64,000 bases of DNA from Akkermansiaceae bacterium. Its GTDB lineage: Bacteria; Verrucomicrobiota; Verrucomicrobiia; Verrucomicrobiales; Akkermansiaceae. Below are positions 1 through 64,000 of this stretch, piece by piece. Numbering within the stretch: the first letter of the stretch is position 1; each line of letters opens with the position of its first letter. Made by a program: the position numbers and the translations under genes. Below the pieces are notes generated by a model. That model was given only the letters and a program-made list of their open reading frames with translations. It had not been told where the DNA came from and did not search any database. The DNA is taken from contig JAHCBC010000006.1 in the NCBI GenBank assembly GCA_019634595.1, forward strand, positions 146,980-210,979. Direction: 5' to 3'.

Positions 1-1
1 C

Positions 2-760
2 ATGTGGGAGGCCCAGTTCGGTGACTTCTCGAACGGCGCGCAGGTCATCATCGACCAGTTCATCGTATCCGCGGAGTCGAAATGGCAGACACCGAGCGAC
101 ATCGTGATGCTGCTGCCGCACGGCTACGAGGGCATGGGCCCGGAGCACTCCAGCGCCCGTCTGGAACGTTTCCTGCAACTGTGCGCCGCGGACAACATCA
201 TCGTCGGCAACTTCACCACCCCGGCGCAGTATTTCCACGCGCTGCGCCGCCAGAAGCGCCGGGAATTCCGCAAGCCGCTCATCCTGATGACGCCGAAGAG
301 CCTGCTCACGCGGCCGGAGGCGGTTTCCTCTGAAGCGGATTTCCTCGAGGGCACCTGCTTCCAGGAAGTGCTGCCGGACCTGAAGATCTTCAACAACCCG
401 GCGGATGTGAACCGCGTGGTGTTCTGCACCGGCAAGGTCTTCTACGACCTGATGGCCTACCGCACGGAGCACAACATCGAGAACGCCGCCATCATCCGCA
501 TCGAGCAGCTCTACCCGTTCCACAAGGAAATGGTGGAGGCGATCATCGGCCAGTATCCGAACGCCACCGAATTCATCTGGTGCCAGGAGGAACCGCAGAA
601 CATGGGCGCGTGGTCGTTCATTTTCCCGCACCTGGAAGAGGTCGTCGGCAAAAAAGTCCGCTACGCCGGCCGCGTCACCGCCGCCAGCCCCGCCGCCGGA
701 TCGAAGACGATGCACTACCGCGAACAGAAGGCGCTGCTCGGCCGTGCCTTCGAGATCTGA
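2..760 (+). CDS. sucA: 2-oxoglutarate dehydrogenase E1, C-terminal part (5' truncated by window edge)
   Basis: [32 protein letters not shown] and [12 protein letters not shown] motifs; directly upstream of sucB. Confidence 0.97.
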
Positions 761-799
761 TCCCCGTCCGAATCCATCCGTTTCCCACACGCTTCACTC

Positions 800-2296
800 A
801 TGTCCCTCGACGTCAAAGTCCCCGCCGCCGGCGAATCCATCACCTCCGCCAATGTCGCCCGCTGGCACAAGAAGAACGGCGACGCCGTCCAGAAAGGCGA
901 TGTCCTCGTCACGCTGGAAACCGACAAGGTTTCCAACGAACTGGAAGCGGACGCCGCGGGAACGCTGGCCATCCTGGTGAACGAGGGTGAGGAAGTCGCC
1001 ATCGGCACCGTGATCGCCCGCATCGAGGAAGGTGCCGCCACTCCCGCCGCGAAGGATGCACCCGCACCGGCCGCCGCTCCCGCGGAAGCCGCCGCGAAGC
1101 CCGCCGCAGCCCCTTCTTCCGATGACACCAAGCCGGGCATCGGCTCCTCCAACGGCTTGGTCGTGGAGGTGAAAGTCCCCGCCGCCGGTGAGTCCATCAC
1201 CTCCGCCAACGTCGCCGCTTGGCGGAAGAAGGACGGCGACATTGTCAACAAGGGCGAGATCCTCGTCACCCTGGAGACGGACAAGGTTTCCAACGAGCTG
1301 GAGGCGGAAGTCTCCGGCCGCCTGAAGGTGCTGGTCGCCGAAGGTGAGGAAGTTGCCATCGGCACCGTGATCGCCACCATCGATCCGAACGCCGCGGAAG
1401 ACGCGGAGGCCGCCAAGCCCGCCGCCACTCCGGCACCGGCCAAGGAAGAGAAAAAGGAAGCTCCCGCCGCCGCTGCGGCACCAGCGCCAGCCGCAGCACC
1501 TGCTGCCGCCGCTCAGGACACCCCGCGCCTGAAGCCGGATCTGACCGTGCTTTCCTCCCCCGCCCAGCGTGAGTCCGCTCCTGCGGAATCCAGCGATGGC
1601 CGCACGACACGCAAGAAGATGTCCATGCTGCGCCGCAAGATCGCGACGCACCTCGTCAACGCCCAGCAGACCGCCGCCATCCTCACCACCTTCAACGAGG
1701 TGGATATGACCGCCGTCATGGACCTGCGGAAAGCGGTCCAGGATGACTTCGTGAAGAAGCACGGCGTGAAGCTCGGCTTCATGTCCTTCTTCATCAAGGC
1801 CGTCACCCAGGCGCTCAAGGACGTGCCCGCGCTCAACGGCCGTATCGAGGGCACTGACATCATCGAGAACCATTTCTACGACATCGGCGTCGCCATCGGT
1901 ACCGACAAGGGCCTCGTCGTCCCGGTGTTGCGTGACGCGGACAAGAAAGGCTTCGCCCAGATCGAGAAGGACATCATCGGCTACGCCAACAAGGCGAAGG
2001 AAGGGAAGATCACCATCGAGGATCTCTCCGGCGGCGTCTTCACCATCTCGAACGGCGGCACCTACGGCTCCTTGCTCAGCACGCCGATCCTCAACCCGCC
2101 GCAGAGCGGCATCCTCGGCATGCACACCATCCAGCAGCGGCCCGTCGCGCTCAACGGCCAGGTCGTCATCCGCCCGATGATGTATCTCGCCATGAGCTAC
2201 GACCACCGCCTGGTGGACGGCAAGGAGGCGGTCACCTTCCTCATCCGCATCAAGGACTGCTTGGAAAACCCGACGCGTCTCCTGCTGGAGATGTGA
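800..2296 (+). CDS. sucB: Dihydrolipoyllysine-residue succinyltransferase (E2o) with two lipoyl domains
   Basis: Two [10 protein letters not shown] lipoyl motifs, Ala/Pro linkers, C-terminal SYDHRLVDG catalytic motif. Confidence 0.97.
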
Positions 2297-2386
2297 GGCT
2301 GAATGGCAGGGCTGCGGCGGCCTCGCCGTGCCGTGGTTTTCGGCGGCGGGATGGGTGACGTCCATGGTGGATGCCACGGTATCTCC

Positions 2387-2527
2387 GTAGCGTGATGGCT
2401 GCGCCATCACGGGTGGGTGGACGGCTGCGGCCTTCCGATCCCAATGCGCCACAGATGACATCTTTTCCATGCGGAACTCCGGAGAGTCTGTGCTTCTCCA
2501 ACCGTAATGGCGCAGTCATCACGCTAC
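2387..2527. repeat. REPIN family A, copy 1 (inverted pair of GTAG-REPs)
   Basis: GTAGCGTGATGGCTGCGCCATCACGG at 2387-2412 and near-identical inverted copy at 2502-2527; homologs at 50607 and 58696. Confidence 0.9.
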
Positions 2528-2880
2528 CCCTTTGGGGGCGCTGTCATGACGGAGTGGTGGGCGTGTTCCTCCTGAATCATCTGCATCACCCACGCGATCG
2601 CGTAATGGGATCCTGGCCGGATTTGTGTCACCTTCCGTGCGTTCGAACGAAGTCCCCCCGCTTCCAAGAGCAAACTTCCCCCCGAAGCAACACGAACCCA
2701 CCTGTGGCCGGTCCTCCCCCTGAAACCGCCCGCTGGTGGGTTTGCCATTTCAAGGGGGGATTGAAGGCGGAATCCGCCAATGCCGGTCGGGCCGCGACCG
2801 CCGTCGGCTGTGGGCTGGATGGTGGATGACGTCCGATGGTTGGACAAAGGCCCGCAGGATCGAACCCATCCATCCTCCGT

Positions 2881-3810
2881 CTAACACCTCTCCGGAAATC
2901 TCTCCTTCCAGACCTCCAGCATCTGGCGGATTTCCTCCGCCTTGCGGGTGGGGCTGAGTTCCCAGATCAGCGGGCAGCCGGTGGGGAAGAACTTCAGCAA
3001 CGACTGGTAGTCCAGCGTGCCGCCGGCGAAGGGCGTGCGGTGGTCGCGGGCAGGCCACTCCACGTCATGGACGTGGCCGCCGATGGTGTGGGGCACCATT
3101 TTTTCCAGCCACTCATGGTGGTCCAGCAGGCCGAGGTTGTGCTTGAGCTGCACGTGGCCGAAGTCGTGCCAGTAGCCGACCCATTCGTTGTCCTTGAAAT
3201 GTTCCTGGAGCTTCACCATCTCGCGCTCGTTCGGCATGTCTTCGAAGCGTGAGCGGGACTCGACGGCCAGCTTCACGCCGTATTCCTTCGCCTTTTCCGC
3301 GATCTGTTCCAGTGACTCGATGGCGCGGTTGAAATACAGCGGGGCGATTTTCTCGCGCTTCTTCACGAAGGCGATCTTGTCCTTCACGTAGGCCGGGGTG
3401 TTCTGCTCCCCGGCGGCGACCATGGCGGTGAGCGGCTTGGTCCATTTTTTCGGCAGCATGGGGACGGAACCCATGTGGAGGACCAGGTAGTGTGCCCTGA
3501 ACTCCGCGGCGATCTCCAGCGTGCGGAAGGTCATGTCCATGGCCCGCTGGCGCTCGAACGGACGGTGGGAGGTGTATTCGTAGGCGTCCGGGGCGTCGAT
3601 CATGACCTCCACGGGGGAGGGGAAGTAGTTGTGGACGCCGGAGCAGGTGAACAGGCCCTGTGCGTAGGCTTTCCGGATGCCGGGCAGCTTGGCGACGGTC
3701 ATGCCATGGGAAAGCTCGATGTTGGTGAAGCCGAGATTGACGATCTCCCCGATCATGGTCTCGCCGTCGGAGTGGCGGCTGTTGTTCCAGCAGGAGGAGA
3801 AGGAAAGCAT
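2881..3810 (-). CDS. Sugar phosphate isomerase/epimerase family TIM-barrel protein
   Basis: IELSH, LVLHMG, LAVESR, YWHDFGH, GHVHD and WELSP metal-binding pattern of the AP endonuclease 2 / xylose isomerase-like family. Confidence 0.85.
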   Translation of the reverse strand: MLSFSSCWNNSRHSDGETMIGEIVNLGFTNIELSHGMTVAKLPGIRKAYAQGLFTCSGVHNYFPSPVEVMIDAPDAYEYTSHRPFERQRAMDMTFRTLEIAAEFRAHYLVLHMGSVPMLPKKWTKPLTAMVAAGEQNTPAYVKDKIAFVKKREKIAPLYFNRAIESLEQIAEKAKEYGVKLAVESRSRFEDMPNEREMVKLQEHFKDNEWVGYWHDFGHVQLKHNLGLLDHHEWLEKMVPHTIGGHVHDVEWPARDHRTPFAGGTLDYQSLLKFFPTGCPLIWELSPTRKAEEIRQMLEVWKERFPERC

Positions 3811-3819
3811 GGGAGGAAC

Positions 3820-6800
3820 CTACTCGCCATCCGGCTTCGGTGCCAACTCCGGATGCTTCGCCAGCGTGAGGGCGAGCACCTTTTTCAGCACTTCCTTCGT
3901 CTCCACGAGGAGGTTGCTGCCTTCGATGACCTCCGCGTCATTCGCCGCAGGCGCGTGTTTCAGCAGCGCGCGGTACCACTCGATGGCGGGTTCCTTCCTC
4001 CCTGCCTGGAAGTTGCCGAGGATGAGATAGACGCAGGCGTCCGTGTTATATTGTTTGTCGGTGGAGGCTTCCTTCAGGTCGTCGGCGATCTTCTGGTAGG
4101 CGGCGAGCGATTCCTCGTGGCGCTCCAGGTGGGAGAGGATGGCCGCCTTGTCATGGATGGAAATGTCCGGCCAGTCGATGGAGGCGGCGAAAAGCTCCTT
4201 CGCGCGGGGGCGTTCACCCGTCCGCCACAGGTTGTAGCCCAGGCGGATCTGGTTGAGAGGGTCGCCCGGTTTCAGGGAGAGGATGTGTTCCAGGATTTTC
4301 CGTTCCTCCGGCAGGTCGCTGCCGTCCAGCAGGACGAGGGCGGCGTGGTTCAGGTAGTTCAGGTTGTCCGGCTCCAGTGCCAGTGCCTGCCGGATGTAGT
4401 CGAGCGCGTCCGCCTTTTCCTCCGCGGCCCGTGCCCACATGCTGAGGTAGTAGCAGACGGCGGCATCCCCGGGGGCGTTCCGTTTGCCGAACTCGACCAG
4501 GGTGACGATCTGTTCATAGAGGTCTTCGGCGTGGCGTTTCTTTTTCTCGTAATCCGTGTTTTCCGGCGTCAGCTCCTTCAGTTCCTTTTCCCGGCGGTTC
4601 AGGTTGAGCTGGTACCAGTAGGCGATCGACGCGCGGGAAAGCCCGACGGCGGGCATGGCGAAGGAAAGCTCGTCGATGGTGACGGCGGTGTCCTCCAGCA
4701 TCCAACGTCCGCTGTCCGCGGAGATGGCGGGGGAGATGGTCCGCTTCGCCGGGGCTTTCAGGAACCATGAGTCCGGCGAGGCGGCGCGCACTTTGTTCCA
4801 CTCCGCGTAGGGGTCCGTCGGCACGGCCATGCCGTCCTTGTCCACCTCCATGGCGATGGCCGCCTGCGTGAGTGTCTTGAAATCCACCTTCAGATCCGCG
4901 GGTGGGCGGATTTCGATGACGATGAGTTCCCGTTTCGCGGTGTCCTGCGGACTGGGGCGGACGATGAGCAGCTTGTCGCCGCCGCCGATGAAATGGAGCT
5001 GCTCCGCGATGACGGGGTATTCCAGCGGTTGGTTGATGATGCTGCCTTCCTTCCAGTCCCAGACCTTGATGGAGGAGTTCTGGTCCCTGACGGAAATGGT
5101 GGCCAGGCGGTCGGAGTCCGGACTGAACTTCACCATGGTGATGCTCCCCAGCGGGTCGTCCAGCACCCGCGGGGAGGACTGGCTGCCATCGATCGGCCAC
5201 ACCCTGACGGTCTGCTCCATCCCGCCGATGGCGACGTACTTTCCGTCCGGACTGGAGTCGATGGCGGAGATCACGCCCGGGTGGGGGAGCTTCCGCGGGG
5301 CGGCGGAGAGGTTCCGCAGGTCCCACACCAGCGCGTAGAATTCCGTGATGGTGCCGATGGAATTGCACCCGGCGAGCAACCAGCGGCCATCCTGGCTGAT
5401 GGCCAGCGTGCCGATGCTGCACTCCGGCACCTCCAGCGGGAGGTAGCCGCTGTTGTCCGCGGCCCGCAGCTTCACGGTGAAGTAGGGGACGCCGTTCTTC
5501 TCCGCGGTGTGGTAGATGACGGTATCGTTCGTGCCGGGGACGAAGAAGATGTTCTGGAACGCGCCGGGGAGTTTCAGCGGTTCACCGATCTGTTTGCCCG
5601 TCTTCGCATCCACATAGCGGGTGAGGTCCTCATGGGTGGAGTAGAAGCGCGTGCCATCCGGGGAAAAGCCCCAGTAGGAGACGGGTTCCGGGGACTCCCA
5701 CACGGGGAAGTCGGTGCCGTCCGGGTCCGCGATGCGGATGAAGTGCACCTTGTTGTCCCCGGATAGAACGGCGGCCTGTTCGCCGGTGGCGTCCAGCAGG
5801 CAGGCCAGTCCCTTCGGGTCCGGGTGGCGCAGCGGGCCATCCTCCTTCAGGTCAGTGAGATCCCAGCGGCGGATGCCGCCGTTGTGGCCTGTGATGAAGC
5901 GGCCGTCCGGAGCCAGTGCGGAGGAGCGGATGTCGTCCACCACCACCACCGGCAGGGAGAGCGCGGGTCCTACGGAGAGATCCCACACCCGGGAGCGGTC
6001 TCCGGTGGAGGTGAGCAGGTAGCGGCCGTCCCAGGAGAGGCTCAGGTCCTGGATGGTGCCGTCATGGCTGATGGGTTCGAAGGCGAGCTTCTTCGTCTTC
6101 GTGTCGAAGATGCGCACCGTGCCGTCCGGGGTGCTGCAGATGACCAGCCGCTCGTCCGGGGAAAGCCGCACGAACACCGGGTTCACCGGCAGGTCGAACG
6201 TGATGTCCTTCTCCGGGTCTGTCTGGTGGATCACCTTCACGGAATGCTGGTTGGTGGCCACCACCATGATGTCCCCGAAGGAACTGAGGCGGAATGCGGA
6301 CTCCTGCGGCGGATAGCCCGTCCAGTGGAAGTCCCGTGAGTTCGGGATGGTTTCCAGCGTCCCGCTGTCCACGAAGATGATGTCCCCGCTGGCCATGGGC
6401 TGGCCGTCGGCGGACTTCTGCTGCCGCACGATGGCCGCCACCCCGGACTCCGCCGCCGTCTGGACGGTGGTGATGAGGTGGTCCGGGTCCACCCGGGTCG
6501 CGGTGATCTTCTTCTCCTCCAGGTCATAGCGGACGAAGTCCTCTCCGGAGGTGGAGAGCATGCCGCCGTCGTCCGTTTCGCGGAAGCTGAGGCGCTCGCC
6601 CTTCTGCTTCCACTGCGCGTAGGGCTTGGCGTCCTTCACGTTGAAGACATGGGCGGTGCCGTCCGGCGTGCAGTAGAGGAAATGGCGGCCGTCCCGCGTG
6701 CAGCTCAGCGTGACGAAGTTGTCCGGGATGCGTGTGGGCGGGGAGGCTTCCGCCTGCCCTTCTTCCGGCACCTCCCAGAAGCGGATGGTCATGTCCTTGC

Positions 6801-9507
6801 GGATGTTGAGCACCAGCGTGCCGTCCTCCATGATGACGGAGGCGAAGGAGTCCGGCTCCTGCGTCCATTTCCCCGGCACCACTTTCTTGCTGCCAAGGTC
6901 GAACACCTCCGGCAGTCCCGCGCCGTTCTGGTAGAGGATGCGCTGGACGGGGCCGCGCGCGGCGCCGGAAATCCACTGTCGTTCCCCGGCGGGGCCGGTG
7001 GCGGACAGGATGGGGATGGCCTTCGGCAGGCCGTAGAGGTGGTAGGAATAGAGCCGGTCGATGACACCCCGGTGCCGAGGGTCGATGGCCAGCGCGTGGG
7101 CCAGGCTGGCCAGGCCGTCCCGTGTCTTGCCGACGCGCAGGTTCTCGTTCCCCAGCAGATAGGCCGTGCGCACCTGGCTCTCCAGGGCGGTGGCGGTGGC
7201 TCCCTCGGCGATCCGCCGCTGGTCCTGCGCGATTTCCTTTTGCTTCACCGCCGCGATGCGCTCGCGGTCCGCGGCCTTTTTCTGGACGAAGGCGTAGGCG
7301 CCCCCGGCCACGGCCAGCGCGCTGAGTACGAGGGCTCCCGTAGCAATGAGGCGCGCGCGGCGCAGGCGGGTCTGCTCCCGGTGGCGGGCCTTTGCCGAGG
7401 AACGCGTGACGTAGTCGATCTCGCGCGCGTCCAGGGAGGCCGCGTGTTTCGCCAGGATGCCCTCCGCCTCCGCCAGCGGCGGGCCGGACGGGATGAGGTA
7501 GTGGTCGGACGACTGGTGCTCCAGCCACTCGGAAAGGCGGGCGGCCATCCGCGAGCGGGCGCGGAGGAAGTCGAGATTGTCCCGTACCCAGTCCACCACG
7601 CGGGGCCAATGGCGGAGCAGCGCCTCGTGGGCGACGGAAACCGTCCGTTCGCCCTCCGGAGGCTGGTCCACGGTGAGCAGGCGCGCGGCCACCAGGGCGT
7701 CCACCAGTTGCGGCGCGCCGGGGGAAGCGGTGAGCGCGTCGAACCCCGCGCGGCGGCGCACCGGCTGGCTGCCGTCTGACAACGTGACAAGCTGCCGCCA
7801 TACCTGGTCGAAGGCGGCTTTCGCGTCCGCGGGCAGGGCGGTGAAGACGGACTCCGCACGGCGGCCGATGGCACCTTCCAGCCCGCCGAGGTCATGGTAG
7901 GCGGCGAGCGTCAGCAGGCCCTCCGGCGTGCGCCGTTCATAGAGCTGCTCCAGAGTGTAGCTGAGCAGCGGTAGGGCGGCGGGGTCCTTGATGGCGGCAT
8001 CCCGCAGGAGTTCATCAAGGTTCTCTCCGGTACCGCGGTTTTCCTCGAAGACCAGGCCCGCGGCGGCGGCGGGCTGGCGGATCATCTGGCCGATGTCTCC
8101 GGCGGTGGGGGCGGGCAGCGGATAGGTGCCGCGGTCGCGCATCAGCTCGACCAGCTTCGGGTGCTTGAGGCATTCCGGGTAAAAGTCGCTGCGCAGCGTG
8201 CCCAGCACGAACACCCGGCCGCTGGAGGCGAGCGCGGCCAGCTTCTCGATGAACGACGCCACCGTGTCCTCCGCCATGCCGCTGGTGAAAAGTTCCTCGA
8301 GCTGGTCCGCCAGCACGGCCAGCCGCACGGCGGGTGGTGTGAGATCGGCCAGCTTTTGCCGCAGCGCCTTCGCGTCCTCCTCGCGTGCTTCCTGCTCAAA
8401 GCGGCGGATGTTTTCCTCCAGCCGGTGTTCCTCCTCCGTGCGGGCGAGCGCGGCGGCCTGGGAGAACGCCTGGCGCAAAAGGATTTCCGCGCCGTTGCCG
8501 GGCGAGCGCAGCATCGTGGCGATCTCCGCGGAGGTGGTGCCGGCGGAGGCCAGTTCCGGAAGTGCCTCCGGTGCCAGCAGCGCGGCGGCGAATGCGGCGA
8601 AGGGATCGCCCGCGCCATCACCCGGCTTGAAGATCGCACGGCGCCAGACCTGTGCGCCCTCCACCACGCCCGGCTGCACCAGCATGGGCAGCACACCCGC
8701 GCGGGCGAGCGAGGATTTCCCGCTGCCGCTGGACCCCAGGATGAGGACGAAATGCTTTCCCTGTCCGCCGTTCGCCTGTGCTTCCAGCTCCTGCATCTGG
8801 AACGCCTCCACCACCTCGCCGACCTGCGCGGTGCGGCCGAAGAAGACGGGGGCGTCCTTGAAATCGAACGCGGACAGGCCGAGGTAGGGCTGCCCCTGGT
8901 AGCTCGCCTTCGGGGACTTCTGCGCGTTGATGAGCGGGAAGCGTCCCTCCAGGAACGAGCGCAGGGCGAGGCTCAGCTTTTCCTCGAACTCGCCGAGGGT
9001 GCTGTAGACATTGATGGCGCTGGTGAAGTACTTCTCCTCCTGGAAGTACTTCTCGAAGAAATGGTCCAGCCGGTCGATCTCCCGGTCCACCTGCTCGCGC
9101 GCCTCCTTCGGGCGGCTCGGGCGGCGGGGTTCCGTCGCGTTGCGGAAGACGAAGATGTCCGGCGTGCCGCGCACGTTGTGCGCCTGCATGGCGGTGAAAA
9201 ACTCATACTCCGTCCCGCTTTCGAAAAAGCCGCCGCCCGGCCGTGGGTGGCGGTTCGGGTGGAGCGGCGTCCCCAGCCGGGACCACAGCATGCAGACGAC
9301 GATGTCGAAGCCGTCCATCTCCGGGATGTTCTCCTGGTAGTCCTTTGTGGCCACCATCACCTCATGCTCCCAGAAATACGGCTCGATGGCCATACGGTCG
9401 CCCACCTCACCCTGCAGCCGGTCCACGATGCGCTTCGCCGTCTCCCGCTCCATTTTCACGTCTCCCGGGGAACTGAAGAAGATGCGGACTTGAGTGGGAG
9501 AACTCAT
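3820..9507 (-). CDS. DUF4062 (TIR-like) + nSTAND1 NTPase + TM helix + WD40 propellers + TPR, 1895 aa
   Basis: N-term RIFFSSPGDV..ERE and SGTEYEF; PYLGLSAF...VFFGR; Walker A GSSGSGKS (8713-8736); Walker B-like LADQLEELF; LGTLRSDFY; hydrophobic LIATGALVLSALAVAGGAYAFV; WD-like repeats; Ala-rich helical repeats at C-term. Confidence 0.85.
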   Translation of the reverse strand: MSSPTQVRIFFSSPGDVKMERETAKRIVDRLQGEVGDRMAIEPYFWEHEVMVATKDYQENIPEMDGFDIVVCMLWSRLGTPLHPNRHPRPGGGFFESGTEYEFFTAMQAHNVRGTPDIFVFRNATEPRRPSRPKEAREQVDREIDRLDHFFEKYFQEEKYFTSAINVYSTLGEFEEKLSLALRSFLEGRFPLINAQKSPKASYQGQPYLGLSAFDFKDAPVFFGRTAQVGEVVEAFQMQELEAQANGGQGKHFVLILGSSGSGKSSLARAGVLPMLVQPGVVEGAQVWRRAIFKPGDGAGDPFAAFAAALLAPEALPELASAGTTSAEIATMLRSPGNGAEILLRQAFSQAAALARTEEEHRLEENIRRFEQEAREEDAKALRQKLADLTPPAVRLAVLADQLEELFTSGMAEDTVASFIEKLAALASSGRVFVLGTLRSDFYPECLKHPKLVELMRDRGTYPLPAPTAGDIGQMIRQPAAAAGLVFEENRGTGENLDELLRDAAIKDPAALPLLSYTLEQLYERRTPEGLLTLAAYHDLGGLEGAIGRRAESVFTALPADAKAAFDQVWRQLVTLSDGSQPVRRRAGFDALTASPGAPQLVDALVAARLLTVDQPPEGERTVSVAHEALLRHWPRVVDWVRDNLDFLRARSRMAARLSEWLEHQSSDHYLIPSGPPLAEAEGILAKHAASLDAREIDYVTRSSAKARHREQTRLRRARLIATGALVLSALAVAGGAYAFVQKKAADRERIAAVKQKEIAQDQRRIAEGATATALESQVRTAYLLGNENLRVGKTRDGLASLAHALAIDPRHRGVIDRLYSYHLYGLPKAIPILSATGPAGERQWISGAARGPVQRILYQNGAGLPEVFDLGSKKVVPGKWTQEPDSFASVIMEDGTLVLNIRKDMTIRFWEVPEEGQAEASPPTRIPDNFVTLSCTRDGRHFLYCTPDGTAHVFNVKDAKPYAQWKQKGERLSFRETDDGGMLSTSGEDFVRYDLEEKKITATRVDPDHLITTVQTAAESGVAAIVRQQKSADGQPMASGDIIFVDSGTLETIPNSRDFHWTGYPPQESAFRLSSFGDIMVVATNQHSVKVIHQTDPEKDITFDLPVNPVFVRLSPDERLVICSTPDGTVRIFDTKTKKLAFEPISHDGTIQDLSLSWDGRYLLTSTGDRSRVWDLSVGPALSLPVVVVDDIRSSALAPDGRFITGHNGGIRRWDLTDLKEDGPLRHPDPKGLACLLDATGEQAAVLSGDNKVHFIRIADPDGTDFPVWESPEPVSYWGFSPDGTRFYSTHEDLTRYVDAKTGKQIGEPLKLPGAFQNIFFVPGTNDTVIYHTAEKNGVPYFTVKLRAADNSGYLPLEVPECSIGTLAISQDGRWLLAGCNSIGTITEFYALVWDLRNLSAAPRKLPHPGVISAIDSSPDGKYVAIGGMEQTVRVWPIDGSQSSPRVLDDPLGSITMVKFSPDSDRLATISVRDQNSSIKVWDWKEGSIINQPLEYPVIAEQLHFIGGGDKLLIVRPSPQDTAKRELIVIEIRPPADLKVDFKTLTQAAIAMEVDKDGMAVPTDPYAEWNKVRAASPDSWFLKAPAKRTISPAISADSGRWMLEDTAVTIDELSFAMPAVGLSRASIAYWYQLNLNRREKELKELTPENTDYEKKKRHAEDLYEQIVTLVEFGKRNAPGDAAVCYYLSMWARAAEEKADALDYIRQALALEPDNLNYLNHAALVLLDGSDLPEERKILEHILSLKPGDPLNQIRLGYNLWRTGERPRAKELFAASIDWPDISIHDKAAILSHLERHEESLAAYQKIADDLKEASTDKQYNTDACVYLILGNFQAGRKEPAIEWYRALLKHAPAANDAEVIEGSNLLVETKEVLKKVLALTLAKHPELAPKPDGE

Positions 9508-9574
9508 GTGTTTGTAGAAGGGGAAACGATGGAGGGTGCCCGGAACTTGGGGAAAATTTTCCGCAAATCCGTGC

Positions 9575-9617
9575 CTCAGGATGCCTCCCCGCGGAGGCGG
9601 GTGTCAATTCGGGAGGC
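9575..9617 (-). promoter_or_regulatory. 43-bp promoter-like block, copy 1 (TTGACA-N18-CATCCT on minus strand)
   Basis: 40/43 identical to 10531-10573; 68 bp upstream of the STAND gene start; GCCTCC-N4-GGAGGC palindrome in the spacer. Confidence 0.7.
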
Positions 9618-9719
9618 TGGGGGGAAGGCACCGTTGGGTCCGGGATTTCGACCGCAGATGGGAGTGGATGAGCGCGGATGAATTCCCGGGGACGGGAAAA
9701 AAATCCGGACTCCAGGCGG

Positions 9720-10505
9720 CTACTCGGGGATATAACCGAAAAGATCCTGTCCGAATAGCCCTATGAATGACGTTTTCGACGCTACCACATCATTGGTGAG
9801 TGGATCGCGATATTCAACCCTCGCTCTACGCTGAGAGGGTTTCTGCTCTGCTGGCTGTAGCGGACTGGCTGGAAAATTGCTTTCGCGATCTGCGATGGAA
9901 ATGATGATTTCATTGGCCCCGAGTCTTCCCGCCATGCCATCCACAGGCATACTTTTTGCCAGTTCCCATGCACGTTGCTCACCGACGATGGAACCAAGGG
10001 AATCGAGAAACTCCCCGAACTGTCTTTCGCCTTCTTCCTTGAAGGGCTTGATCCGGTAAGTTCTGATGTTTTCGTCATCGCCGGAGATTTTGATCTTCGA
10101 CATGTTGTTTGATAGGACGGCCCGCATCCTGGTCGTTAGGTCATCATAAGAAATCTGAATCCTGGCAGCCTCTTCAGTGGTCAAGGAGGCAGCTTCAATG
10201 GCTCCATGTGTCAGTCTGCCGTCAGTCCCTATCAGTCTGTAAGGCGGGCGACGTTTTACGATGCGGCGATATTTTGCGATCACATCGACGGCAGACAGAT
10301 CACTGGGTCGATGGGCGAAGTCCGTCCGGTCCTCGTTTTCTTTCCGGCTCCGGAATTCAGTGCCGCTGACGTCTGTTCGTTTTCTTTCCGGGGTGAAGGA
10401 GTGTTCACGGGACGCTTGTGAATGGCTGTCTTTGTTGCTGATGGATAAAACAAAGACGATCACGGCGATGATGAGCGCGGCTATTCCCAGTGATAGAAAT
10501 TTCAT
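9720..10505 (-). CDS. Hypothetical N-terminally anchored/secreted protein, visibly lower GC
   Basis: 261-aa ORF, hydrophobic N-terminus MKFLSLGIAALIIAVIVFVL; more A/T than neighbours. Confidence 0.75.
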   Translation of the reverse strand: MKFLSLGIAALIIAVIVFVLSISNKDSHSQASREHSFTPERKRTDVSGTEFRSRKENEDRTDFAHRPSDLSAVDVIAKYRRIVKRRPPYRLIGTDGRLTHGAIEAASLTTEEAARIQISYDDLTTRMRAVLSNNMSKIKISGDDENIRTYRIKPFKEEGERQFGEFLDSLGSIVGEQRAWELAKSMPVDGMAGRLGANEIIISIADRESNFPASPLQPAEQKPSQRRARVEYRDPLTNDVVASKTSFIGLFGQDLFGYIPE

Positions 10506-10530
10506 GTTGGTTGGCGCGGTTCTACCGTCT

Positions 10531-10573
10531 CTCAGGATGCCTCCCGGCGGAGGCAGATGTCAATTCGGGAGGC
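10531..10573 (-). promoter_or_regulatory. 43-bp promoter-like block, copy 2
   Basis: Direct repeat of 9575-9617; 26 bp upstream of the 10505 start codon. Confidence 0.7.
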
Positions 10574-10703
10574 GCTGGGAGCGAAGCGACCATCAGATGA
10601 ATGGCAGAGCCGCGACGTGGCTGTGAGGCCGGGGAAGCTGGACAAGCGGAGCGCTCCACCCGCATTTCAGCTTCGGCGGCCCGGGCCGACCCTGCCGGAA
10701 GAT

Positions 10704-10726
10704 GCCGGTCTGGAGACCGGCGCTCC
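10704..10726 (-). repeat. Single GGAG-type REP-like hairpin
   Basis: Minus strand GGAGC followed by palindrome GCCGGTCT-CC-AGACCGGC. Confidence 0.55.
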
Positions 10727-10736
10727 CAGCGGCACG

Positions 10737-10766
10737 AAAAAAGCCGCCCGTTTCGGGGCGGCTTCT
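10737..10766 (-). terminator. Rho-independent terminator
   Basis: Minus strand GCCGCCCC-GAAA-CGGGCGGC followed by TTTTTT, downstream of the 10851..11234 gene. Confidence 0.8.
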
Positions 10767-10850
10767 GAAAAATTCCGTAGCGGTCACCTCACTCGCTTCG
10801 CTGACGGCCCTCTATGGTTTTTGCGGAGGGCCGTCAGCGGAGCGGTTATG

Positions 10851-11234
10851 TCAGATGCGGAATTGCCATTGGGCGTTCGTCTCGGCCTCACGCCATGCGG
10901 GGCGGCGGGCGATCGGATCCTGGAGCGTGCGGACGGCTTTGCGTCCACCGGTCGAAACGTGGCTTTCGGTTTCGAGTTCGATCACATCCAGGCCCATGTA
11001 GTAGGTGTCGTTGAGGGTCACGACGGACTCTTCTCCGAAGACCTGTGCGAGGTGTCCGGTGAGAAGCGCGGCTTCCTTCTTTCCAAGGAAAAGGAAGGCG
11101 GGCGTCTCATCGTGGTCGCACTTGGAACGGATCAGGGCGGAGATTGCCTCGGTATCCCAGGTATCGCCGAGGGCAAGCTCGGACGGGACCATGGATGGGT
11201 CGGGCAATCGGGGGCTAATACTTCGTAGGTTCAT
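10851..11234 (-). CDS. Hypothetical protein, 127 aa
   Basis: Compact ORF with protein-like composition followed by a terminator. Confidence 0.7.
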   Translation of the reverse strand: MNLRSISPRLPDPSMVPSELALGDTWDTEAISALIRSKCDHDETPAFLFLGKKEAALLTGHLAQVFGEESVVTLNDTYYMGLDVIELETESHVSTGGRKAVRTLQDPIARRPAWREAETNAQWQFRI

Positions 11235-11386
11235 ATGTCTTGTCGTTCGGGTGTTCGAGCATCAGATGCTCACGCTTTCTTAAGCATTCATCATGCCAGC
11301 GCAGGGCTGGCAGGTGATGCGGCGGAAAGTGCCACACGCTCTGGGTCTTGCAACCCGGTGGCAGTGACAAGACTGTTACGGCAAGC

Positions 11387-12520
11387 CTAACGAAGTCCTT
11401 TCAGGTCGGCGAAATCCATGAAGTTCTGCCAGTCCACGAGCTTCAGGTCGTGGTTCCCCTCACGCACGTGATAGCCGACCTGTCCGGTGTGCAGCGGCTT
11501 GCCAAGGGCGGGAAATTCGGAGGTGCCGGTGGTCTGCATGCCGTAGAGCGCATAGACCGGCGCGGCCTCCACGCAGGAGCGGAACTCCGACTTCGGGTCC
11601 GCCCAGGTGTCTTCGATGGCGCTGGCGACATAGGCGGGGCGCGGGGCGATGAGCGCGACGAGCTGGTGCTGGTCCACGGGCAGTTCATCTTCCTTGCCGC
11701 CGAATTTCTTGTAGTTCGTGTTGAACCAGTGGGGGAACAGTTCGTTGATCTTTTTCACGGACTCGCCCACCTTGCCGCGGGAGATGGCGGCTCCGGTGCA
11801 GCCGGAATTGTTGGAGATGACGAGCGCGAAGCGCGGGTCCTCCGCGCCGGCCCAGAGGGCGGTCTTGCCGCCGCGGGAGTGGCCGACGACGGCCACCTTC
11901 TTCGCGTCGATGCGCGGCTCGCCTTCGATGCAGTCGAGCACGCGGGACGCACCCCACGCCCATGCGGCGACGCAGGCCCACGCGTCATCGGCGGGTTTTT
12001 CCGGATCATACTGGAAGCGCACGCCGCGCTCGTAGCCGTCCTTCTTGTCCACATCCACATCGCCATAGTGGAAGCCGACGGCGGCGTAGCCGCGTGCGAC
12101 GATCTCACGCACGGGGAAGAACCCGTTGGGATTGTCAGGGTCCAGCAGGTCCGGCTTGCGGTTGTTGATGAGGAGGAAGGCGGCGGTCGGCTTTTCCGCC
12201 TTGTTCGGCAGCACCACCACGGGGCGGATCTTCCGCTCGCCCTTCGGTGTGTTGAAGGAAATCTCGATGAACTTCACGGTGGCGGCTCCATCGAGCGCGT
12301 CCGGCACTTCCTTCGTCACCACGGCCTTGAAGCCCTCCGGCTTTCCGACGGGCGTGACGCCGTAGATGTTCTCGCGGAACTTTTGCAGCGTCTCCGCGCG
12401 CAGGGACTGCTCCCATTGTTCCTTGGTGGTGATCTTCGTGCCATCCGCTTGCTTGAGCGGGTCCGGCAGCTCCGCGTGGCACGCTGCGGAAAGTAGCAGG
12501 GAAATGAGAAGAGGGCGCAT
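11387..12520 (-). CDS. Secreted CE15-type glucuronoyl/acetyl esterase
   Basis: Signal peptide; GHSRGGK nucleophile motif; AWAWGASRVLD; DQHQLVALIAPRP; YHVREGNH. Confidence 0.85.
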   Translation of the reverse strand: MRPLLISLLLSAACHAELPDPLKQADGTKITTKEQWEQSLRAETLQKFRENIYGVTPVGKPEGFKAVVTKEVPDALDGAATVKFIEISFNTPKGERKIRPVVVLPNKAEKPTAAFLLINNRKPDLLDPDNPNGFFPVREIVARGYAAVGFHYGDVDVDKKDGYERGVRFQYDPEKPADDAWACVAAWAWGASRVLDCIEGEPRIDAKKVAVVGHSRGGKTALWAGAEDPRFALVISNNSGCTGAAISRGKVGESVKKINELFPHWFNTNYKKFGGKEDELPVDQHQLVALIAPRPAYVASAIEDTWADPKSEFRSCVEAAPVYALYGMQTTGTSEFPALGKPLHTGQVGYHVREGNHDLKLVDWQNFMDFADLKGLR

Positions 12521-12602
12521 GATCCGCCGACGTTAGATGTTGGGTGTGGGAGGTCCACCAGAAAGAAGTGGACCGGGAGTGGGGCGGTCCTAGATTCGCG
12601 GC

Positions 12603-13466
12603 ATGGAAGTCATCGCGACGAAGGCGGAGGTCAGGCGCACGCTGCGCGCGGCGGGAAAGCCGGTGGTGCTGGTGCCCACCATGGGCGCGCTGCATGAGGG
12701 CCACCTCTCGCTGGTCCGCCGGGCGCGTGAGATCGCGGGTCCGCAGGGCACGGTTGCGGTTTCCATTTTCGTCAACCCCATCCAGTTCGACCGCGCGTCC
12801 GATCTGGAGGCATACCCCCGTCCGATGGAGAGCGACCTGGCGGCCTGCCGCGCGGAGGGTGTGGATGTGGTCTTCGCCCCCGGCGCGGGGGAGATGTATG
12901 AAGCGGACCGCTCCGTGACGGTGACGGAGGGCGTGCTTTCAAAGGACCTCTGCGGCGCGGCCCGGCCCGGCCACTTTGACGGCGTGTGCACGGTGGTGCT
13001 GAAGCTTTTCCTCATCACGGGATGTGAGGCGGCGGTGTTTGGTGAAAAGGATTTCCAGCAGCTCGCGGTGATCCGCCGGATGGTGCGGGACCTGGATGTG
13101 CCGGTGGAAATCATCGCCCATGAGACGGTGCGCGAGCAGGACGGGCTGGCGATGTCATCGCGCAATGTACGGCTCACGCCGGAACAACGGGCGGCCGCGC
13201 CGCGCATCCGCTTTGCCCTGGCGGCGGCGCGGAACTCGCACAGCCGGGACGCGGGGGAAATCATCGCCATCGCGCGGAAGGAAATCATGGCCTCCCACCC
13301 GACGCACATCGACTACCTGGAACTGGTGGATGAGGAGAGCCTGCATCCGGTGGAGACGGTGGAACGTCCCGCCACCCTGGCCGCGGCGGTGTTTTTCGGA
13401 GAGGTCAGGTTGATCGATCACATCAGGATCGAGCCGCATGAACCCGGCGGCGTGTTGTCCATGTGA
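12603..13466 (+). CDS. panC: Pantoate--beta-alanine ligase
   Basis: VPTMGALHEGH, SIFVNPIQF, RPGHFDGV, FGEKDFQQ, DGLAMSSRN, VRLIDH. Confidence 0.97.
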   Translation: MEVIATKAEVRRTLRAAGKPVVLVPTMGALHEGHLSLVRRAREIAGPQGTVAVSIFVNPIQFDRASDLEAYPRPMESDLAACRAEGVDVVFAPGAGEMYEADRSVTVTEGVLSKDLCGAARPGHFDGVCTVVLKLFLITGCEAAVFGEKDFQQLAVIRRMVRDLDVPVEIIAHETVREQDGLAMSSRNVRLTPEQRAAAPRIRFALAAARNSHSRDAGEIIAIARKEIMASHPTHIDYLELVDEESLHPVETVERPATLAAAVFFGEVRLIDHIRIEPHEPGGVLSM

Positions 13467-13540
13467 CCGGTGGGACGGTCGCCCTGTGCCCGCGCTCCTC
13501 ATCCATTGACATCATCCGCCCGTTCGGATGATGTCATGGA

Positions 13541-14461
13541 ATGATCAGGACCCGTGAACGCTTGGCATGGTTGGTGGTTGTCGTCGCCGTGGTGGTGTGG
13601 GGAAGCCTCCGTGGCGGAGAGAATGATGCGCCGGATGGGAAAGACACCCGGAGTGGGCGCAAACCAAATCCCGCCGCCTCTGCCGGGCGTGACCGTGGCG
13701 GTGATGGCGGCCTGCGCGGGGAGCGTCCGCCACGCGATGAGGACGGCCTGCGGAACTATGCGAACCACGCCCTTTCCGCCCCCTCACGGACGGAGCGGTT
13801 CAAGCGCGTGATGATCATGGTGGATGAGGTCACACCGGAAAACTGGAAGACCATCTGGACGGAATACATCCGGCAATCGCTCGCGGAGGGGCGCTTCCAT
13901 GAGGCGGAGTGGGGGCTTTTCATGAACCGGGTGGGAGAGGTGGGCGGGCCGGATGCCATGGAATATTTCACCCACAACGGTCAGAATGAATACACCTTCA
14001 ACCGCCGCGAGATCCTCGCCGGATGGGCGGCGCAGGATCCACAGGGAGCATGGCGGTGGCTCCAGTCACAGCCGGAGGACAAGCGTCCGCCGGAGTTCTG
14101 GCAGTCCGTGCTGAACGGAGCGGCGGCAAAGGACCCGAAGATCGCGCTCGGCTGGCTGACGGAGGCTCCGCCGGAGGTCGCGGTGCGCGTGGCCCCGGCC
14201 ATCGTGGGGAGCCAGATCCAGGCGGACGGGATGGCGGGCACCATCGCTTCGCTGGAGGAAATGGTGGCGTCCACCCCGCAGGGACAGCCGCCTGCGCCCT
14301 ATCTGGCCGCGTTCTACAAGGAACTCGCCAACCGGGTGCGGCGCATGAAATGGCTGGCTGAAGCCTATCCGGATGTTCCCGGCGCCACGTTGGATCTCAG
14401 CAAGCTGGAAGCGGTTTTCGGCAACAGTGACGCGCAGCCGGCTTCCTCATTGCCGCGTTGA
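13541..14461 (+). CDS. Membrane-anchored hypothetical protein with helical DPxxAxxW repeats
   Basis: N-terminal hydrophobic segment; WAAQDPQGAWRWL and KDPKIALGWL repeats. Confidence 0.75.
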   Translation: MIRTRERLAWLVVVVAVVVWGSLRGGENDAPDGKDTRSGRKPNPAASAGRDRGGDGGLRGERPPRDEDGLRNYANHALSAPSRTERFKRVMIMVDEVTPENWKTIWTEYIRQSLAEGRFHEAEWGLFMNRVGEVGGPDAMEYFTHNGQNEYTFNRREILAGWAAQDPQGAWRWLQSQPEDKRPPEFWQSVLNGAAAKDPKIALGWLTEAPPEVAVRVAPAIVGSQIQADGMAGTIASLEEMVASTPQGQPPAPYLAAFYKELANRVRRMKWLAEAYPDVPGATLDLSKLEAVFGNSDAQPASSLPR

Positions 14462-14488
14462 AGGATGGTCTCCCTCCATCGCTGAAGG

Positions 14489-15052
14489 TCACCCCTTCCG
14501 GGCGATCTCCGCCATCAGCGCGTCGATTTTTTTCTGATCCTTCTCCAGGTCCACCTGCAGTGTGGAGATGCGCACCTTGATGAACTTCCCGTCCTTGATG
14601 CGGATGTAGGTGTCCGACACCCGCACTCCGGGATTCCTGGACTCATCCTCCACCACGTGTTCAAAGGTGTGGCGGCACCACAGGAATGGCACGCCGGCAT
14701 GGGTTTTCCGGCCATTCTCCAGTTCCTTCACGTCCTTGTATTTGCCCAGCTCCTGCATCTTTTCCAGCACGTGCGGCACCGCCTCGATCTCCGCGGCAGC
14801 CTCCGGTGAGGCGATGCCGTCCTTCAGTCCCTTCATCCGCTTGTCATACACGAAGATATCCGCCTGCAGCAGGCGGTCCCCTTCATAGCGGTAGCTTCTG
14901 CCCAGCCCGCGCGTCTGCTCCTCCGTCTCGAAGTCCCTCATGTCGATGAACTCCATTTCGCCGACCTTCTTCGGCAGGAATGCGGGTTCTTCGGCGGCGA
15001 TGGACATCATCGGGAAGCAGGCGAGGAACAGCAGGAGGGCACGGGTTTTCAT
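14489..15052 (-). CDS. Secreted hypothetical protein, 187 aa
   Basis: Start reassigned to MKTRALLLFLACF (signal peptide) within ORF 14489..15235. Confidence 0.75.
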   Translation of the reverse strand: MKTRALLLFLACFPMMSIAAEEPAFLPKKVGEMEFIDMRDFETEEQTRGLGRSYRYEGDRLLQADIFVYDKRMKGLKDGIASPEAAAEIEAVPHVLEKMQELGKYKDVKELENGRKTHAGVPFLWCRHTFEHVVEDESRNPGVRVSDTYIRIKDGKFIKVRISTLQVDLEKDQKKIDALMAEIARKG

Positions 15053-15092
15053 GAGACGGGAATGAGATACGGGATGGAGGTCTGCTGCAAGC

Positions 15093-15116
15093 GTAGCGAA
15101 GCTCGTGAGAGCTTCG
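15093..15116 (+). repeat. Single GTAG-type REP
   Basis: GTAG-CGAAGCTC-GTGA-GAGCTTCG, perfect 8-bp stem, intergenic. Confidence 0.65.
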
Positions 15117-15237
15117 GCGGTGCGTCGTTCCTCCCGGCAAGCAAGCTCCGCTCCCCAGCGGACTTCCTTTACGCCTGTGGTCAGCCCCTCCATCCATCCT
15201 TGCGTTGGCCGCGCGGGGTGGCGAGGATAGGGCATCC

Positions 15238-15810
15238 ATGAAAGCTCTCCTCTTCCTCTCCGCTCCGCTGTTGCTGGCCACCACCGCCGCCGCCCACCCG
15301 GCGGATGAATGGGAGTTCGTGGTGGAGAGCGGCTATCTCTGGAACGTGGGGGACAACACCTCGATTGACTACGAGATCATCCCCACGCAGCTCACCTTCC
15401 GCAGCCCCACCATGTGGACCTGGTTTTCCGGAAATGACGGCTCCCGGCTGGTGGTGCGGAACCGCTTCGCCGCCATCTTCGAGACCATCACCGTCGGGCC
15501 GGAGGACTACTACATCGGCCTCTCCGCCGCGCCTTCCATCGAGTATTGGTTCCCTTCGGAAACGACCTCCATCTTCTTCTCCATCGGCGGCGGCGTGGGC
15601 CTGACCAACAGCACGGACGTCTTCGACGGCCAGGGCCAGGATTTCACGTTCAACTGGTTCAGCCAGCTCGGCGTGCGCCAGCAGATCACCAAGGACCTGT
15701 CGCTGCTGGGCGGCGCGTATTTCGTCCACCACTCCAACGGCGGGCAGACCAGCCCGAACCCGGGCATCGATGCACTGGGCTTCACCATCGGCCTGGGGAT
15801 GCGGTTCTGA
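15238..15810 (+). CDS. Acyloxyacyl hydrolase / PagL-like outer-membrane beta-barrel
   Basis: Signal peptide; FVHHSNGG and NPGIDA motifs; C-terminal aromatic residue (GMRF). Confidence 0.8.
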   Translation: MKALLFLSAPLLLATTAAAHPADEWEFVVESGYLWNVGDNTSIDYEIIPTQLTFRSPTMWTWFSGNDGSRLVVRNRFAAIFETITVGPEDYYIGLSAAPSIEYWFPSETTSIFFSIGGGVGLTNSTDVFDGQGQDFTFNWFSQLGVRQQITKDLSLLGGAYFVHHSNGGQTSPNPGIDALGFTIGLGMRF

Positions 15811-15895
15811 TCCGTGGTGGGGACGCGACCGGCGGGCGCGCCGTCGCTGTCGGCTTGAAGGCACGTCATGTCCGGTGGCTGTGAATTTCCTTCCC

Positions 15896-16663
15896 ATGGG
15901 TGAGGGTAGCGGCATCATCCGGAAAATGCGGCGCGCGGCCACGGTCAGGACATCCCACCAGGAACTCGAGATCTGGAAATCCGACGTGGCCACGGAGTTC
16001 CGCGTGGCCGGGGCCATCCACGCGTCGCATCACCGGCATCGGTTCATGACGGGCCTGGCCTGGGACATCATCGCGGCGTCCGCCCTGCTGCGGCCCGGCG
16101 GTCCGCCGAAGTCGCTGCTGATGCTGGGGCTGGCGGGCGGCACATCCCTGCGCGCGCTGCGCCACCTGCTGCCGGACTGCGAGTTCACCGCCGTGGACAT
16201 CGACGGTGAGATCGTCGAACTGGCACGGGAACACATGGACCTGGACGCCACCGGTGTCCGTGTGCACGTGGCGGATGCCTACCCGTGGCTGGCGGCCAAC
16301 CGCAGGCGGTTCGACGTGGTTTTCGATGACATCTACCTGGCGGGGAAGACGGATGTCTTCCGCCCGCGGCAGTGGGATCCGGCGCTGATGGGGCATCTCA
16401 AGCGCGCGGTGGCCCCCGGTGGGTTGCTGGCGGTGAATCTGGTCACGGGAAAGGGCCACCGGACGATGCAGTCGCTCACGCGCAGGGCGCTGAAAGCGGA
16501 ATACCCCGCCGTGCGCTCACTGGTGACGCCGGAGAGCATGAACGAGGTGCTGGTGGCGGGTGAAGCGGTGGCCCCGGCGTCCGTGCTGGAGGCCTGCACC
16601 GGCCGGTTCCCCAACTGGCGGGACCGCATGTGCTGGGGGAGGATCAAACTACGATACATCTAG
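15896..16663 (+). CDS. Spermidine-synthase-like class I SAM-dependent methyltransferase fold protein
   Basis: LMLGLAGG, AVDIDGEIV, HVADA and FDVVFDDIY motifs. Confidence 0.8.
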   Translation: MGEGSGIIRKMRRAATVRTSHQELEIWKSDVATEFRVAGAIHASHHRHRFMTGLAWDIIAASALLRPGGPPKSLLMLGLAGGTSLRALRHLLPDCEFTAVDIDGEIVELAREHMDLDATGVRVHVADAYPWLAANRRRFDVVFDDIYLAGKTDVFRPRQWDPALMGHLKRAVAPGGLLAVNLVTGKGHRTMQSLTRRALKAEYPAVRSLVTPESMNEVLVAGEAVAPASVLEACTGRFPNWRDRMCWGRIKLRYI

Positions 16664-16668
16664 TGGAT

Positions 16669-18036
16669 ATGGGCAACGAAGCGGTCGGAGAACTCTACCA
16701 GTCGCGCGGTTATCCGCCGATGAGCCATCCCTCGACGGATCCGGCGGCCACCTCCGTCGCCGCATGGTTCGCGGGGTTGCGTCCGCCGGACCTGTCCACC
16801 GCGCGCATCCTGGAGATCGGCTGCGCGTCGGGGCACAACCTGCTGCCGCTGGCGGCACGCTGGCCGGGTGCCGTCTGCACCGGGGCGGACATTTCGGAGG
16901 AAGCCATCGCCCAGGCGCGGAGGAGGGCGGCGGAAGCGGGCATCCGGAACGCGACCTTCATCGCGGCGGATCTGCGGGAGCTGGATCTGGCCGGGCAGGA
17001 GTTCGACTTCATCATCGCGCACGGCGTCTTTTCCTGGGTGGCGGATGATGCGAAAAAAGCGCTGCTGGAATTCTGCGCCCGGCATCTCAGCCCGTCGGGG
17101 ACGGCGACCATCAGCTTCAACCTGTGGGCCGGGTGGGAGAAACGCCTGCCGGTGGTCGCCGCTGCGCGCCGCGTTATGGAGGAGCAAGGGGTGGATGTGG
17201 TGAAGGCGCTGGCCATCCTCCGCGAGGTGATGGCGGAACATGCGGACATCATCGCCATCATCGACGACATGCTGGCCAAGGGTGGGGACATCCTGACCTT
17301 CGACGACTTCGCGCCGATGAACGACCCGTGGCCACTCGACGGCTTCGCCGCCGCCGCCGTGTCCTGCGGCCTGCGCTGGCTGGGCGATTCCAATCCCGCG
17401 GAAAACATCCCGTCATCCCTGGATGACGCCGCCCGGGAAACGCTGGCCCCGCTGGTGGGTGACCCGCTGCGCATGCAGATGACGGCGGATGCCATGGCGG
17501 AGCGCACGTTCCGCTCCGGCTTGCTGTGCCGGGCGGATGCTCCGGTTTCCTCCCGGATGACCACGGGCATGGTGATGGAGCTGGCCGTGCGCCCGCCGGA
17601 GGTGGGGCCGTCCGGCATTGCGCCATTGCTTTCGGATTTCCTGGATGTGCTGGATTCCTTCCGGCCGGACAGCGTGCCGGTCGCGGAGGTGCTGGAGAAG
17701 ATGGGCGTGAAAGACTTTCCCGCCGCCGCGAAGACGGTCTTCCAGGCCATCACCCGCGGGCATCTGCGCGCGCGGACAGAGCCGGTGAGGATCGCCCGGG
17801 AAATGGAGCGTCCGCGGCTCGATCCGTTCCGCCTGCTCTGCGCGCGGGAGCGCATCCCGCTCGTGGACGCATGGCACGCGCCCTGCCTCTTCACGGAAAA
17901 GATCTGGCCGCTGCTCGCGGAAATCGACGGCACGAAGACGGAGGCGGAGCTGGCCGCGGTCGCGCGGCGGCTTTGCCCGGATCTCGCGTTTCCGGTGTGG
18001 TTGAGACATCTGGAGGACCGCGGGATGTTCCGGTAA
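16669..18036 (+). CDS. Class I SAM methyltransferase with methyltransferase regulatory domain
   Basis: YPPMSHP...ARILEIGCASGHN, FDFIIAHGVFSWV, LSPSGTATISFN. Confidence 0.8.
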   Translation: MGNEAVGELYQSRGYPPMSHPSTDPAATSVAAWFAGLRPPDLSTARILEIGCASGHNLLPLAARWPGAVCTGADISEEAIAQARRRAAEAGIRNATFIAADLRELDLAGQEFDFIIAHGVFSWVADDAKKALLEFCARHLSPSGTATISFNLWAGWEKRLPVVAAARRVMEEQGVDVVKALAILREVMAEHADIIAIIDDMLAKGGDILTFDDFAPMNDPWPLDGFAAAAVSCGLRWLGDSNPAENIPSSLDDAARETLAPLVGDPLRMQMTADAMAERTFRSGLLCRADAPVSSRMTTGMVMELAVRPPEVGPSGIAPLLSDFLDVLDSFRPDSVPVAEVLEKMGVKDFPAAAKTVFQAITRGHLRARTEPVRIAREMERPRLDPFRLLCARERIPLVDAWHAPCLFTEKIWPLLAEIDGTKTEAELAAVARRLCPDLAFPVWLRHLEDRGMFR

Positions 18037-18041
18037 GGAGC

Positions 18042-18251
18042 CTTGCTTCCACGCTCGAACAGTTCGTCCGCGATGAGATCGGGCAGGGTGCTTGTGCCTC
18101 GGCGGATGAAGCCATTGCCGCCGGTCTGGCGATGATGTACCCGGGGAAGACGGGGAATGGATGGACGCCGCGTGGAACGACGGAACAAGGGGGCTTTTCC
18201 CCTGAATCGGTTTCCAAATGCCGCCGGGTCGCAAGGCTGTGCCTCGATTGA
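18042..18251 (+). pseudogene. Possible 5'-truncated ParD-like (RHH) antitoxin remnant
   Basis: LASTLEQFVRDEIGQGACASADEAIAAGLAMM resembles the CC2985/ParD pattern; no in-frame start nearby; no toxin downstream. Confidence 0.35.
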
Positions 18252-18299
18252 GGAAAATTCTTCCAAGACTTCCGGATTTCGCGTGTCTTATTGGTTGCG

Positions 18300-21200
18300 A
18301 TGAAGGCGTTTGGTTTTGCGGTTTTCGCGGTTTTTGCATTGGTGGTCCAGAGTGCGTTCGGTCAGGAACCGGCTGCTCTCCGGCAGGAATATGCGCAACT
18401 CATCGAGCGGGGGCTGTGGCGGGACGCCGTGACGTTCTACAAGGAGAAGCTTTCGCCGGTATCGGACGCACGGTCCGGGGAGGATCTGACCAAGGCGGTG
18501 ACGGCCTTGGGACGGCTGAACGAGTGGGCGGAGTTCGATGGATTGGTGGAAACCGCGGTCGCCGGACATCAGGGGAACATGAGGCTGCTGCAGGCGGCGG
18601 CGGATGCCTATCGGAACGCCCCTCAGGCAGGGCGGATCATCGGGGGGAATTTCGAGCGCGGCTGGGCAGGTGCCGGCGGGATCGTGCTGAGAACGGAAAA
18701 CCGCGACCGCGTGAGACGGTTGCAACTGCTGCTGGAGTCGTTGAAGCACCCCGGGGATGAGGCCGTGGTGGCGGAGGGGTGGGCGACGCTCGCCGCGGAG
18801 CTGAAGTCGGATGAGGCATGGAAATTCCAGCTTCTCACCCCTCTTGAAAAACTCCCCGAGTGGGAGGAGCGGGGACCGGAGGGAGCCACGGAGGGCGCGC
18901 CATGGAATGGGGATGCGCCGGTCCTCTATGCCGTCCCTGCTTCCTGGGAAGCCGCCGCGAACGATGGGGAACGGTGGAGGTTCGCGCTTTCCAAATGGGC
19001 CGCCCTGGGGCCTGAGGCCGCGGCGAAAGCGACGATGGAGCTGGCCCGGTTCTCCCAATCGCAGTTCGGCGTGGACACCCTCAACGGGTTCGGCTGGTGG
19101 CGGGACCGTGATCCTGAGAGCGAGAAGGGCATCCTCTCCGTGGAGACGCTGGCGGATGACGAGGTGCTGGCGAAGACGTCCGATGGTGTCCGCCGCTTCA
19201 AGCTGCCGCCTGACTGGCATTTCATCGCCCTCTATCGTTCCGTGCTGGATGCGCCCGGAAGCGGGGCGGACGCCGGCTTCGCGCTGGCCCAGGCCTACCT
19301 GAACCGCCGCCAGTTCGTAAAGGCGGAGGAGGCGCTGGAAGCCCTGATTGCCCGCCACGGTCCCGGCACGGAGGATTTCCGGAAGAAGCTGCTCGACCAG
19401 ATCACCGGCAACTGGGGTCGTTTCGGCATCGCGGAGACCGTGGAGAAGGGTGTCCACCCGCGGATCCCGCTGGTGTTCCGGAATGCGGTGTCGGTCAAGC
19501 TGACCGCCGCACCGGTGGACATGGATGCGGTGCTGGGAGACACCATTTCCTATCTGAAGGGGAACCCGCTTGAGCTGCAGTGGGAGCTTCTCAACCCATC
19601 CGCGATCGCCTCCAGGATCATCCGGGAGGAACAGTCGAAATATGTGGGTGCTCCGGAGAAGGAATGGACGGTGCCGCTCACGCCCGCGGAGGGTCATCGC
19701 AACACCCGGGGAGAGGTGGAGGTGCCGGTGGGCAAGGCCGGGGCGTGGTGGATCAGCGCGGAAATGGAGAACGGCAACCGCTTCCACACCTTGGTGTGGG
19801 TGGTGGATCATGTGCTGGTTCACCGGGATGTGGCGGGCAGCAAGCAGTGGTGGACGGCGGACGCCGCGGACGGAGCGCCGCTGGAGGGGGCGGAGATCGG
19901 GTTCTTCGGCTACCGCACGGTGAACCGCGAGCGGAAAACGCCGCAGGAGCGGAGGATGGACGTCCAGACAAAGTCGTTCACCCGCACGACGGACGCGGAT
20001 GGGAAGACCCTCCTGAAACCCGGCGACATGGAACCGGGCTACGAATGGATGGCGATTTCCCGCAAAGCCGGGCGCGCCACCACCTTCTTCGGCTTCCAGC
20101 CTTTCATGGTCGAGGAACCCTCGTTCGATAACGGCAACCGCGATATCAGCTACGGCATCACCGACAGACCCCTCTACAAGCCGGGGGACAAGCTGCACGT
20201 GAAGTTCTTCCTCAGGAATGTCGGTTACTTCGAGCCGGACGAGGCGAAGTACGCGAACCGCACCGGCACCCTCTCCCTCTTCAATGGCAGGGGTGAGGAA
20301 GCCCTGAAGATACCTGGCCTGCGGACGGACGAACTGGGTGCCCTGGAAGCGGAGGTCGTCATCCCGAAGGACGCTCCGCTGGGGGGCTGGCAGGCGGTTT
20401 TCTCCATTCCGGAGATGATGTCCGGATCGGTGGCGTTCCGGGTGGAGGAGTTCCGGAAGCCGGAGTTCGAAGTCACGGTGGAGGCCCCTTCCGTGCCCGT
20501 GAAGCTGGGCGGAAAGTTTTCAGCGAAAGTGAAGGCCGCCTACTTCCATGGTGCGCCGGTGAGGGAGGCGGAGGTCGAGGTGATCGTGAAGCGTTCCGCC
20601 CTTTCGGAAAGGTGGTTCCCCGCAGGCCGGTGGGACTGGCTCTATGGGCGTGGTGCCTGGTGGCCCGGGACGGATGCCGCGTGGCACCCGGGCTGGGGGG
20701 GATGGTCCTGCCAGCCGCCACCCTCACCATGGATGGTGAACCGCAGGTGGACACCGGATGAGCTGGTCCTGCGGCGGACCATGAAGATCGGCGCGGATGG
20801 GACGGTGGACGTGGAAGTCGACACCGCGCAGGTTCTTGAAACCCACGGCGACATGGACGCGCGCTATTCCATCGAGGCCCGGGTGGTCGATGCCTCCCGC
20901 CGTGAGGAACACGGGTCCGGCAGCGTCATCGCGGCCCGCAAGCCGTTCGAGGTGGTGACATGGGCGGATCGTGGCTTCACGGCTCCCGGGGAGACGGTGG
21001 AGGCGAATGTTTCCGCTGCAACGCTGGCCGGGGTGCCGGTGGCGGGGGCACGGGGGACGCTGAAACTTTTCCGCCTGTCCCTGGATGCGGACGGCAAGGT
21101 GGTGGAAACCGAGGCTTCCTCGTGGCCGGTGGAGACGGATGCGGCCGGGCGGATTTCGCAGAGATTCCCCGCCCCGGAAGCCGGGCAATACCGCCTTGCC

Positions 21201-24200
21201 GCGGAGCTTTCCCTCGCAGGTGGAGGCAGCGCGGGTGCGACCATCCTGAACGTCCACGGCCAAGGCCGTGCGGAAGCGAAGGACTGGAGGTTCGGCCCGC
21301 TGGAACTGGTTACGGACAAGCTGGAATACGCCGCCGGCGACAAGCTGCGCCTGCGCGTGAACAGTGACAAGGTGGATGCCAATGTGTGGCTTTTCCTCCA
21401 CGTGGGTGGATCCAGCGGACGGGAGGCGAGGCGCATCCGGCTGGATGGCAAGAGCCTGGAGGTGGAGGTGGCGCTGGACCGGCGGGACATGCCGAACATG
21501 TTCGTCGAGGGCGTGACCGTCCACGGTGCCAGGATCCACAGTGTCGCCCGGGAAGTGCTCCTCCCCCCCGCAGGCAAGATGATCGATGTCACGGTGGAAC
21601 CCGCCGCGGCGAAGCTGGAGCCGGGGGGAAAGACCGCGCTCAGGATCACGCTGAAGGATGCGGAGGGCCATCCGGTCGTCGGCAAGGCGGTGCTGGCTGT
21701 GTACGACAAAGCTCTGGAAGCGGTCGCCGGGGGGCCGAACAGCCCGCCCATCCAGGAGTATTTCTGGAAGTGGAGGAATAACTACTATGGAACGCGTAGT
21801 TCCTGCTCCGTTCCCTTCGCAGCGGGGAACCTGGTCAGGCAGAAGCAGCCGGAGATGGAGATGCTGGCCCGGGACAACGAGGGGGGAGGTACCGTCTTCT
21901 TCGGCATGGAATCCGCGGGCGGGTCCATGCGCATGAAGGAAGGTTCCGTTCCCGCTCCCGCGATGGCGGCGGCGGATGGTCTGGACGCGGAGGGAAATGC
22001 GGGCGGCGGTGCGGTGCCAGCCGTCGCGGTGCGGAAGGACTTCGCGGATCTGCTGAAATGGTCCGGTGAGATCACCACGGACGCGGCTGGAGCAGCGGAG
22101 GTGCCGCTGGAGTTTCCGGACAACCTGACAACCTGGAAAGCCCGGGTGTGGGTGCTGGGCAGCGGCACCCGCGTGGGGGAGGGCGGAACGGAGATCATCA
22201 CCTCGAAGGATCTGCTCGTCCGCCTGCAGGCTCCGCGTTTCCTGGTGGAGCGGGATGAAGCGGTCCTTTCCGCCGTGGTGCACAACGAACATGCCGTGGC
22301 GAAGGAAGTGAAGGTCTCTCTGGAACTGGAGGGAACGGCCGTGACACCGGTGGATGGAAAGCCATCGACGGTGAAAATCCCGCCGAAGGGGGAGGCCAGG
22401 GTGGACTGGAAGGTGAAGGCCGGTGCGGAAGGTGTCGCGAAGGTCAGGATGCGGGCGGAAACCCAGGGGGACGGGGACGCCGTGGAGCGTGACCTCCCGG
22501 TGCGTGTGCATGGCATGGTCAGGCAGGATGCCTGGAGCCGCGTTCTGGAACCGGGTGTTCCTTCGCTTGAAATTCCTGTGGAAGTCCCGGACAAGATGCG
22601 CGCGGAACAGACCAGGCTGACCGTCCGGTTCTCCCCCACGGTGGCCGGAGCGGTCGTGGACGCCATCCCCTACCTTGCGGAGTATCCCCATGGCTGCACG
22701 GAACAGACGCTGAACCGTTTCATCCCGGCGGTGATCGCACAGCGGTTGTTGCAGGACATGAATTTCAATCTCACGGAGATCCGGACCAAACGCACGAACC
22801 TCAATCCACAGGAACTCGGTGACGCGGCGGAACGCGCCCGGCAATGGAAGCAGTGGCAGGGAAATCCTGTTTTCGATGAAGCCAGACTCAAGGAAATGGT
22901 GGCATCCGGCACGGAGAAGCTGGCCTCGATGCAGAATGGCGACGGGGGGTGGGGCTGGTTCTCCGGACACGGTGAGCGATCCTACCCGCACACCACCGCG
23001 GTGGTGGTGCATGGCCTTCTGACAGGAAAGGCGGCCGGAGCGTCCATCAATGATGGCATGCTCGCTTCGGGGGTTGCCTGGCTGTCCGCCTACGAGGACG
23101 AGCAGCTCCAGGCCCTCAGGAGATTCGCCGGGCGGGAGGAAAAGACGAAAGCGGGTGCCGAAGTGAAGCCGTCCGGATTGCCGGAGAAGGCGAAAGCGGA
23201 TGCGGTCGATGCCTTTGTCCGTGAGATCCTCGGACGGGCGGGTGATGAGAACGCCGAAATGCTGGCCCTCCTTTACCGGGATCGGGTGGACCTTCCGGTC
23301 TATGGACAGGCGCTGCTGGGGCTGGAACTCCACCGGCTGAACAACACCGTATGGCGGGATGAGATCCTGACGATGATCTCGCAGTTCCTCCGGCGGGACC
23401 AGGAGAACCAGACCGTCCATCTGGATCTCGGGAACTCCGGCTACTGGTGGTACTGGTACGGCAGCACCGTGGAGGCGCATGCATGGTACCTGAAACTCCT
23501 GACCGCCGTGAAACCGGCGGACCCGGACACACGTGGACTGGTGAAGTATCTGGTGAACAACCGGAAGAACAGCCACTGGTGGGAATCCACCCGCGACACG
23601 GCCTACGCCATCGAGGCGATCGCCGGATACATGAAAGCGAGCGGCGAGGATGCGCCGGAAATGGAGGTGGAGGTGACACTGGACGGGAAGCCCCTCGGGA
23701 AAGTGGCGGTCAACCGGGACAACCTTTTCTCCTTCGACGGAACATTCACCCTGTCCGGCAAGGACGTCCCCCCCGGCAAACATCTGGTCGGCATCCGGCG
23801 CACCGGTGGCGGCACCGTCTATGCGAACGCCTACCTGGAGGTGTTCAGCCTGGAAGACCGCCTGCGAGAGGCCGGACTGGAAGTGAAGGTCACCCGGAAG
23901 ATTTCAAGGATCACGGAAACCGGGAAGAAAAGCGGCACCGTCGGCCGGTCCGGGCAGCCGGTATCCCAGCAGGAGGAACGCCTGCAACGGAAGCCGCTGG
24001 AGGATGGGGCCACGCTCGCTTCCGGCGACCGCATCGAGGTGGAGCTGATCCTTGAGAGCAAGAACGACTACGAATATCTGGTGTTCTCGGACGCGAAGGC
24101 GGCGGGTTTTGAAGCGGTGGATGCCCTCAGCGGTTATGTCCGGGAGCCGGGGCTGGCGGCCTACATGGAACCGCGCGACCAGACGGTGGATTTCTTCATC

Positions 24201-24353
24201 CGCTCCCTCCCGCGCGGCACCCATTCCCTCCGCTACCAGTTGCGGGCGGAAACTCCGGGCACCTACAAGGCGCTCCCCGCGACCGCGGAGGCCATGTATG
24301 CGCCGGAGCTGCGCGGGAACTCCGGCGACTTCCGTCTCAGGATCCGGGAGTGA
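18300..24353 (+). CDS. Bacterial alpha-2-macroglobulin (MG2 domain protein)
   Basis: TDRPLYKPGD, FRVEEFRKPEF, PDNLTTWKARV, thioester motif YPHGCTEQT, ATAEAMYAPE; signal peptide. Confidence 0.95.
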   Translation: MKAFGFAVFAVFALVVQSAFGQEPAALRQEYAQLIERGLWRDAVTFYKEKLSPVSDARSGEDLTKAVTALGRLNEWAEFDGLVETAVAGHQGNMRLLQAAADAYRNAPQAGRIIGGNFERGWAGAGGIVLRTENRDRVRRLQLLLESLKHPGDEAVVAEGWATLAAELKSDEAWKFQLLTPLEKLPEWEERGPEGATEGAPWNGDAPVLYAVPASWEAAANDGERWRFALSKWAALGPEAAAKATMELARFSQSQFGVDTLNGFGWWRDRDPESEKGILSVETLADDEVLAKTSDGVRRFKLPPDWHFIALYRSVLDAPGSGADAGFALAQAYLNRRQFVKAEEALEALIARHGPGTEDFRKKLLDQITGNWGRFGIAETVEKGVHPRIPLVFRNAVSVKLTAAPVDMDAVLGDTISYLKGNPLELQWELLNPSAIASRIIREEQSKYVGAPEKEWTVPLTPAEGHRNTRGEVEVPVGKAGAWWISAEMENGNRFHTLVWVVDHVLVHRDVAGSKQWWTADAADGAPLEGAEIGFFGYRTVNRERKTPQERRMDVQTKSFTRTTDADGKTLLKPGDMEPGYEWMAISRKAGRATTFFGFQPFMVEEPSFDNGNRDISYGITDRPLYKPGDKLHVKFFLRNVGYFEPDEAKYANRTGTLSLFNGRGEEALKIPGLRTDELGALEAEVVIPKDAPLGGWQAVFSIPEMMSGSVAFRVEEFRKPEFEVTVEAPSVPVKLGGKFSAKVKAAYFHGAPVREAEVEVIVKRSALSERWFPAGRWDWLYGRGAWWPGTDAAWHPGWGGWSCQPPPSPWMVNRRWTPDELVLRRTMKIGADGTVDVEVDTAQVLETHGDMDARYSIEARVVDASRREEHGSGSVIAARKPFEVVTWADRGFTAPGETVEANVSAATLAGVPVAGARGTLKLFRLSLDADGKVVETEASSWPVETDAAGRISQRFPAPEAGQYRLAAELSLAGGGSAGATILNVHGQGRAEAKDWRFGPLELVTDKLEYAAGDKLRLRVNSDKVDANVWLFLHVGGSSGREARRIRLDGKSLEVEVALDRRDMPNMFVEGVTVHGARIHSVAREVLLPPAGKMIDVTVEPAAAKLEPGGKTALRITLKDAEGHPVVGKAVLAVYDKALEAVAGGPNSPPIQEYFWKWRNNYYGTRSSCSVPFAAGNLVRQKQPEMEMLARDNEGGGTVFFGMESAGGSMRMKEGSVPAPAMAAADGLDAEGNAGGGAVPAVAVRKDFADLLKWSGEITTDAAGAAEVPLEFPDNLTTWKARVWVLGSGTRVGEGGTEIITSKDLLVRLQAPRFLVERDEAVLSAVVHNEHAVAKEVKVSLELEGTAVTPVDGKPSTVKIPPKGEARVDWKVKAGAEGVAKVRMRAETQGDGDAVERDLPVRVHGMVRQDAWSRVLEPGVPSLEIPVEVPDKMRAEQTRLTVRFSPTVAGAVVDAIPYLAEYPHGCTEQTLNRFIPAVIAQRLLQDMNFNLTEIRTKRTNLNPQELGDAAERARQWKQWQGNPVFDEARLKEMVASGTEKLASMQNGDGGWGWFSGHGERSYPHTTAVVVHGLLTGKAAGASINDGMLASGVAWLSAYEDEQLQALRRFAGREEKTKAGAEVKPSGLPEKAKADAVDAFVREILGRAGDENAEMLALLYRDRVDLPVYGQALLGLELHRLNNTVWRDEILTMISQFLRRDQENQTVHLDLGNSGYWWYWYGSTVEAHAWYLKLLTAVKPADPDTRGLVKYLVNNRKNSHWWESTRDTAYAIEAIAGYMKASGEDAPEMEVEVTLDGKPLGKVAVNRDNLFSFDGTFTLSGKDVPPGKHLVGIRRTGGGTVYANAYLEVFSLEDRLREAGLEVKVTRKISRITETGKKSGTVGRSGQPVSQQEERLQRKPLEDGATLASGDRIEVELILESKNDYEYLVFSDAKAAGFEAVDALSGYVREPGLAAYMEPRDQTVDFFIRSLPRGTHSLRYQLRAETPGTYKALPATAEAMYAPELRGNSGDFRLRIRE

Positions 24354-24358
24354 TCCAT

Positions 24359-25291
24359 TCAGATCCCGCCGGTTCCGGACAGCGGAAACTTCGCCACCAG
24401 GCTCCGCACGGTGGCGAGGATGGCGGGGTTCTTCTCATTGGCCCTCCAGCGGATGCCGAACCTGAATGCCTTCGGAAGCAGGAAACCGAAGGCTGGATGG
24501 GTGGCCAGCCCCAGAGGCCCGAGCCGCAGCCTGGATGCTGCCTCTCCGGGAAAGATCAGCACGCCGAGCCCCAGGCGGCAGGCTTCGACCGCTTCATGTT
24601 CGGAGCCGAACTCCATCATCTCCATGATATGGATGCCGTAGGTCGTCTCACACCATTTGGAAAGGAAGTGGCGGAAGCCCGCGGCGAGGGACTCCGTGGG
24701 GAGGATGGCGCTCGCGGAGAAGGTGTCCGGGAAGCTGAACCCATCCGTGTCGAAGGCGTAGTAGTCCGGATTCCACGCCACTGTCAGGCCCGCTTCGGCG
24801 GCCACCGTGGATACCCGGATCTCCGGACAGTCACCGGCCCTCAGGAATGAGCCGGTGATCACGATGTCCGTCTCGAAGTTTTTCAGAGCGTTCACCCAGT
24901 CCGCCTTTGCCTCCAGGTCCATCCATATCTCCATCACGGACGGATCAGCCGTCGGGTTGCGCGCCCTCTTCAGTTCCTGGGAAAGATAGCTTCCATCCGC
25001 CCAGATCTTCACCTCATGGGATTGGAAGCGGTTCCAGTAGTCGGCCCGCCTCAGAAGATCGATGTATTCCTGGTTGAGGCGTTCGAGGTGGGGCAGGATG
25101 GATCTGGCTTGCTCCGTCATGGAGGCCCCTTCCGGAGAGCGGTGGAACAGCAGGAAACCCATCACTTGCTCCAGCTTTGAAATATGCGCGCTCACCGCCG
25201 GTTGGGTGATTCCCAGCTCCTTTGCCGCCGCGGAGAAGCTCCCTGACTGCGTCAGGGCGAGGAATACCTGGATCTCCCGGATTTCAGGCAT
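24359..25291 (-). CDS. LysR-family transcriptional regulator
   Basis: GSFSAAAKELGITQPAVSAHISKLEQVMGFLLFHR helix-turn-helix. Confidence 0.9.
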   Translation of the reverse strand: MPEIREIQVFLALTQSGSFSAAAKELGITQPAVSAHISKLEQVMGFLLFHRSPEGASMTEQARSILPHLERLNQEYIDLLRRADYWNRFQSHEVKIWADGSYLSQELKRARNPTADPSVMEIWMDLEAKADWVNALKNFETDIVITGSFLRAGDCPEIRVSTVAAEAGLTVAWNPDYYAFDTDGFSFPDTFSASAILPTESLAAGFRHFLSKWCETTYGIHIMEMMEFGSEHEAVEACRLGLGVLIFPGEAASRLRLGPLGLATHPAFGFLLPKAFRFGIRWRANEKNPAILATVRSLVAKFPLSGTGGI

Positions 25292-26180
25292 GATCGTGGT
25301 GGGGAGGGGGGATTTTGATGCTGTTGACCAATGCGGGGAGGAATTCGTAGGGATGCTGCCGGAGGTGGCGCAGATGGACGCTGGTGGATGCGGAGGGGGG
25401 TGGGGCCGCCGTTGTTGTCCAGTGGGAACCCGAAACGGGGATTTCGGGAGCGAAGATCAGTGTTCCGGCGGGACACTCTTCCGGGTGGTCCAGCCAATGC
25501 AGGAACCGTGCCTCATCCAGGGGCCGGTATCCGGTGATTTCGCCCGCCATCGGTTCCGCCCGCATTTCTTCTGATGAGACGATCCATGGACGGCCTGATG
25601 TGGCATCAGGCGTCTCTCCTTTTCTCTCCAGCATCCGGAACGGCAGGTGTCCCAGAAGATGGGAGACGAAGCGTGGGCTGGTGATCGGCACACAGCCGAT
25701 GTGGAGATCACACGTGCCCCCGGTCAGGGCCTTGGTCGCTTCATCCGCTGGAACGGGAACGTAGGAAACACGGATCTTCCCGGAGATCTGGAAATCACGG
25801 AAGAGGCTGCGGAAAATGCTGGAGCGGAAAACCGTGGGCGACCCTCCGATCCGGACGGGCCGTCCGTTGGTGCGGATGCCCTCCACCTCCTTGGCCAGTG
25901 ATTCCCGGGCGGCATTCAGCGACCGCAGGTCGTTGAAGAGGCGGTCCGCGAACGGACTCGGCACCAGCACCCCACGGCGCGGTTCCGTGAAAAGCGGATT
26001 GCGGAGCGCTTGTTCCAGGCGGTCCATCATCCGGAGAACTCCTTTCCGGTCCAGGTTCAGATCGTGGGCTGCCGCAGTGTAGTCCCTGGCGATGTAGACC
26101 TGCTGGAAAGCCGCCAGGTGGCGCAGTTCGGGAAGAACCGGGCCACCGGCTCTATCGGTGGGCGGGGGGTGGTCATCCAT
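25284..26180 (-). CDS. Atypical LysR-like regulator
   Basis: LRHLAAFQQV...YTAAAHDLNLDRKGVLRMMDRLEQALRNPLF is a diverged LysR HTH; 8-bp overlap with the downstream LysR. Confidence 0.7.
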   Translation of the reverse strand: MDDHPPPTDRAGGPVLPELRHLAAFQQVYIARDYTAAAHDLNLDRKGVLRMMDRLEQALRNPLFTEPRRGVLVPSPFADRLFNDLRSLNAARESLAKEVEGIRTNGRPVRIGGSPTVFRSSIFRSLFRDFQISGKIRVSYVPVPADEATKALTGGTCDLHIGCVPITSPRFVSHLLGHLPFRMLERKGETPDATSGRPWIVSSEEMRAEPMAGEITGYRPLDEARFLHWLDHPEECPAGTLIFAPEIPVSGSHWTTTAAPPPSASTSVHLRHLRQHPYEFLPALVNSIKIPPPHHDHA

Positions 26181-26269
26181 GAAGGGCTTCTCCGCGTTGA
26201 ATTTTTGACTCAGTTTTATGGGAGGGCAAAAACGACTGATTCATCCGCTTTTTGGCAAGGGGGATGCGG

Positions 26270-26330
26270 AATAGCATTGAGGGGGTGATTATTTCACATA
26301 TGTGAAATAATTGGGTAATAGCGTTGAGGG
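26270..26330. promoter_or_regulatory. Operator-like element: perfect 24-bp palindrome flanked by 14-bp direct repeats
   Basis: ATTATTTCACATATGTGAAATAAT (26288-26311); AATAGCRTTGAGGG at 26270-26283 and 26317-26330. Confidence 0.65.
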
Positions 26331-26675
26331 ATCTGTTTATGGGGGTATCAGGAAATGGGCGGGATTTATCCTGAACAATGCGGAGTTCATCCTATTCAAT
26401 CTTCAGGATATCGTCAAAATTTAAACAGATTGATAATTTAGATATGAATAATGCTTGGTTTCCCGATTGTGGGGCTATCAGTCACCTGCGCCCTCAGCCC
26501 GTGGTGGTGCCGGGGGGGGGAAGTCGGTGAGCCTGAACTCCTGGATTCCCGGGTTCCCCAGCGGCCCCGGCGCTTCGTAGAGCGAAATCCAATGCCTTCA
26601 AGGATTGGAACGGGTATCAGAACTGGACCGCATCTTAATCATGCGCGACCAATCGATACCCGGAGGTCCGGTTGG

Positions 26676-28268
26676 TCATTCCTGCTCCGCGATGGCGATG
26701 CGTGGGAAAACCGGCTTGGGTTTGCCGATGGCGTGTCCATCCGGGATGAGGCCCCATGACAGGTCCGGAAGCTTGATGGACTCCAGACCGGGCAGGGAAA
26801 GCTGGGCTGCGAGCTTGGCGGAGGCATCCGGCAGCACCGGAGCCAACAGGACGGCGGCATGGGCCACGCTTTCCGCCAGATGGTAAAGCACGGTGGCGAT
26901 CCTCGCCTTCAGCGCGGGGTCGTTGCTCGTCTTCCATTCCTTGTTCATCTCCCATGGCTTCATCCGTTCCGCATAGCCGTTGCAGTGGACGACATGGCGG
27001 TTGATGGCCTCCAGGCCACGGGAAATGTCGTAGTCGTCCATGGCGGCACGGTAATCCGCCAGTGAGGTGGCGAGGGAATCGCGCAGCGCCAGATCATCCG
27101 CGGTCAATTCCCCGGTGGTGGTGATGATGCCGCCGGTGAAGTTCTGGCTCATGTTCAGCGCGCGGTTGCAGAGGTTGCCCAGCGCGTTCGCCAGCTCCGT
27201 GTTGAAGAGCATCAGCAGGCGCTCCGGATCGAACTCCGAGTCCTTGCCGGTGGTGATGTCGCGGACCAGATAGTAACGGACGGCATCCACGCCGAACTTG
27301 TCCACGAGTTCGGACGGATCGACGATGTTGCCGAGCGACTTGGACATTTTCTCGCCGCGCAGGCCGTTCCAGAAGCCGTGGACGAGCAGTTGCGGGATCT
27401 TGTCGTCCGGGAAGCCCATGGCGTGGAGCATGATGGGCCAATAGATGCCGTGGGCGGGGACGAGGATGTCCTTGCCGATGATGTGGAGGGCGCGGCGGTC
27501 ATTCTCCATCCAGAGCTTGTTGAAGTCCGGCAGGGTGCCGTCCTCCGAGCAGTATCCGGCGAAGGAGATGTAGTTGATGAGCGCGTCGAACCAGACGTAG
27601 GTCACGTATTCCGGGTCGAAGGGGAACTCGATGCCCCAGCGGAGGCGCGCCTTCGGGCGGGAAACGCAGAGGTCGAGGCCGGGAGAACGCTCCAGGGCGT
27701 TGAGCACCTCATTGCGGCGGAAGCCGGGCAGGACGAAGTCCGCCGTTCCGCCGATGAACGACTTCAACCACTCCGCGTGGTCACTCAGGCGGAAATACCA
27801 GTTCTCTTCCTCGATTTCGATGACCTCACCCCATTCCGGGCCGAACCCGCCCTGCTCGTTGCGGTCGCGGTCGGTGAGGAACTGCTCCTGGCGGACGGAG
27901 TAGAGGTCTTTCTTGGAGTTCTTGTAGAGCTGGCCGTTGTCCTTGAGCCGGGTGAGGATGGCACCGACGCAGGCCTTGTGGCGGTCGTCGATGGTTTCCG
28001 CCCAGCCATCATACTGGACGCCCAGTTTCTCCCACAGGTTGGAGAACTTCTTGGTCGTGCGTTTGACGTAGGTGGCGGGGTGGACGCCTTCTTTTTCCGC
28101 GGTCTGCTGCACCTTCTGCCCATGCTGGTCCACGCCGGTGAGGAAATACACCTCATCCCCGCTCAGGCGGCGGTAGCGGGCGATGACATCCGCCAGCACT
28201 TTCTCATAGGCGTGGCCGAAATGGGGCGAGCCGTTGGTGTAGTCGATGGCGGTGGTGAGGTAGAACAT
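26676..28268 (-). CDS. metG: Methionine--tRNA ligase (short form)
   Basis: FYLTTAIDYTNGSPHFGH, GVDQHGQK, YVWFDALINY, IGKDIL, KMSKSLGN. Confidence 0.97.
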   Translation of the reverse strand: MFYLTTAIDYTNGSPHFGHAYEKVLADVIARYRRLSGDEVYFLTGVDQHGQKVQQTAEKEGVHPATYVKRTTKKFSNLWEKLGVQYDGWAETIDDRHKACVGAILTRLKDNGQLYKNSKKDLYSVRQEQFLTDRDRNEQGGFGPEWGEVIEIEEENWYFRLSDHAEWLKSFIGGTADFVLPGFRRNEVLNALERSPGLDLCVSRPKARLRWGIEFPFDPEYVTYVWFDALINYISFAGYCSEDGTLPDFNKLWMENDRRALHIIGKDILVPAHGIYWPIMLHAMGFPDDKIPQLLVHGFWNGLRGEKMSKSLGNIVDPSELVDKFGVDAVRYYLVRDITTGKDSEFDPERLLMLFNTELANALGNLCNRALNMSQNFTGGIITTTGELTADDLALRDSLATSLADYRAAMDDYDISRGLEAINRHVVHCNGYAERMKPWEMNKEWKTSNDPALKARIATVLYHLAESVAHAAVLLAPVLPDASAKLAAQLSLPGLESIKLPDLSWGLIPDGHAIGKPKPVFPRIAIAEQE

Positions 28269-28295
28269 GGTCGGGAATGATCGGGTGGGTGGAAA

Positions 28296-28640
28296 TCAGG
28301 CGTCGCGGACGACTTTGCCGCCCAGGGAGAGGATGCGGGCATTGCCCTTGGCCGCTTCCGCTTCCGGGATGTTGCCGTCCCGGACATACATCTGGGAAAG
28401 GCCGGTCCAGGCGAGCAGGTCGTTCGGCTTCAGGGTCACGGCCTGCAGGCCGCAGCCGATCGCCTCCTTGGTCTGGCCGGTCTTCAGCAGCGCCATGGCC
28501 AGCGCGTGCCAGCCGTCGAAGAAGCCGGGATCGAGCGCGACACAGCGGCGGTAAAGCACGATGGCCTCCTCGAGTTCACCCAGGGCGAGATGACCGTTGG
28601 CTTCGTCGAAGAGTTCTTCGGATTCGGAGTTCCCTTGCAT
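28296..28640 (-). CDS. Small TPR protein
   Basis: Start at MQGNSESEELF; TPR pattern GELEEAIVLYRRCVALDPGFFDGWHALAMALLK. Confidence 0.85.
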   Translation of the reverse strand: MQGNSESEELFDEANGHLALGELEEAIVLYRRCVALDPGFFDGWHALAMALLKTGQTKEAIGCGLQAVTLKPNDLLAWTGLSQMYVRDGNIPEAEAAKGNARILSLGGKVVRDA

Positions 28641-28674
28641 CGGCTCTGTCCGGCGGTGGCCGCCGGAAGGCGGG

Positions 28675-30336
28675 TTACTGCTTGGCGTAGAGGTCCTCCA
28701 CCTTGGCGGCTTCGGTTTCCGCGGCGAGCCAGGAGTGGAAGGCGGCGAAGGCGTTGCCGGCGGCGCTGTTGGACACCTCGGCATCCAGGCGGGCGGCGGC
28801 GTTCTCTTCCTTGACGACTTCACGCTTCACCACATGCACGATGAACGCGCGGTCGGATTCGACGATGGTGTTGGTGAGGGCGCCGGGATCGGTCGCGCGG
28901 GCTTCCTCAAAGAGGCTCTGGGGCTCGCTGAGTGCATCCGCACGGTAGGAGCGGGTCACGTTTGCGACCGTCTTCACTTCGTTGATGCCCGCATCCTTTG
29001 CGGCGTCCGCGAAGGATTTCTTCGCGGCCAGGCCTTCCTTGATCTTGGTGGAGGCGTCCGCTGCGGCGGCTTTCAGCGCTTCGACGCCTTTTTCCAGGAT
29101 ATACTGGGCACGGGCATCCGCACGGGCTTCCGCGTAGGTCTTCACCCGGGAGGCTTCCTCGCCGTCGATGCGGGCGACCAGCCACTGGCCCTCCCCGATC
29201 GCGATGGGTTCGGAAACGCGGGAGACGGCATCCTTGCCGGCCGTCATGCGGAAAAGGAGATCCACCGCCTTGCCTCCCTGGCTGGAGGAACGGAGGTCGA
29301 TGTTCAGATCCGCCGGGGGGGTGCTGAGTGGGAAGAGTTCGGTCGTCTTGACTTCCCAGCCGTTCTTTTTGGCGAGGTCCTCGAAGCCGGCGCCGTGTTG
29401 CTCCATCAGGGAGAAGCTGAAGTCATCGACCAGGCCATCCACCTTGTTCTGGTTCACGCGGCGTGCCTCGGCGGTCTTCGCGGCGGCGGCGGCTTTCTTG
29501 TCATCCTCCGCTTTCTTGGCGGCGGCTTTCGCTTCTTCCGTCGCGTCGGCGGGCAGTGGGGCGGCGGGTGCCTCGGGAGCTGTCTCGGCGGTGGCTTCCG
29601 GGGTCACGATCACGTAGGTGAATTTCTTGAGCGGCTCCGTCTTGAAGGAGTCCTGGATGCCTTCCCAGTAGGCTTTGATCTCCTCTTCCTTCGGGTCGAT
29701 CTTGTCCTGATAGGTATCGAGGTCCAGACGGCCGAGTTCGACGGTGATCTGCTGGGAATCCAGGGCGGATTCACGGGCGATCGCGTCGCGGTCGGTGCTG
29801 AGGCCGGCGCTGAGGATCGACTGGAGCTTCTGCGCGACGATGGCGTCGGAAACGATGTCCCGCAGGTCATGCTCCGCGAGGCCCAGGCGGTTCATCCCGC
29901 CCTCGACGAATTTTCCGTAGATCTCCGGATCGAAGCTGCCGTCCTGGCCGCTGAACGCGCGCATTTTCCGGATGTAGCTGGAGACTTCCTCATCGTCCGG
30001 GTGGAGGCCGAACTTGTCCTTCGCCTGTTGCAGGAGCACGCGGTTGATGAAGAGTTGCTTCGGGATGTCATCCCCGCCGCCGCGTCCGAAAAGTGGCATG
30101 AACGCCTGGTAAAGCCCGAAGTCGCCGGCCCGTGCGATGCCGATGATGGTTTCATAGCTTCCGGAACCCAGGCGGCGGTAGTCCTTTTCACTGTAGTTGC
30201 GGCCGTCGATCCGCATCACGGTGGGTGAACCGATCGATCCCTGCATGGATTGGGTGTCCATGAAGAAGAAACTGATGAAGACGACCACCAGGACGACGAT
30301 CGTCAGGCCAGAGTATTTGCGGATTTGCTCGATCAT
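28675..30336 (-). CDS. SurA N-terminal domain / PpiD-like periplasmic chaperone
   Basis: MIEQIRK + TM helix; F.GQDG.FD...Y..F pattern; FEDLAKK and ELFP segments typical of PpiD-like proteins. Confidence 0.75.
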   Translation of the reverse strand: MIEQIRKYSGLTIVVLVVVFISFFFMDTQSMQGSIGSPTVMRIDGRNYSEKDYRRLGSGSYETIIGIARAGDFGLYQAFMPLFGRGGGDDIPKQLFINRVLLQQAKDKFGLHPDDEEVSSYIRKMRAFSGQDGSFDPEIYGKFVEGGMNRLGLAEHDLRDIVSDAIVAQKLQSILSAGLSTDRDAIARESALDSQQITVELGRLDLDTYQDKIDPKEEEIKAYWEGIQDSFKTEPLKKFTYVIVTPEATAETAPEAPAAPLPADATEEAKAAAKKAEDDKKAAAAAKTAEARRVNQNKVDGLVDDFSFSLMEQHGAGFEDLAKKNGWEVKTTELFPLSTPPADLNIDLRSSSQGGKAVDLLFRMTAGKDAVSRVSEPIAIGEGQWLVARIDGEEASRVKTYAEARADARAQYILEKGVEALKAAAADASTKIKEGLAAKKSFADAAKDAGINEVKTVANVTRSYRADALSEPQSLFEEARATDPGALTNTIVESDRAFIVHVVKREVVKEENAAARLDAEVSNSAAGNAFAAFHSWLAAETEAAKVEDLYAKQ

Positions 30337-30440
30337 GAAATTGCGGGGCTTCCCCGTGAACGGGGCGAGTAAAGAGGGGGAAAAGCTGCCGGGCAATGGA
30401 AGAATTGCGAGGCTGGAATGAGAATTTTCCGGGATTTTTC

Positions 30441-31157
30441 TCAGGGACCGGCGGCCTGGGAGAGAATTACCTGCCAGATTTTGGAGGGGTCCGGGTGCTC
30501 CTCCCCGGGATCCAGGATGGCGGCCAGCCGCTGCCAGGTGCCGGAGAGCGGCTTTTCCGGGGAATCCAGCATCGTGAGGCTGAAAATGACCAGACACTCC
30601 CCTTCACCCCGCAGGACGATGGCGTCCCCGTCAGCTTCCACGTCCGACTCGAACGGAATCACACGGACATAAGCTTTCGCGGGAGCATGGTCGGCGGAAG
30701 CCCACAGCAGTTCGTTGCGCCCGGAAGGGGTGGTTTTTCCGTCGCGGGTGGAGGTCAGGGTGGTCCTGAAGGCGATGGCTCCCGGCTGGTCCGCCACGAT
30801 ATGGACAAAAAATGCCTCCGGAGTGGCCAGAATGGTGCGGGTGATGCCGGTCTTCCCCAGGCGGTGGGTGGAGGTGATGATCCGCCGTTTCTTCGTCACC
30901 GCCACCTCGAATCCCTCGGGAGCGGGCGTTTGGTTCAGCCAGTCGATCCTCAGGGTGGCGAGTGGCGCGGTTTCGGCGAAGGCCTCCTCCTCCCTTCCTT
31001 CCGGCGGCAGGCCGGGTGCTGGCAAGGGATAGCCGCTCAGGGCGGTGGCGGCAGGAGCATCCTCCACCCGGGCGGCTTTCGTCCCTTGCGCCAACAGCAG
31101 CGGCGCTGCGGTGGCGGGGTGGAGCAGGGAGAGGAAAATGAACAGGAACCGGAGCAT
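30441..31157 (-). CDS. Secreted protein resembling the GH95 N-terminal beta-sandwich only
   Basis: Signal peptide; PLATLRIDW...ITRTILATPEAFFVHIVADQPGAIAF; too short for a catalytic barrel. Confidence 0.5.
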   Translation of the reverse strand: MLRFLFIFLSLLHPATAAPLLLAQGTKAARVEDAPAATALSGYPLPAPGLPPEGREEEAFAETAPLATLRIDWLNQTPAPEGFEVAVTKKRRIITSTHRLGKTGITRTILATPEAFFVHIVADQPGAIAFRTTLTSTRDGKTTPSGRNELLWASADHAPAKAYVRVIPFESDVEADGDAIVLRGEGECLVIFSLTMLDSPEKPLSGTWQRLAAILDPGEEHPDPSKIWQVILSQAAGP

Positions 31158-31198
31158 GCGGGCTTGATCGTCCAGGGAAGTGTTGGATTCTCCCATGA

Positions 31199-31819
31199 AT
31201 GACCGGATTCTTCAACCTCATGCTGATCACCCTTGGTTGTGCGGCCACCGCGACGGCGCAGACCAAGCCTCTCGCTGAAAAGGAAAAGTGGAGCTACGGC
31301 GACCCGGCCGCCTGGGAATGGACGGGCGCGGGGGATGATGCGGTGCTTTCCCTGAAGAAGCAGTCGGAGTTCAAGCCGAAGGTCCGCAGCCCCTTCAATC
31401 TCGCATGGTTCAGCGGTGGACAGTGGGATTCGTTCACCCTCACCGCGGAAGTGAGGCTGGACCTTTTCAACAAGGGCAACAACGACGTCTGCATCGCTTT
31501 TTCCAAACAGAGCGACACGAAGTTCTACTACGCCCACCTCGGGGAAAAGGCGGATGCGGTGCATCTCCAGCTCCACCTGGTCAATGACGCGGACCGCAAG
31601 GCGATCACCACGCAAGGTGCGGAGACCCTCCCATGGAAGCCGGAAGCCTGGCATCAGGTGAAGGTGGTGAGAAACGCCGCGGACGGCACCATCAAGGTCT
31701 GGTTCGATGGCCGGGAGGTCTTGGCCGCCACCGACAAGACGCTCGGCAAAGGGGCCATCGGCCTCGGTTCATTCGATGACCTCGGGTCGTTCCGCAACGT
31801 CCGCATCGTGGGAGAGTAA
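31199..31819 (+). CDS. Secreted ConA-like / DUF1080-related protein
   Basis: Signal peptide; FTLTAEV, WHQVKVVR, IKVWFDG, GAIGLGSFDD beta-sandwich pattern. Confidence 0.65.
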   Translation: MTGFFNLMLITLGCAATATAQTKPLAEKEKWSYGDPAAWEWTGAGDDAVLSLKKQSEFKPKVRSPFNLAWFSGGQWDSFTLTAEVRLDLFNKGNNDVCIAFSKQSDTKFYYAHLGEKADAVHLQLHLVNDADRKAITTQGAETLPWKPEAWHQVKVVRNAADGTIKVWFDGREVLAATDKTLGKGAIGLGSFDDLGSFRNVRIVGE

Positions 31820-32010
31820 GGAGGGAAGACACTCTTGTCTTCCGACGGCATTGGCAAACAAAGGAGGAGAAGTTTTCAGGGAAGGAAAACGGATAGTTGA
31901 AGGGTTTTCTCTACGAGCCTGCCCGCTTTCATTTTCCATCTCTACTTTGCGGCTTTGCGGTGATTCTCCGATCTTTCCAATGCCGCCGGAGGACAGGAGT
32001 GTCCCCCCTC
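31820..32010. repeat. REPIN family B, copy 1 (GGAG-REPs)
   Basis: GGAGGGAAGACACTCTTGTCTTCC at 31820-31843 with GACGGCATTGG extension; inverted partner CCAATGCCGCC-GGAGGACAGGAGTGTCCCCCCTC ending 32010. Confidence 0.8.
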
Positions 32011-32543
32011 GGCAGCACCGCCACCTGCACCACTTTCGTCCCGGCGATGTAGTCATGGAAACACCGCCTCGGGCGGGCGAAGATGATGATGATGCCCGCC
32101 AGATAGATATACGGCCCGGCGGTGGGTATGGTTTCCAGCAGCAGCGGGACGAGCGTGCGGAGCAGAAGGAGCGCTTCCATCCGGGGCTTCTTTCCCTCCA
32201 TGGTGACGATTTTGATGCCCAGTAGCTTTTTGCCAATGGTCTGCCCGTTTTTCGCCAGAAGATAACCTTGGACTCCGGCGAAGATGAAGAACGCCACCAT
32301 GGTTTCGATGAACCCGCTCCAGAAGTCGGACTCCGCCATTTGCCAGAACCAATCCCCGGGGATGCCAAGCAGGTAATTCCCCGCAACCATTCCCACCGCG
32401 AACAGCAAGGCGCTGATGATGATGGCGTCGATGATGGCCGCCCCCAAGCGGTCCCCCAGCGGAGCCAGTTCCTGAGCGGGCACCTCCTCCTCAGGCAGTG
32501 ACGGGTCACTGGCAGGAGGTTGGTAGGGGTTTCCGGTAATCAT
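31929..32543 (-). CDS. RDD family membrane protein
   Basis: MITGNPYQPP; LAPLGDRLGAAIIDA; GQTIGKKLLGIKIV; RRCFHDYIAGTKVV; 3' end runs into the REPIN. Confidence 0.9.
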   Translation of the reverse strand: MITGNPYQPPASDPSLPEEEVPAQELAPLGDRLGAAIIDAIIISALLFAVGMVAGNYLLGIPGDWFWQMAESDFWSGFIETMVAFFIFAGVQGYLLAKNGQTIGKKLLGIKIVTMEGKKPRMEALLLLRTLVPLLLETIPTAGPYIYLAGIIIIFARPRRCFHDYIAGTKVVQVAVLPRGDTPVLRRHWKDRRITAKPQSRDGK

Positions 32544-32628
32544 CGCGGGAGGTGCATGATCATGCACAACCCGGACAGGGGATGACAAATGGGGAATGAA
32601 GGCGGAAGGCCTGCGGGATGTGGAAAGT

Positions 32629-33582
32629 TCACCGCCGCCGGCGATGCAGGAAACCGAAGGCACCCAGGGAGGCGAGCAGTGCTGAGGACGGTTCCGGAAT
32701 GAGGGGGACCACCGCTTCCAGGGTGGAACCGTAGCGCAGTTCGTCGAAGGCACCGCTGTTGCCGGAGGTGACCACCTGGAAAAAATCATCTGCATCCGCC
32801 CCCAGGGTAGGGGTGCCGGTGGTGGCATTGCGGGAAACCCGGACGGAGATCTGGTCCGCTTCCGTGCCCACCGGGGTGTCATTCAGGTAGCCCTCCCAGT
32901 TGGATGACGCCGTCATGGCCGCGAACTGGGAGAGGGTGAGGGCATAGAGGGTGCCGGTGCCATTGGAGGTGGCGAGGTTGCCCCCGATGTTCGTGAACGA
33001 GGAAATCACGATGTAGGTGGTGTCGGTGATGAGGCCGGTCGAGGCGTTCAGGGTCGGGCTGCCGTAGGCGCTGCCATAGGCGATGCCGGCATTGAGGGAA
33101 CTGCCGCTCCGTGAATCCGCGAAGGAGTTGAGCCTCGATCCGGTGTCGTCGTTGATGTTGTCGCTGATCCTGGTCACGAAGCCATGGGAGGCGCTTGTCC
33201 CCTTGGCGGAGAAGTTGATCAGGAAACTGCTGTAGAGCGTTCCGGTGAATGAAGAGGTGAGTGAGGACCGCGCGGAAAGGACGCTGGTGGTCGTGCCGAA
33301 CCGCATCGATCCACCGGAGGTGGCCAGGTTGCCGAAGGTGAGGCCGCTTTCCGAATAAGTGAGGTTCGCGTGTCCTGATCCGCCGAAGTTCGTCGAGGTG
33401 TCGAGGCCGGTGGTGTTGGCGTTGGGTGTCGTGCCGGCGGCGAAGCCCGAACCTGCGGTGTAGCCGTTGAAACCTTCATGGATCAAAAGCGCGGCATGCA
33501 CCTGGCAACCGGTGGAGAGGAGCGCCGCGAAGATGATCCGGCGGAAGGTGGAGACAAGGGGGCTGGGTTTCGGAGCGACCAC
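32629..33582 (-). CDS. PEP-CTERM surface protein
   Basis: Signal peptide, Ser/Thr/Gly-rich body, IPEPSSALLASLGAFGFLHRRRR terminus. Confidence 0.92.
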   Translation of the reverse strand: MVAPKPSPLVSTFRRIIFAALLSTGCQVHAALLIHEGFNGYTAGSGFAAGTTPNANTTGLDTSTNFGGSGHANLTYSESGLTFGNLATSGGSMRFGTTTSVLSARSSLTSSFTGTLYSSFLINFSAKGTSASHGFVTRISDNINDDTGSRLNSFADSRSGSSLNAGIAYGSAYGSPTLNASTGLITDTTYIVISSFTNIGGNLATSNGTGTLYALTLSQFAAMTASSNWEGYLNDTPVGTEADQISVRVSRNATTGTPTLGADADDFFQVVTSGNSGAFDELRYGSTLEAVVPLIPEPSSALLASLGAFGFLHRRRR

Positions 33583-33640
33583 GGCGGATAGGTTTTTGGG
33601 TTATAGCGGTTTATGCCGTGATGCTGGATGGGCGCAATGG

Positions 33641-33686
33641 AATGTGGATATGGGATATAGCAATGTGGATATGTCATTCATCCACA
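33641..33686. promoter_or_regulatory. Operator-like repeats upstream of the PEP-CTERM gene
   Basis: AATGTGGATATG at 33641 and 33662 (21-bp period) plus inverted TCATCCACA at 33678-33686. Confidence 0.5.
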
Positions 33687-33772
33687 GGGTATTCAATCGG
33701 CCATCATGAAGGAGGGGCGGGTCCGCCCGGGCGGACGCCGGGAACCGCCGGGAGCCAGGGAGGAAATGATCC

Positions 33773-35029
33773 TCAGCGGCCGGCTTCCAACCAGGCGGAC
33801 AGCGACTTTCCGAGTGCTTTCCCGTAGTCCTGAAGCCCTTGGTGGGTGATGAAATCCCCCTCTCCGGAGCGGCGTCCGTCTTTCCAGTTGCCCACCTCCA
33901 TGATCAGGGTGAGGGCGTGCGGCTCGTGAGCGGTCCAGTTCCCGATGGCATAGTTCCGGGCGAGCGTGGGCTTTGTCGGTACGGGAATGATGGCGTCCGC
34001 CGCCCAGTGGTTGGCAGCCTTCATGCCAGCGGTCACCTGACCGTAGAGCGCTGCGAATTTCCTCGCGTTGGCCTTCATCGGTTCCGGTTCCGGTTCATAC
34101 CAGTGGTTCACGTCCCCGAAGAAAGGGCTATGGATGTCGATGAAGGCCAGAAGCCCCCGGCCGCGGGTCCTGGTTGTCTCATCCAGGAATGAGATCGTCG
34201 AACGGACCGCATTCCAGTGAGGGGTTCCGGTCCATGTGCGGTTGAAATCGACCGGCTTCTGGTCCTTGCCCGCAGCCCCTTCAAAGACCGAATCCACGTC
34301 CATGATGGGGACGATGTGAACGATGCATTGTCGGCGCAGTTCCGCGGCGCCGTCACCCAGCATCCACCATGCGAAGGCATCCGCAACATGACTGGAGTGG
34401 CTCTCGAAAGCATGCTGGCGTGCCTGCACCCAGACCGTCTTCTTCCCCTCGTCCGGAGTACCCGCGTCCGTGATGCGCAGCATCTTCACCGGCCTGCCTG
34501 CCTCGCTGGTGCAGAGTTCGCCCACGGTGACGTGCTCCCGCCCTTTCATGTTCTCCGCAAGGGCCAGGCTGTCGCTGTAGGTGTAGGGGATGTTCCGGGC
34601 GATCCAGACCGACTCATTCTGGAAAACCTGCCTGAACGGGGAGCTCACCTGGCCGAAGCGGTGCCAGGTTTTTCTGTCATAGGAATAAACCGGGTGGGAT
34701 GAGCCTCCGACGGCGTCCTGGTTTTCCACCACGATCTCGATCTCCCTGCCTTTCTCCACCCCGGTCAGATGGACATGCCACCAGATGTTCCTGCTTTCAC
34801 GGATACGGTGGGGCGAGAAAACGATCTGCCCGCGCAGGGTGTCGATCTGTCCGGGCAGGCCGTTGCCGTTCTCGAAATCACTGGTCATTGCCAGCTCCCC
34901 TGACAGCGGCAGGGCGGCCATCAGGGAGGAGAAGATCAGGCAGAGTGCTCCGCGTGGGCTGGTGGGCGGTTTCAACATTGACGACGGGACATGGGTTGAA
35001 CGTCGGAAAAGCGGAGTATGATGGTTCAT
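33773..35029 (-). CDS. M14 family zinc carboxypeptidase/deacylase (start uncertain)
   Basis: ARQHAFES (HxxE), DFNRTW, FIDIHS; RNIPYTY...GELCTSEAGRPV N-terminal module. Confidence 0.8.
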   Translation of the reverse strand: MNHHTPLFRRSTHVPSSMLKPPTSPRGALCLIFSSLMAALPLSGELAMTSDFENGNGLPGQIDTLRGQIVFSPHRIRESRNIWWHVHLTGVEKGREIEIVVENQDAVGGSSHPVYSYDRKTWHRFGQVSSPFRQVFQNESVWIARNIPYTYSDSLALAENMKGREHVTVGELCTSEAGRPVKMLRITDAGTPDEGKKTVWVQARQHAFESHSSHVADAFAWWMLGDGAAELRRQCIVHIVPIMDVDSVFEGAAGKDQKPVDFNRTWTGTPHWNAVRSTISFLDETTRTRGRGLLAFIDIHSPFFGDVNHWYEPEPEPMKANARKFAALYGQVTAGMKAANHWAADAIIPVPTKPTLARNYAIGNWTAHEPHALTLIMEVGNWKDGRRSGEGDFITHQGLQDYGKALGKSLSAWLEAGR

Positions 35030-35195
35030 CGTGCGCAGTCCATGGGGGTGATGTCACACTTTCGGGGGATAAGCTGGAGGACTGACCTCCTTGCGGTGGT
35101 CCGCGCCATCCATCGGTTGCTTTTCGAGGATGGCGGGTTGCGGCGGTTCAATCTCGGCTTGCCGTTGCGGGCATTAGGGGTTCCCTTGTCCGGAG

Positions 35196-37100
35196 ATGAA
35201 TTTCCGTTGGCTGAATGCGATCCTTTGGGGGAATTCCGTGGCTCTGTCATGGATGTGGGGGCTGGGGCTGTTTTTCAGCGTCCAGATGACCTTCATGTTC
35301 GGCCTCCAGGGTCTGCTGACCTTCGCCATCCCGAATGCGGTGGGTCTGGCCCTGTTCGGCGTGCTTACCCAGATCGTGGCGAAGCGGCACGGCGGTGGCC
35401 AGGAGTCGCTGGCGGACTTCTTCGACAAGTTTTCCCGGCCGTTCCGGCTGGCGTTCTATCTCTACCAGATCATCGCCCTGTCCCTGACGGTCTTCGCGCT
35501 GGCGAGCTACCTGTTCGTCCCGCTGAATCTGGCCCCCGGGCCGCTGGTGGGCATGTTCCTCTGTCTGGTGGTCTTCGTGGTGCTGGCGGCGGGCTGTCTT
35601 TTCGGGGAGGAGTTCGGCATCCAGAAGATCAAGTACGGCCACGCCATGGCGGGTTTCGGCCTGCTCATCTGCATCGGCATCCTGCTTTTCGGGACGGGGG
35701 CCGCCACGTCCGGTTCCATCCAGTGGAAATCCCCCTACACCCTGCAGTGGGGCGGTCCCAGCCTGCTTGGCTACACCATCCCGCTGCTGGTCGGCCTGTT
35801 GGTCGGGCCGTGGCTGGACCTCCAGCATTGGCAGCGTGCCATCCAGATCCACCGTGAGAAGACCTCCGTCAGCGGCAGCTACATCATCGGCGGCCTGATC
35901 TTTTTCCTGCTCCTCCTTTTCCACGGCTTCATGGCCATGTGGGTGATGGGCAAGGGCGCGGAGGCGGTGGCCATGATGAAGGCCGTGGATGGCTTCAACT
36001 ACGCCCATGACCTGGTCACCCGGTACATGAGTTCCCGTTTCACCGACGGCAGTGTGATCCCGGTGGCCTATTTCTCCTTCCTGATCATCTGTGCGGTCAC
36101 CACCCTGGATAGTGGCTACGTGGCCCTGAAGTGGTTCCTCGGCAGGAATGTCGAAAGAAGCCAGAACGTGCTCCTTTCCATGGTGCCGAAGCAGTTCATC
36201 GCTTCCCCCATCCCCAGCTTCCTGCTCGTCGCCTTCATCACCCTCGCCGGCATCCTGGCGAACTGGCTCTATGGCAAGGCGGACCTGGTGAAGCTGGAAT
36301 ACTTCATGGTGTTCTACGCCTCGTTCTTCGTCGGCTACGCCTCGCTGGCCATCGCCCGTTGCTTCGTGCCGAACTCGCAGCAACCGCTGCCGCAAATCCG
36401 CATGTTCTCCATGGCCAGCATGTCCATGGTCATCTTTGCCTTCGGTTACTTCAAGGCGGAGACCTCCCTGCTCATCCTCGGCTCCGTCCTGCCGCTGGCC
36501 TACGTCATCTGGCTGGTTGTGAACACCGACCTGCTGCGCGTCGTCACGGAAAAGGCGGGTGAGGTGATGGAAAAAGCCTCCACCTCCGATGTCGCGGCGA
36601 TCAAGGCCATCGCGAAAACCGTCGCCCCGGCCGCTCCGGTGGCCGCATCCGCCGTGGTCCAGCCCGCGGATGCCCACGCGCTGGGCGGCCACTTCGAGGG
36701 CAACTGGTTCGTCTATTCCATGATCGCCACCTACGCGGACACCAACTCCGTGGGGAACGTCTATTTCGGCATGTATGGCATGTATGTGGGCAAGACCCGC
36801 GAGCTTTTCTTCGCGAAGGCGATGCCGGACTTCGATCTGAAGACCACCAAGTTCTACATCCTGACCCGCTCGTTCGAGCATAAGTTCGTCCGTGAGGCGC
36901 GGGAGTTCGACACCATCACCGTGAAAATCCGCGTGGCGGACTTCAACCGGAAGTTCTGCACGCTGGAACACCAGATCTTCGGCTCCGAAAACCAGCTTCT
37001 CGGCAAGGGCCAGCAGAGCCTGCTGTTCGTCTCATCGAAGGACTACAGCCTCCTCGACATCCCGCCGGAGATGCACAAGGCGTTCCTGCCATATCTGTAA
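35196..37100 (+). CDS. SSS/DUR3-like multi-TM permease fused to a C-terminal hot-dog thioesterase
   Basis: LSWMWGLGLF...AIPNAVGL and TTLDSGY motifs with about 13 hydrophobic segments; Ala-rich linker; ADTNSVGNVYF...KTRELFF thioesterase from about 36690. Confidence 0.8.
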   Translation: MNFRWLNAILWGNSVALSWMWGLGLFFSVQMTFMFGLQGLLTFAIPNAVGLALFGVLTQIVAKRHGGGQESLADFFDKFSRPFRLAFYLYQIIALSLTVFALASYLFVPLNLAPGPLVGMFLCLVVFVVLAAGCLFGEEFGIQKIKYGHAMAGFGLLICIGILLFGTGAATSGSIQWKSPYTLQWGGPSLLGYTIPLLVGLLVGPWLDLQHWQRAIQIHREKTSVSGSYIIGGLIFFLLLLFHGFMAMWVMGKGAEAVAMMKAVDGFNYAHDLVTRYMSSRFTDGSVIPVAYFSFLIICAVTTLDSGYVALKWFLGRNVERSQNVLLSMVPKQFIASPIPSFLLVAFITLAGILANWLYGKADLVKLEYFMVFYASFFVGYASLAIARCFVPNSQQPLPQIRMFSMASMSMVIFAFGYFKAETSLLILGSVLPLAYVIWLVVNTDLLRVVTEKAGEVMEKASTSDVAAIKAIAKTVAPAAPVAASAVVQPADAHALGGHFEGNWFVYSMIATYADTNSVGNVYFGMYGMYVGKTRELFFAKAMPDFDLKTTKFYILTRSFEHKFVREAREFDTITVKIRVADFNRKFCTLEHQIFGSENQLLGKGQQSLLFVSSKDYSLLDIPPEMHKAFLPYL

Positions 37101-37104
37101 AGAC

Positions 37105-37243
37105 AGGGACGCCATTCCATGGCGTCAAGCGGGGTGGATCAACCCCGCTCCAAATGTGACAGTCCCCTGAAAGCGTCCGGTGGTTGCGGAATCGGAAGGA
37201 TATGGCGGATCTTCCCAGCCGGACGCCATGGAATGGCGTCCCT
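37105..37243. repeat. REPIN-like doublet, family C
   Basis: AGGGACGCCATTCCATGGCGTC (37105-37126) and its perfect reverse complement (37222-37243); extra hairpin 37128-37149. Confidence 0.8.
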
Positions 37244-37257
37244 TCCCTGATTTCTTC

Positions 37258-38496
37258 TTACGCCACGCTCACCGCCTCACGGCCGATCCCCCGCAACTCG
37301 AACACCTTGAAGATCGTCTCCTCGATCAGGTTGTTCGGGCAGGAGGCTCCGGCGGTGATGCCGATGATGGCGGGCGTGTCCCCCGCGAGAATCCGTGAGT
37401 AGCTGGTCGTCTCCTCGTGCTTGTGGAGGTCGAAGTGGACGATCTCTTCCAGCGACTTGATGCAGGAGGCATCCCGGATGAAGAAGGTCGGCAGTTCCTT
37501 TTCGCCGATCTCGACGAGGTGTTGGGTGTTCGAGCTGTTGTAGCCGCCCACGACCAGGAGCATGTCCATCTTCACCCGCAGCATCTCGAACAGGGCGTCC
37601 TGCCGCTCCTGGGTGGCTCCGCAGATGGTGTCGAATACCTGGAAGTTCGCGCCATTGTGGTCGCGCTCGATCACGGCGGCCAGCAGGCGCGTCTGGATCT
37701 CCTGCGTCTCGCTTTTCAGCATCGTCGTCTGGTTCGCCACGCCGATGCGCCGGAGGTGGAGGTCCGGATCGAACCCATCGGAGACGGAGTTCCTGAAACG
37801 CGCCATGAACTCCTCCCGGTTGCCGTGGCCCTTGATGTAGTCGCCGACGTAGTCGGTGTCCGCCAGCGTCAGCACCACCAGGTAGTGGCCCGTGCCGTCC
37901 TCGCCCAGCGCGCGGGACGCGGTGGCGCGGGTTTCCTCATGGTTCGACTTTCCATGGATGATGGAGGTCACGCCGTCCTTCGCGTAGCCGCGGACGCGCC
38001 GCCAGACCTTCATCACATCGCCGCAGGTGGTATCCACCACGTAGCAGCCACATTCCTCCACCTTTTTCATGAAGTGGGTGGGCGCGCCGAAGGCGGGGAC
38101 GATGACCACGTCATCCTCCGTGAGGTCGTCGTAGTCTTCCGTGAGATCCTGCCATGGCAGGGAGACGATGTCCATTTCCCGGAGCTGCCGGTTCACCTCC
38201 GGATTGTGGATGATCTCCCCGATGAGGAAGATGCGGTTCTCCGGGAAAACGCGCCGTGAGGCATAGGCCAGGTCGATCGCCCGCTCCACCCCGTAGCAGA
38301 AGCCGAATTGCTGGGCGAGCAGCACCGTCGTGTTGCCGATGGTGATCTTTCCTCCGCGGTCCTTCAGCTTCTCCACGATGGAGGAGTGGAAATGCACCGC
38401 CACCTCCGCGGCCACGCGCTCCATCACATCCGGGCGGCGGACGTTCACGCGCGGGCGTTTCGATTTCTGGGCGGGATCTGCGGCGGCGTCGCTCAT
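37258..38496 (-). CDS. ispH: 4-hydroxy-3-methylbut-2-enyl diphosphate reductase
   Basis: FGFCYGVERA, EIIHNP, AFG, VDTTC, QTT, DTICGATQERQ, VGGYNSSNT, TAGASCP. Confidence 0.96.
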   Translation of the reverse strand: MSDAAADPAQKSKRPRVNVRRPDVMERVAAEVAVHFHSSIVEKLKDRGGKITIGNTTVLLAQQFGFCYGVERAIDLAYASRRVFPENRIFLIGEIIHNPEVNRQLREMDIVSLPWQDLTEDYDDLTEDDVVIVPAFGAPTHFMKKVEECGCYVVDTTCGDVMKVWRRVRGYAKDGVTSIIHGKSNHEETRATASRALGEDGTGHYLVVLTLADTDYVGDYIKGHGNREEFMARFRNSVSDGFDPDLHLRRIGVANQTTMLKSETQEIQTRLLAAVIERDHNGANFQVFDTICGATQERQDALFEMLRVKMDMLLVVGGYNSSNTQHLVEIGEKELPTFFIRDASCIKSLEEIVHFDLHKHEETTSYSRILAGDTPAIIGITAGASCPNNLIEETIFKVFELRGIGREAVSVA

Positions 38497-38534
38497 CTGC
38501 CCCACCTATAAACCGGGATGGCAGACCGACCAAA

Positions 38535-39233
38535 TCATTTTCCCCGCCGCACCGTGCCCGCGAATGGCAGCGCCAGCAGGAGATAAAGCACCAGCGCGAG
38601 GCCCGCCATTGCCAGCAAATACCACGGGTGCGGCCCGAGGTGGTCGATCAGACTCGGATTCGGCGGCGGCCCTGCGGCGAAGCCGAAGTTCGTCCCCAGG
38701 ATTTTGTTCACCGTCATCGCGAAGGCGAGGTAGCCCAGCGACCATAGGAAAACCTCCACCGGGCTGCGCCACAGTGGCGTTTTCGGCCTCCAGCCTTCCA
38801 CGATGGGCAGGTAGAAGGCCGTGCCCACGATGACGAAGTGGTGGACGAAAAACATGATGAACGGCCAATGCGGAAAGCCCACGGTGATGGCCGGTGTCAG
38901 AAGACCCTGCATGGTGGCGGCCAGTCCCCAGAAATACGTCAGGGTCGCCAGCAGATGGTTCCTCGTCAGCAGCGCGAAGCCCCCGGTGACCGCCGCGATG
39001 TCGCAGAGGTGGAAGGGGATCAGGTTGTCCAGACTCTTGTCCGCGCTCAGTGACAGCCACGCCGCCTGCCCCAGCGGGTAGGCCGCCAGATTGGTGAATG
39101 CCAGCACCCAGGTGGCGAACAACCGCCGCCGCCCGCCCATCTTCCCGAGCAGGATCAGGATGGCGATGACCACCGCACCAACGAGCACCGCGTAGAAGTG
39201 TTCCGGCGTGAAGGGTTGGAAAGCACGTGGCAT
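38535..39233 (-). CDS. YwaF / TIGR02206 family membrane protein
   Basis: IPFHLCD, YFWGLAATMQGLLTP, FFVHH, NFGF, LGPHPWY. Confidence 0.85.
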   Translation of the reverse strand: MPRAFQPFTPEHFYAVLVGAVVIAILILLGKMGGRRRLFATWVLAFTNLAAYPLGQAAWLSLSADKSLDNLIPFHLCDIAAVTGGFALLTRNHLLATLTYFWGLAATMQGLLTPAITVGFPHWPFIMFFVHHFVIVGTAFYLPIVEGWRPKTPLWRSPVEVFLWSLGYLAFAMTVNKILGTNFGFAAGPPPNPSLIDHLGPHPWYLLAMAGLALVLYLLLALPFAGTVRRGK

Positions 39234-39241
39234 GAGAGTAA

Positions 39242-39428
39242 GGAGGGTGGACACTCCTGTCCACCGGCTGCAACAGAAACACAGAGAATATCACCTTTAA
39301 AGATCAGACGCAGGTTATAGTAGCAGGAAATCGAGTCAAACCCGCCGATCCGCCTTTTTCCCAGGCTTCACAACGCTTTGAGGAACTGGTTTCCCAATGC
39401 CGCCGGAGGACAGGAGTGTCCTCCCTCC
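39242..39428. repeat. REPIN family B, copy 2
   Basis: GGAGGGTGGACACTCCTGTCCACC (39242-39265) and inverted GGAGGACAGGAGTGTCCTCCCTCC (39405-39428), both preceded by TAA. Confidence 0.85.
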
Positions 39429-39431
39429 TTA

Positions 39432-40667
39432 CTAACCCACCCCGATCTCCGCCATCGCCGGCTGCTGGTCCTTGAAAACCTCGCGGGCAATGCTCCGCAC
39501 ATCTTCATCCGTCACGGACAGGATCTTCCCGCGCCAGGCGGCGGGGGAGGGAATCTCATCGAAATCCAGCAACCCTTCCCCGGCCCATGCCGCGTGGGAG
39601 CCGGTGGACTCGAAGGCCAGCTTGCTCTGGGCGATCATCAGCCGCTTCGCGCGGTCCAGTTCGCCGGGGCGTGGACCGTTCTCCACCAGATCCGCGATCT
39701 CCCGGTGGATGCACTCCAGCGCTTCCTCCCGCGACTCCGGATCAAGCCCGGCATTCACCTCGAATGATCCGGTTTCGTCGAAAAACGTCACATCGCTGCC
39801 GATCTGGTAGCAGAGCCCGCGGTCCTCCCGCAGCTCCAGGAACAGGCGGGAGCTGGAGATTTCACCCAGCATCATGCTCAGCAGGCGCAGCGCGTGGCGG
39901 CTCTCCGAGCGTCTGCCCGGCGTGTGCCAGGCCAGCGAAAGCTGGAGCTGGTCGGACTCCCGCAGGTCGGTGATCTTCCGCAGCGGAGCCTCCGCCGCGT
40001 CGAAAGGCACGGGCGGCGTGCCGGGGTGGAACTCCGTGGGCAGGTGGGGTGCGAGCATCTCCATCACCTGATCCGCGGTGAACGGACCGGCGGCGGCGAT
40101 AACGATGTCATCCCGGAAATGATGAAGGTCGCGGAACTTGACCAGCGTTTCCCGGTCGATGGCGTGGATGGATTCCTCGGAGCCGGAGATCGCGTTGCCC
40201 AGCGGATGCTCCCCCCATAGCGCGGCGGAGATGAGGTCGCCTATGTGATCGGAGGGGGATTCACGATACATCGTGATTTCCTCGCCGATGACTTCGCGCT
40301 CCAGGTCGATCTCCGCTTCGGGAAAGGTCGCGTGCCAGACCATATCCGACAGCACATCCACCAGCACCGGCATCAGGTCCGCCTCGCCGCGGCCCTCATA
40401 GACCGTCTGGTCCTCGGAGGTGCAGGCATTGATCTGCCCGCCCGCATCCTCGATCTCGTAGCTGATCTGCTTCGCGGTGCGTCGCGCGGTACCCTTGAAA
40501 ACCATGTGCTCCACGAAGTGGGCCAGCCCAGCTGGCAGCTCCGCCTCATCCCGGCTGCCCGCCGGAATGTAGATGGAAAGCGCGGCGCACTCGGAATCCG
40601 CGATGGTCGCCACCGCCAGTCGCGGTCCGCCGGGGATCCGCCGCCACTCGTAAATCGCTTTGCTCAT
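39432..40667 (-). CDS. M16 family (pitrilysin-like) zinc peptidase
   Basis: GLAHFVEHMVFKGT (HxxEH), INACTS, SSRLFLELREDRGLCY. Confidence 0.93.
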   Translation of the reverse strand: MSKAIYEWRRIPGGPRLAVATIADSECAALSIYIPAGSRDEAELPAGLAHFVEHMVFKGTARRTAKQISYEIEDAGGQINACTSEDQTVYEGRGEADLMPVLVDVLSDMVWHATFPEAEIDLEREVIGEEITMYRESPSDHIGDLISAALWGEHPLGNAISGSEESIHAIDRETLVKFRDLHHFRDDIVIAAAGPFTADQVMEMLAPHLPTEFHPGTPPVPFDAAEAPLRKITDLRESDQLQLSLAWHTPGRRSESRHALRLLSMMLGEISSSRLFLELREDRGLCYQIGSDVTFFDETGSFEVNAGLDPESREEALECIHREIADLVENGPRPGELDRAKRLMIAQSKLAFESTGSHAAWAGEGLLDFDEIPSPAAWRGKILSVTDEDVRSIAREVFKDQQPAMAEIGVG

Positions 40668-40808
40668 CGTGAAGGTTCGCGGCCTCCCCCGGTTCGTCCG
40701 GGGGAGGGCCGCCGAAGGAAACCACGGGGGCCGGGGGAGTCAATGGAAAGTGGGCGGGGGGAGCATGATGGTACCAAGGGGTATGCTGCTGCCAGGCGTG
40801 CGCCAGGA

Positions 40809-41006
40809 TGTGGCTGTGGCGTCCCGCCACAGGCCGTGGCGACGGCGTCCCGCCGTCGTTTTCGAGGTGACCAATGACTGATATGCTTCCACAAGCGGAA
40901 AGTTATGACGTTCAACCGAATGTCCAAAGAGATGGCTCATGTTCTCCGCGGAAGAATTGCGGCGGGACGCCACAATCACGGCCTGCGGCGGGACGCCGCA
41001 GCCACA
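40809..41006. repeat. MITE/REPIN-like element, family D
   Basis: 52-bp imperfect inverted arms (40809-40860, 40955-41006; 42/52 by manual alignment), each with two GGCGTCCCGCC units. Confidence 0.75.
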
Positions 41007-41026
41007 GTCCAATTCCCCGCAGCACG

Positions 41027-41743
41027 CTATTGGATCAACGCCTCCGCCAATCCGAGATCCGCAGGCGTTGTGACCTTCAGGTTCGGGTGCCCGGACTCCA
41101 CGAATTTCACTTTCACTCCCAGTGCTTCCGCGGCGGAGACTTCGTCCGTGATGGTCAGATTCTCCACGGAAACCTTCGCATAGGCCTGTCTCAGAAGGTC
41201 GGCTGAGAAAACCTGCGGCGTTTCCATGAACCAGAGGTTCTCCCGCGAAACCGCGCCGGTGCAGAAGGCTTCGTCATCGGACCGTTTCAGGGTTTCCGTC
41301 ACCCGGCGGGCGAGGGTGGCGGCCCGGTGGGCGGCCGCTTCCGCCACGCAGCGGGCGATGTCATCCGGATGGACCAGCGGGCGCGCGCCATCATGGACGG
41401 CGACGAGTTCCGTGCCATCCGGCAGGGCGGCGAGGCCCTGGGCGACGGAGTCCTGCCGGTCCTTCCCGCCATCGACGCGGACGACGGGCTTCGTGAAGCG
41501 CGCGGCATCCCCCAGCAGCTCCCAGCGTTCCTCCGGGCAGACGATGATGATGGATGAGATGGCGTCCGCCGTGAGGAAGGCATCCAGCGTCCGCCGCAGC
41601 ACCGGCACTCCGGCGAGCGGTGCGGACAGCTTGTCGAAGCCCATCCGGCGGCTGGAGCCGGCGGCGACGATGATCGCGGTGCAGATGGAAATGCAGGCGG
41701 TGGACACGAGCGGAGTTTCATGGGCTGGCGCGGTGCCGTCCAT
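41027..41743 (-). CDS. ispD: 2-C-methyl-D-erythritol 4-phosphate cytidylyltransferase
   Basis: AIIVAAGSSRRMGFDK, GGKDRQDSV, VAVHDGARP, METPQVF, NLKVTTPADL. Confidence 0.95.
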   Translation of the reverse strand: MDGTAPAHETPLVSTACISICTAIIVAAGSSRRMGFDKLSAPLAGVPVLRRTLDAFLTADAISSIIIVCPEERWELLGDAARFTKPVVRVDGGKDRQDSVAQGLAALPDGTELVAVHDGARPLVHPDDIARCVAEAAAHRAATLARRVTETLKRSDDEAFCTGAVSRENLWFMETPQVFSADLLRQAYAKVSVENLTITDEVSAAEALGVKVKFVESGHPNLKVTTPADLGLAEALIQ

Positions 41744-41952
41744 TTCTTTCCGATTGGGATGACCACTGATTGTACTGATTACACAGATTCAGAATGTCCC
41801 GTTCTCCTTTCCCGGGAATCAGTGGAATCAGTGGTCATCCATCCCTCTTGCCTTGAGAGGTTTGAACGGAGGCGATCTTTCCTTGATCCCGCCATGGAAA
41901 ATGCCGGAGTCTGGAGGCCGGGCGCGGAGCCGGAAAAATTTCCGCCGTCCAT

Positions 41953-42558
41953 GTGTCAATGGACGAGCCTCGTGACAATTTCCCCGTGTCGGACGTTTCC
42001 GAATCCACCGAAGAATCCGCGGTCGTCACCGCGGCCCGCGCGGGGGATGCGGAGGCATTCGGCGAGCTGGTCAGGCGCTATGAGCAGAACATCCGCGCCT
42101 GTCTGGTCATCCGCCTGAAGAACCCTCACGACGCAGAAGACCTTGCCCAGGACACGTTCATCACCGCTTTCCAGAAGTTCGCGGACTTCGATACGAAGCT
42201 CCCGCTCGGGCCGTGGCTGCGTGGCATCGCCTTCAACCTGCTACGGAACTTCCAGAAAAAGAACCGCCCCATCGCCGTCGGCGCGGAAACCGAACTCGCC
42301 GGCCTCATCGACGCGAAAATCTCCGAACGCTACGCCCCACTACAGGAAGCCAACCTTTTCTCCATCCTGGACGACTGCATGGAAAAACTCGACCCATCCG
42401 CCCGCCAGCTTCTCCATCGCCGTTATCATGACGATGCGGCGGTGCAGGACATCGCGGCGGAGTCGCGGCGCAACCACTCGACCGTAACCATGCAACTCCA
42501 CCGCCTGCGCACCGCGCTCGCGGAGTGCATCCGCAACCAGACCGCCCCCACGCCATGA
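41953..42558 (+). CDS. ECF sigma-70 factor
   Basis: AFGELVRRY, DAEDLAQDTF, WLRGIAFN, C-terminal region 4 LHRLRTALAECI. Confidence 0.93.
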   Translation: MSMDEPRDNFPVSDVSESTEESAVVTAARAGDAEAFGELVRRYEQNIRACLVIRLKNPHDAEDLAQDTFITAFQKFADFDTKLPLGPWLRGIAFNLLRNFQKKNRPIAVGAETELAGLIDAKISERYAPLQEANLFSILDDCMEKLDPSARQLLHRRYHDDAAVQDIAAESRRNHSTVTMQLHRLRTALAECIRNQTAPTP

Positions 42559-44090
42559 CCGACTTCGAAACCGAGAAACTGCTGGCTCGCTGGATCGATG
42601 GGGACACCCTCACCGATGCGGAACTCGCGTCCCTGAAAGCCACGCTGGAGTCCCGCCCGGACCTGCTGGACGCCGCGGCGGACCAGGTGGTGCTGGACCG
42701 CCTGCTGGAGCACCGCGTCGTCGGTCTGGCGGACTTCCCCGGAGAGGTCAGGAGGGAAATGCTCCCTGTCCGCAAGGTGGTGCCCTTTTTCCTGCGGCCG
42801 AAGGTATGGGCGGCGGTGGCCACCGTGGCGGTGGCGGGTTGGGTGGCGGACATGGTTTTCCATCCGCTTTCGCAAGGACCGGTGGCGGAGATCACCGGCA
42901 GCACCGGTGCGGACGGCATCCCCACGGAAAAATCCTTCCGTAAGGGCGAGATCCTTTCCTTCAGGGAGGGCTTCGTTTCCGTCCGGTTCAAAGACGGTGC
43001 GGAGGTCGTCATCGAGGGGGAGGCACAGCTCCAGTTTCTCGGTACGAACCGGGCGAAGCTCCTGAAAGGCAGCGCCGTAGCAAACGTGCCGGAGTCCGCC
43101 CACGGCTTCACCATCGACGGCCCGGGAGGAAAGGTGGTCGATATCGGCACCGAGTTCGCCGTGAAAACCGCAGGCGACCAGATGGAGGTTCATGTTCTCA
43201 AGGGTGAGGTGGAGGCAAAGGCGCAGGGCCACCGCACCGTCTCGCTGAAGCAGGACAAGGCCGCGCTTCTGGGGAAAAGCGGCGTCGCCAGCCTGGCGAT
43301 TGCTCCCGGGAATTTCCTCACCTCACTGCCGCCGAAGCATGGCGCCTCACCGGTCGATTACCTCCACTGGGCCTTTGACGAAGGCTCCGGCCTGGAAGTC
43401 CGTGCGGATGTCCGCGGCGTGGCGTCCCCGGAGCAGGCGACCGGCACACTCACCTCACTGCCCGGCGGGTCCATCGTGCCGGAGTGGATGGACGGGGTGA
43501 ACGGTTCCGCCATTTCCTTCAGCGGCCAGGACGACTACATCCAGACGGAGTTCCCCGGCTTCGGTGGATCGTCCGCGCGGACCGTTTCCCTGTGGGTGAA
43601 GGTCCCGCAGAACCTGAAAGCGACGGAGGGCTACGCGCTCGTCAGTTGGGGCGCGCACAGTTCCCCGGGCGACACCTGGCAGGTTTCCATCAACCCGGAT
43701 GAGAAGGACGGCCCGGTGGGCTCCCTGCGGGTGGGCACTCATGAAGGAGAAGTGGTGGGCACCACGGATTTGCGCGACGGAGCATGGCACCATCTGGCCG
43801 CCGTGCTTTATGAAGGCCGTCCGGCGAACGTGGCCACGCACATCCTCCTCTACGTGGATGGCCGACTGGAACCCGCGGCGCGGAAAAGCATCCGCAGGAT
43901 CGATACGGACATCACCGGTCCGCTGGCGCAGCGCGTGGCATTCGGGAAAAATTCCGCCGTGCGCTCCGCCGGTGCGCGCATGCCGAAGCATACCTTCCGC
44001 GGCGGCATTGATGAGGTCACCCTCTGCCCCGCCGCCCTCTCCCAGAAGGAGATCCAGGCGCTGATGAAGACCGGGCGGATTGAGCCGTAG
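42555..44090 (+). CDS. FecR-domain anti-sigma factor with LamG-like C-terminal domain
   Basis: ATGA overlap with the sigma gene; TM segment; GAEVVIEG and VVDIGTEFAV (FecR); WHHLAAV, LYVDG, GIDEV (LamG). Confidence 0.9.
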   Translation: MTDFETEKLLARWIDGDTLTDAELASLKATLESRPDLLDAAADQVVLDRLLEHRVVGLADFPGEVRREMLPVRKVVPFFLRPKVWAAVATVAVAGWVADMVFHPLSQGPVAEITGSTGADGIPTEKSFRKGEILSFREGFVSVRFKDGAEVVIEGEAQLQFLGTNRAKLLKGSAVANVPESAHGFTIDGPGGKVVDIGTEFAVKTAGDQMEVHVLKGEVEAKAQGHRTVSLKQDKAALLGKSGVASLAIAPGNFLTSLPPKHGASPVDYLHWAFDEGSGLEVRADVRGVASPEQATGTLTSLPGGSIVPEWMDGVNGSAISFSGQDDYIQTEFPGFGGSSARTVSLWVKVPQNLKATEGYALVSWGAHSSPGDTWQVSINPDEKDGPVGSLRVGTHEGEVVGTTDLRDGAWHHLAAVLYEGRPANVATHILLYVDGRLEPAARKSIRRIDTDITGPLAQRVAFGKNSAVRSAGARMPKHTFRGGIDEVTLCPAALSQKEIQALMKTGRIEP

Positions 44091-44118
44091 CGGAATGGCT
44101 CCGATGGTTGGCGCACTG

Positions 44119-44190
44119 GGACCGCGGAATTCATTCCGCTTGGCTTCGCAAAGAACTGGATTCTCCGGGGCGGAATGAATTCCGCGGTCC
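44119..44190. repeat. REP doublet, family E
   Basis: GGACCGCGGAATTCATTCCGC (44119-44139) and its perfect reverse complement (44170-44190). Confidence 0.8.
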
Positions 44191-44302
44191 AATTTCCAGG
44201 GAAGTAGCCTCCACTTTCTCCGAAATTTTTCTCACAGGGATGTGTCATGCCTCATCCAGGCCGACAATTTCATGGTAACCCGAAACCCAACCAAGAAACC
44301 CC

Positions 44303-46708
44303 ATGCGTGCCATCAGTTACCTTTTCCTGTCAGCGGCCATCGCCTCCGCGGCTCCCGTCGAGCTTTCCGGAATCTATCCGCACCTTTCCTTTTTCAACGA
44401 CGAACGGGAGTGCGGCACCGGTGCGGTCGTGCCATGGGGTGACCGCCTGTGGGCCATCACCTACGCGCCGCATTCGCCCAAGGGATCCACGGACAAGCTC
44501 TATGAGATCACCAACGACCTGCAACTGATCGTGCGCCAGGAGAGCATCGGGGGCACCCCGGCGAACCGGATGATCCACAAGGAGTCCAACCAGCTTTTCA
44601 TCGGGCCGTATGCCATCGACAAGAACCGCCATGTACGGACCATCCAGTACTCACGGATGACTGGCAGGCCGACAGGCAACGCACGGCACCTTTTCGACCC
44701 CGCCGGAAAGATCTACTACGCCACCATGGAGGAGGGGATCTATGAGGTGGACGTCCACACCCTCAATGTCACCGAACTTTTCCGTGACGAGGAAGTGCCC
44801 GGCGACGCCCGCCGCATGGAAATGGCCGGCTACCATGGCAAGGGCCTCTACACCGGTCATGGCCGCCTCATCTACGCCAACAACGGCGAGCGCGGACGCC
44901 AGAACCGCTTTCCGGAATCCGCCTCCGGCGCACTCGCAGAGTGGGACGGCAAGGCCGACAAGTGGCACATGGTCCGCCGCAACCAGTTCTGCGAAGTGAC
45001 CGGCCCGGGCGGCATCTATGGCAATGAAAACCCGGACACCGATCCCATCTGGACCACCGGCTGGGACCACCGCTCCCTTATCCTGATGGTGCTGGACAAG
45101 GGTGAGTGGCATTCCTACCGGATGCCGAAAGGCTCCCACTCCTACGACGGCGCGCACGGCCATAACACGGAGTGGCCCCGTATCCGGGAGATCGGGGAGG
45201 GGAATGACCTCCTCATGACCATGCACGGGACCTTCTACAAGTTCCCGAAGGATTTCACCCCGGCCAAGTCCGGCGGCATCGTCCCGCGCTCGAACTACCT
45301 CAAGGTCATCGGCGACTTTGCCAAGTGGAATGGCCGACTGGTCTTCGGTTGTGACGACACAGCACGGTCGGAGTTCGCCAACGTCCGCCAGGCGAAGGGC
45401 AAGATTGCTTCGCCGCAGTCGCAGTCGAACCTCTGGTTCATGGAGCCGGACAAGATCGATGACATCGGGCCGCTGCTCGGTCGTGGCGCGCTGGCGGTCG
45501 ATGATCCGCTGAAGAAAGGCCAGCCGACCGATCCGTTCCTTTTCTCCGGCTATGACCTGCGTGGCGTCCATCTTTCCCATGACGGGAAGGGGGAGGTCAC
45601 CTTCGAGTTCGAGGTGGACAAGAACGGCACCGGAAACTGGGAGCCGCTGCTGAAGCTGCCCGTCGGTCCGGCGATGGCGACCTTCCACACCTTCACGGAT
45701 GACCAGACGGGTGCCTGGGTCCGCGTGAAAGTTTCCGAGGATGTGGCGAAGGGGAACATCTCCTTCATCTTCCGCGACAAGGATCCAAGGACGGAAAAGA
45801 GCGATGCGATTTTCAATGGAATCGCCGCCGCGGGATCAAAGGATCTCACCGGCGGCCTCGTCCGGGCGCGTGACGGGGAAAAGCGTGACCTCGCTTTCGC
45901 CGCGGTCTCCCCGGACGGCAAGGACATCGGTTTCTACCTGCTCAACGAGAAGCTGGAACTCGTCCGTACGGAGAACCCGCAGGAGCTGGACTTCCACAAG
46001 AAGAACACCGTCATCCCCACCGGCATGCTGACGGAGGATGCGGCGTCCGTGATCTTCTCCGATGACGAGGGCAAGAAGTGGCGCCTGCCGAAGAATGCGG
46101 GAGGCTACGAAAACGGCGGCACCTTCGGCGGCAACCGGATCGCCCGGGAGGTGGCCACGGAGCGTGACCTTTTCAATGCCTACGGCACTTTCTATGAACT
46201 GCCATCGCGCAATGCGGGCAGCTTCTCACGGGTCCGCCCGGTCGCCACTCACAACCGCGCGGTGCATGACTTCTGCTCCTACCGCGGGCTGTTCGTCGCC
46301 TCCGGTGTCGCCACCGACGCGCCCGGTGACAACAAGCACATCATCCGCTCCGATGACGGCAAGGCCGCCCTGTGGGCCGGAAATGTGGACGACCTCTGGA
46401 AGCTCGGGAAACCCCGCGGCAAGGGCGGTCCATGGAAAGACACCTCCGCCAAGCGCGGCGAGCCATCCGATCCCTACCTGATGACCGCGTATGACAAAAA
46501 GACGCTCACGCTCACCGCTGACAAGGACATCATCATCCGCATGGAGGTGGACATCGCCGGTAACGGAACCTGGGTGAACCACAAGCGTTTCGAGGTGAAG
46601 GCCGGTCAGCCGCTGGAGCATGTGTTCCCGGAGGCATTCTCCGCCTACTGGTGCCGCTTTACCACCAGCGCGGATGCAAAGGTGACCGCCCAACTGGCGT
46701 ATGAGTGA
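44303..46708 (+). CDS. Secreted ~800-aa protein of unknown function, paralog 1
   Basis: Signal peptide; collinear homolog of 47612..50020. Confidence 0.9.
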   Translation: MRAISYLFLSAAIASAAPVELSGIYPHLSFFNDERECGTGAVVPWGDRLWAITYAPHSPKGSTDKLYEITNDLQLIVRQESIGGTPANRMIHKESNQLFIGPYAIDKNRHVRTIQYSRMTGRPTGNARHLFDPAGKIYYATMEEGIYEVDVHTLNVTELFRDEEVPGDARRMEMAGYHGKGLYTGHGRLIYANNGERGRQNRFPESASGALAEWDGKADKWHMVRRNQFCEVTGPGGIYGNENPDTDPIWTTGWDHRSLILMVLDKGEWHSYRMPKGSHSYDGAHGHNTEWPRIREIGEGNDLLMTMHGTFYKFPKDFTPAKSGGIVPRSNYLKVIGDFAKWNGRLVFGCDDTARSEFANVRQAKGKIASPQSQSNLWFMEPDKIDDIGPLLGRGALAVDDPLKKGQPTDPFLFSGYDLRGVHLSHDGKGEVTFEFEVDKNGTGNWEPLLKLPVGPAMATFHTFTDDQTGAWVRVKVSEDVAKGNISFIFRDKDPRTEKSDAIFNGIAAAGSKDLTGGLVRARDGEKRDLAFAAVSPDGKDIGFYLLNEKLELVRTENPQELDFHKKNTVIPTGMLTEDAASVIFSDDEGKKWRLPKNAGGYENGGTFGGNRIAREVATERDLFNAYGTFYELPSRNAGSFSRVRPVATHNRAVHDFCSYRGLFVASGVATDAPGDNKHIIRSDDGKAALWAGNVDDLWKLGKPRGKGGPWKDTSAKRGEPSDPYLMTAYDKKTLTLTADKDIIIRMEVDIAGNGTWVNHKRFEVKAGQPLEHVFPEAFSAYWCRFTTSADAKVTAQLAYE

Positions 46709-46785
46709 CGTTTGAAAAAAATAAGTGATGCCTGTGTCAAAGCGGGCATCACGTCACAATTCCAAGGCACAAACCCTCGAATCCC

Positions 46786-47559
46786 ATGCGCTCCATCATC
46801 CAGATCGCCGCTATGTCGGCCTTGCTTTCAGGCCCGTTGTTCGCCGTCACGACGGTGATTTCGGACAATTTCGACAGTGGCACCGCCAGCGCGGATTGGT
46901 ATCGCAACAGCGCGGTGAACATTGTTCCGGGCGGTCCCGGTGCCTCGGTGAACTACGCCCACCTGCTGGCGGGGGCCGACGTGGTCACCTCGGGCCTCGG
47001 TGACCAGATTGGGATGGCGGACAATTTCGTCATCGATTTCTATTTCCGCGTCCAGGCCTCCTCGAACCGCCAGTTGAACCTGAGCGTGTCCACGGTGTCC
47101 GTCAACCCGAGTCCGGGGGATGCGACCGTCAACCTCCGGATCCAGGGCAACACGTTCGCCGTGTACCGCCCGAGCGATACGACATGGGTTGCGGTCGGAG
47201 GCTTGGGGAGCGTGACTCCCGGCACGTGGTACCGCATGCAGTTCGAAGGTGTGGGCTGGGGAAGCGCGGGGGCCAGCTACACTTTGCGCCTTTCTGGTGC
47301 CGGTGGGGATACCCTTACCAACGAGGTCACCGGGCTGACGACGATCCAGAACGGGTCGATCACGGGTAACACCACCTATGGTGGAAATGTCTACAATGGC
47401 ACCGCGCGTTCGTTCCTGTTCAGCACCACCTACGGGACCAATCCGGGCTTCGATATCGATAACGTCGTCGTGACCGGCAACCTGATTCCGGAGCCTTCCG
47501 CCGTTGCGTTCCTCGGCGCGGCGTCTCTCGTTGGTCTCAGCCGCCGCCGCAGGGCCTGA
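46786..47559 (+). CDS. PEP-CTERM surface protein
   Basis: Signal peptide; IPEPSAVAFLGAASLVGLSRRRRA terminus. Confidence 0.92.
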   Translation: MRSIIQIAAMSALLSGPLFAVTTVISDNFDSGTASADWYRNSAVNIVPGGPGASVNYAHLLAGADVVTSGLGDQIGMADNFVIDFYFRVQASSNRQLNLSVSTVSVNPSPGDATVNLRIQGNTFAVYRPSDTTWVAVGGLGSVTPGTWYRMQFEGVGWGSAGASYTLRLSGAGGDTLTNEVTGLTTIQNGSITGNTTYGGNVYNGTARSFLFSTTYGTNPGFDIDNVVVTGNLIPEPSAVAFLGAASLVGLSRRRRA

Positions 47560-47611
47560 TGGGCATCACACGCCTCATTTTCCAATCCTCTCAAATCCAA
47601 ACCACGAATAA

Positions 47612-50020
47612 ATGCGTATCTTCAGCTATCTGTTCCTCAGTGCGGCCCTTGCGACCGCGGCTCCCCGGGAAATCTCCGGCATCTACCCGAGCCTCGCCTA
47701 CTTCAACCAGGAAGGTGAGTGCGGCACCGGCGCGGTCGTGCCATGGGCGGACCGCCTGTGGGTCGTCACCTATGCGCCGCACAAGCCCGGCGGATCCTCT
47801 GACAAGCTCTATGAGATCACCCCGGACCTGGAGCTGATCATCCGTCCGGAGAGCATCGGCGGCACCCCGGCGAACCGGATGATCCACAAGGAGTCCAACC
47901 AGCTTTTCATCGGACCCCATGCCATCGACGGCGAGGGCAAGGTCAGGACCATCCCTTACAAGACGATGCACGGCCGCCCGACCGGTAATGCCCGCCACCT
48001 CTTCGACCCGGCTGGCAAGATCTACCAGGCGACCATGGAGGAGGGCATCTATGAGGTGGATGTGAAATCGCTCGAGGTGAAGGAACTCTGGCGGGATACC
48101 CATGTCAAAAGCGACTCACGGCTGGCCGATCTTCCCGGCTATCACGGGAAAGGCCTTTACTCCGGCCAAGGTGTGCTGGTTTACGCGAACAACGGTGAAT
48201 ATGGCAACGCGGCCCACACCAAGCCTGAAACCCCGTCCGGCGTCCTCGCGGAGTGGGACGGAAAGGCGGACAAATGGAAGATCGTCCGCCGCAACCAGTT
48301 CACCGAAGTCACCGGACCAGGCGGCATCACCGGCAATCCGGATGCCGCCAACGACCCCATCTGGGCCGTCGGCTGGGACCATCGCTCCCTCATCCTCATG
48401 TGCCGCTACAAGGGTGAATGGCACTCCTACCGCCTGCCGAAGGGTTCCCACTCCTATGACGGAGCCCACGGTTGGAACACCGAGTGGCCGCGCATCCGCG
48501 AGATCGGCGAGGGCAACGACCTGCTCATGACCATGCACGGGACCTTTTGGAAATTCCCGGTCACCTTCACCCCGGAGAATTCCGCGGGCATCGCGCCACG
48601 TTCCAACTACCTCAAGGTCATCGGTGACTTCACGAAGTGGAACGACCGCATCGTCTTCGGCTGCGATGACACCGCCGCCGCCGAGTTCCTCAACACCCGC
48701 AAGGCGAAGGGCAAAATCGCCGCTCCGCAGTCGCAGTCGAACCTGTGGTTCGTCGATCCGGCGAAACTCGACCAGCTCGGCGTTGTCATCGGACGTGGCG
48801 CGGTGTGGGCGAACGAGCCTGTGAAAGCGGGCGAGGCGTCGGATCCCTACATGTTCAGCGGCTACGACCACCGCGGCCTGCACCTGACGCAGGACGGGGA
48901 CAAGGAAGTCGTCGTGGAACTGGAAGTGGACAAAGCCGGCAATGGCAAGTGGGAGCCTCTTGCGAAGCTGACCATCCCGGCCGGGAAGGAGCTTTTCCAT
49001 GCCTTCACCAAGGAGCAGACCGGCACCTGGGTGCGCCTGAAGGCGTCCGCCGACATCAAGAAGGCGAACGCCGTCTTCACCTACCGCAACGAGGACAAGC
49101 GCACCGAGGCCCAGGACGCCGCCTTCACGGGCATCGGCAAGCCGGGCGAAACCTCCGTCACCGGTGGTCTGGTCCGCGCCCTGCCGAAGGACCGCAAGGT
49201 GCTCGGCTTCTCCGCCGCCACCCCGGACGGTTCGGACATCGGCTACTATGAACTGGATGCCGACCTGAAGCTGGTGAAGAAGGATGACGCGGAAGCCCTC
49301 GCCTACCAGAAGGAGCACACCGCCATCCCCGCGAACGTGCTGACCAGCGACGCCGCCTCCGTCATTTTCGTCGATGACGACGGCAAGAAATGGCGTCTGC
49401 CAAAGGGTGATCCGGGCTTCGAAAAAGGCGGCACCTTCGGCAACTACCGCGTGGCCCGTGAGGTGGCGACGGAGCGTGACCTGTTCAACTCGAACGGCAC
49501 CTTCTTCGAACTGCCCGCCCGCAACGCCGGTGGCTTCTCCCGCGTCCGCCCCGTGGCCACGCACAACCTGATGGTGCATGACTTCTGCTCCTACCGCGGT
49601 CTGTTCGTGATCTCCGGCGTCTCCACGGATGCCCCGGCGGACACCGGCCGCATCATCAAGTCCGACGATGGCAAAACCTCCCTCTGGGTCGGTGCCATCG
49701 ATGACATCTGGAAGCTGGGCAAGCCACGCGGTGAAGGTGGTCCATGGAAAGACACCGCGGTCAAGGCGGGCGAGGTTTCCGATCCCTACCTGATGACCGC
49801 CTATGACAAGAAGTCGCTCACCCTGTCCTCGGACAAGGACGCGACGGTCACCATCGAGGTGGACATCTCCGGCAACGGATCATGGGTTGTCACGGACAAG
49901 GTGGACGTGAAATCCGGCACCGCCTACAGCCATGAGTTCCCTGCGGAATTTTCCGCCTACTGGATCCGCTTCACTTCGGACAAGGACGCGAAGGCGACCG
50001 CCCAACTGAGCTACCGCTGA
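47612..50020 (+). CDS. Secreted ~800-aa protein of unknown function, paralog 2
   Basis: Signal peptide; shares ECGTGAVVPW, GGTPANRMIHKESNQLFIG, NTEWPRIREIG and other blocks with paralog 1. Confidence 0.9.
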   Translation: MRIFSYLFLSAALATAAPREISGIYPSLAYFNQEGECGTGAVVPWADRLWVVTYAPHKPGGSSDKLYEITPDLELIIRPESIGGTPANRMIHKESNQLFIGPHAIDGEGKVRTIPYKTMHGRPTGNARHLFDPAGKIYQATMEEGIYEVDVKSLEVKELWRDTHVKSDSRLADLPGYHGKGLYSGQGVLVYANNGEYGNAAHTKPETPSGVLAEWDGKADKWKIVRRNQFTEVTGPGGITGNPDAANDPIWAVGWDHRSLILMCRYKGEWHSYRLPKGSHSYDGAHGWNTEWPRIREIGEGNDLLMTMHGTFWKFPVTFTPENSAGIAPRSNYLKVIGDFTKWNDRIVFGCDDTAAAEFLNTRKAKGKIAAPQSQSNLWFVDPAKLDQLGVVIGRGAVWANEPVKAGEASDPYMFSGYDHRGLHLTQDGDKEVVVELEVDKAGNGKWEPLAKLTIPAGKELFHAFTKEQTGTWVRLKASADIKKANAVFTYRNEDKRTEAQDAAFTGIGKPGETSVTGGLVRALPKDRKVLGFSAATPDGSDIGYYELDADLKLVKKDDAEALAYQKEHTAIPANVLTSDAASVIFVDDDGKKWRLPKGDPGFEKGGTFGNYRVAREVATERDLFNSNGTFFELPARNAGGFSRVRPVATHNLMVHDFCSYRGLFVISGVSTDAPADTGRIIKSDDGKTSLWVGAIDDIWKLGKPRGEGGPWKDTAVKAGEVSDPYLMTAYDKKSLTLSSDKDATVTIEVDISGNGSWVVTDKVDVKSGTAYSHEFPAEFSAYWIRFTSDKDAKATAQLSYR

Positions 50021-50556
50021 TCCTCCTCCGGGAGTCTCTCCAGGCCCTCGCGCAGCACCGAAAGGACGCCTGCGTCGAGGGCTTCATTATGCCCCAGCAG
50101 TCCGGCGACGACTTTCTCCGCCCATTCGAAATACTCCCTTTGCCGTTGCAGCGGCCAGTCCGCGGGCGGGTCCTCCACCAGCGTGCGCAGGTTGCAGGTT
50201 TTGTCCGCCAGCTTGATCTGCTTCGCGCCGGGGCTTTTGTGTGGTGCGTTCACGATCTGCAGCCGCTTCCTTTCCAGTTTCGGCAGGCTCTTGTCATCCG
50301 TGCACTCCATCACCAGAGAGGCCACGTTTTCCCCGAATAATCCGGCGATCTCTTCCCGCGTGGTGTCCGTGTCCTCCACCGTGTCATGAAGCAGCGCGGC
50401 GATAAGGATGTCCTCATCCGTCACCCCGCCGACCGAGGAAAGGTGCTCCGCCACCTCGATCGGGTGGTTGATGTAGGGAGCGGCCGCCGCGTTCTTCCGC
50501 CGCTGGCCGATGTGTTTCGTGGCGGCGAATGATGCCGCCTGGAGGATCCTGTTCAT
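50011..50556 (-). CDS. Stand-alone HD-domain (p)ppGpp-hydrolase-like protein (Mesh1/SAH type)
   Basis: HIGQRRK, PYINHP, AALLHDTVEDT, VMECTDDK, IKLADKTCNL. Confidence 0.88.
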   Translation of the reverse strand: MNRILQAASFAATKHIGQRRKNAAAAPYINHPIEVAEHLSSVGGVTDEDILIAALLHDTVEDTDTTREEIAGLFGENVASLVMECTDDKSLPKLERKRLQIVNAPHKSPGAKQIKLADKTCNLRTLVEDPPADWPLQRQREYFEWAEKVVAGLLGHNEALDAGVLSVLREGLERLPEEDQR

Positions 50557-50606
50557 ATCCTGAAGCTCTATCAGGGTTGGTGGGGATGTCATGCTTTTCG
50601 CTGTTC

Positions 50607-50751
50607 GTAGCGGCATGGCTGCGCCATGACGGCTGGGTGGACGGATGCGTCGCTGCGATTCCGGTTGGTGATGGATGGCACCTTTTTCAGTGCGGAGCCG
50701 TGGGAAAGAGAACGGATTTTCCCCGCCGTCATGGCGCAGCCATGTCGCTAC
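50607..50751. repeat. REPIN family A, copy 2
   Basis: GTAGCGGCATGGCTGCGCCATGACGG (50607-50632) and inverted copy 50726-50751. Confidence 0.9.
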
Positions 50752-50803
50752 TTCCCGCAGATCGGTCTGGCATCCGGTCCACGGCAGCACCAACATCCCG
50801 GGC

Positions 50804-52423
50804 ATGCTCCGGAATCTCCTGTTCACCCTGCTCGCTGTCTCGGGCACCCTGGGAACCGCCCATGCTGACAAGGCGCTCGCGGAAGCGGCGCTCGCCTTCA
50901 AGGACAAGGTTCCCGCAGGCTGCATCGTCACCGGGGAGCTGCGCGACGGCCAGGTCACGTATTCCGTAGTCGGAAAAGCGGAGCCGGATGGTGTTCCCCC
51001 GGAGCGCCGTGCCTTCGAGATCGGCTCGATAACGAAGGTCATTACCGGCGTCCTGCTCGCGCAGACCGTCATCGAGAAAAAGGCGCGGCTGGATTCCACC
51101 CTGGCGGAACTGCTTGGGCCGGACTTCAAATTCGCGGACCCGAAGGTCGGCAAGATCACCTTGCTCCACCTCTCCACCCACACCAGCGGCCTGCCCCGTC
51201 TCCCGGGGAACATGGGGCCGGACCCGGATGCGAATCCGGATCCCTATTCGCTCTACGATCTGGCAAAACTGAAGGAGTTCCTCGGCAGAGTCATGCTGAA
51301 GGGCGAGCCGCCGCATGAGGCATCCTATTCCAACCTAGGGGTCGGCCTGCTCGGGGAGATGCTCGCCCTCGTCCATGGATCTTCATGGAACGCGCTGGTG
51401 AAGGAAAAGGTCACCGGCCCGCTGGGCATGAAGGACACCATGATGGTTCCGGGTGAAGACCTGCGGAAACGGCTCGCTCCGCCGTATCATGACAACGTGC
51501 CGGGGCATGAGTGGACTTTCCAGGCGATGGCGGGTGCGGGTGCGCTCCGTTCCACCGCGGCGGATCTCATGATCTTCGGCCAGGCGATGATCGAGCCGGA
51601 GAAGACCCCCATCGCGGATGCCATCCGTGACATGATGCAGGTCCATGCACCCTATCCATCCGCGGGGGGGGAGATCGGCCTCGGCATCATGATCGGGAAG
51701 CTGGACGGGGACCGTGACTACATGCACACCGGCGGCACCGGCGGCTACCGCACCGCCTTGCAGGTCGTCCCCGCGAAGAAATCCGTCCGCGTGATCCTCA
51801 TCAACAATGACAATCTGCCGGCGGAGGTCGTGCTGCGGGCGGTGAGGAGTGACAAGAAAGCGGAGGCGGCGGAAGAAGTGGCCCTCACGGAGGCACAACT
51901 CGACGCCTACACCGGGGTCTATGAAATGGGGCCGACCGCGCGCTTCACCATCCTGCGCCGTGGAAAGGCGCTCTATTCCCGCCTCACCGGGCAGCCCTTC
52001 TTTCCCGTGAAGTACATCGGCAACGACCGCTTCCGGTATGATGTGGTGGCGGCGGATCTCCAATTCGTGAAAGAAGGTGACGCCGTGAAATCCCTCACGC
52101 TTTTCCAGAATGGCCGTGAGATGCCTGCCAAGCGGAATGGTGATCCGTTGCCCGTTATCCTTTTCCCAAGTGCCGCGGAGCTGGCTGCCTACACCGGCGA
52201 GTATGAACTGGTCCCGGGAAAGGTCCTCACCATCACGGTAAAAGCGGACACGATGTTCGCCCAACTCACCGGCCAACCCGCCCTTCCCGCCTTCCAGACG
52301 AAGGCGGATTACTTCGAGCTGGATGTGGTGAAGGCCGCACTGGAGTTCCAGAAGGATCCAGCAGGAAAGGTCACCGGGCTGACACTTCACCAGAGCGGAA
52401 AGCACCAGGCCCGGAAACGCTGA
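50804..52423 (+). CDS. Serine hydrolase (beta-lactamase-related) with two C-terminal DUF3471-like domains
   Basis: FEIGSITK (SxxK), YSN, HTGGTGG; two LxAYTGxYEL repeats; signal peptide. Confidence 0.88.
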   Translation: MLRNLLFTLLAVSGTLGTAHADKALAEAALAFKDKVPAGCIVTGELRDGQVTYSVVGKAEPDGVPPERRAFEIGSITKVITGVLLAQTVIEKKARLDSTLAELLGPDFKFADPKVGKITLLHLSTHTSGLPRLPGNMGPDPDANPDPYSLYDLAKLKEFLGRVMLKGEPPHEASYSNLGVGLLGEMLALVHGSSWNALVKEKVTGPLGMKDTMMVPGEDLRKRLAPPYHDNVPGHEWTFQAMAGAGALRSTAADLMIFGQAMIEPEKTPIADAIRDMMQVHAPYPSAGGEIGLGIMIGKLDGDRDYMHTGGTGGYRTALQVVPAKKSVRVILINNDNLPAEVVLRAVRSDKKAEAAEEVALTEAQLDAYTGVYEMGPTARFTILRRGKALYSRLTGQPFFPVKYIGNDRFRYDVVAADLQFVKEGDAVKSLTLFQNGREMPAKRNGDPLPVILFPSAAELAAYTGEYELVPGKVLTITVKADTMFAQLTGQPALPAFQTKADYFELDVVKAALEFQKDPAGKVTGLTLHQSGKHQARKR

Positions 52424-52606
52424 TGGAGTGTCAATCCGCGTCCCGGTCCTTGTCCTGATCCGTCCCCGGCGGCGGGACGGACACATCTTTTTCCGGCGGG
52501 AAGCCGTCTCCCACCACCTCTCCGGGGATTTTCGGGGTTCCATCCGGGTCGGCCTGCTTCGGTTTCAATGGATCGTTGTTCATGGCATGGGTTGGAAAGT
52601 CGCTTT

Positions 52607-53089
52607 TCAGCGGAGGGGGAATGCGGCCGTCACAAAGTCGGCGATGCCCCGGTTGGTCACTTCTCCGGTTTCATTGAGCGGACCATCCGTCACATGGAAC
52701 ACGGAGCTGCAGGTTCCGTGCGGCACGCCGATGAGGGAGGAAATCTGCATCGAGTCCGGCTTCGCCACCACCCTCAGGGTCAGCGGGCCTTTCGGCTGCT
52801 GCACCGAGATGGCGGTCGCGTATTCCGTCGAGCGGAGATTCGTCCGGCGGGTGGTATGTTCGGTTTCCTGGACGGGATGAACCACGCTTTCATGGCCCGC
52901 CTCCGCCAGCAGGCCGGATAGTCTCCTTAGCAATGGTTCCGCCACCTCCTCGAGGACACGGCGGCATTTCGTCTGGTTCTGCCTGTAGAGTTCAGCCTCC
53001 TTCTCCGCGCGTTCGCGCTCTTCCGAAGCGATGCGGTCCAGCCGCTCGCGGTAGGATCTGAGATGGGAGCTGATCTGCTCAGGAGTCAT
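52607..53089 (-). CDS. Hypothetical protein, 160 aa
   Basis: Start MTPEQISS; N-terminal coiled coil; overlaps the upstream small gene. Confidence 0.65.
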   Translation of the reverse strand: MTPEQISSHLRSYRERLDRIASEERERAEKEAELYRQNQTKCRRVLEEVAEPLLRRLSGLLAEAGHESVVHPVQETEHTTRRTNLRSTEYATAISVQQPKGPLTLRVVAKPDSMQISSLIGVPHGTCSSVFHVTDGPLNETGEVTNRGIADFVTAAFPLR

Positions 53090-53345
53090 CGGCTTTCTCT
53101 CCGTGGATGGCGGAAATCTCGGGGGCGAATTCGTCGTCATCCTCATCGGAAACCGGCAATGAGGGATCTTCCCCATAGACTTCCGCAGCCGCTTCCCGCC
53201 GCTCGTCTTCGGAGACTTCCATCCCCTCCAGGATCAGGTCGCGGTTGGGATTTTCATCGAGGTATTCCGGGGTGTTCCGTGGGGATTCCCCGCCTGCGAG
53301 TTCTACTGGGTCCAATGGCATGTTCGGAATGGGTTGGTTATTCAT
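53079..53345 (-). CDS. Small acidic hypothetical protein, 88 aa
   Basis: D/E-rich ORF overlapping the next gene by 11 bp. Confidence 0.55.
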   Translation of the reverse strand: MNNQPIPNMPLDPVELAGGESPRNTPEYLDENPNRDLILEGMEVSEDERREAAAEVYGEDPSLPVSDEDDDEFAPEISAIHGEKADDS

Positions 53346-53550
53346 CCGAAGTAGCTCAAAGCATTCCCAACGAACCTGCGGGGATTCTGGCAGGGCTTAA
53401 CTGAAATTTGAGTCAATCGTGCAATCAAACCATGCACTTTGCCCGGATCGGGAGGAGGGTCGGAGCATTCCGTTTGCTGGCAATCCTTGTGGCATCGGGA
53501 CTTCCGGCGTTCGTGCGGACCGGCGCGGGATCTGCGGATGGGTTGGCACC

Positions 53551-53979
53551 ATGAAAGCAGCCCATCACGATGATATCGACCTCCAGGAAATGCCTGAGCA
53601 GGTGCTGGAGAAGGTCAAAGCCGCCGCGAGCGAGCAGTGTTCGACCGCCTGCCACCGGGCGAAGGAAATGGTGACCCGTAACCCTGTCCCAACCGTGTTG
53701 GGAGCGTTGGTCTTCGGTGCCGCGGTCGGTTATCTCGTCTATTCCAGACGGGAACATATCAGCCTGCCGGACCGTTTCGTCCGTGAGACGGAGGCATTCG
53801 GCCGCAGGCTTAGCCATGCGCCGGAGCGCATCTCGTCCTTGTTCCACGATGGGGTGGAAATGGCCTCCACCGGTGCCGGAAAGGCCTCCGGCTACCTCCA
53901 TGATCTCCCCACCCGGGATGTCCTGGATTCCATTTCCGGTTCCCTCAATCGCATCTGCAACCGACTCAAATTCTGGTAA
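53551..53979 (+). CDS. ElaB/YqjD (DUF883)-like membrane-anchored protein
   Basis: AKEMVTRNPVPTVLGALVFGAAVGYLV motif. Confidence 0.6.
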   Translation: MKAAHHDDIDLQEMPEQVLEKVKAAASEQCSTACHRAKEMVTRNPVPTVLGALVFGAAVGYLVYSRREHISLPDRFVRETEAFGRRLSHAPERISSLFHDGVEMASTGAGKASGYLHDLPTRDVLDSISGSLNRICNRLKFW

Positions 53980-53982
53980 GTT

Positions 53983-54318
53983 ATGACAACCGACCCTGAT
54001 TCCGTGCCATCCGTGGATGATGGCATCCGCTCCGTCCTCCACTCCGGCAAGGAGAAGACACTTGAATGTCTGGAGAAGTGGGAAGACTGCGTGCGCAAGC
54101 ATCCTCTGGAGTCCGTGCTGGGAGCCGTTGCGGCGGGTTGCCTGCTCCACCGCTTGCCCGTGCGCTCGCTCCTCGTGGCGAATGTGAAGCTGGTTTCCGC
54201 GCTCGCTCCTCCAGCCCTCCTCGCCTACGGAGCCGCGAAACTCTGCGAAGTTCTCCAGAAAAAGTCGGCCCGGCCTTTGGTGGTGATCCCTCCGGATGCC
54301 AATCCGCGGGAGTACTGA
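53983..54318 (+). CDS. ElaB/YqjD-like small membrane protein
   Basis: WEDCVRKHPLESVLGAVAAGCLL motif. Confidence 0.6.
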   Translation: MTTDPDSVPSVDDGIRSVLHSGKEKTLECLEKWEDCVRKHPLESVLGAVAAGCLLHRLPVRSLLVANVKLVSALAPPALLAYGAAKLCEVLQKKSARPLVVIPPDANPREY

Positions 54319-54450
54319 TTCTGGAACCGGGCCACCATCGGAGGTGGAAATTGGCGGAAATCGTGATAGATTCCGCTCGCGGTATTTTCCCTGCACGCCT
54401 TTCAAAAGCTGAAAGAATCAGGGTTTTCGCCGCGTCTTCATCCACATCCC

Positions 54451-57240
54451 ATGGTTTTCCGCCTGTCGATCCTCCTCCTCGCTTCCTTCGTCGTCAAATT
54501 GAACGCCGGAGACCACTGGGCGTATCTGCCTCCGGTGGACAGCAAGCCGCCCGGTGACGCCGCCCAACATCCGGTGGACGCATTTCTTGCCGAAGCCCGT
54601 GCGAAAGCCGGCGTGAAGCCCGCGAAATTGGCCTCCCCGCGCCGCTGGATCGAGCGTGCCGCCTACACCCTCACCGGCCTGCCGCCATCCAGGCAACAGA
54701 TCGAGCGGATCGAGAAAAATTCGGATGAGGCCACCTGGAAGGCGTTGATCGACGAGCTGTTGGCCAGCCCCGCCTATGGCGAGCGCTGGGCTCGCCATTG
54801 GATGGATGTGGCCCGCTATGCGGACACCCAGGGTTACAATTTCGACAAGGACAACCGCTATCCCTTCGCCTACACCTACCGGGATTGGCTGATCAAATCC
54901 TTCAACGCGGACATGCCCTACGCGCAGTTCGTGAAGCTCCAGATCGCGGCGGACCTGATGACCGACAAGCCGGACCACCCGGATCTCGCGGCGCTGGGTT
55001 TCCTCACCGTCGGCCCCCGGGCCGGGCAGATCGAGATGATCGACGACCGGGTGGATGTCATCACCCGTGGCTTCCTCTCCAGCACCGTGTCCTGTGCGCG
55101 TTGCCATGACCACAAGACGGACCCGATCTCCACCAAGGATTTCTACTCCATCTACTCCATCCTGGAGAATGCGGTGGAACCCGGCGACAAGCCGGTGATC
55201 GGCAAGCCCGCCGACGAGGTGGCCTATCAGGAATACTCCGCCAAGCTCTCGGAGATGCAGGAGAAGGACCGCGTGGCACGGCAGGAGATCCTCGACCAGC
55301 TCCACAAGCCGGAGTCGTTCGCCGTTTATCTGGAACTCGCATGGCTCGCCAACCAGGAGAAATGGGACACCGGAAAGACCTCCGCGGAGTCATTCAAACG
55401 CGGACGTTACCGCCTGAACGGCGTCAACCGCTGGAAGTCGTTTTTCGAGAAGGTCGCTTGGAATGACAAGCCCGCCGCACGCCTCGGCCAGTGGCACCAG
55501 GAAATGCTGAAGGCGGATGACGCCGGCCGGAAGGCTCTCTCCCTCGCGCTGGCCACCGAGTGGACCCAGGCCACGGAAGGGGACCTCGCGAAATTCAAGA
55601 CGGACGGACGCTGCCCGCTTTCCCTGAATCTGGAACAGGTCAACGGCATCATGGACCAGAAAGACGGCGACGACCGCCGCCAGCGGGACTCCTTGATGAC
55701 CAAGCTCAATATCGAGCATCCCGGCGCGGCTCCGCGGGCGATGAGCCTGAGCGACAAGCCGAAGTGGGGTCCTGCCCAGGTCTATATCCGTGGCAACCCG
55801 GGCAGCCGCAGCGATCCATACCCACGCGAGTGGCTGAGCTTCCTCGGCGGCGGACAGTTCCCGGAAGGAAAGAGCCCGCGTCTTTCTCTGGCCGAGAAGA
55901 TCGCGGACACGGCGAACCCGATGACCGCACGGGTGATCGTCAACCGCATGTGGGGCTGGCATTTCGGTGTGGCCCTCACCGACCCCGCGGACTTCGGCCC
56001 GCAGCAACCGGTGCCGGTGCTGCGACCGCTGCTGGACTGGCTGGCCCTGCGCTTCAACGAGAAGGGTGGCTCCATCAAGGAGATGCACCGCCTGCTCCTC
56101 ACCTCGAACGCCTTCCGGCTCGAAGCCGAGGGTCCGGAGGAAAACAAGGCCATCGATGAGGCGAACACGCTGTTCTGGAAATGGAACCGCCCCCGCACCG
56201 ACTTTGAGTCCATGCGCGACCGTCTGCTCGCCAGTTCAGGTGCGCTGGACACCACCACCACCGGTGGCCGCTCCATCCCGCTGGACAGCGACAAGGCGGA
56301 CAGCCGCCGCAGCGTCTATGCCTTCGTGGACCGTTACGCGCTGCCGGGCACCTTCGTTTCCTTCGACCTGCCGCACCCGGACCACCACGCGCCGCAGCGT
56401 GCGGAGACCACCGTCCCGCAGCAGGCGCTCTATTTCCTCAACGGCCCGCTCGTCACCCGCCAGGCGGAGAAGATGGTGAAGAACCAGGATTTCGAAAAAC
56501 TCACCGACAAGGCGGCGAAGGTCCGCTGGATCTACAACCGCATCTTCGACCGTGATCCTTCCAATGCGGAGGTGAACGACGCCATCGACTGGGTGAACAG
56601 CACCGACCCGAAGGACTACCTGCCACGCATCGGCGGCATCTGGGAGATCCGCCACACGCCGGACACCGGATTCCCGCTCGGCGAGCTGCTGCCATTCCCG
56701 CTCTACGACAAGAAGATGTGGAAGACCGGCTCCGATCTGGCGAAGGCTCCCATCCGCTACCTGAGCGCCGGGCCGGACAACGGCCATCCGTCGAAGGGAC
56801 ATGTCCTCGTCGTCCGCTGGCGTGCGACCGGCAGCGGCCAGGTGAAAATGATCGGCAAGCTCAGCCGCGGCTCCAAGGCGGGCGACGGTGCTCCGCTCGT
56901 CTATAACATCATCGGCAAGAACACCGAGATGCTGGGTGAAGGCAAGCTGATGCCAGCCACCAAGGACCAGCCCATCGACAGCAAGTGGATCGACGTCACC
57001 GCGGGTGACACCGTGGACTTCGCCTACCGCGCTCCGGAAGGAGAACATTTCGGCGGCACCGGTTGGGACATCCGCATCGTCGGCCGGGAGAAGCCGGACG
57101 CCGTGGCCACGGAGGTCTCCAACCTCAAGAAGCAATTCCCCACCTCCACTTCACCGCCCCCGGTGATCGTTCCCGACAGCCCATGGGCTGACCTGGTCCA
57201 GATGCTCTGGTCCTCCAACGAATTCCACTTCATCGACTGA
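54451..57240 (+). CDS. DUF1549/DUF1553 (PSD1-type) protein
   Basis: HPVDAFL, SPAYGERWARHWMDVARYADT, CARCHDHK, ANPMTARVIVNRMW, TVPQQALYFLN. Confidence 0.93.
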   Translation: MVFRLSILLLASFVVKLNAGDHWAYLPPVDSKPPGDAAQHPVDAFLAEARAKAGVKPAKLASPRRWIERAAYTLTGLPPSRQQIERIEKNSDEATWKALIDELLASPAYGERWARHWMDVARYADTQGYNFDKDNRYPFAYTYRDWLIKSFNADMPYAQFVKLQIAADLMTDKPDHPDLAALGFLTVGPRAGQIEMIDDRVDVITRGFLSSTVSCARCHDHKTDPISTKDFYSIYSILENAVEPGDKPVIGKPADEVAYQEYSAKLSEMQEKDRVARQEILDQLHKPESFAVYLELAWLANQEKWDTGKTSAESFKRGRYRLNGVNRWKSFFEKVAWNDKPAARLGQWHQEMLKADDAGRKALSLALATEWTQATEGDLAKFKTDGRCPLSLNLEQVNGIMDQKDGDDRRQRDSLMTKLNIEHPGAAPRAMSLSDKPKWGPAQVYIRGNPGSRSDPYPREWLSFLGGGQFPEGKSPRLSLAEKIADTANPMTARVIVNRMWGWHFGVALTDPADFGPQQPVPVLRPLLDWLALRFNEKGGSIKEMHRLLLTSNAFRLEAEGPEENKAIDEANTLFWKWNRPRTDFESMRDRLLASSGALDTTTTGGRSIPLDSDKADSRRSVYAFVDRYALPGTFVSFDLPHPDHHAPQRAETTVPQQALYFLNGPLVTRQAEKMVKNQDFEKLTDKAAKVRWIYNRIFDRDPSNAEVNDAIDWVNSTDPKDYLPRIGGIWEIRHTPDTGFPLGELLPFPLYDKKMWKTGSDLAKAPIRYLSAGPDNGHPSKGHVLVVRWRATGSGQVKMIGKLSRGSKAGDGAPLVYNIIGKNTEMLGEGKLMPATKDQPIDSKWIDVTAGDTVDFAYRAPEGEHFGGTGWDIRIVGREKPDAVATEVSNLKKQFPTSTSPPPVIVPDSPWADLVQMLWSSNEFHFID

Positions 57241-58679
57241 TGCACCACAAGCTCACCGCCAACGACCTGATCCTCGACCGCCGCGACTTCCTCAAGCGCT
57301 GCGGCATGGGCTTCGGCAGCCTCGCGCTCGGCAGCATGTTCGGGGGCGGCGTCGCCTCCGCCGCCGGTGCGCCCTCCGCTCCGAAATATCCGATGCTCAC
57401 ACCCCACCACGCGCCCAAGGCGAAGCGGGTGGTGCACCTTTTCATGAATGGTGGTCCGTCCCAGGTGGACACCTTCGACCCGAAGCCGGAGCTGGACAAA
57501 TACCACGGCAAGCCGCTGCCGCTGGAAGGCATGAAGACCGAGCGCCCCACCGGTGCCGCGCTGCGTTCCCCGTTCTCTTTCTCGAAATACGGCCAATCCG
57601 GCCTGGAGGTGAGCGAGCTGTTCAAGCACACCGCCCAGCATGCGGATGATCTCTGCGTCATCCGCTCGATGAAGGCGGACGTGCCGAACCACGAACCGTC
57701 CCTCATGCTGATGAACTGCGGTGAGGCCCGGCTTTCCCGTCCTTCCTTCGGCTCATGGGTCACCTACGGTCTCGGCAGTGAGAACGAGAACCTCCCTTCC
57801 TACATCTCCATGTGCCCCGGCGGCATGCCGATCAAGCGCGCGGAGAACTGGCGTTCTTCCTTCCTCCCCGGCAGCTACCAGGGCACCTACCTCGACACCT
57901 CGATCCAGGAGATCGACAAGATGATCGAGAACCTCAGCAACGCCAGCGTGCGCGACGAGCGGCAGGCGAAGCAGCTCGAGTTTCTCCGCAAGGTGAACGA
58001 GCGCCACATGGCCGCCCGCGAGCATGACCCGAAGATGGAGGCCCGCATCCGCAGCTTCGAGCTGGCCTACCGCATGCAGACAGAGGCGACCGACGCCTTC
58101 GACATTTCCAAGGAACCCGCCTACATCCACGAGATGTATGGCAAGGGCAACTACGCCCGCCAGTGCATCATGGCCCGCCGTCTCCTGGAGCGCGGTGTGC
58201 GCTTCATCCAGCTCTGGCACGGCAACGGCCAGCCATGGGACAGCCATGACAACATCGAGGACCACCGCAGCCTCGCCGAACAGTGCGACCAGGCCATTGG
58301 TGCCTTCCTGACGGATCTCAAGATGCGCGGCCTGCTCGACGAGACCCTCGTCGTCTGGGGCGGCGAATTCGGCCGGACCCCCGTCGTCGAACTGCCGAAG
58401 GCGGGATCAAATGCCGGCGTGATGAAAGGCCGCGACCACAACCACTTCGGCTTCTCCATGTGGCTTGCCGGCGGCGGCGTCAAAGGTGGCTACGTCCATG
58501 GTGCCACCGACCAGTTCGGCTTCGGTGCCGTTGAGAAACCGGTCCACGTCCACGACCTGCACGCCACGCTGCTCCATCAGCTCGGCTTCGACCACGAACG
58601 CCTCACCTACCACTACTCCGGCCGCGACTTCCGCCTCACGGACGTCCACGGCCACGTGGTGCAGGACATCCTCGCCTGA
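57240..58679 (+). CDS. DUF1501 protein with Tat-type signal
   Basis: RRDFLKR; AKRVVHLFMNGGPSQVDTFDPKP; WGGEFGRTP; GRDHN; HVHDLHAT. Confidence 0.95.
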   Translation: MHHKLTANDLILDRRDFLKRCGMGFGSLALGSMFGGGVASAAGAPSAPKYPMLTPHHAPKAKRVVHLFMNGGPSQVDTFDPKPELDKYHGKPLPLEGMKTERPTGAALRSPFSFSKYGQSGLEVSELFKHTAQHADDLCVIRSMKADVPNHEPSLMLMNCGEARLSRPSFGSWVTYGLGSENENLPSYISMCPGGMPIKRAENWRSSFLPGSYQGTYLDTSIQEIDKMIENLSNASVRDERQAKQLEFLRKVNERHMAAREHDPKMEARIRSFELAYRMQTEATDAFDISKEPAYIHEMYGKGNYARQCIMARRLLERGVRFIQLWHGNGQPWDSHDNIEDHRSLAEQCDQAIGAFLTDLKMRGLLDETLVVWGGEFGRTPVVELPKAGSNAGVMKGRDHNHFGFSMWLAGGGVKGGYVHGATDQFGFGAVEKPVHVHDLHATLLHQLGFDHERLTYHYSGRDFRLTDVHGHVVQDILA

Positions 58680-58695
58680 TACGGGGAGCTGCGGG

Positions 58696-58837
58696 GTAGC
58701 GTCATGGCTGCGCCATGACGGTTGGGAAAGTCCGCACTTCCCCGTGTCTCCGCATGTGACCCGTGGCACGGGTGACGGATCAGCATCGGAAGGCTGCACA
58801 CATCCACCCAACCGTGATGGCGCAGCCATCCCGCTAC
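58696..58837. repeat. REPIN family A, copy 3 (opposite orientation)
   Basis: GTAGCGTCATGGCTGCGCCATGACGG (58696-58721) and inverted copy 58812-58837. Confidence 0.9.
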
Positions 58838-58859
58838 CGGAGCATGCCTTGTCCCGGCG

Positions 58860-60194
58860 TCACGAAGACGCCGCCTCGTACTCCTTCGGCGGGTGCATGA
58901 TGATCCGTGCTTCCGGAGTGTTCTTGAGGTAGGCGGTCGCCCATCCCAGCAGCACGGCCAGCTTGTTGCGGAAACCGATGAGGAACAGGATGTGGATGAA
59001 AAGCCACGCCAGCCAGGCGATGAAACCCTGCAGACGCAGAGCCTTGCCCGCTTTCACCACGGCATGGTTTTTCCCGATGATGGCCATCATCCCCTTGTCC
59101 CAGTAGCGGAACGTCGGGCGGAGGTCGTGCTTGCGGTCGGCGAAGCGGCCTTTCTCCAACCTCAGTTCTTCCTTGAGGACCTTGGCGATGTGACGGCCCA
59201 TCTGCGAGGCGGCGGGGGCCACGCCCGGCACCATCTTGCCTTCGTTATCCTTCATCGCCACCAGGTCTCCGGCGACGAAGATCTCGGGATGTCCGGGGAT
59301 CGAAAGGTCGGGGTTGGGTGTGATGCGGCCGCCGCGGTCGGTCTCGACCCCCAATTCCTTCGTCAGTGGGTTGGCGGCGACTCCGGCCGCCCAGATGATG
59401 GCCGCGGCCTCCAAGCTGGTCCCGTCCCCGAACTCGAGCACGCCCGGGCGGATGTCGGTGACTTTCGTCTCCGTGCGGACTTCGACCCCGATCGACTCCA
59501 GATGCCGGCGGGCGTAGTCACGCTGGTTGGCATCGTAGGGTTCCAGCAGATTCTTGAAGCCCTCGATCAGGATGATCCGGAGTTTCGAGGTGTCGATCCG
59601 GCGGAAATTCGACTTCAACGAGCGATGGACCAGGTCCGCGAAGGCTCCCGCGAGTTCCACCCCGGTCGGGCCGCCACCGACGATGGCGACGGTCATCAGC
59701 TTGGTCCGCTCACTCTCGCTGTTGGTCAGCTCCGCGCGTTCCAGGTTCGAGAGGACCTTGCGGCGGATCGCCTGGGCATCTGCCAGCGACTTGAGACCCA
59801 GGGTGTAGTCCGCCCAGTGGTCGTTGCCGAAGTAGCCGGTCCGCGCTCCGGCGGCCAGCAGCAGGTAGTCGTATGGGTAAAGGTGGCCTGACTTTCCGCT
59901 GGCCGCACGGGTAGTGGTGTCGATCCCGGTGATCTCGTCCATCAGGACGGTCACATTCTTGGCTTTCGCCAGCACCTGGCGGATTGAGCGGGCGATATCC
60001 GGCCCGGTCAGCGAGGCCGTCGCCACCTGGTAGAGCAGGGGCTGGAAAAGGTGGTGGTTCGTCCGGTCCACCAAGGTGACCTCAAACCGGTCGTCGTTGG
60101 AGAGGGTCAGCGCACATTCCAGTCCGGCGAATCCTCCGCCGATGATGAGAACCTTACGCTTTTGATTTCCTTCAGTGACACCGTGGGTGGGCAT
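58860..60194 (-). CDS. ndh: Type II NADH:quinone oxidoreductase
   Basis: IIGGGFAG, HHLFQPLLYQVAT, IVGGGPTGVELAG, IWAAGV, FVAGD, VAPAASQMG, YWDKGMMAIIG. Confidence 0.93.
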   Translation of the reverse strand: MPTHGVTEGNQKRKVLIIGGGFAGLECALTLSNDDRFEVTLVDRTNHHLFQPLLYQVATASLTGPDIARSIRQVLAKAKNVTVLMDEITGIDTTTRAASGKSGHLYPYDYLLLAAGARTGYFGNDHWADYTLGLKSLADAQAIRRKVLSNLERAELTNSESERTKLMTVAIVGGGPTGVELAGAFADLVHRSLKSNFRRIDTSKLRIILIEGFKNLLEPYDANQRDYARRHLESIGVEVRTETKVTDIRPGVLEFGDGTSLEAAAIIWAAGVAANPLTKELGVETDRGGRITPNPDLSIPGHPEIFVAGDLVAMKDNEGKMVPGVAPAASQMGRHIAKVLKEELRLEKGRFADRKHDLRPTFRYWDKGMMAIIGKNHAVVKAGKALRLQGFIAWLAWLFIHILFLIGFRNKLAVLLGWATAYLKNTPEARIIMHPPKEYEAASS

Positions 60195-60200
60195 GCCCGG

Positions 60201-60229
60201 AGTATGACATCTTACAGGCGAGGTGGCAA
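60201..60229 (-). promoter_or_regulatory. Sigma70-like promoter of ndh (TTGCCA-N17-CATACT)
   Basis: -35 at 60224-60229, -10 at 60201-60206; the implied TSS is at or next to the ATG at 60194. Confidence 0.65.
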
Positions 60230-60231
60230 TG

Positions 60232-60259
60232 CGAGCTTGTGAAATTTTTCACAAGCTCG
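60232..60259. promoter_or_regulatory. Rex-type (also CRP/FNR-compatible) operator
   Basis: TTGTGAA-ATTT-TTCACAA (60237-60254) inside a 28-bp palindrome CGAGCTTGTGAAA-TT-TTTCACAAGCTCG. Confidence 0.75.
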
Positions 60260-60444
60260 TAATTAACTGTTGATTAGTCTTTTACAGATGAATTACTTCC
60301 TGCTGATGGCTCACATGGAGAAGCCCGGACAAGGCCACCAGAAGATCAGGATCGCGGGATGACGGGAAATGCAACCTGCCTGACGGTTTGGAAAACCGTC
60401 CCTGCCAAAATACCACAGCCAGAGTCAGAACAGCGATCCGGAGA

Positions 60445-61452
60445 TCACTTCCTGCATTTCTCCAGAAGGCTGCCGAGGAAATGGGTGATCTGGATCAAGG
60501 CGGCCGAATGAACGGATTCGCCGAGTGTGGCCACATCCGCGCGGCACTGGTCCAGCAGCTTCAGGGCGGTGTCCACGGCGCTTTCGATGGCTCCCTCATA
60601 TTCGGCGATGCCGACGAGCACGGGGAGATCCAGGTCTTCCTGCGCCAGGATGCGCTTGTTGAGCTTGGTGCGCTGCGCCTCGGAGGAGTTTTCCAGCAGG
60701 TTCAGGATGGGGAGGGTGAGTTTGCCCTTGGCCAGGTCGGTGCGGAGGGTCTTGCCGACCACTTCTTCCGAGCCCACGAGGTCGAGGCAGTCGTCGTAGA
60801 TCTGGTAGGCGGTTCCCAGCTTCATGCCGTAGCTGTAAAGATGGGCCTCGGTTTCCTGGCTCACGCCGGAAAGCCTGCCGGCCAGGCCGGTGGCGGCGGC
60901 GAAAAGCGCGCCCGTCTTCATCTCGATGATGCGGAAATAGTCCGGCTTGGAGAGCGAAAGGTCGAAGCGGCGCTGGGTCTGGATGATCTCCCCCTGGCAG
61001 ACTTCGCGGGCGGCGAGGCCCACCTTGCGGCAGACGTCGATGCTGTCGAAATCCGTCGCGAGGGTCAGCGCGTGGGAGAACAGGGCGTCCCCCAGCAGGA
61101 CGGAGAGAGCGTTGCCCCACTTCGCGTTCGCGGTGGGCACCATGCGGCGGGTGTTCGCCCCGTCCATGATGTCGTCATGGACCAGGGTCGCCATGTGGAT
61201 GAGTTCCAGGATGACGCCCAGCTTCAGGTGGTCGTCGGACACTTCCCCGACCGCGCCGCCCGCGAGGATGGAAAGGGCGGGGCGGATCCGCTTGCCGGAG
61301 GTGTTGCACACGTAGGCGACGTAGGGTTCCACCGCGGGGTCGAAGGCCCTGACCTGCTCGCGGATCGCGGCTTCCACCTTCTCCAACTGCGGGCGGACGA
61401 GTTCGAACGGGAAGAGATCGCTGCGGGTTGGAGTGGTGTTGCTGGCTGCCAT
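60445..61452 (-). CDS. Polyprenyl diphosphate synthase (likely long-chain, IspB-like)
   Basis: GKRIRP, HMATLVHDDIMD, RR, LLGD, KTGALF, FARM/SARM motifs, DLAKGKLTLP. Confidence 0.92.
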   Translation of the reverse strand: MAASNTTPTRSDLFPFELVRPQLEKVEAAIREQVRAFDPAVEPYVAYVCNTSGKRIRPALSILAGGAVGEVSDDHLKLGVILELIHMATLVHDDIMDGANTRRMVPTANAKWGNALSVLLGDALFSHALTLATDFDSIDVCRKVGLAAREVCQGEIIQTQRRFDLSLSKPDYFRIIEMKTGALFAAATGLAGRLSGVSQETEAHLYSYGMKLGTAYQIYDDCLDLVGSEEVVGKTLRTDLAKGKLTLPILNLLENSSEAQRTKLNKRILAQEDLDLPVLVGIAEYEGAIESAVDTALKLLDQCRADVATLGESVHSAALIQITHFLGSLLEKCRK

Positions 61453-61561
61453 GGGGCGGGAAAGGACTCCGACAAGCATTCACAGTCCGGGGTTTCCCGC
61501 AACCCGGATATTGCAGGAAGAACTTGAAAGACCGCCCGGGGCATGGCGTTTTCAAGTTGTG

Positions 61562-62356
61562 ATGAAACTCAACCGATGGATGTTGGCCGGTATGATGACC
61601 GGTGCCGCAAATATGGCGACAGGCCAGATTCATGGCTACAAGGACACGGAAAAGCTCCCGGGCGTGCCATGGGGTGTCCATGATCCCGACCGCCCTCAGC
61701 CCCGCGTGGTGGAGACCGCCGGCGCGGTGGTCGTGAAGCCGCCGTCCGATGCGACCGTGCTCTTTGACGGAAAGAACCTCGACGCCTGGACCCAGAATGG
61801 CGGCCCCGCCCCTTGGGAGATCAAGGACGGCGTCATGGTCGTCGGAAAAAAGGACATCCAGACGAAGGAATCCTTCGGTGCGGTGCAGCTCCACTTCGAA
61901 TGGCGTCTCCCGGCCGACCGCAAGGTGGACGGCCAGAAGGGCGGCAACAGCGGCTTTTTCCTGATGGGCATGTATGAGGTCCAGGTGCTCCAGAGCAACA
62001 ACAACCCGACCTATCCGGACGGTCAGGCGGGTTCCCTCTACGGCCAGCTCCCGCCGCTGGTGAACGCCACCTCCCCGCAGGGTGAGTGGAACAGCTACGA
62101 CATCACCTTCGTGCCGCCGGTCTACAAGGACGGCAAGGTGGAGTCCCCCGCCCGCATCACCATCTTCCACAACGGCGTGGTCGTGCAGAACGGTGAGGCC
62201 TACCTGGGCACCACCCAACACAAAAAACTCGCCACCTATCCGGAAAAGCACCCGGAAACCGGCCCGATCCGCATCCAGGATCACAATGACCCGATGGAGT
62301 TCCGCAACATCTGGATCCGCCCGCTCGGCGAGCGTGACCAGCCTGCGAAACCTTGA
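61562..62356 (+). CDS. DUF1080 (3-keto-disaccharide hydrolase family) protein
   Basis: PPSDATVLFDGKNL, QLHFEW, GNSG, YEVQVL, GEWNSYDI, IQDHNDPMEFRNIWIR. Confidence 0.9.
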   Translation: MKLNRWMLAGMMTGAANMATGQIHGYKDTEKLPGVPWGVHDPDRPQPRVVETAGAVVVKPPSDATVLFDGKNLDAWTQNGGPAPWEIKDGVMVVGKKDIQTKESFGAVQLHFEWRLPADRKVDGQKGGNSGFFLMGMYEVQVLQSNNNPTYPDGQAGSLYGQLPPLVNATSPQGEWNSYDITFVPPVYKDGKVESPARITIFHNGVVVQNGEAYLGTTQHKKLATYPEKHPETGPIRIQDHNDPMEFRNIWIRPLGERDQPAKP

Positions 62357-62410
62357 TTTGTGCGGAATCCTCCTTGATTGGAGGCAGGGGTGACCTAGAC
62401 TCCGGGTGAA

Positions 62411-64000
62411 ATGAAAACGCGTTTGAAATGGATCGTCGTTCCCGCTTTCGCCCTGGGTCTGGGATCCTGCAAAAAGGAAGCAGCCCCATCCACGACGGAG
62501 ACACCTGCGGAGCAGCAGGGGGTGGTTGAGAAGGCGGTCGAAAAGGTGAAGGACGCCGTCGCGGAGGTGATCCCTTCCAAAGCCGCATCCCCCGAAGAGC
62601 GCGCCGCGAAGCTCGGTTTCGTCAAGCATCTGCCGAAGAACACCGAGTCCCTTTTCACCGTCTATGGAGCCGCCAAAACCGCCGAAAAGGCGAAGGCGCT
62701 GAAACTCTGGAAGCTGATCGAGGATGAAATGGGCACCGAAGTGCTGCCCGACGGTGCCGACGCCGAACCCCCTCTTGATGGAGCCGCCGCTCCCGCCGAA
62801 GGCGCCACGGATGCGGCCGCCGTCCCCGCCACCGAGGCTGGTGTCGCGGACACCCCCACACCTGCCGCGGAGGATGCCGCCGCGGATCCGGCTGCATTCG
62901 ACCCGAAGGCGCTCTGGGCGGATGAAGTCACCGTCGCTCTCGGAGGAGGCAGCGGGGAGCAGCTCGGTCATCTCCTGCACCTTTACCGCCGCTTCAGCTA
63001 CTTCCAGGTCCGGCAGTCCACGAAGGCCCTTCTCGCGCAGGCAAAGAGCGCGGAGGCCGATGCTGATGCGGAGGCCCTGGCCGCCGATTACATGCAGCTC
63101 ATCGTGGATCTGCTGAACGATCCTGAAGGTGGAGTGGGCACGTTGGAGAAGGTTTCCTTCCCGTCCATCTACCTTGCCAGCAAGGTGGATTCCGCGAACC
63201 GGCAGAAAGCGGCGGAGGAAATCTCCTCATCCCTCGGGATTGTCGGCAGCCTTTCCGAGTTCGCGGAACCGGTCGAGGTTGAGAAAGCGGGCGCGAAGTT
63301 CTCCGGCTATAAACTGAAAGGAGCCAAGCTGGCCGAGGTCATGCAGGGCGAGCGGGGGAATCTGGAGGAAACCATCGAAGCCGAGAAGCTGGACCGCCTC
63401 TTCGCCTCCATCGCCAAGAAAGACATCGTGATCCTCACCGGCACCATCGGGGACTATGTCGTGCTGTTCTTCGGTGGCTCTGAGAGCGAGTTCGAACTGG
63501 CGGCGGAAGCGAAGGACTCGCTGGCAGCGGTCGATTCGCTGAAGTTCGCGGATGAATACCTTTCCAAGGACCTGATGGCGCTGGCATACGGCGCGAAGGA
63601 TTCCCTGAAAACCCTCATGGACAACGCCTCCGGCCTTGCCGATACGGCCAAGGGCATCCGTGATGGCCTCAGCGGTGACGAGGGGCTGGGGGACACCCGC
63701 GAGATCGAATCGCTGATCCAGTTGGTGGTGGAGCGCGAGGAGTCGCTCCGCAAACTGTCCCGCGTGGACGACAGTGGAACCGTCGCCTTCTATGAGGACG
63801 GCCTGAAGATCGAATCCTCCGGTGGAGTGGACCAGGGCGCGCTGGACTGGAAGGCGGATTCGAAGCTGTCCCACCTCGGGGATTCCCCGGATGTGGTCCT
63901 GTTCGCCAACGGAACGGTCGATGCCAGCTATGACAAGGCTTCGACGGAGTTCGTGGAGGCCATTTTCGAAACCGCCTACGCCATCACCCGGAAAGTAGCC
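62411..64000 (+). CDS. Hypothetical lipoprotein, runs off the window end
   Basis: MKTRLKWIVVPAFALGLGSC lipobox; missing from the ORF track, consistent with no stop codon before the edge; first ~270 codons read manually with no stop. Confidence 0.8.
   Translation, partial: MKTRLKWIVVPAFALGLGSCKKEAAPSTTETPAEQQGVVEKAVEKVKDAVAEVIPSKAASPEERAAKLGFVKHLPKNTESLFTVYGAAKTAEKAKALKLWKLIEDEMGTEVLPDGADAEPPLDGAAAPAEGATDAAAVPATEAGVADTPTPAAEDAAADPAAFDPKALWADEVTVALGGGSGEQLGHLLHLYRRFSYFQVRQSTKALLAQAKSAEADADAEALAADYMQLIVDLLNDPEGGVGTLEKVSFPSIYLASKVDSANRQKAAEEISSSLGIVGSLSEFAEPVEVEKAGAKFSGYKLKGAKLAEVMQGERGNLEETIEAEKLDRLFASIAKKDIVILTGTIGDYVVLFFGGSESEFELAAEAKDSLAAVDSLKFADEYLSKDLMALAYGAKDSLKTLMDNASGLADTAKGIRDGLSGDEGLGDTREIESLIQLVVEREESLRKLSRVDDSGTVAFYEDGLKIESSGGVDQGALDWKADSKLSHLGDSPDVVLFANGTVDASYDKASTEFVEAIFETAYAITRKVA

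Follow-up and report, generated by a model that had tools for sequence, protein, structure and literature searches.

DUF4062 has been shown experimentally to be an NADase effector, including on the STAND protein PsAvs2, in which the catalytic residue is E108 (10.64898/2026.09.04.749371, 10.64898/2026.05.01.722283). The domain is marked by an N-terminal aromatic residue (F), a W-E pair and an 'acidic-SYT / E-aromatic' catalytic region (10.64898/2026.06.25.731849). As for the nSTAND1 clade of NTPases, the supplement of Kaur et al. 2021 (eLife, PMC8195603) contains rows for nSTAND1+TM+BetaPropeller(+TPR), Pkinase+nSTAND1+TM+BetaPropeller and DrHyd+nSTAND1+FGS, as well as 'TIR+TM+BetaPropeller'. 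The exact string DrHyd+nSTAND1+TM has 0 occurrences in that supplement, and the main text holds no discussion of the TM segment or of topology.

The window analysed here, a 64,000-nucleotide stretch from an Akkermansiaceae bacterium, carries a Luteolibacter gene for a protein that opens with a DUF4062/NIR-like head and nSTAND1. After a predicted TM helix come a stalk helix and a TPR-like hairpin, then some 700 aa of beta-propeller that a linker joins to a TPR solenoid. The gene has a promoter-like region of its own upstream, and its start position is the same in orthologues, which are 1866-1911 aa long. One TM segment lies between NTPase and propeller and TPR repeats follow, as in the published layout nSTAND1+TM+BetaPropeller+TPR. 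Since this layout stands in published supplement rows and recurs in many genomes, within a very large family, it is already in print and is no discovery as such. The product may be a single-pass inner-membrane, NLR-like STAND receptor with an immune or conflict role and NADase output, a reading given about an even chance of being correct. The features are as follows.

3820..9507, minus strand: whole gene, 1895 aa, one intact ORF with an ATG start
8938..9507, minus strand: divergent DUF4062/NIR (TIR-like, 'DrHyd') head, residues 1-190, predicted cytoplasmic, from DUF4062 matches of homologues, PADLOC PDC-S60 and the AF2 fold
9199..9219, minus strand: SGTEYEF (97-103), candidate catalytic Glu motif, from conservation in homologues
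7507..8889, minus strand: nSTAND1 NTPase, residues 207-667 (NOD plus helical and winged-helix parts), from PF20703
8710..8736, minus strand: Walker A GSSGSGKSS (258-266), from the motif and its conservation in homologues
8293..8322, minus strand: Walker B LAVLADQLEE (396-405), with DQLEE at least 90% conserved in 110 homologues
7282..7350, minus strand: single predicted TM helix, residues 720-742 (LIATGALVLSALAVAGGAYAFV), from hydrophobicity and conservation in homologues
7135..7281, minus strand: long stalk helix, residues 743-791, AF2 helix 42-92 of the model
7033..7125, minus strand: TPR-like hairpin, residues 795-825 (GKTRDGLASLAHALAIDPRH...RLYSYHLY), from a family-wide motif and AF2
4912..7017, minus strand: about 700 aa of beta-strand blades, residues 831-1532, predicted periplasmic sensor, from Pfam beta-propeller/WD40 matches
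5008..5847, minus strand: fastest-evolving sensor stretch, residues 1221-1500, from identity and dN/dS
4645..4881, minus strand: post-propeller linker, residues 1543-1621, with a W-F...P..R-T-I-S-P motif
3856..4644, minus strand: TPR solenoid tail, residues 1622-1884, from TPR_2 (1.4e-8), other TPR families and all-helical repeats in AF2
2881..3810, minus strand: neighbouring xylose-isomerase-like TIM barrel (AP_endonuc_2), Pfam 1.5e-16

The head is divergent, and Pfam DUF4062 (PF13271) matches it with E=0.035 and 14.8 bits, under the gathering cut-off of 24.7. Among 23 diverse homologues, however, 19 show a DUF4062 match (E<=0.1; best 4.9e-5), and PADLOC PDC-S60 matches the head itself at 1.5e-10, a label for which a literature search found nothing. 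The DUF4062 motif trio is complete, comprising F10, W46-E47 and S97-G-T-E-Y-E102-F103, each invariant or at least 90% conserved, and by motif comparison SGTEYEF corresponds to the published catalytic region. The first-pass annotation of this DNA had singled out a conserved Glu in SGTEYEF; E102 is indeed invariant across the 23 homologues, while E100 is at least 90% conserved. The AF2 model of the head (pLDDT 88, pTM 0.84) has a three-layer alpha/beta fold that may be of TIR/NDT-like or of flavodoxin-like type. Foldseek places it near TIR-STING, the RPS4 TIR and nucleoside 2'-deoxyribosyltransferases (NDTs) at weak E values of 1e-4 to 3e-3 and TM-scores of 0.3-0.54, mixed with flavodoxin-like folds, and a search of the head profile against PDB sequences gave no meaningful match. 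The earlier label of a DUF4062-like head is supported by the motif trio and the modelled fold, and by the homologue matches at family level; 2026 preprints show DUF4062 to be a TIR-like NADase. The head would thus be of the NAD-cleaving type, with NADase chemistry expected from its homology with PsAvs2, Swarozyc and TEP1.

The NTPase was assigned with far greater scores, PF20703 covering residues 207-667 with E=2.6e-93 and 314 bits (cut-off 27.1), over profile positions 1-377 of 379. Its Walker A had been described as intact; GSSGSGKSS fits GxxxxGK[ST], the Walker B fits hhhhD.hEE, and both are conserved in 110 homologues. The TLRSDFY and VAHEALL..W motifs are conserved as well. The Pfam matches listed for the protein include neither Pkinase nor NACHT.

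A single TM helix had also been proposed, and the prediction is upheld by several features of the segment and its relatives. Residues 720-742 form a helix of 21-23 residues, with RLRRAR before it and QKK after it, and are the sole hydrophobic segment of the protein (Kyte-Doolittle 1.84, runner-up 1.27). An equivalent hydrophobic helix is found in 120 of 121 nSTAND1-WD40 homologues, with an uncharged core of median 21 aa (range 19-28 residues in the 120). The N flank has a lysine and arginine count of 6.4 and the C flank one of 3.3, with more of these residues on the N side in 118/120, and this positive bias predicts that the NTPase lies inside and the sensor outside. TIR_2, kinase and NTPase heads need cytoplasmic substrates, and in cassette relatives such heads always stand on the N side of the TM segment. 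The protein very probably spans the inner membrane with the head inside and the propeller sensor outside, in what would be an N-in/C-out topology.

It might instead be argued that the segment is a helix that is buried or serves oligomerisation, or that it anchors the protein peripherally, and that the WD40-TPR sensor is cytosolic as in Avs and Apaf-1, which would make the product an ordinary NLR-like defence protein. Such an arrangement would accord with every characterised bacterial STAND sensor, all of which work inside the cell, and with WD40 propellers being typically cytoplasmic folds; the helix has positive charges on both flanks, is rich in Ala and Gly, and is of only moderate hydrophobicity in this subclade, whose TM helix is the least hydrophobic among the orthologues (KD 1.84, versus 2.0-2.6). 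The length of the uncharged core and the positive-inside asymmetry speak otherwise, as does the AF2 model, in which the segment has low pLDDT and packs against no domain. Moreover, the segment parts TIR, kinase and NTPase heads from repeats in unrelated architectures, and the C-terminus of one cassette relative (P0204) is a cell-wall-binding LysM domain (E=1.5e-10), while that of others consists of Sel1 repeats. A TM call was also made by Kaur et al. (PMC8195603), and a cytosolic sensor is considered improbable.

Less probable still is that the small-residue helix (AGA..L...A.AGG) is itself the output, bundling upon NTPase oligomerisation to perturb or perforate the membrane while the DUF4062-like head is regulatory. 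G724, A725, A732, G735, G736 and A739 are at least 90% conserved, beyond the needs of a passive anchor, and Kaur et al. 2020 suggested a sensing or active role for the Gly-rich TM helix in EACC1; helix-helix packing for signalling would, however, explain this conservation equally well. A single-helix pore in STAND proteins is without precedent, and the catalytic-type residues of the head are under very strong purifying selection. An approximate Hessa-scale sum for the helix, made by hand, is about +1.3 kcal/mol, a marginal value that is given no weight here.

Behind the membrane-spanning helix, the stalk of about 50 residues differs in length between strains by one heptad; the distance from the TM end to the hairpin is 36 or 43 residues, and one metagenome contig has a 21-nt deletion at 7207. 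The motif GxxxxGLxxLAxALxxDP, noted earlier behind the TM helix, is real, lies in the TPR-like hairpin and is conserved family-wide, and the hairpin profile matches generic TPR repeats as well. The blade region has an AF2 pLDDT of mostly 80-93, and from profile matches and model residues 831-1532 are probably two WD40-type propellers. In the linker that follows, W1581, F1582, P1586, R1589 and P1593 are invariant, and its motif is common to TIR-TM-WD40 proteins, being present in the genome's paralogue and in distant cassette members. The first reading had put the WD40 and TPR part at some 1100 aa; it amounts to about 1150 aa, with WD40/beta-propeller at roughly 830-1530 and TPR at roughly 1620-1885. 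Foldseek matched the ectodomain to double-propeller proteins including Apaf-1 (3sfz, E=2.3e-21), IFT-A and COPI, which were dropped as ectodomain homologues, their low TM-scores indicating likeness at the level of architecture only.

A profile (A3) of the TM segment and hairpin was used to search for this cassette elsewhere. The cassette was found behind TIR_2, nSTAND1 with or without a head, AAA_35 and a Pkinase C-lobe fragment (P0169), and WD40 follows it in 31 of 33 cases. The genome itself has one paralogue, a TIR-TM-WD40-TPR gene at C1:795629-799222, which was the sole match when kinase-WD40 paralogues were sought in the genome; none of these was found. The first-pass annotation had likened the sensor to that of kinase-WD40 receptors and suggested that an effector-STAND module may have taken the place of the kinase. 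Its idea that the sensor module is shared is right, since the same cassette stands behind TIR, other nSTAND1 forms, AAA_35 and kinase. A recent swap finds no support: the TM helix is present in 120/121 nSTAND1-WD40 homologues, in relatives that have a kinase Pkinase stands ahead of the same DUF4062-like head and nSTAND1, and the genome has no kinase-WD40 paralogue.

The two halves of the protein evolve at very different rates. Compared with the orthologue of Luteolibacter sp. SL250, the head is 100% identical in amino acids and residues 1221-1500 are 50-58% identical. The dN/dS is 0.014 for the head, 0.04-0.07 for the NTPase and 0.50-0.70 for residues 1221-1500 in the second propeller, so that head and NTPase are almost frozen (0.01-0.07) against a fast-evolving sensor. 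As dN/dS is below 1 throughout, propeller included, relaxed constraint and diversifying selection are indistinguishable in the sensor; dS is also higher in this part, which may be a trace of recombination. The distribution of the gene is patchy, with 8 of 81 family genomes and 2 of 8 sampled genomes of the genus (Luteolibacter) carrying it, and a search for RNA runs with the gene returned DNA metagenomes only. Rate asymmetry and patchy distribution together fit a conflict or immune receptor.

The neighbours of the gene are sucB, the TIM barrel, an esterase and panC; this is a region of housekeeping genes, and PADLOC gave no defence match among 9 neighbours. The genomic contexts of orthologues vary, and an empty-site search found the synteny of the esterase flank poorly kept in other genomes of the genus. 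A second species has the gene at the same position on its chromosome, as would be expected of vertical retention. The TIM-barrel gene, whose product has no signal peptide, lies 9 nt downstream of the receptor gene. It adjoins the 82% and 56% orthologues (L003 and L007) and is missing beside the 44% orthologues (L004-L006), so that, being a neighbour only at identities of at least 56%, it is at most a candidate partner, and co-transcription is possible in the closest subclade only. An upstream gene of 261 aa (9720-10505) was set aside as a partner, since it matches nothing in Pfam or PADLOC and the 82% orthologue has no such gene beside it. A 223-aa ORF was also considered as a system member alongside it.

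Some of these observations suit a receptor of the same membrane-spanning layout that serves no immune purpose, monitoring envelope state or development. Its periplasmic propeller and TPR part would dock a partner of the cell's own, for instance peptidoglycan, a polysaccharide or a protein of the outer membrane, and its head would be a regulator or signal generator and not a suicide NADase. The lack of defence genes nearby, the one locus kept in two species with the TIM-barrel gene 9-12 nt away, and the single nSTAND1 gene of the genome, whose repertoire is not expanded, all lean this way, and the human DUF4062-STAND proteins NWD1, NWD2 and NPHP3 are without NADase activity in vitro. A fixed endogenous partner is nonetheless awkward to reconcile with a sensor that has diverged so far in one orthologue while the head has not changed. 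The patchy distribution also speaks against this reading, as does the strict retention of every DUF4062 motif and of the catalytic-type Glu. This explanation is considered rather unlikely, yet it is the foremost competitor of the immune reading.

Under the preferred reading of an immune or conflict receptor, the DUF4062/NIR head and nSTAND1 would lie in the cytoplasm, and the stalk, hairpin, two propellers and TPR solenoid in the periplasm. An envelope ligand, such as phage, competitor or damaged envelope material, might be bound by the variable propeller surface, and binding could cluster receptors or free a constraint relayed via the TM helix and stalk. ATP binding or exchange by the nSTAND1 modules would follow, and their oligomerisation would bring the heads together so that NAD+ or a related nucleotide is cleaved via Glu102. 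The affected cell would then stop growing or die. The proposal that oligomerisation drives activation follows the analogy of Avs, Apaf-1 and the TIR NADases.

More speculatively, the clade and the wider TM-hairpin-WD40 cassette family might be 'outside-in' pattern-recognition receptors. In this broader proposal, which is considered rather unlikely, a periplasmic hypervariable double propeller would bind foreign material at the envelope (phage parts during adsorption or injection, competitor toxins). Its signal would pass along the TM helix and a stalk phased in heptads and make an NLR-type ATPase set off the DUF4062 NADase, the TIR-TM-WD40 paralogue being a short form in the style of Toll-like receptors. 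If topology and NADase output are true, bacteria would have membrane-spanning STAND receptors watching the periplasm, and Toll-like or receptor-kinase sensing logic would be joined to an NLR switch. The locus is a good test case: one gene suffices, its catalytic-type head is intact, the predicted inner half is frozen while the outer half changes rapidly, and the genome has a TIR-only paralogue of the same ectodomain design.

Among known systems, the nSTAND1 proteins of Kaur et al. share the NTPase clade and the TM/beta-propeller/TPR order with this protein, and a DUF4062 ('DrHyd') head on nSTAND1 occurs there too, but in other supplement rows. PsAvs2 resembles it in having an N-terminal DUF4062-type head with a Glu near position 100, a central STAND and a C-terminal repeat sensor, and by analogy NAD+ depletion upon oligomerisation would be the expected output. 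PsAvs2 differs in its STAND clade (Avs2 there, nSTAND1 here) and in its sensor, which is TPR alone and detects phage terminase in the cytoplasm, whereas the WD40 and TPR sensor here is predicted to be periplasmic behind a TM helix and the gene has no defence-island context. Avs-type antiviral STAND proteins in general likewise combine effector, STAND NTPase and C-terminal repeat sensor on one polypeptide; theirs is a cytoplasmic sensor of phage proteins, while the present one lies beyond a predicted N-in/C-out TM helix, and the gene is not linked to a defence island or mobile element, its orthologues having mixed contexts.

The human proteins TEP1, NWD1 and NWD2 and the bacterial 'TEP1-like' proteins have the same order of DUF4062, STAND NTPase and WD40, with the head adjoining the NTPase (10.64898/2026.05.01.722283; 10.64898/2026.06.25.731849). 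These proteins carry NACHT in place of nSTAND1 and, without TM helix or TPR tail, are soluble cytoplasmic or vault proteins. Apaf-1 also joins a STAND NTPase to a double WD40 propeller sensor, to which the structural match 3sfz attests, but in this soluble protein the head is a CARD, the NTPase belongs to the AP-ATPase clade, and both TM helix and TPR tail are missing. The PVC Ser/Thr kinase-TM-WD40 receptors share the cassette of TM, TPR-like hairpin and WD40 and differ in their kinase domain, which is absent here. The TIR-TM-WD40 proteins share the TM helix, stalk, TPR-like hairpin, WD40 blades, R-T-I-[ST]-P linker and TPR-like tail; in them, unlike here, TIR_2 is joined straight to the TM helix without a STAND NTPase, a layout akin to a Toll-like receptor read backwards.

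The STAND gene at window 3820-9507 (minus strand) is a single unbroken open reading frame of 1895 amino acids, whose ATG start matches the starts of its orthologues (M..P..VRIFFSSPGDV); the frame is preceded, at a distance of about 100 nt, by a promoter-like TTGACA-N18-CATCCT. The observation of the first-pass annotation, namely a gene at this position encoding a DUF4062-like head, nSTAND1, a transmembrane (TM) helix, WD40 and TPR repeats, was confirmed, with motifs and domains intact. The nearest public relatives are from Luteolibacter (Verrucomicrobiota), a metagenome contig (99% identity) and Luteolibacter sp. SL250 (82%); beyond these two, full-length orthologues number about 50 (1866-1911 aa), with identity falling to about 40%. 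The parts of the protein, those behind the NTPase taken from an AF2 model of residues 700-1895 (alignment of 10 sequences, pLDDT 82, pTM 0.71), are as follows (gene on the minus strand).

Residues 207-667: nSTAND1 (Pfam, E=2.6e-93)
Residues 258-266: Walker A, GSSGSGKSS, kept across 110 homologues
Residues 396-405: Walker B, LAVLADQLEE, kept across 110 homologues
N-terminal end of the 700-1895 model: hydrophobic segment, low confidence, packed against nothing (AF2)
Residues 741-791: 50-residue helix, the stalk (AF2)
Residues 795-825: TPR-like hairpin of two helices (AF2)
Residues 831-1532: four-stranded blades, about 700 residues, enough for two propellers (AF2)
Between the blades and the TPR solenoid: small linker domain, then a disordered loop (AF2)
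Residues 1622-1884: TPR solenoid (AF2)

The Walker A motif is intact, as had been noted, and the TLRSDFY and winged-helix (VAHEALL..W) motifs are also kept in the 110 homologues. The repeats reported behind the TM helix were likewise recovered, with matches to many beta-propeller/WD40 families past residue 830 and TPR family matches at residues 1660-1860.

The head alone scored below the Pfam DUF4062 cut-off (14.8 bits vs a threshold of 24.7, E=0.035), while 19 of 23 diverse head homologues matched DUF4062 (best 4.9e-5) and the PADLOC candidate model PDC-S60 matched the window head at 1.5e-10; the assignment is therefore supported at the family level by sequence, not by the protein's own Pfam score. 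DUF4062, also named NIR, has been shown in three 2026 preprints to be a Glu-dependent NADase effector, as in Swarozyc, Evangelion, Vulcan, Vesta, human TEP1 and the STAND protein PsAvs2, and its motifs are an aromatic F, a W-E pair and an acidic S-x-T region with Glu followed by an aromatic residue (10.64898/2026.06.25.731849). F10, W46-E47 and E102-F103 of the head match these three motifs in the same order. F10, S12, S13, D16, E20, R21, E47, Q58, W75, R77, G98, T99 and E102 are invariant in the head alignment, while W46 and E100 are nearly so, with Asp at E100 in a few members; the conserved Glu pointed out in SGTEYEF thus holds. E102 is likely the catalytic residue, since it is invariant and directly followed by F. 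The AF2 model of the head, a confident one (pLDDT 88, pTM 0.84), is an alpha/beta fold of three layers, for which Foldseek matches to TIR-STING, the RPS4 TIR domain and nucleoside 2'-deoxyribosyltransferases were found only at E 1e-4 to 3e-3, among flavodoxin-like folds, and a search of the head sequence profile against solved structures gave no match. For the full immune NADase mechanism, we consider the chances to be even.

Residues 720-742 (LIATGALVLSALAVAGGAYAFV) form the sole strongly hydrophobic stretch (Kyte-Doolittle 1.84 over 19 residues; runner-up segment 1.27), and 120 of 121 homologues, distant nSTAND1-WD40 and kinase-bearing proteins among them, have an equivalent hydrophobic helix 460-480 residues past Walker A, in agreement with the one TM helix predicted earlier. 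The uncharged helix core measures 19-28 residues in the homologues (median 21). Lys and Arg averaged 6.4 in the 15 residues before the core vs 3.3 in the 15 after, with the N flank richer in 118 of 120 homologues, which are kin and do not amount to 120 independent trials; by the positive-inside rule, the repeats would then lie outside and the NTPase in the cytoplasm, together with its substrates. Two independent lines support this topology. Firstly, the profile of the TM helix plus hairpin, searched against 1.84 billion representatives, matched 547 proteins at E<=1e-10; the N-side domains of 42 full-profile matches (single- or two-stretch) were TIR_2, nSTAND1 with or without a DUF4062-like head, AAA_35 and the Pkinase C-lobe, all of which need cytoplasmic substrates, while WD40 repeats were C-terminal of the region in 31 of the 33 proteins scanned on that side. 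Secondly, one of these proteins, P0204, with a TIR-like N-terminus by eye (FISY motif) and the same cassette of TM helix, hairpin and WD40, has a LysM peptidoglycan-binding domain (E=1.5e-10) at its C-terminal end; other cassette members finish with Sel1 repeats. The flank charges, the N-terminal heads of cytoplasmic type and the LysM end all favour the earlier proposal of a sensor outside the cytoplasm, and the membrane-spanning architecture is considered highly probable. Inside the helix, conservation is 90% or higher at G724, A725, A732, G735, G736 and A739, which suggests helix-helix packing. Behind it, a metagenome contig lacks 21 nt at window 7207, in the stalk (window 7135-7281), and near-identical strains differ by exactly seven residues, one heptad (36 vs 43 from TM end to hairpin; the window gene has 43, orthologues cluster at 35-37), as would be expected if coiled-coil phase matters. 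The strains carrying this indel come from bioreactor metagenomes.

In the model, the ectodomain (residues 831-1884, window 3856-7017) has probably two beta-propellers, with an alpha-solenoid behind them. Its Foldseek matches were IFT-A subunits and COPI alpha/beta' (two propellers plus solenoid), which were the best, and the Apaf-1 double propeller, all with low TM-scores, and the resemblance to these proteins is therefore probably one of architecture only. "Membrane-coat-like" proteins are reported from PVC bacteria, and the layout of the ectodomain recalls those.

The first-pass annotation had also proposed that the part behind the TM helix resembles the sensor module of PVC Ser/Thr kinase-WD40 receptors and that an effector-STAND module may have replaced the kinase; this interpretation is partly supported. 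Its motif GxxxxGLxxLAxALxxDP is real and corresponds to the family-wide TPR-like hairpin. The cassette lies behind different cytoplasmic heads, kinases included, a TM helix is the usual state within nSTAND1, and kinase relatives keep the DUF4062-like head and nSTAND1 behind an added Pkinase; a modular, shared sensor is thus supported, while the swap is not. These relatives (P0060, P0063, P0068 and other homologues of 2000-2300 aa) have a Ser/Thr kinase ahead of the DUF4062-like head, nSTAND1, TM and WD40, and so two candidate output domains per receptor. No kinase-WD40 gene was found in the own genome, which has one nSTAND1 gene and, outside the window, a sole sensor paralogue (C1:795629-799222, minus strand, about 1176 aa) whose TIR_2 domain (E=1.8e-11) is followed by a TM helix and the TPR-like hairpin, by at least 11 near-identical WD40 repeats and finally by an R-T-I-T-P linker with a TPR-like tail. 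It shares the ectodomain cassette with the window protein, but its TIR is joined directly, without a STAND NTPase, an arrangement resembling a Toll-like receptor in reverse order.

Compared with the SL250 orthologue, the head is 100% and the NTPase 97% identical, while residues 1221-1500 are only 50-58% identical; Nei-Gojobori dN/dS rises from 0.014 (head) through 0.04-0.07 (NTPase), 0.12 (TM region) and about 0.3 (first propeller) to 0.5-0.7 (residues 1221-1500). The dS likewise increases in the sensor, from 0.23 to 0.75-1.06, and recombination with diverged alleles may therefore play a part. This gradient from head to sensor recurs over 47 orthologues, and head plus NTPase are present in 8 of 81 family genomes and 2 of 8 sampled genomes of the genus. 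Such a pattern, an accessory gene of patchy occurrence whose signalling half is frozen while its outer half evolves fast, favours a conflict receptor; a PADLOC scan of nine neighbours matched none (0/9) and gave no defence-island support for such a role. The neighbours include sucB, a xylose-isomerase-like TIM-barrel gene 9 nt downstream, an esterase gene and panC. The TIM-barrel gene adjoins the STAND gene at the 82% and 56% orthologue loci and is absent beside three 44% loci, each with a different context. Between the own genome and SL250, the STAND and TIM-barrel block is inverted (window 2881-9507 vs L003:8001-14627) with respect to its conserved surroundings, which are sucB at one end and esterase-panC at the other. 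The upstream gene (window 9720-10505, minus strand), in a lower-GC stretch (0.53; window 9575-10573), codes for a protein of 261 aa that carries a membrane anchor or signal sequence at its N-terminus; it had no family match, and no counterpart lies next to the 82% orthologue.

The nSTAND1 family was named by Kaur et al. 2021 (PMC8195603), whose Figure 2 source data contain "nSTAND1+TM" 412 times, including rows of nSTAND1+TM+BetaPropeller+TPR (8) and Pkinase+nSTAND1+TM (20), as well as CASPASE+nSTAND1+TM+BetaPropeller, TIR+TM+BetaPropeller and DrHyd+nSTAND1 (49), the proteins of the DrHyd rows bearing the annotation DUF4062. A direct search of these source data found zero occurrences of the string DrHyd+nSTAND1+TM, and TM is not discussed in the main text of that paper. 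Sensing by STAND receptors was framed as intracellular in a 2026 Nature survey, and periplasmic sensor domains have been predicted for other STAND proteins (Dore et al. 2024). The window protein is a member of a catalogued, uncharacterised kind, and is set apart by its intact DUF4062-type head, the strong rate asymmetry between its halves and the TIR-only paralogue in its own genome.
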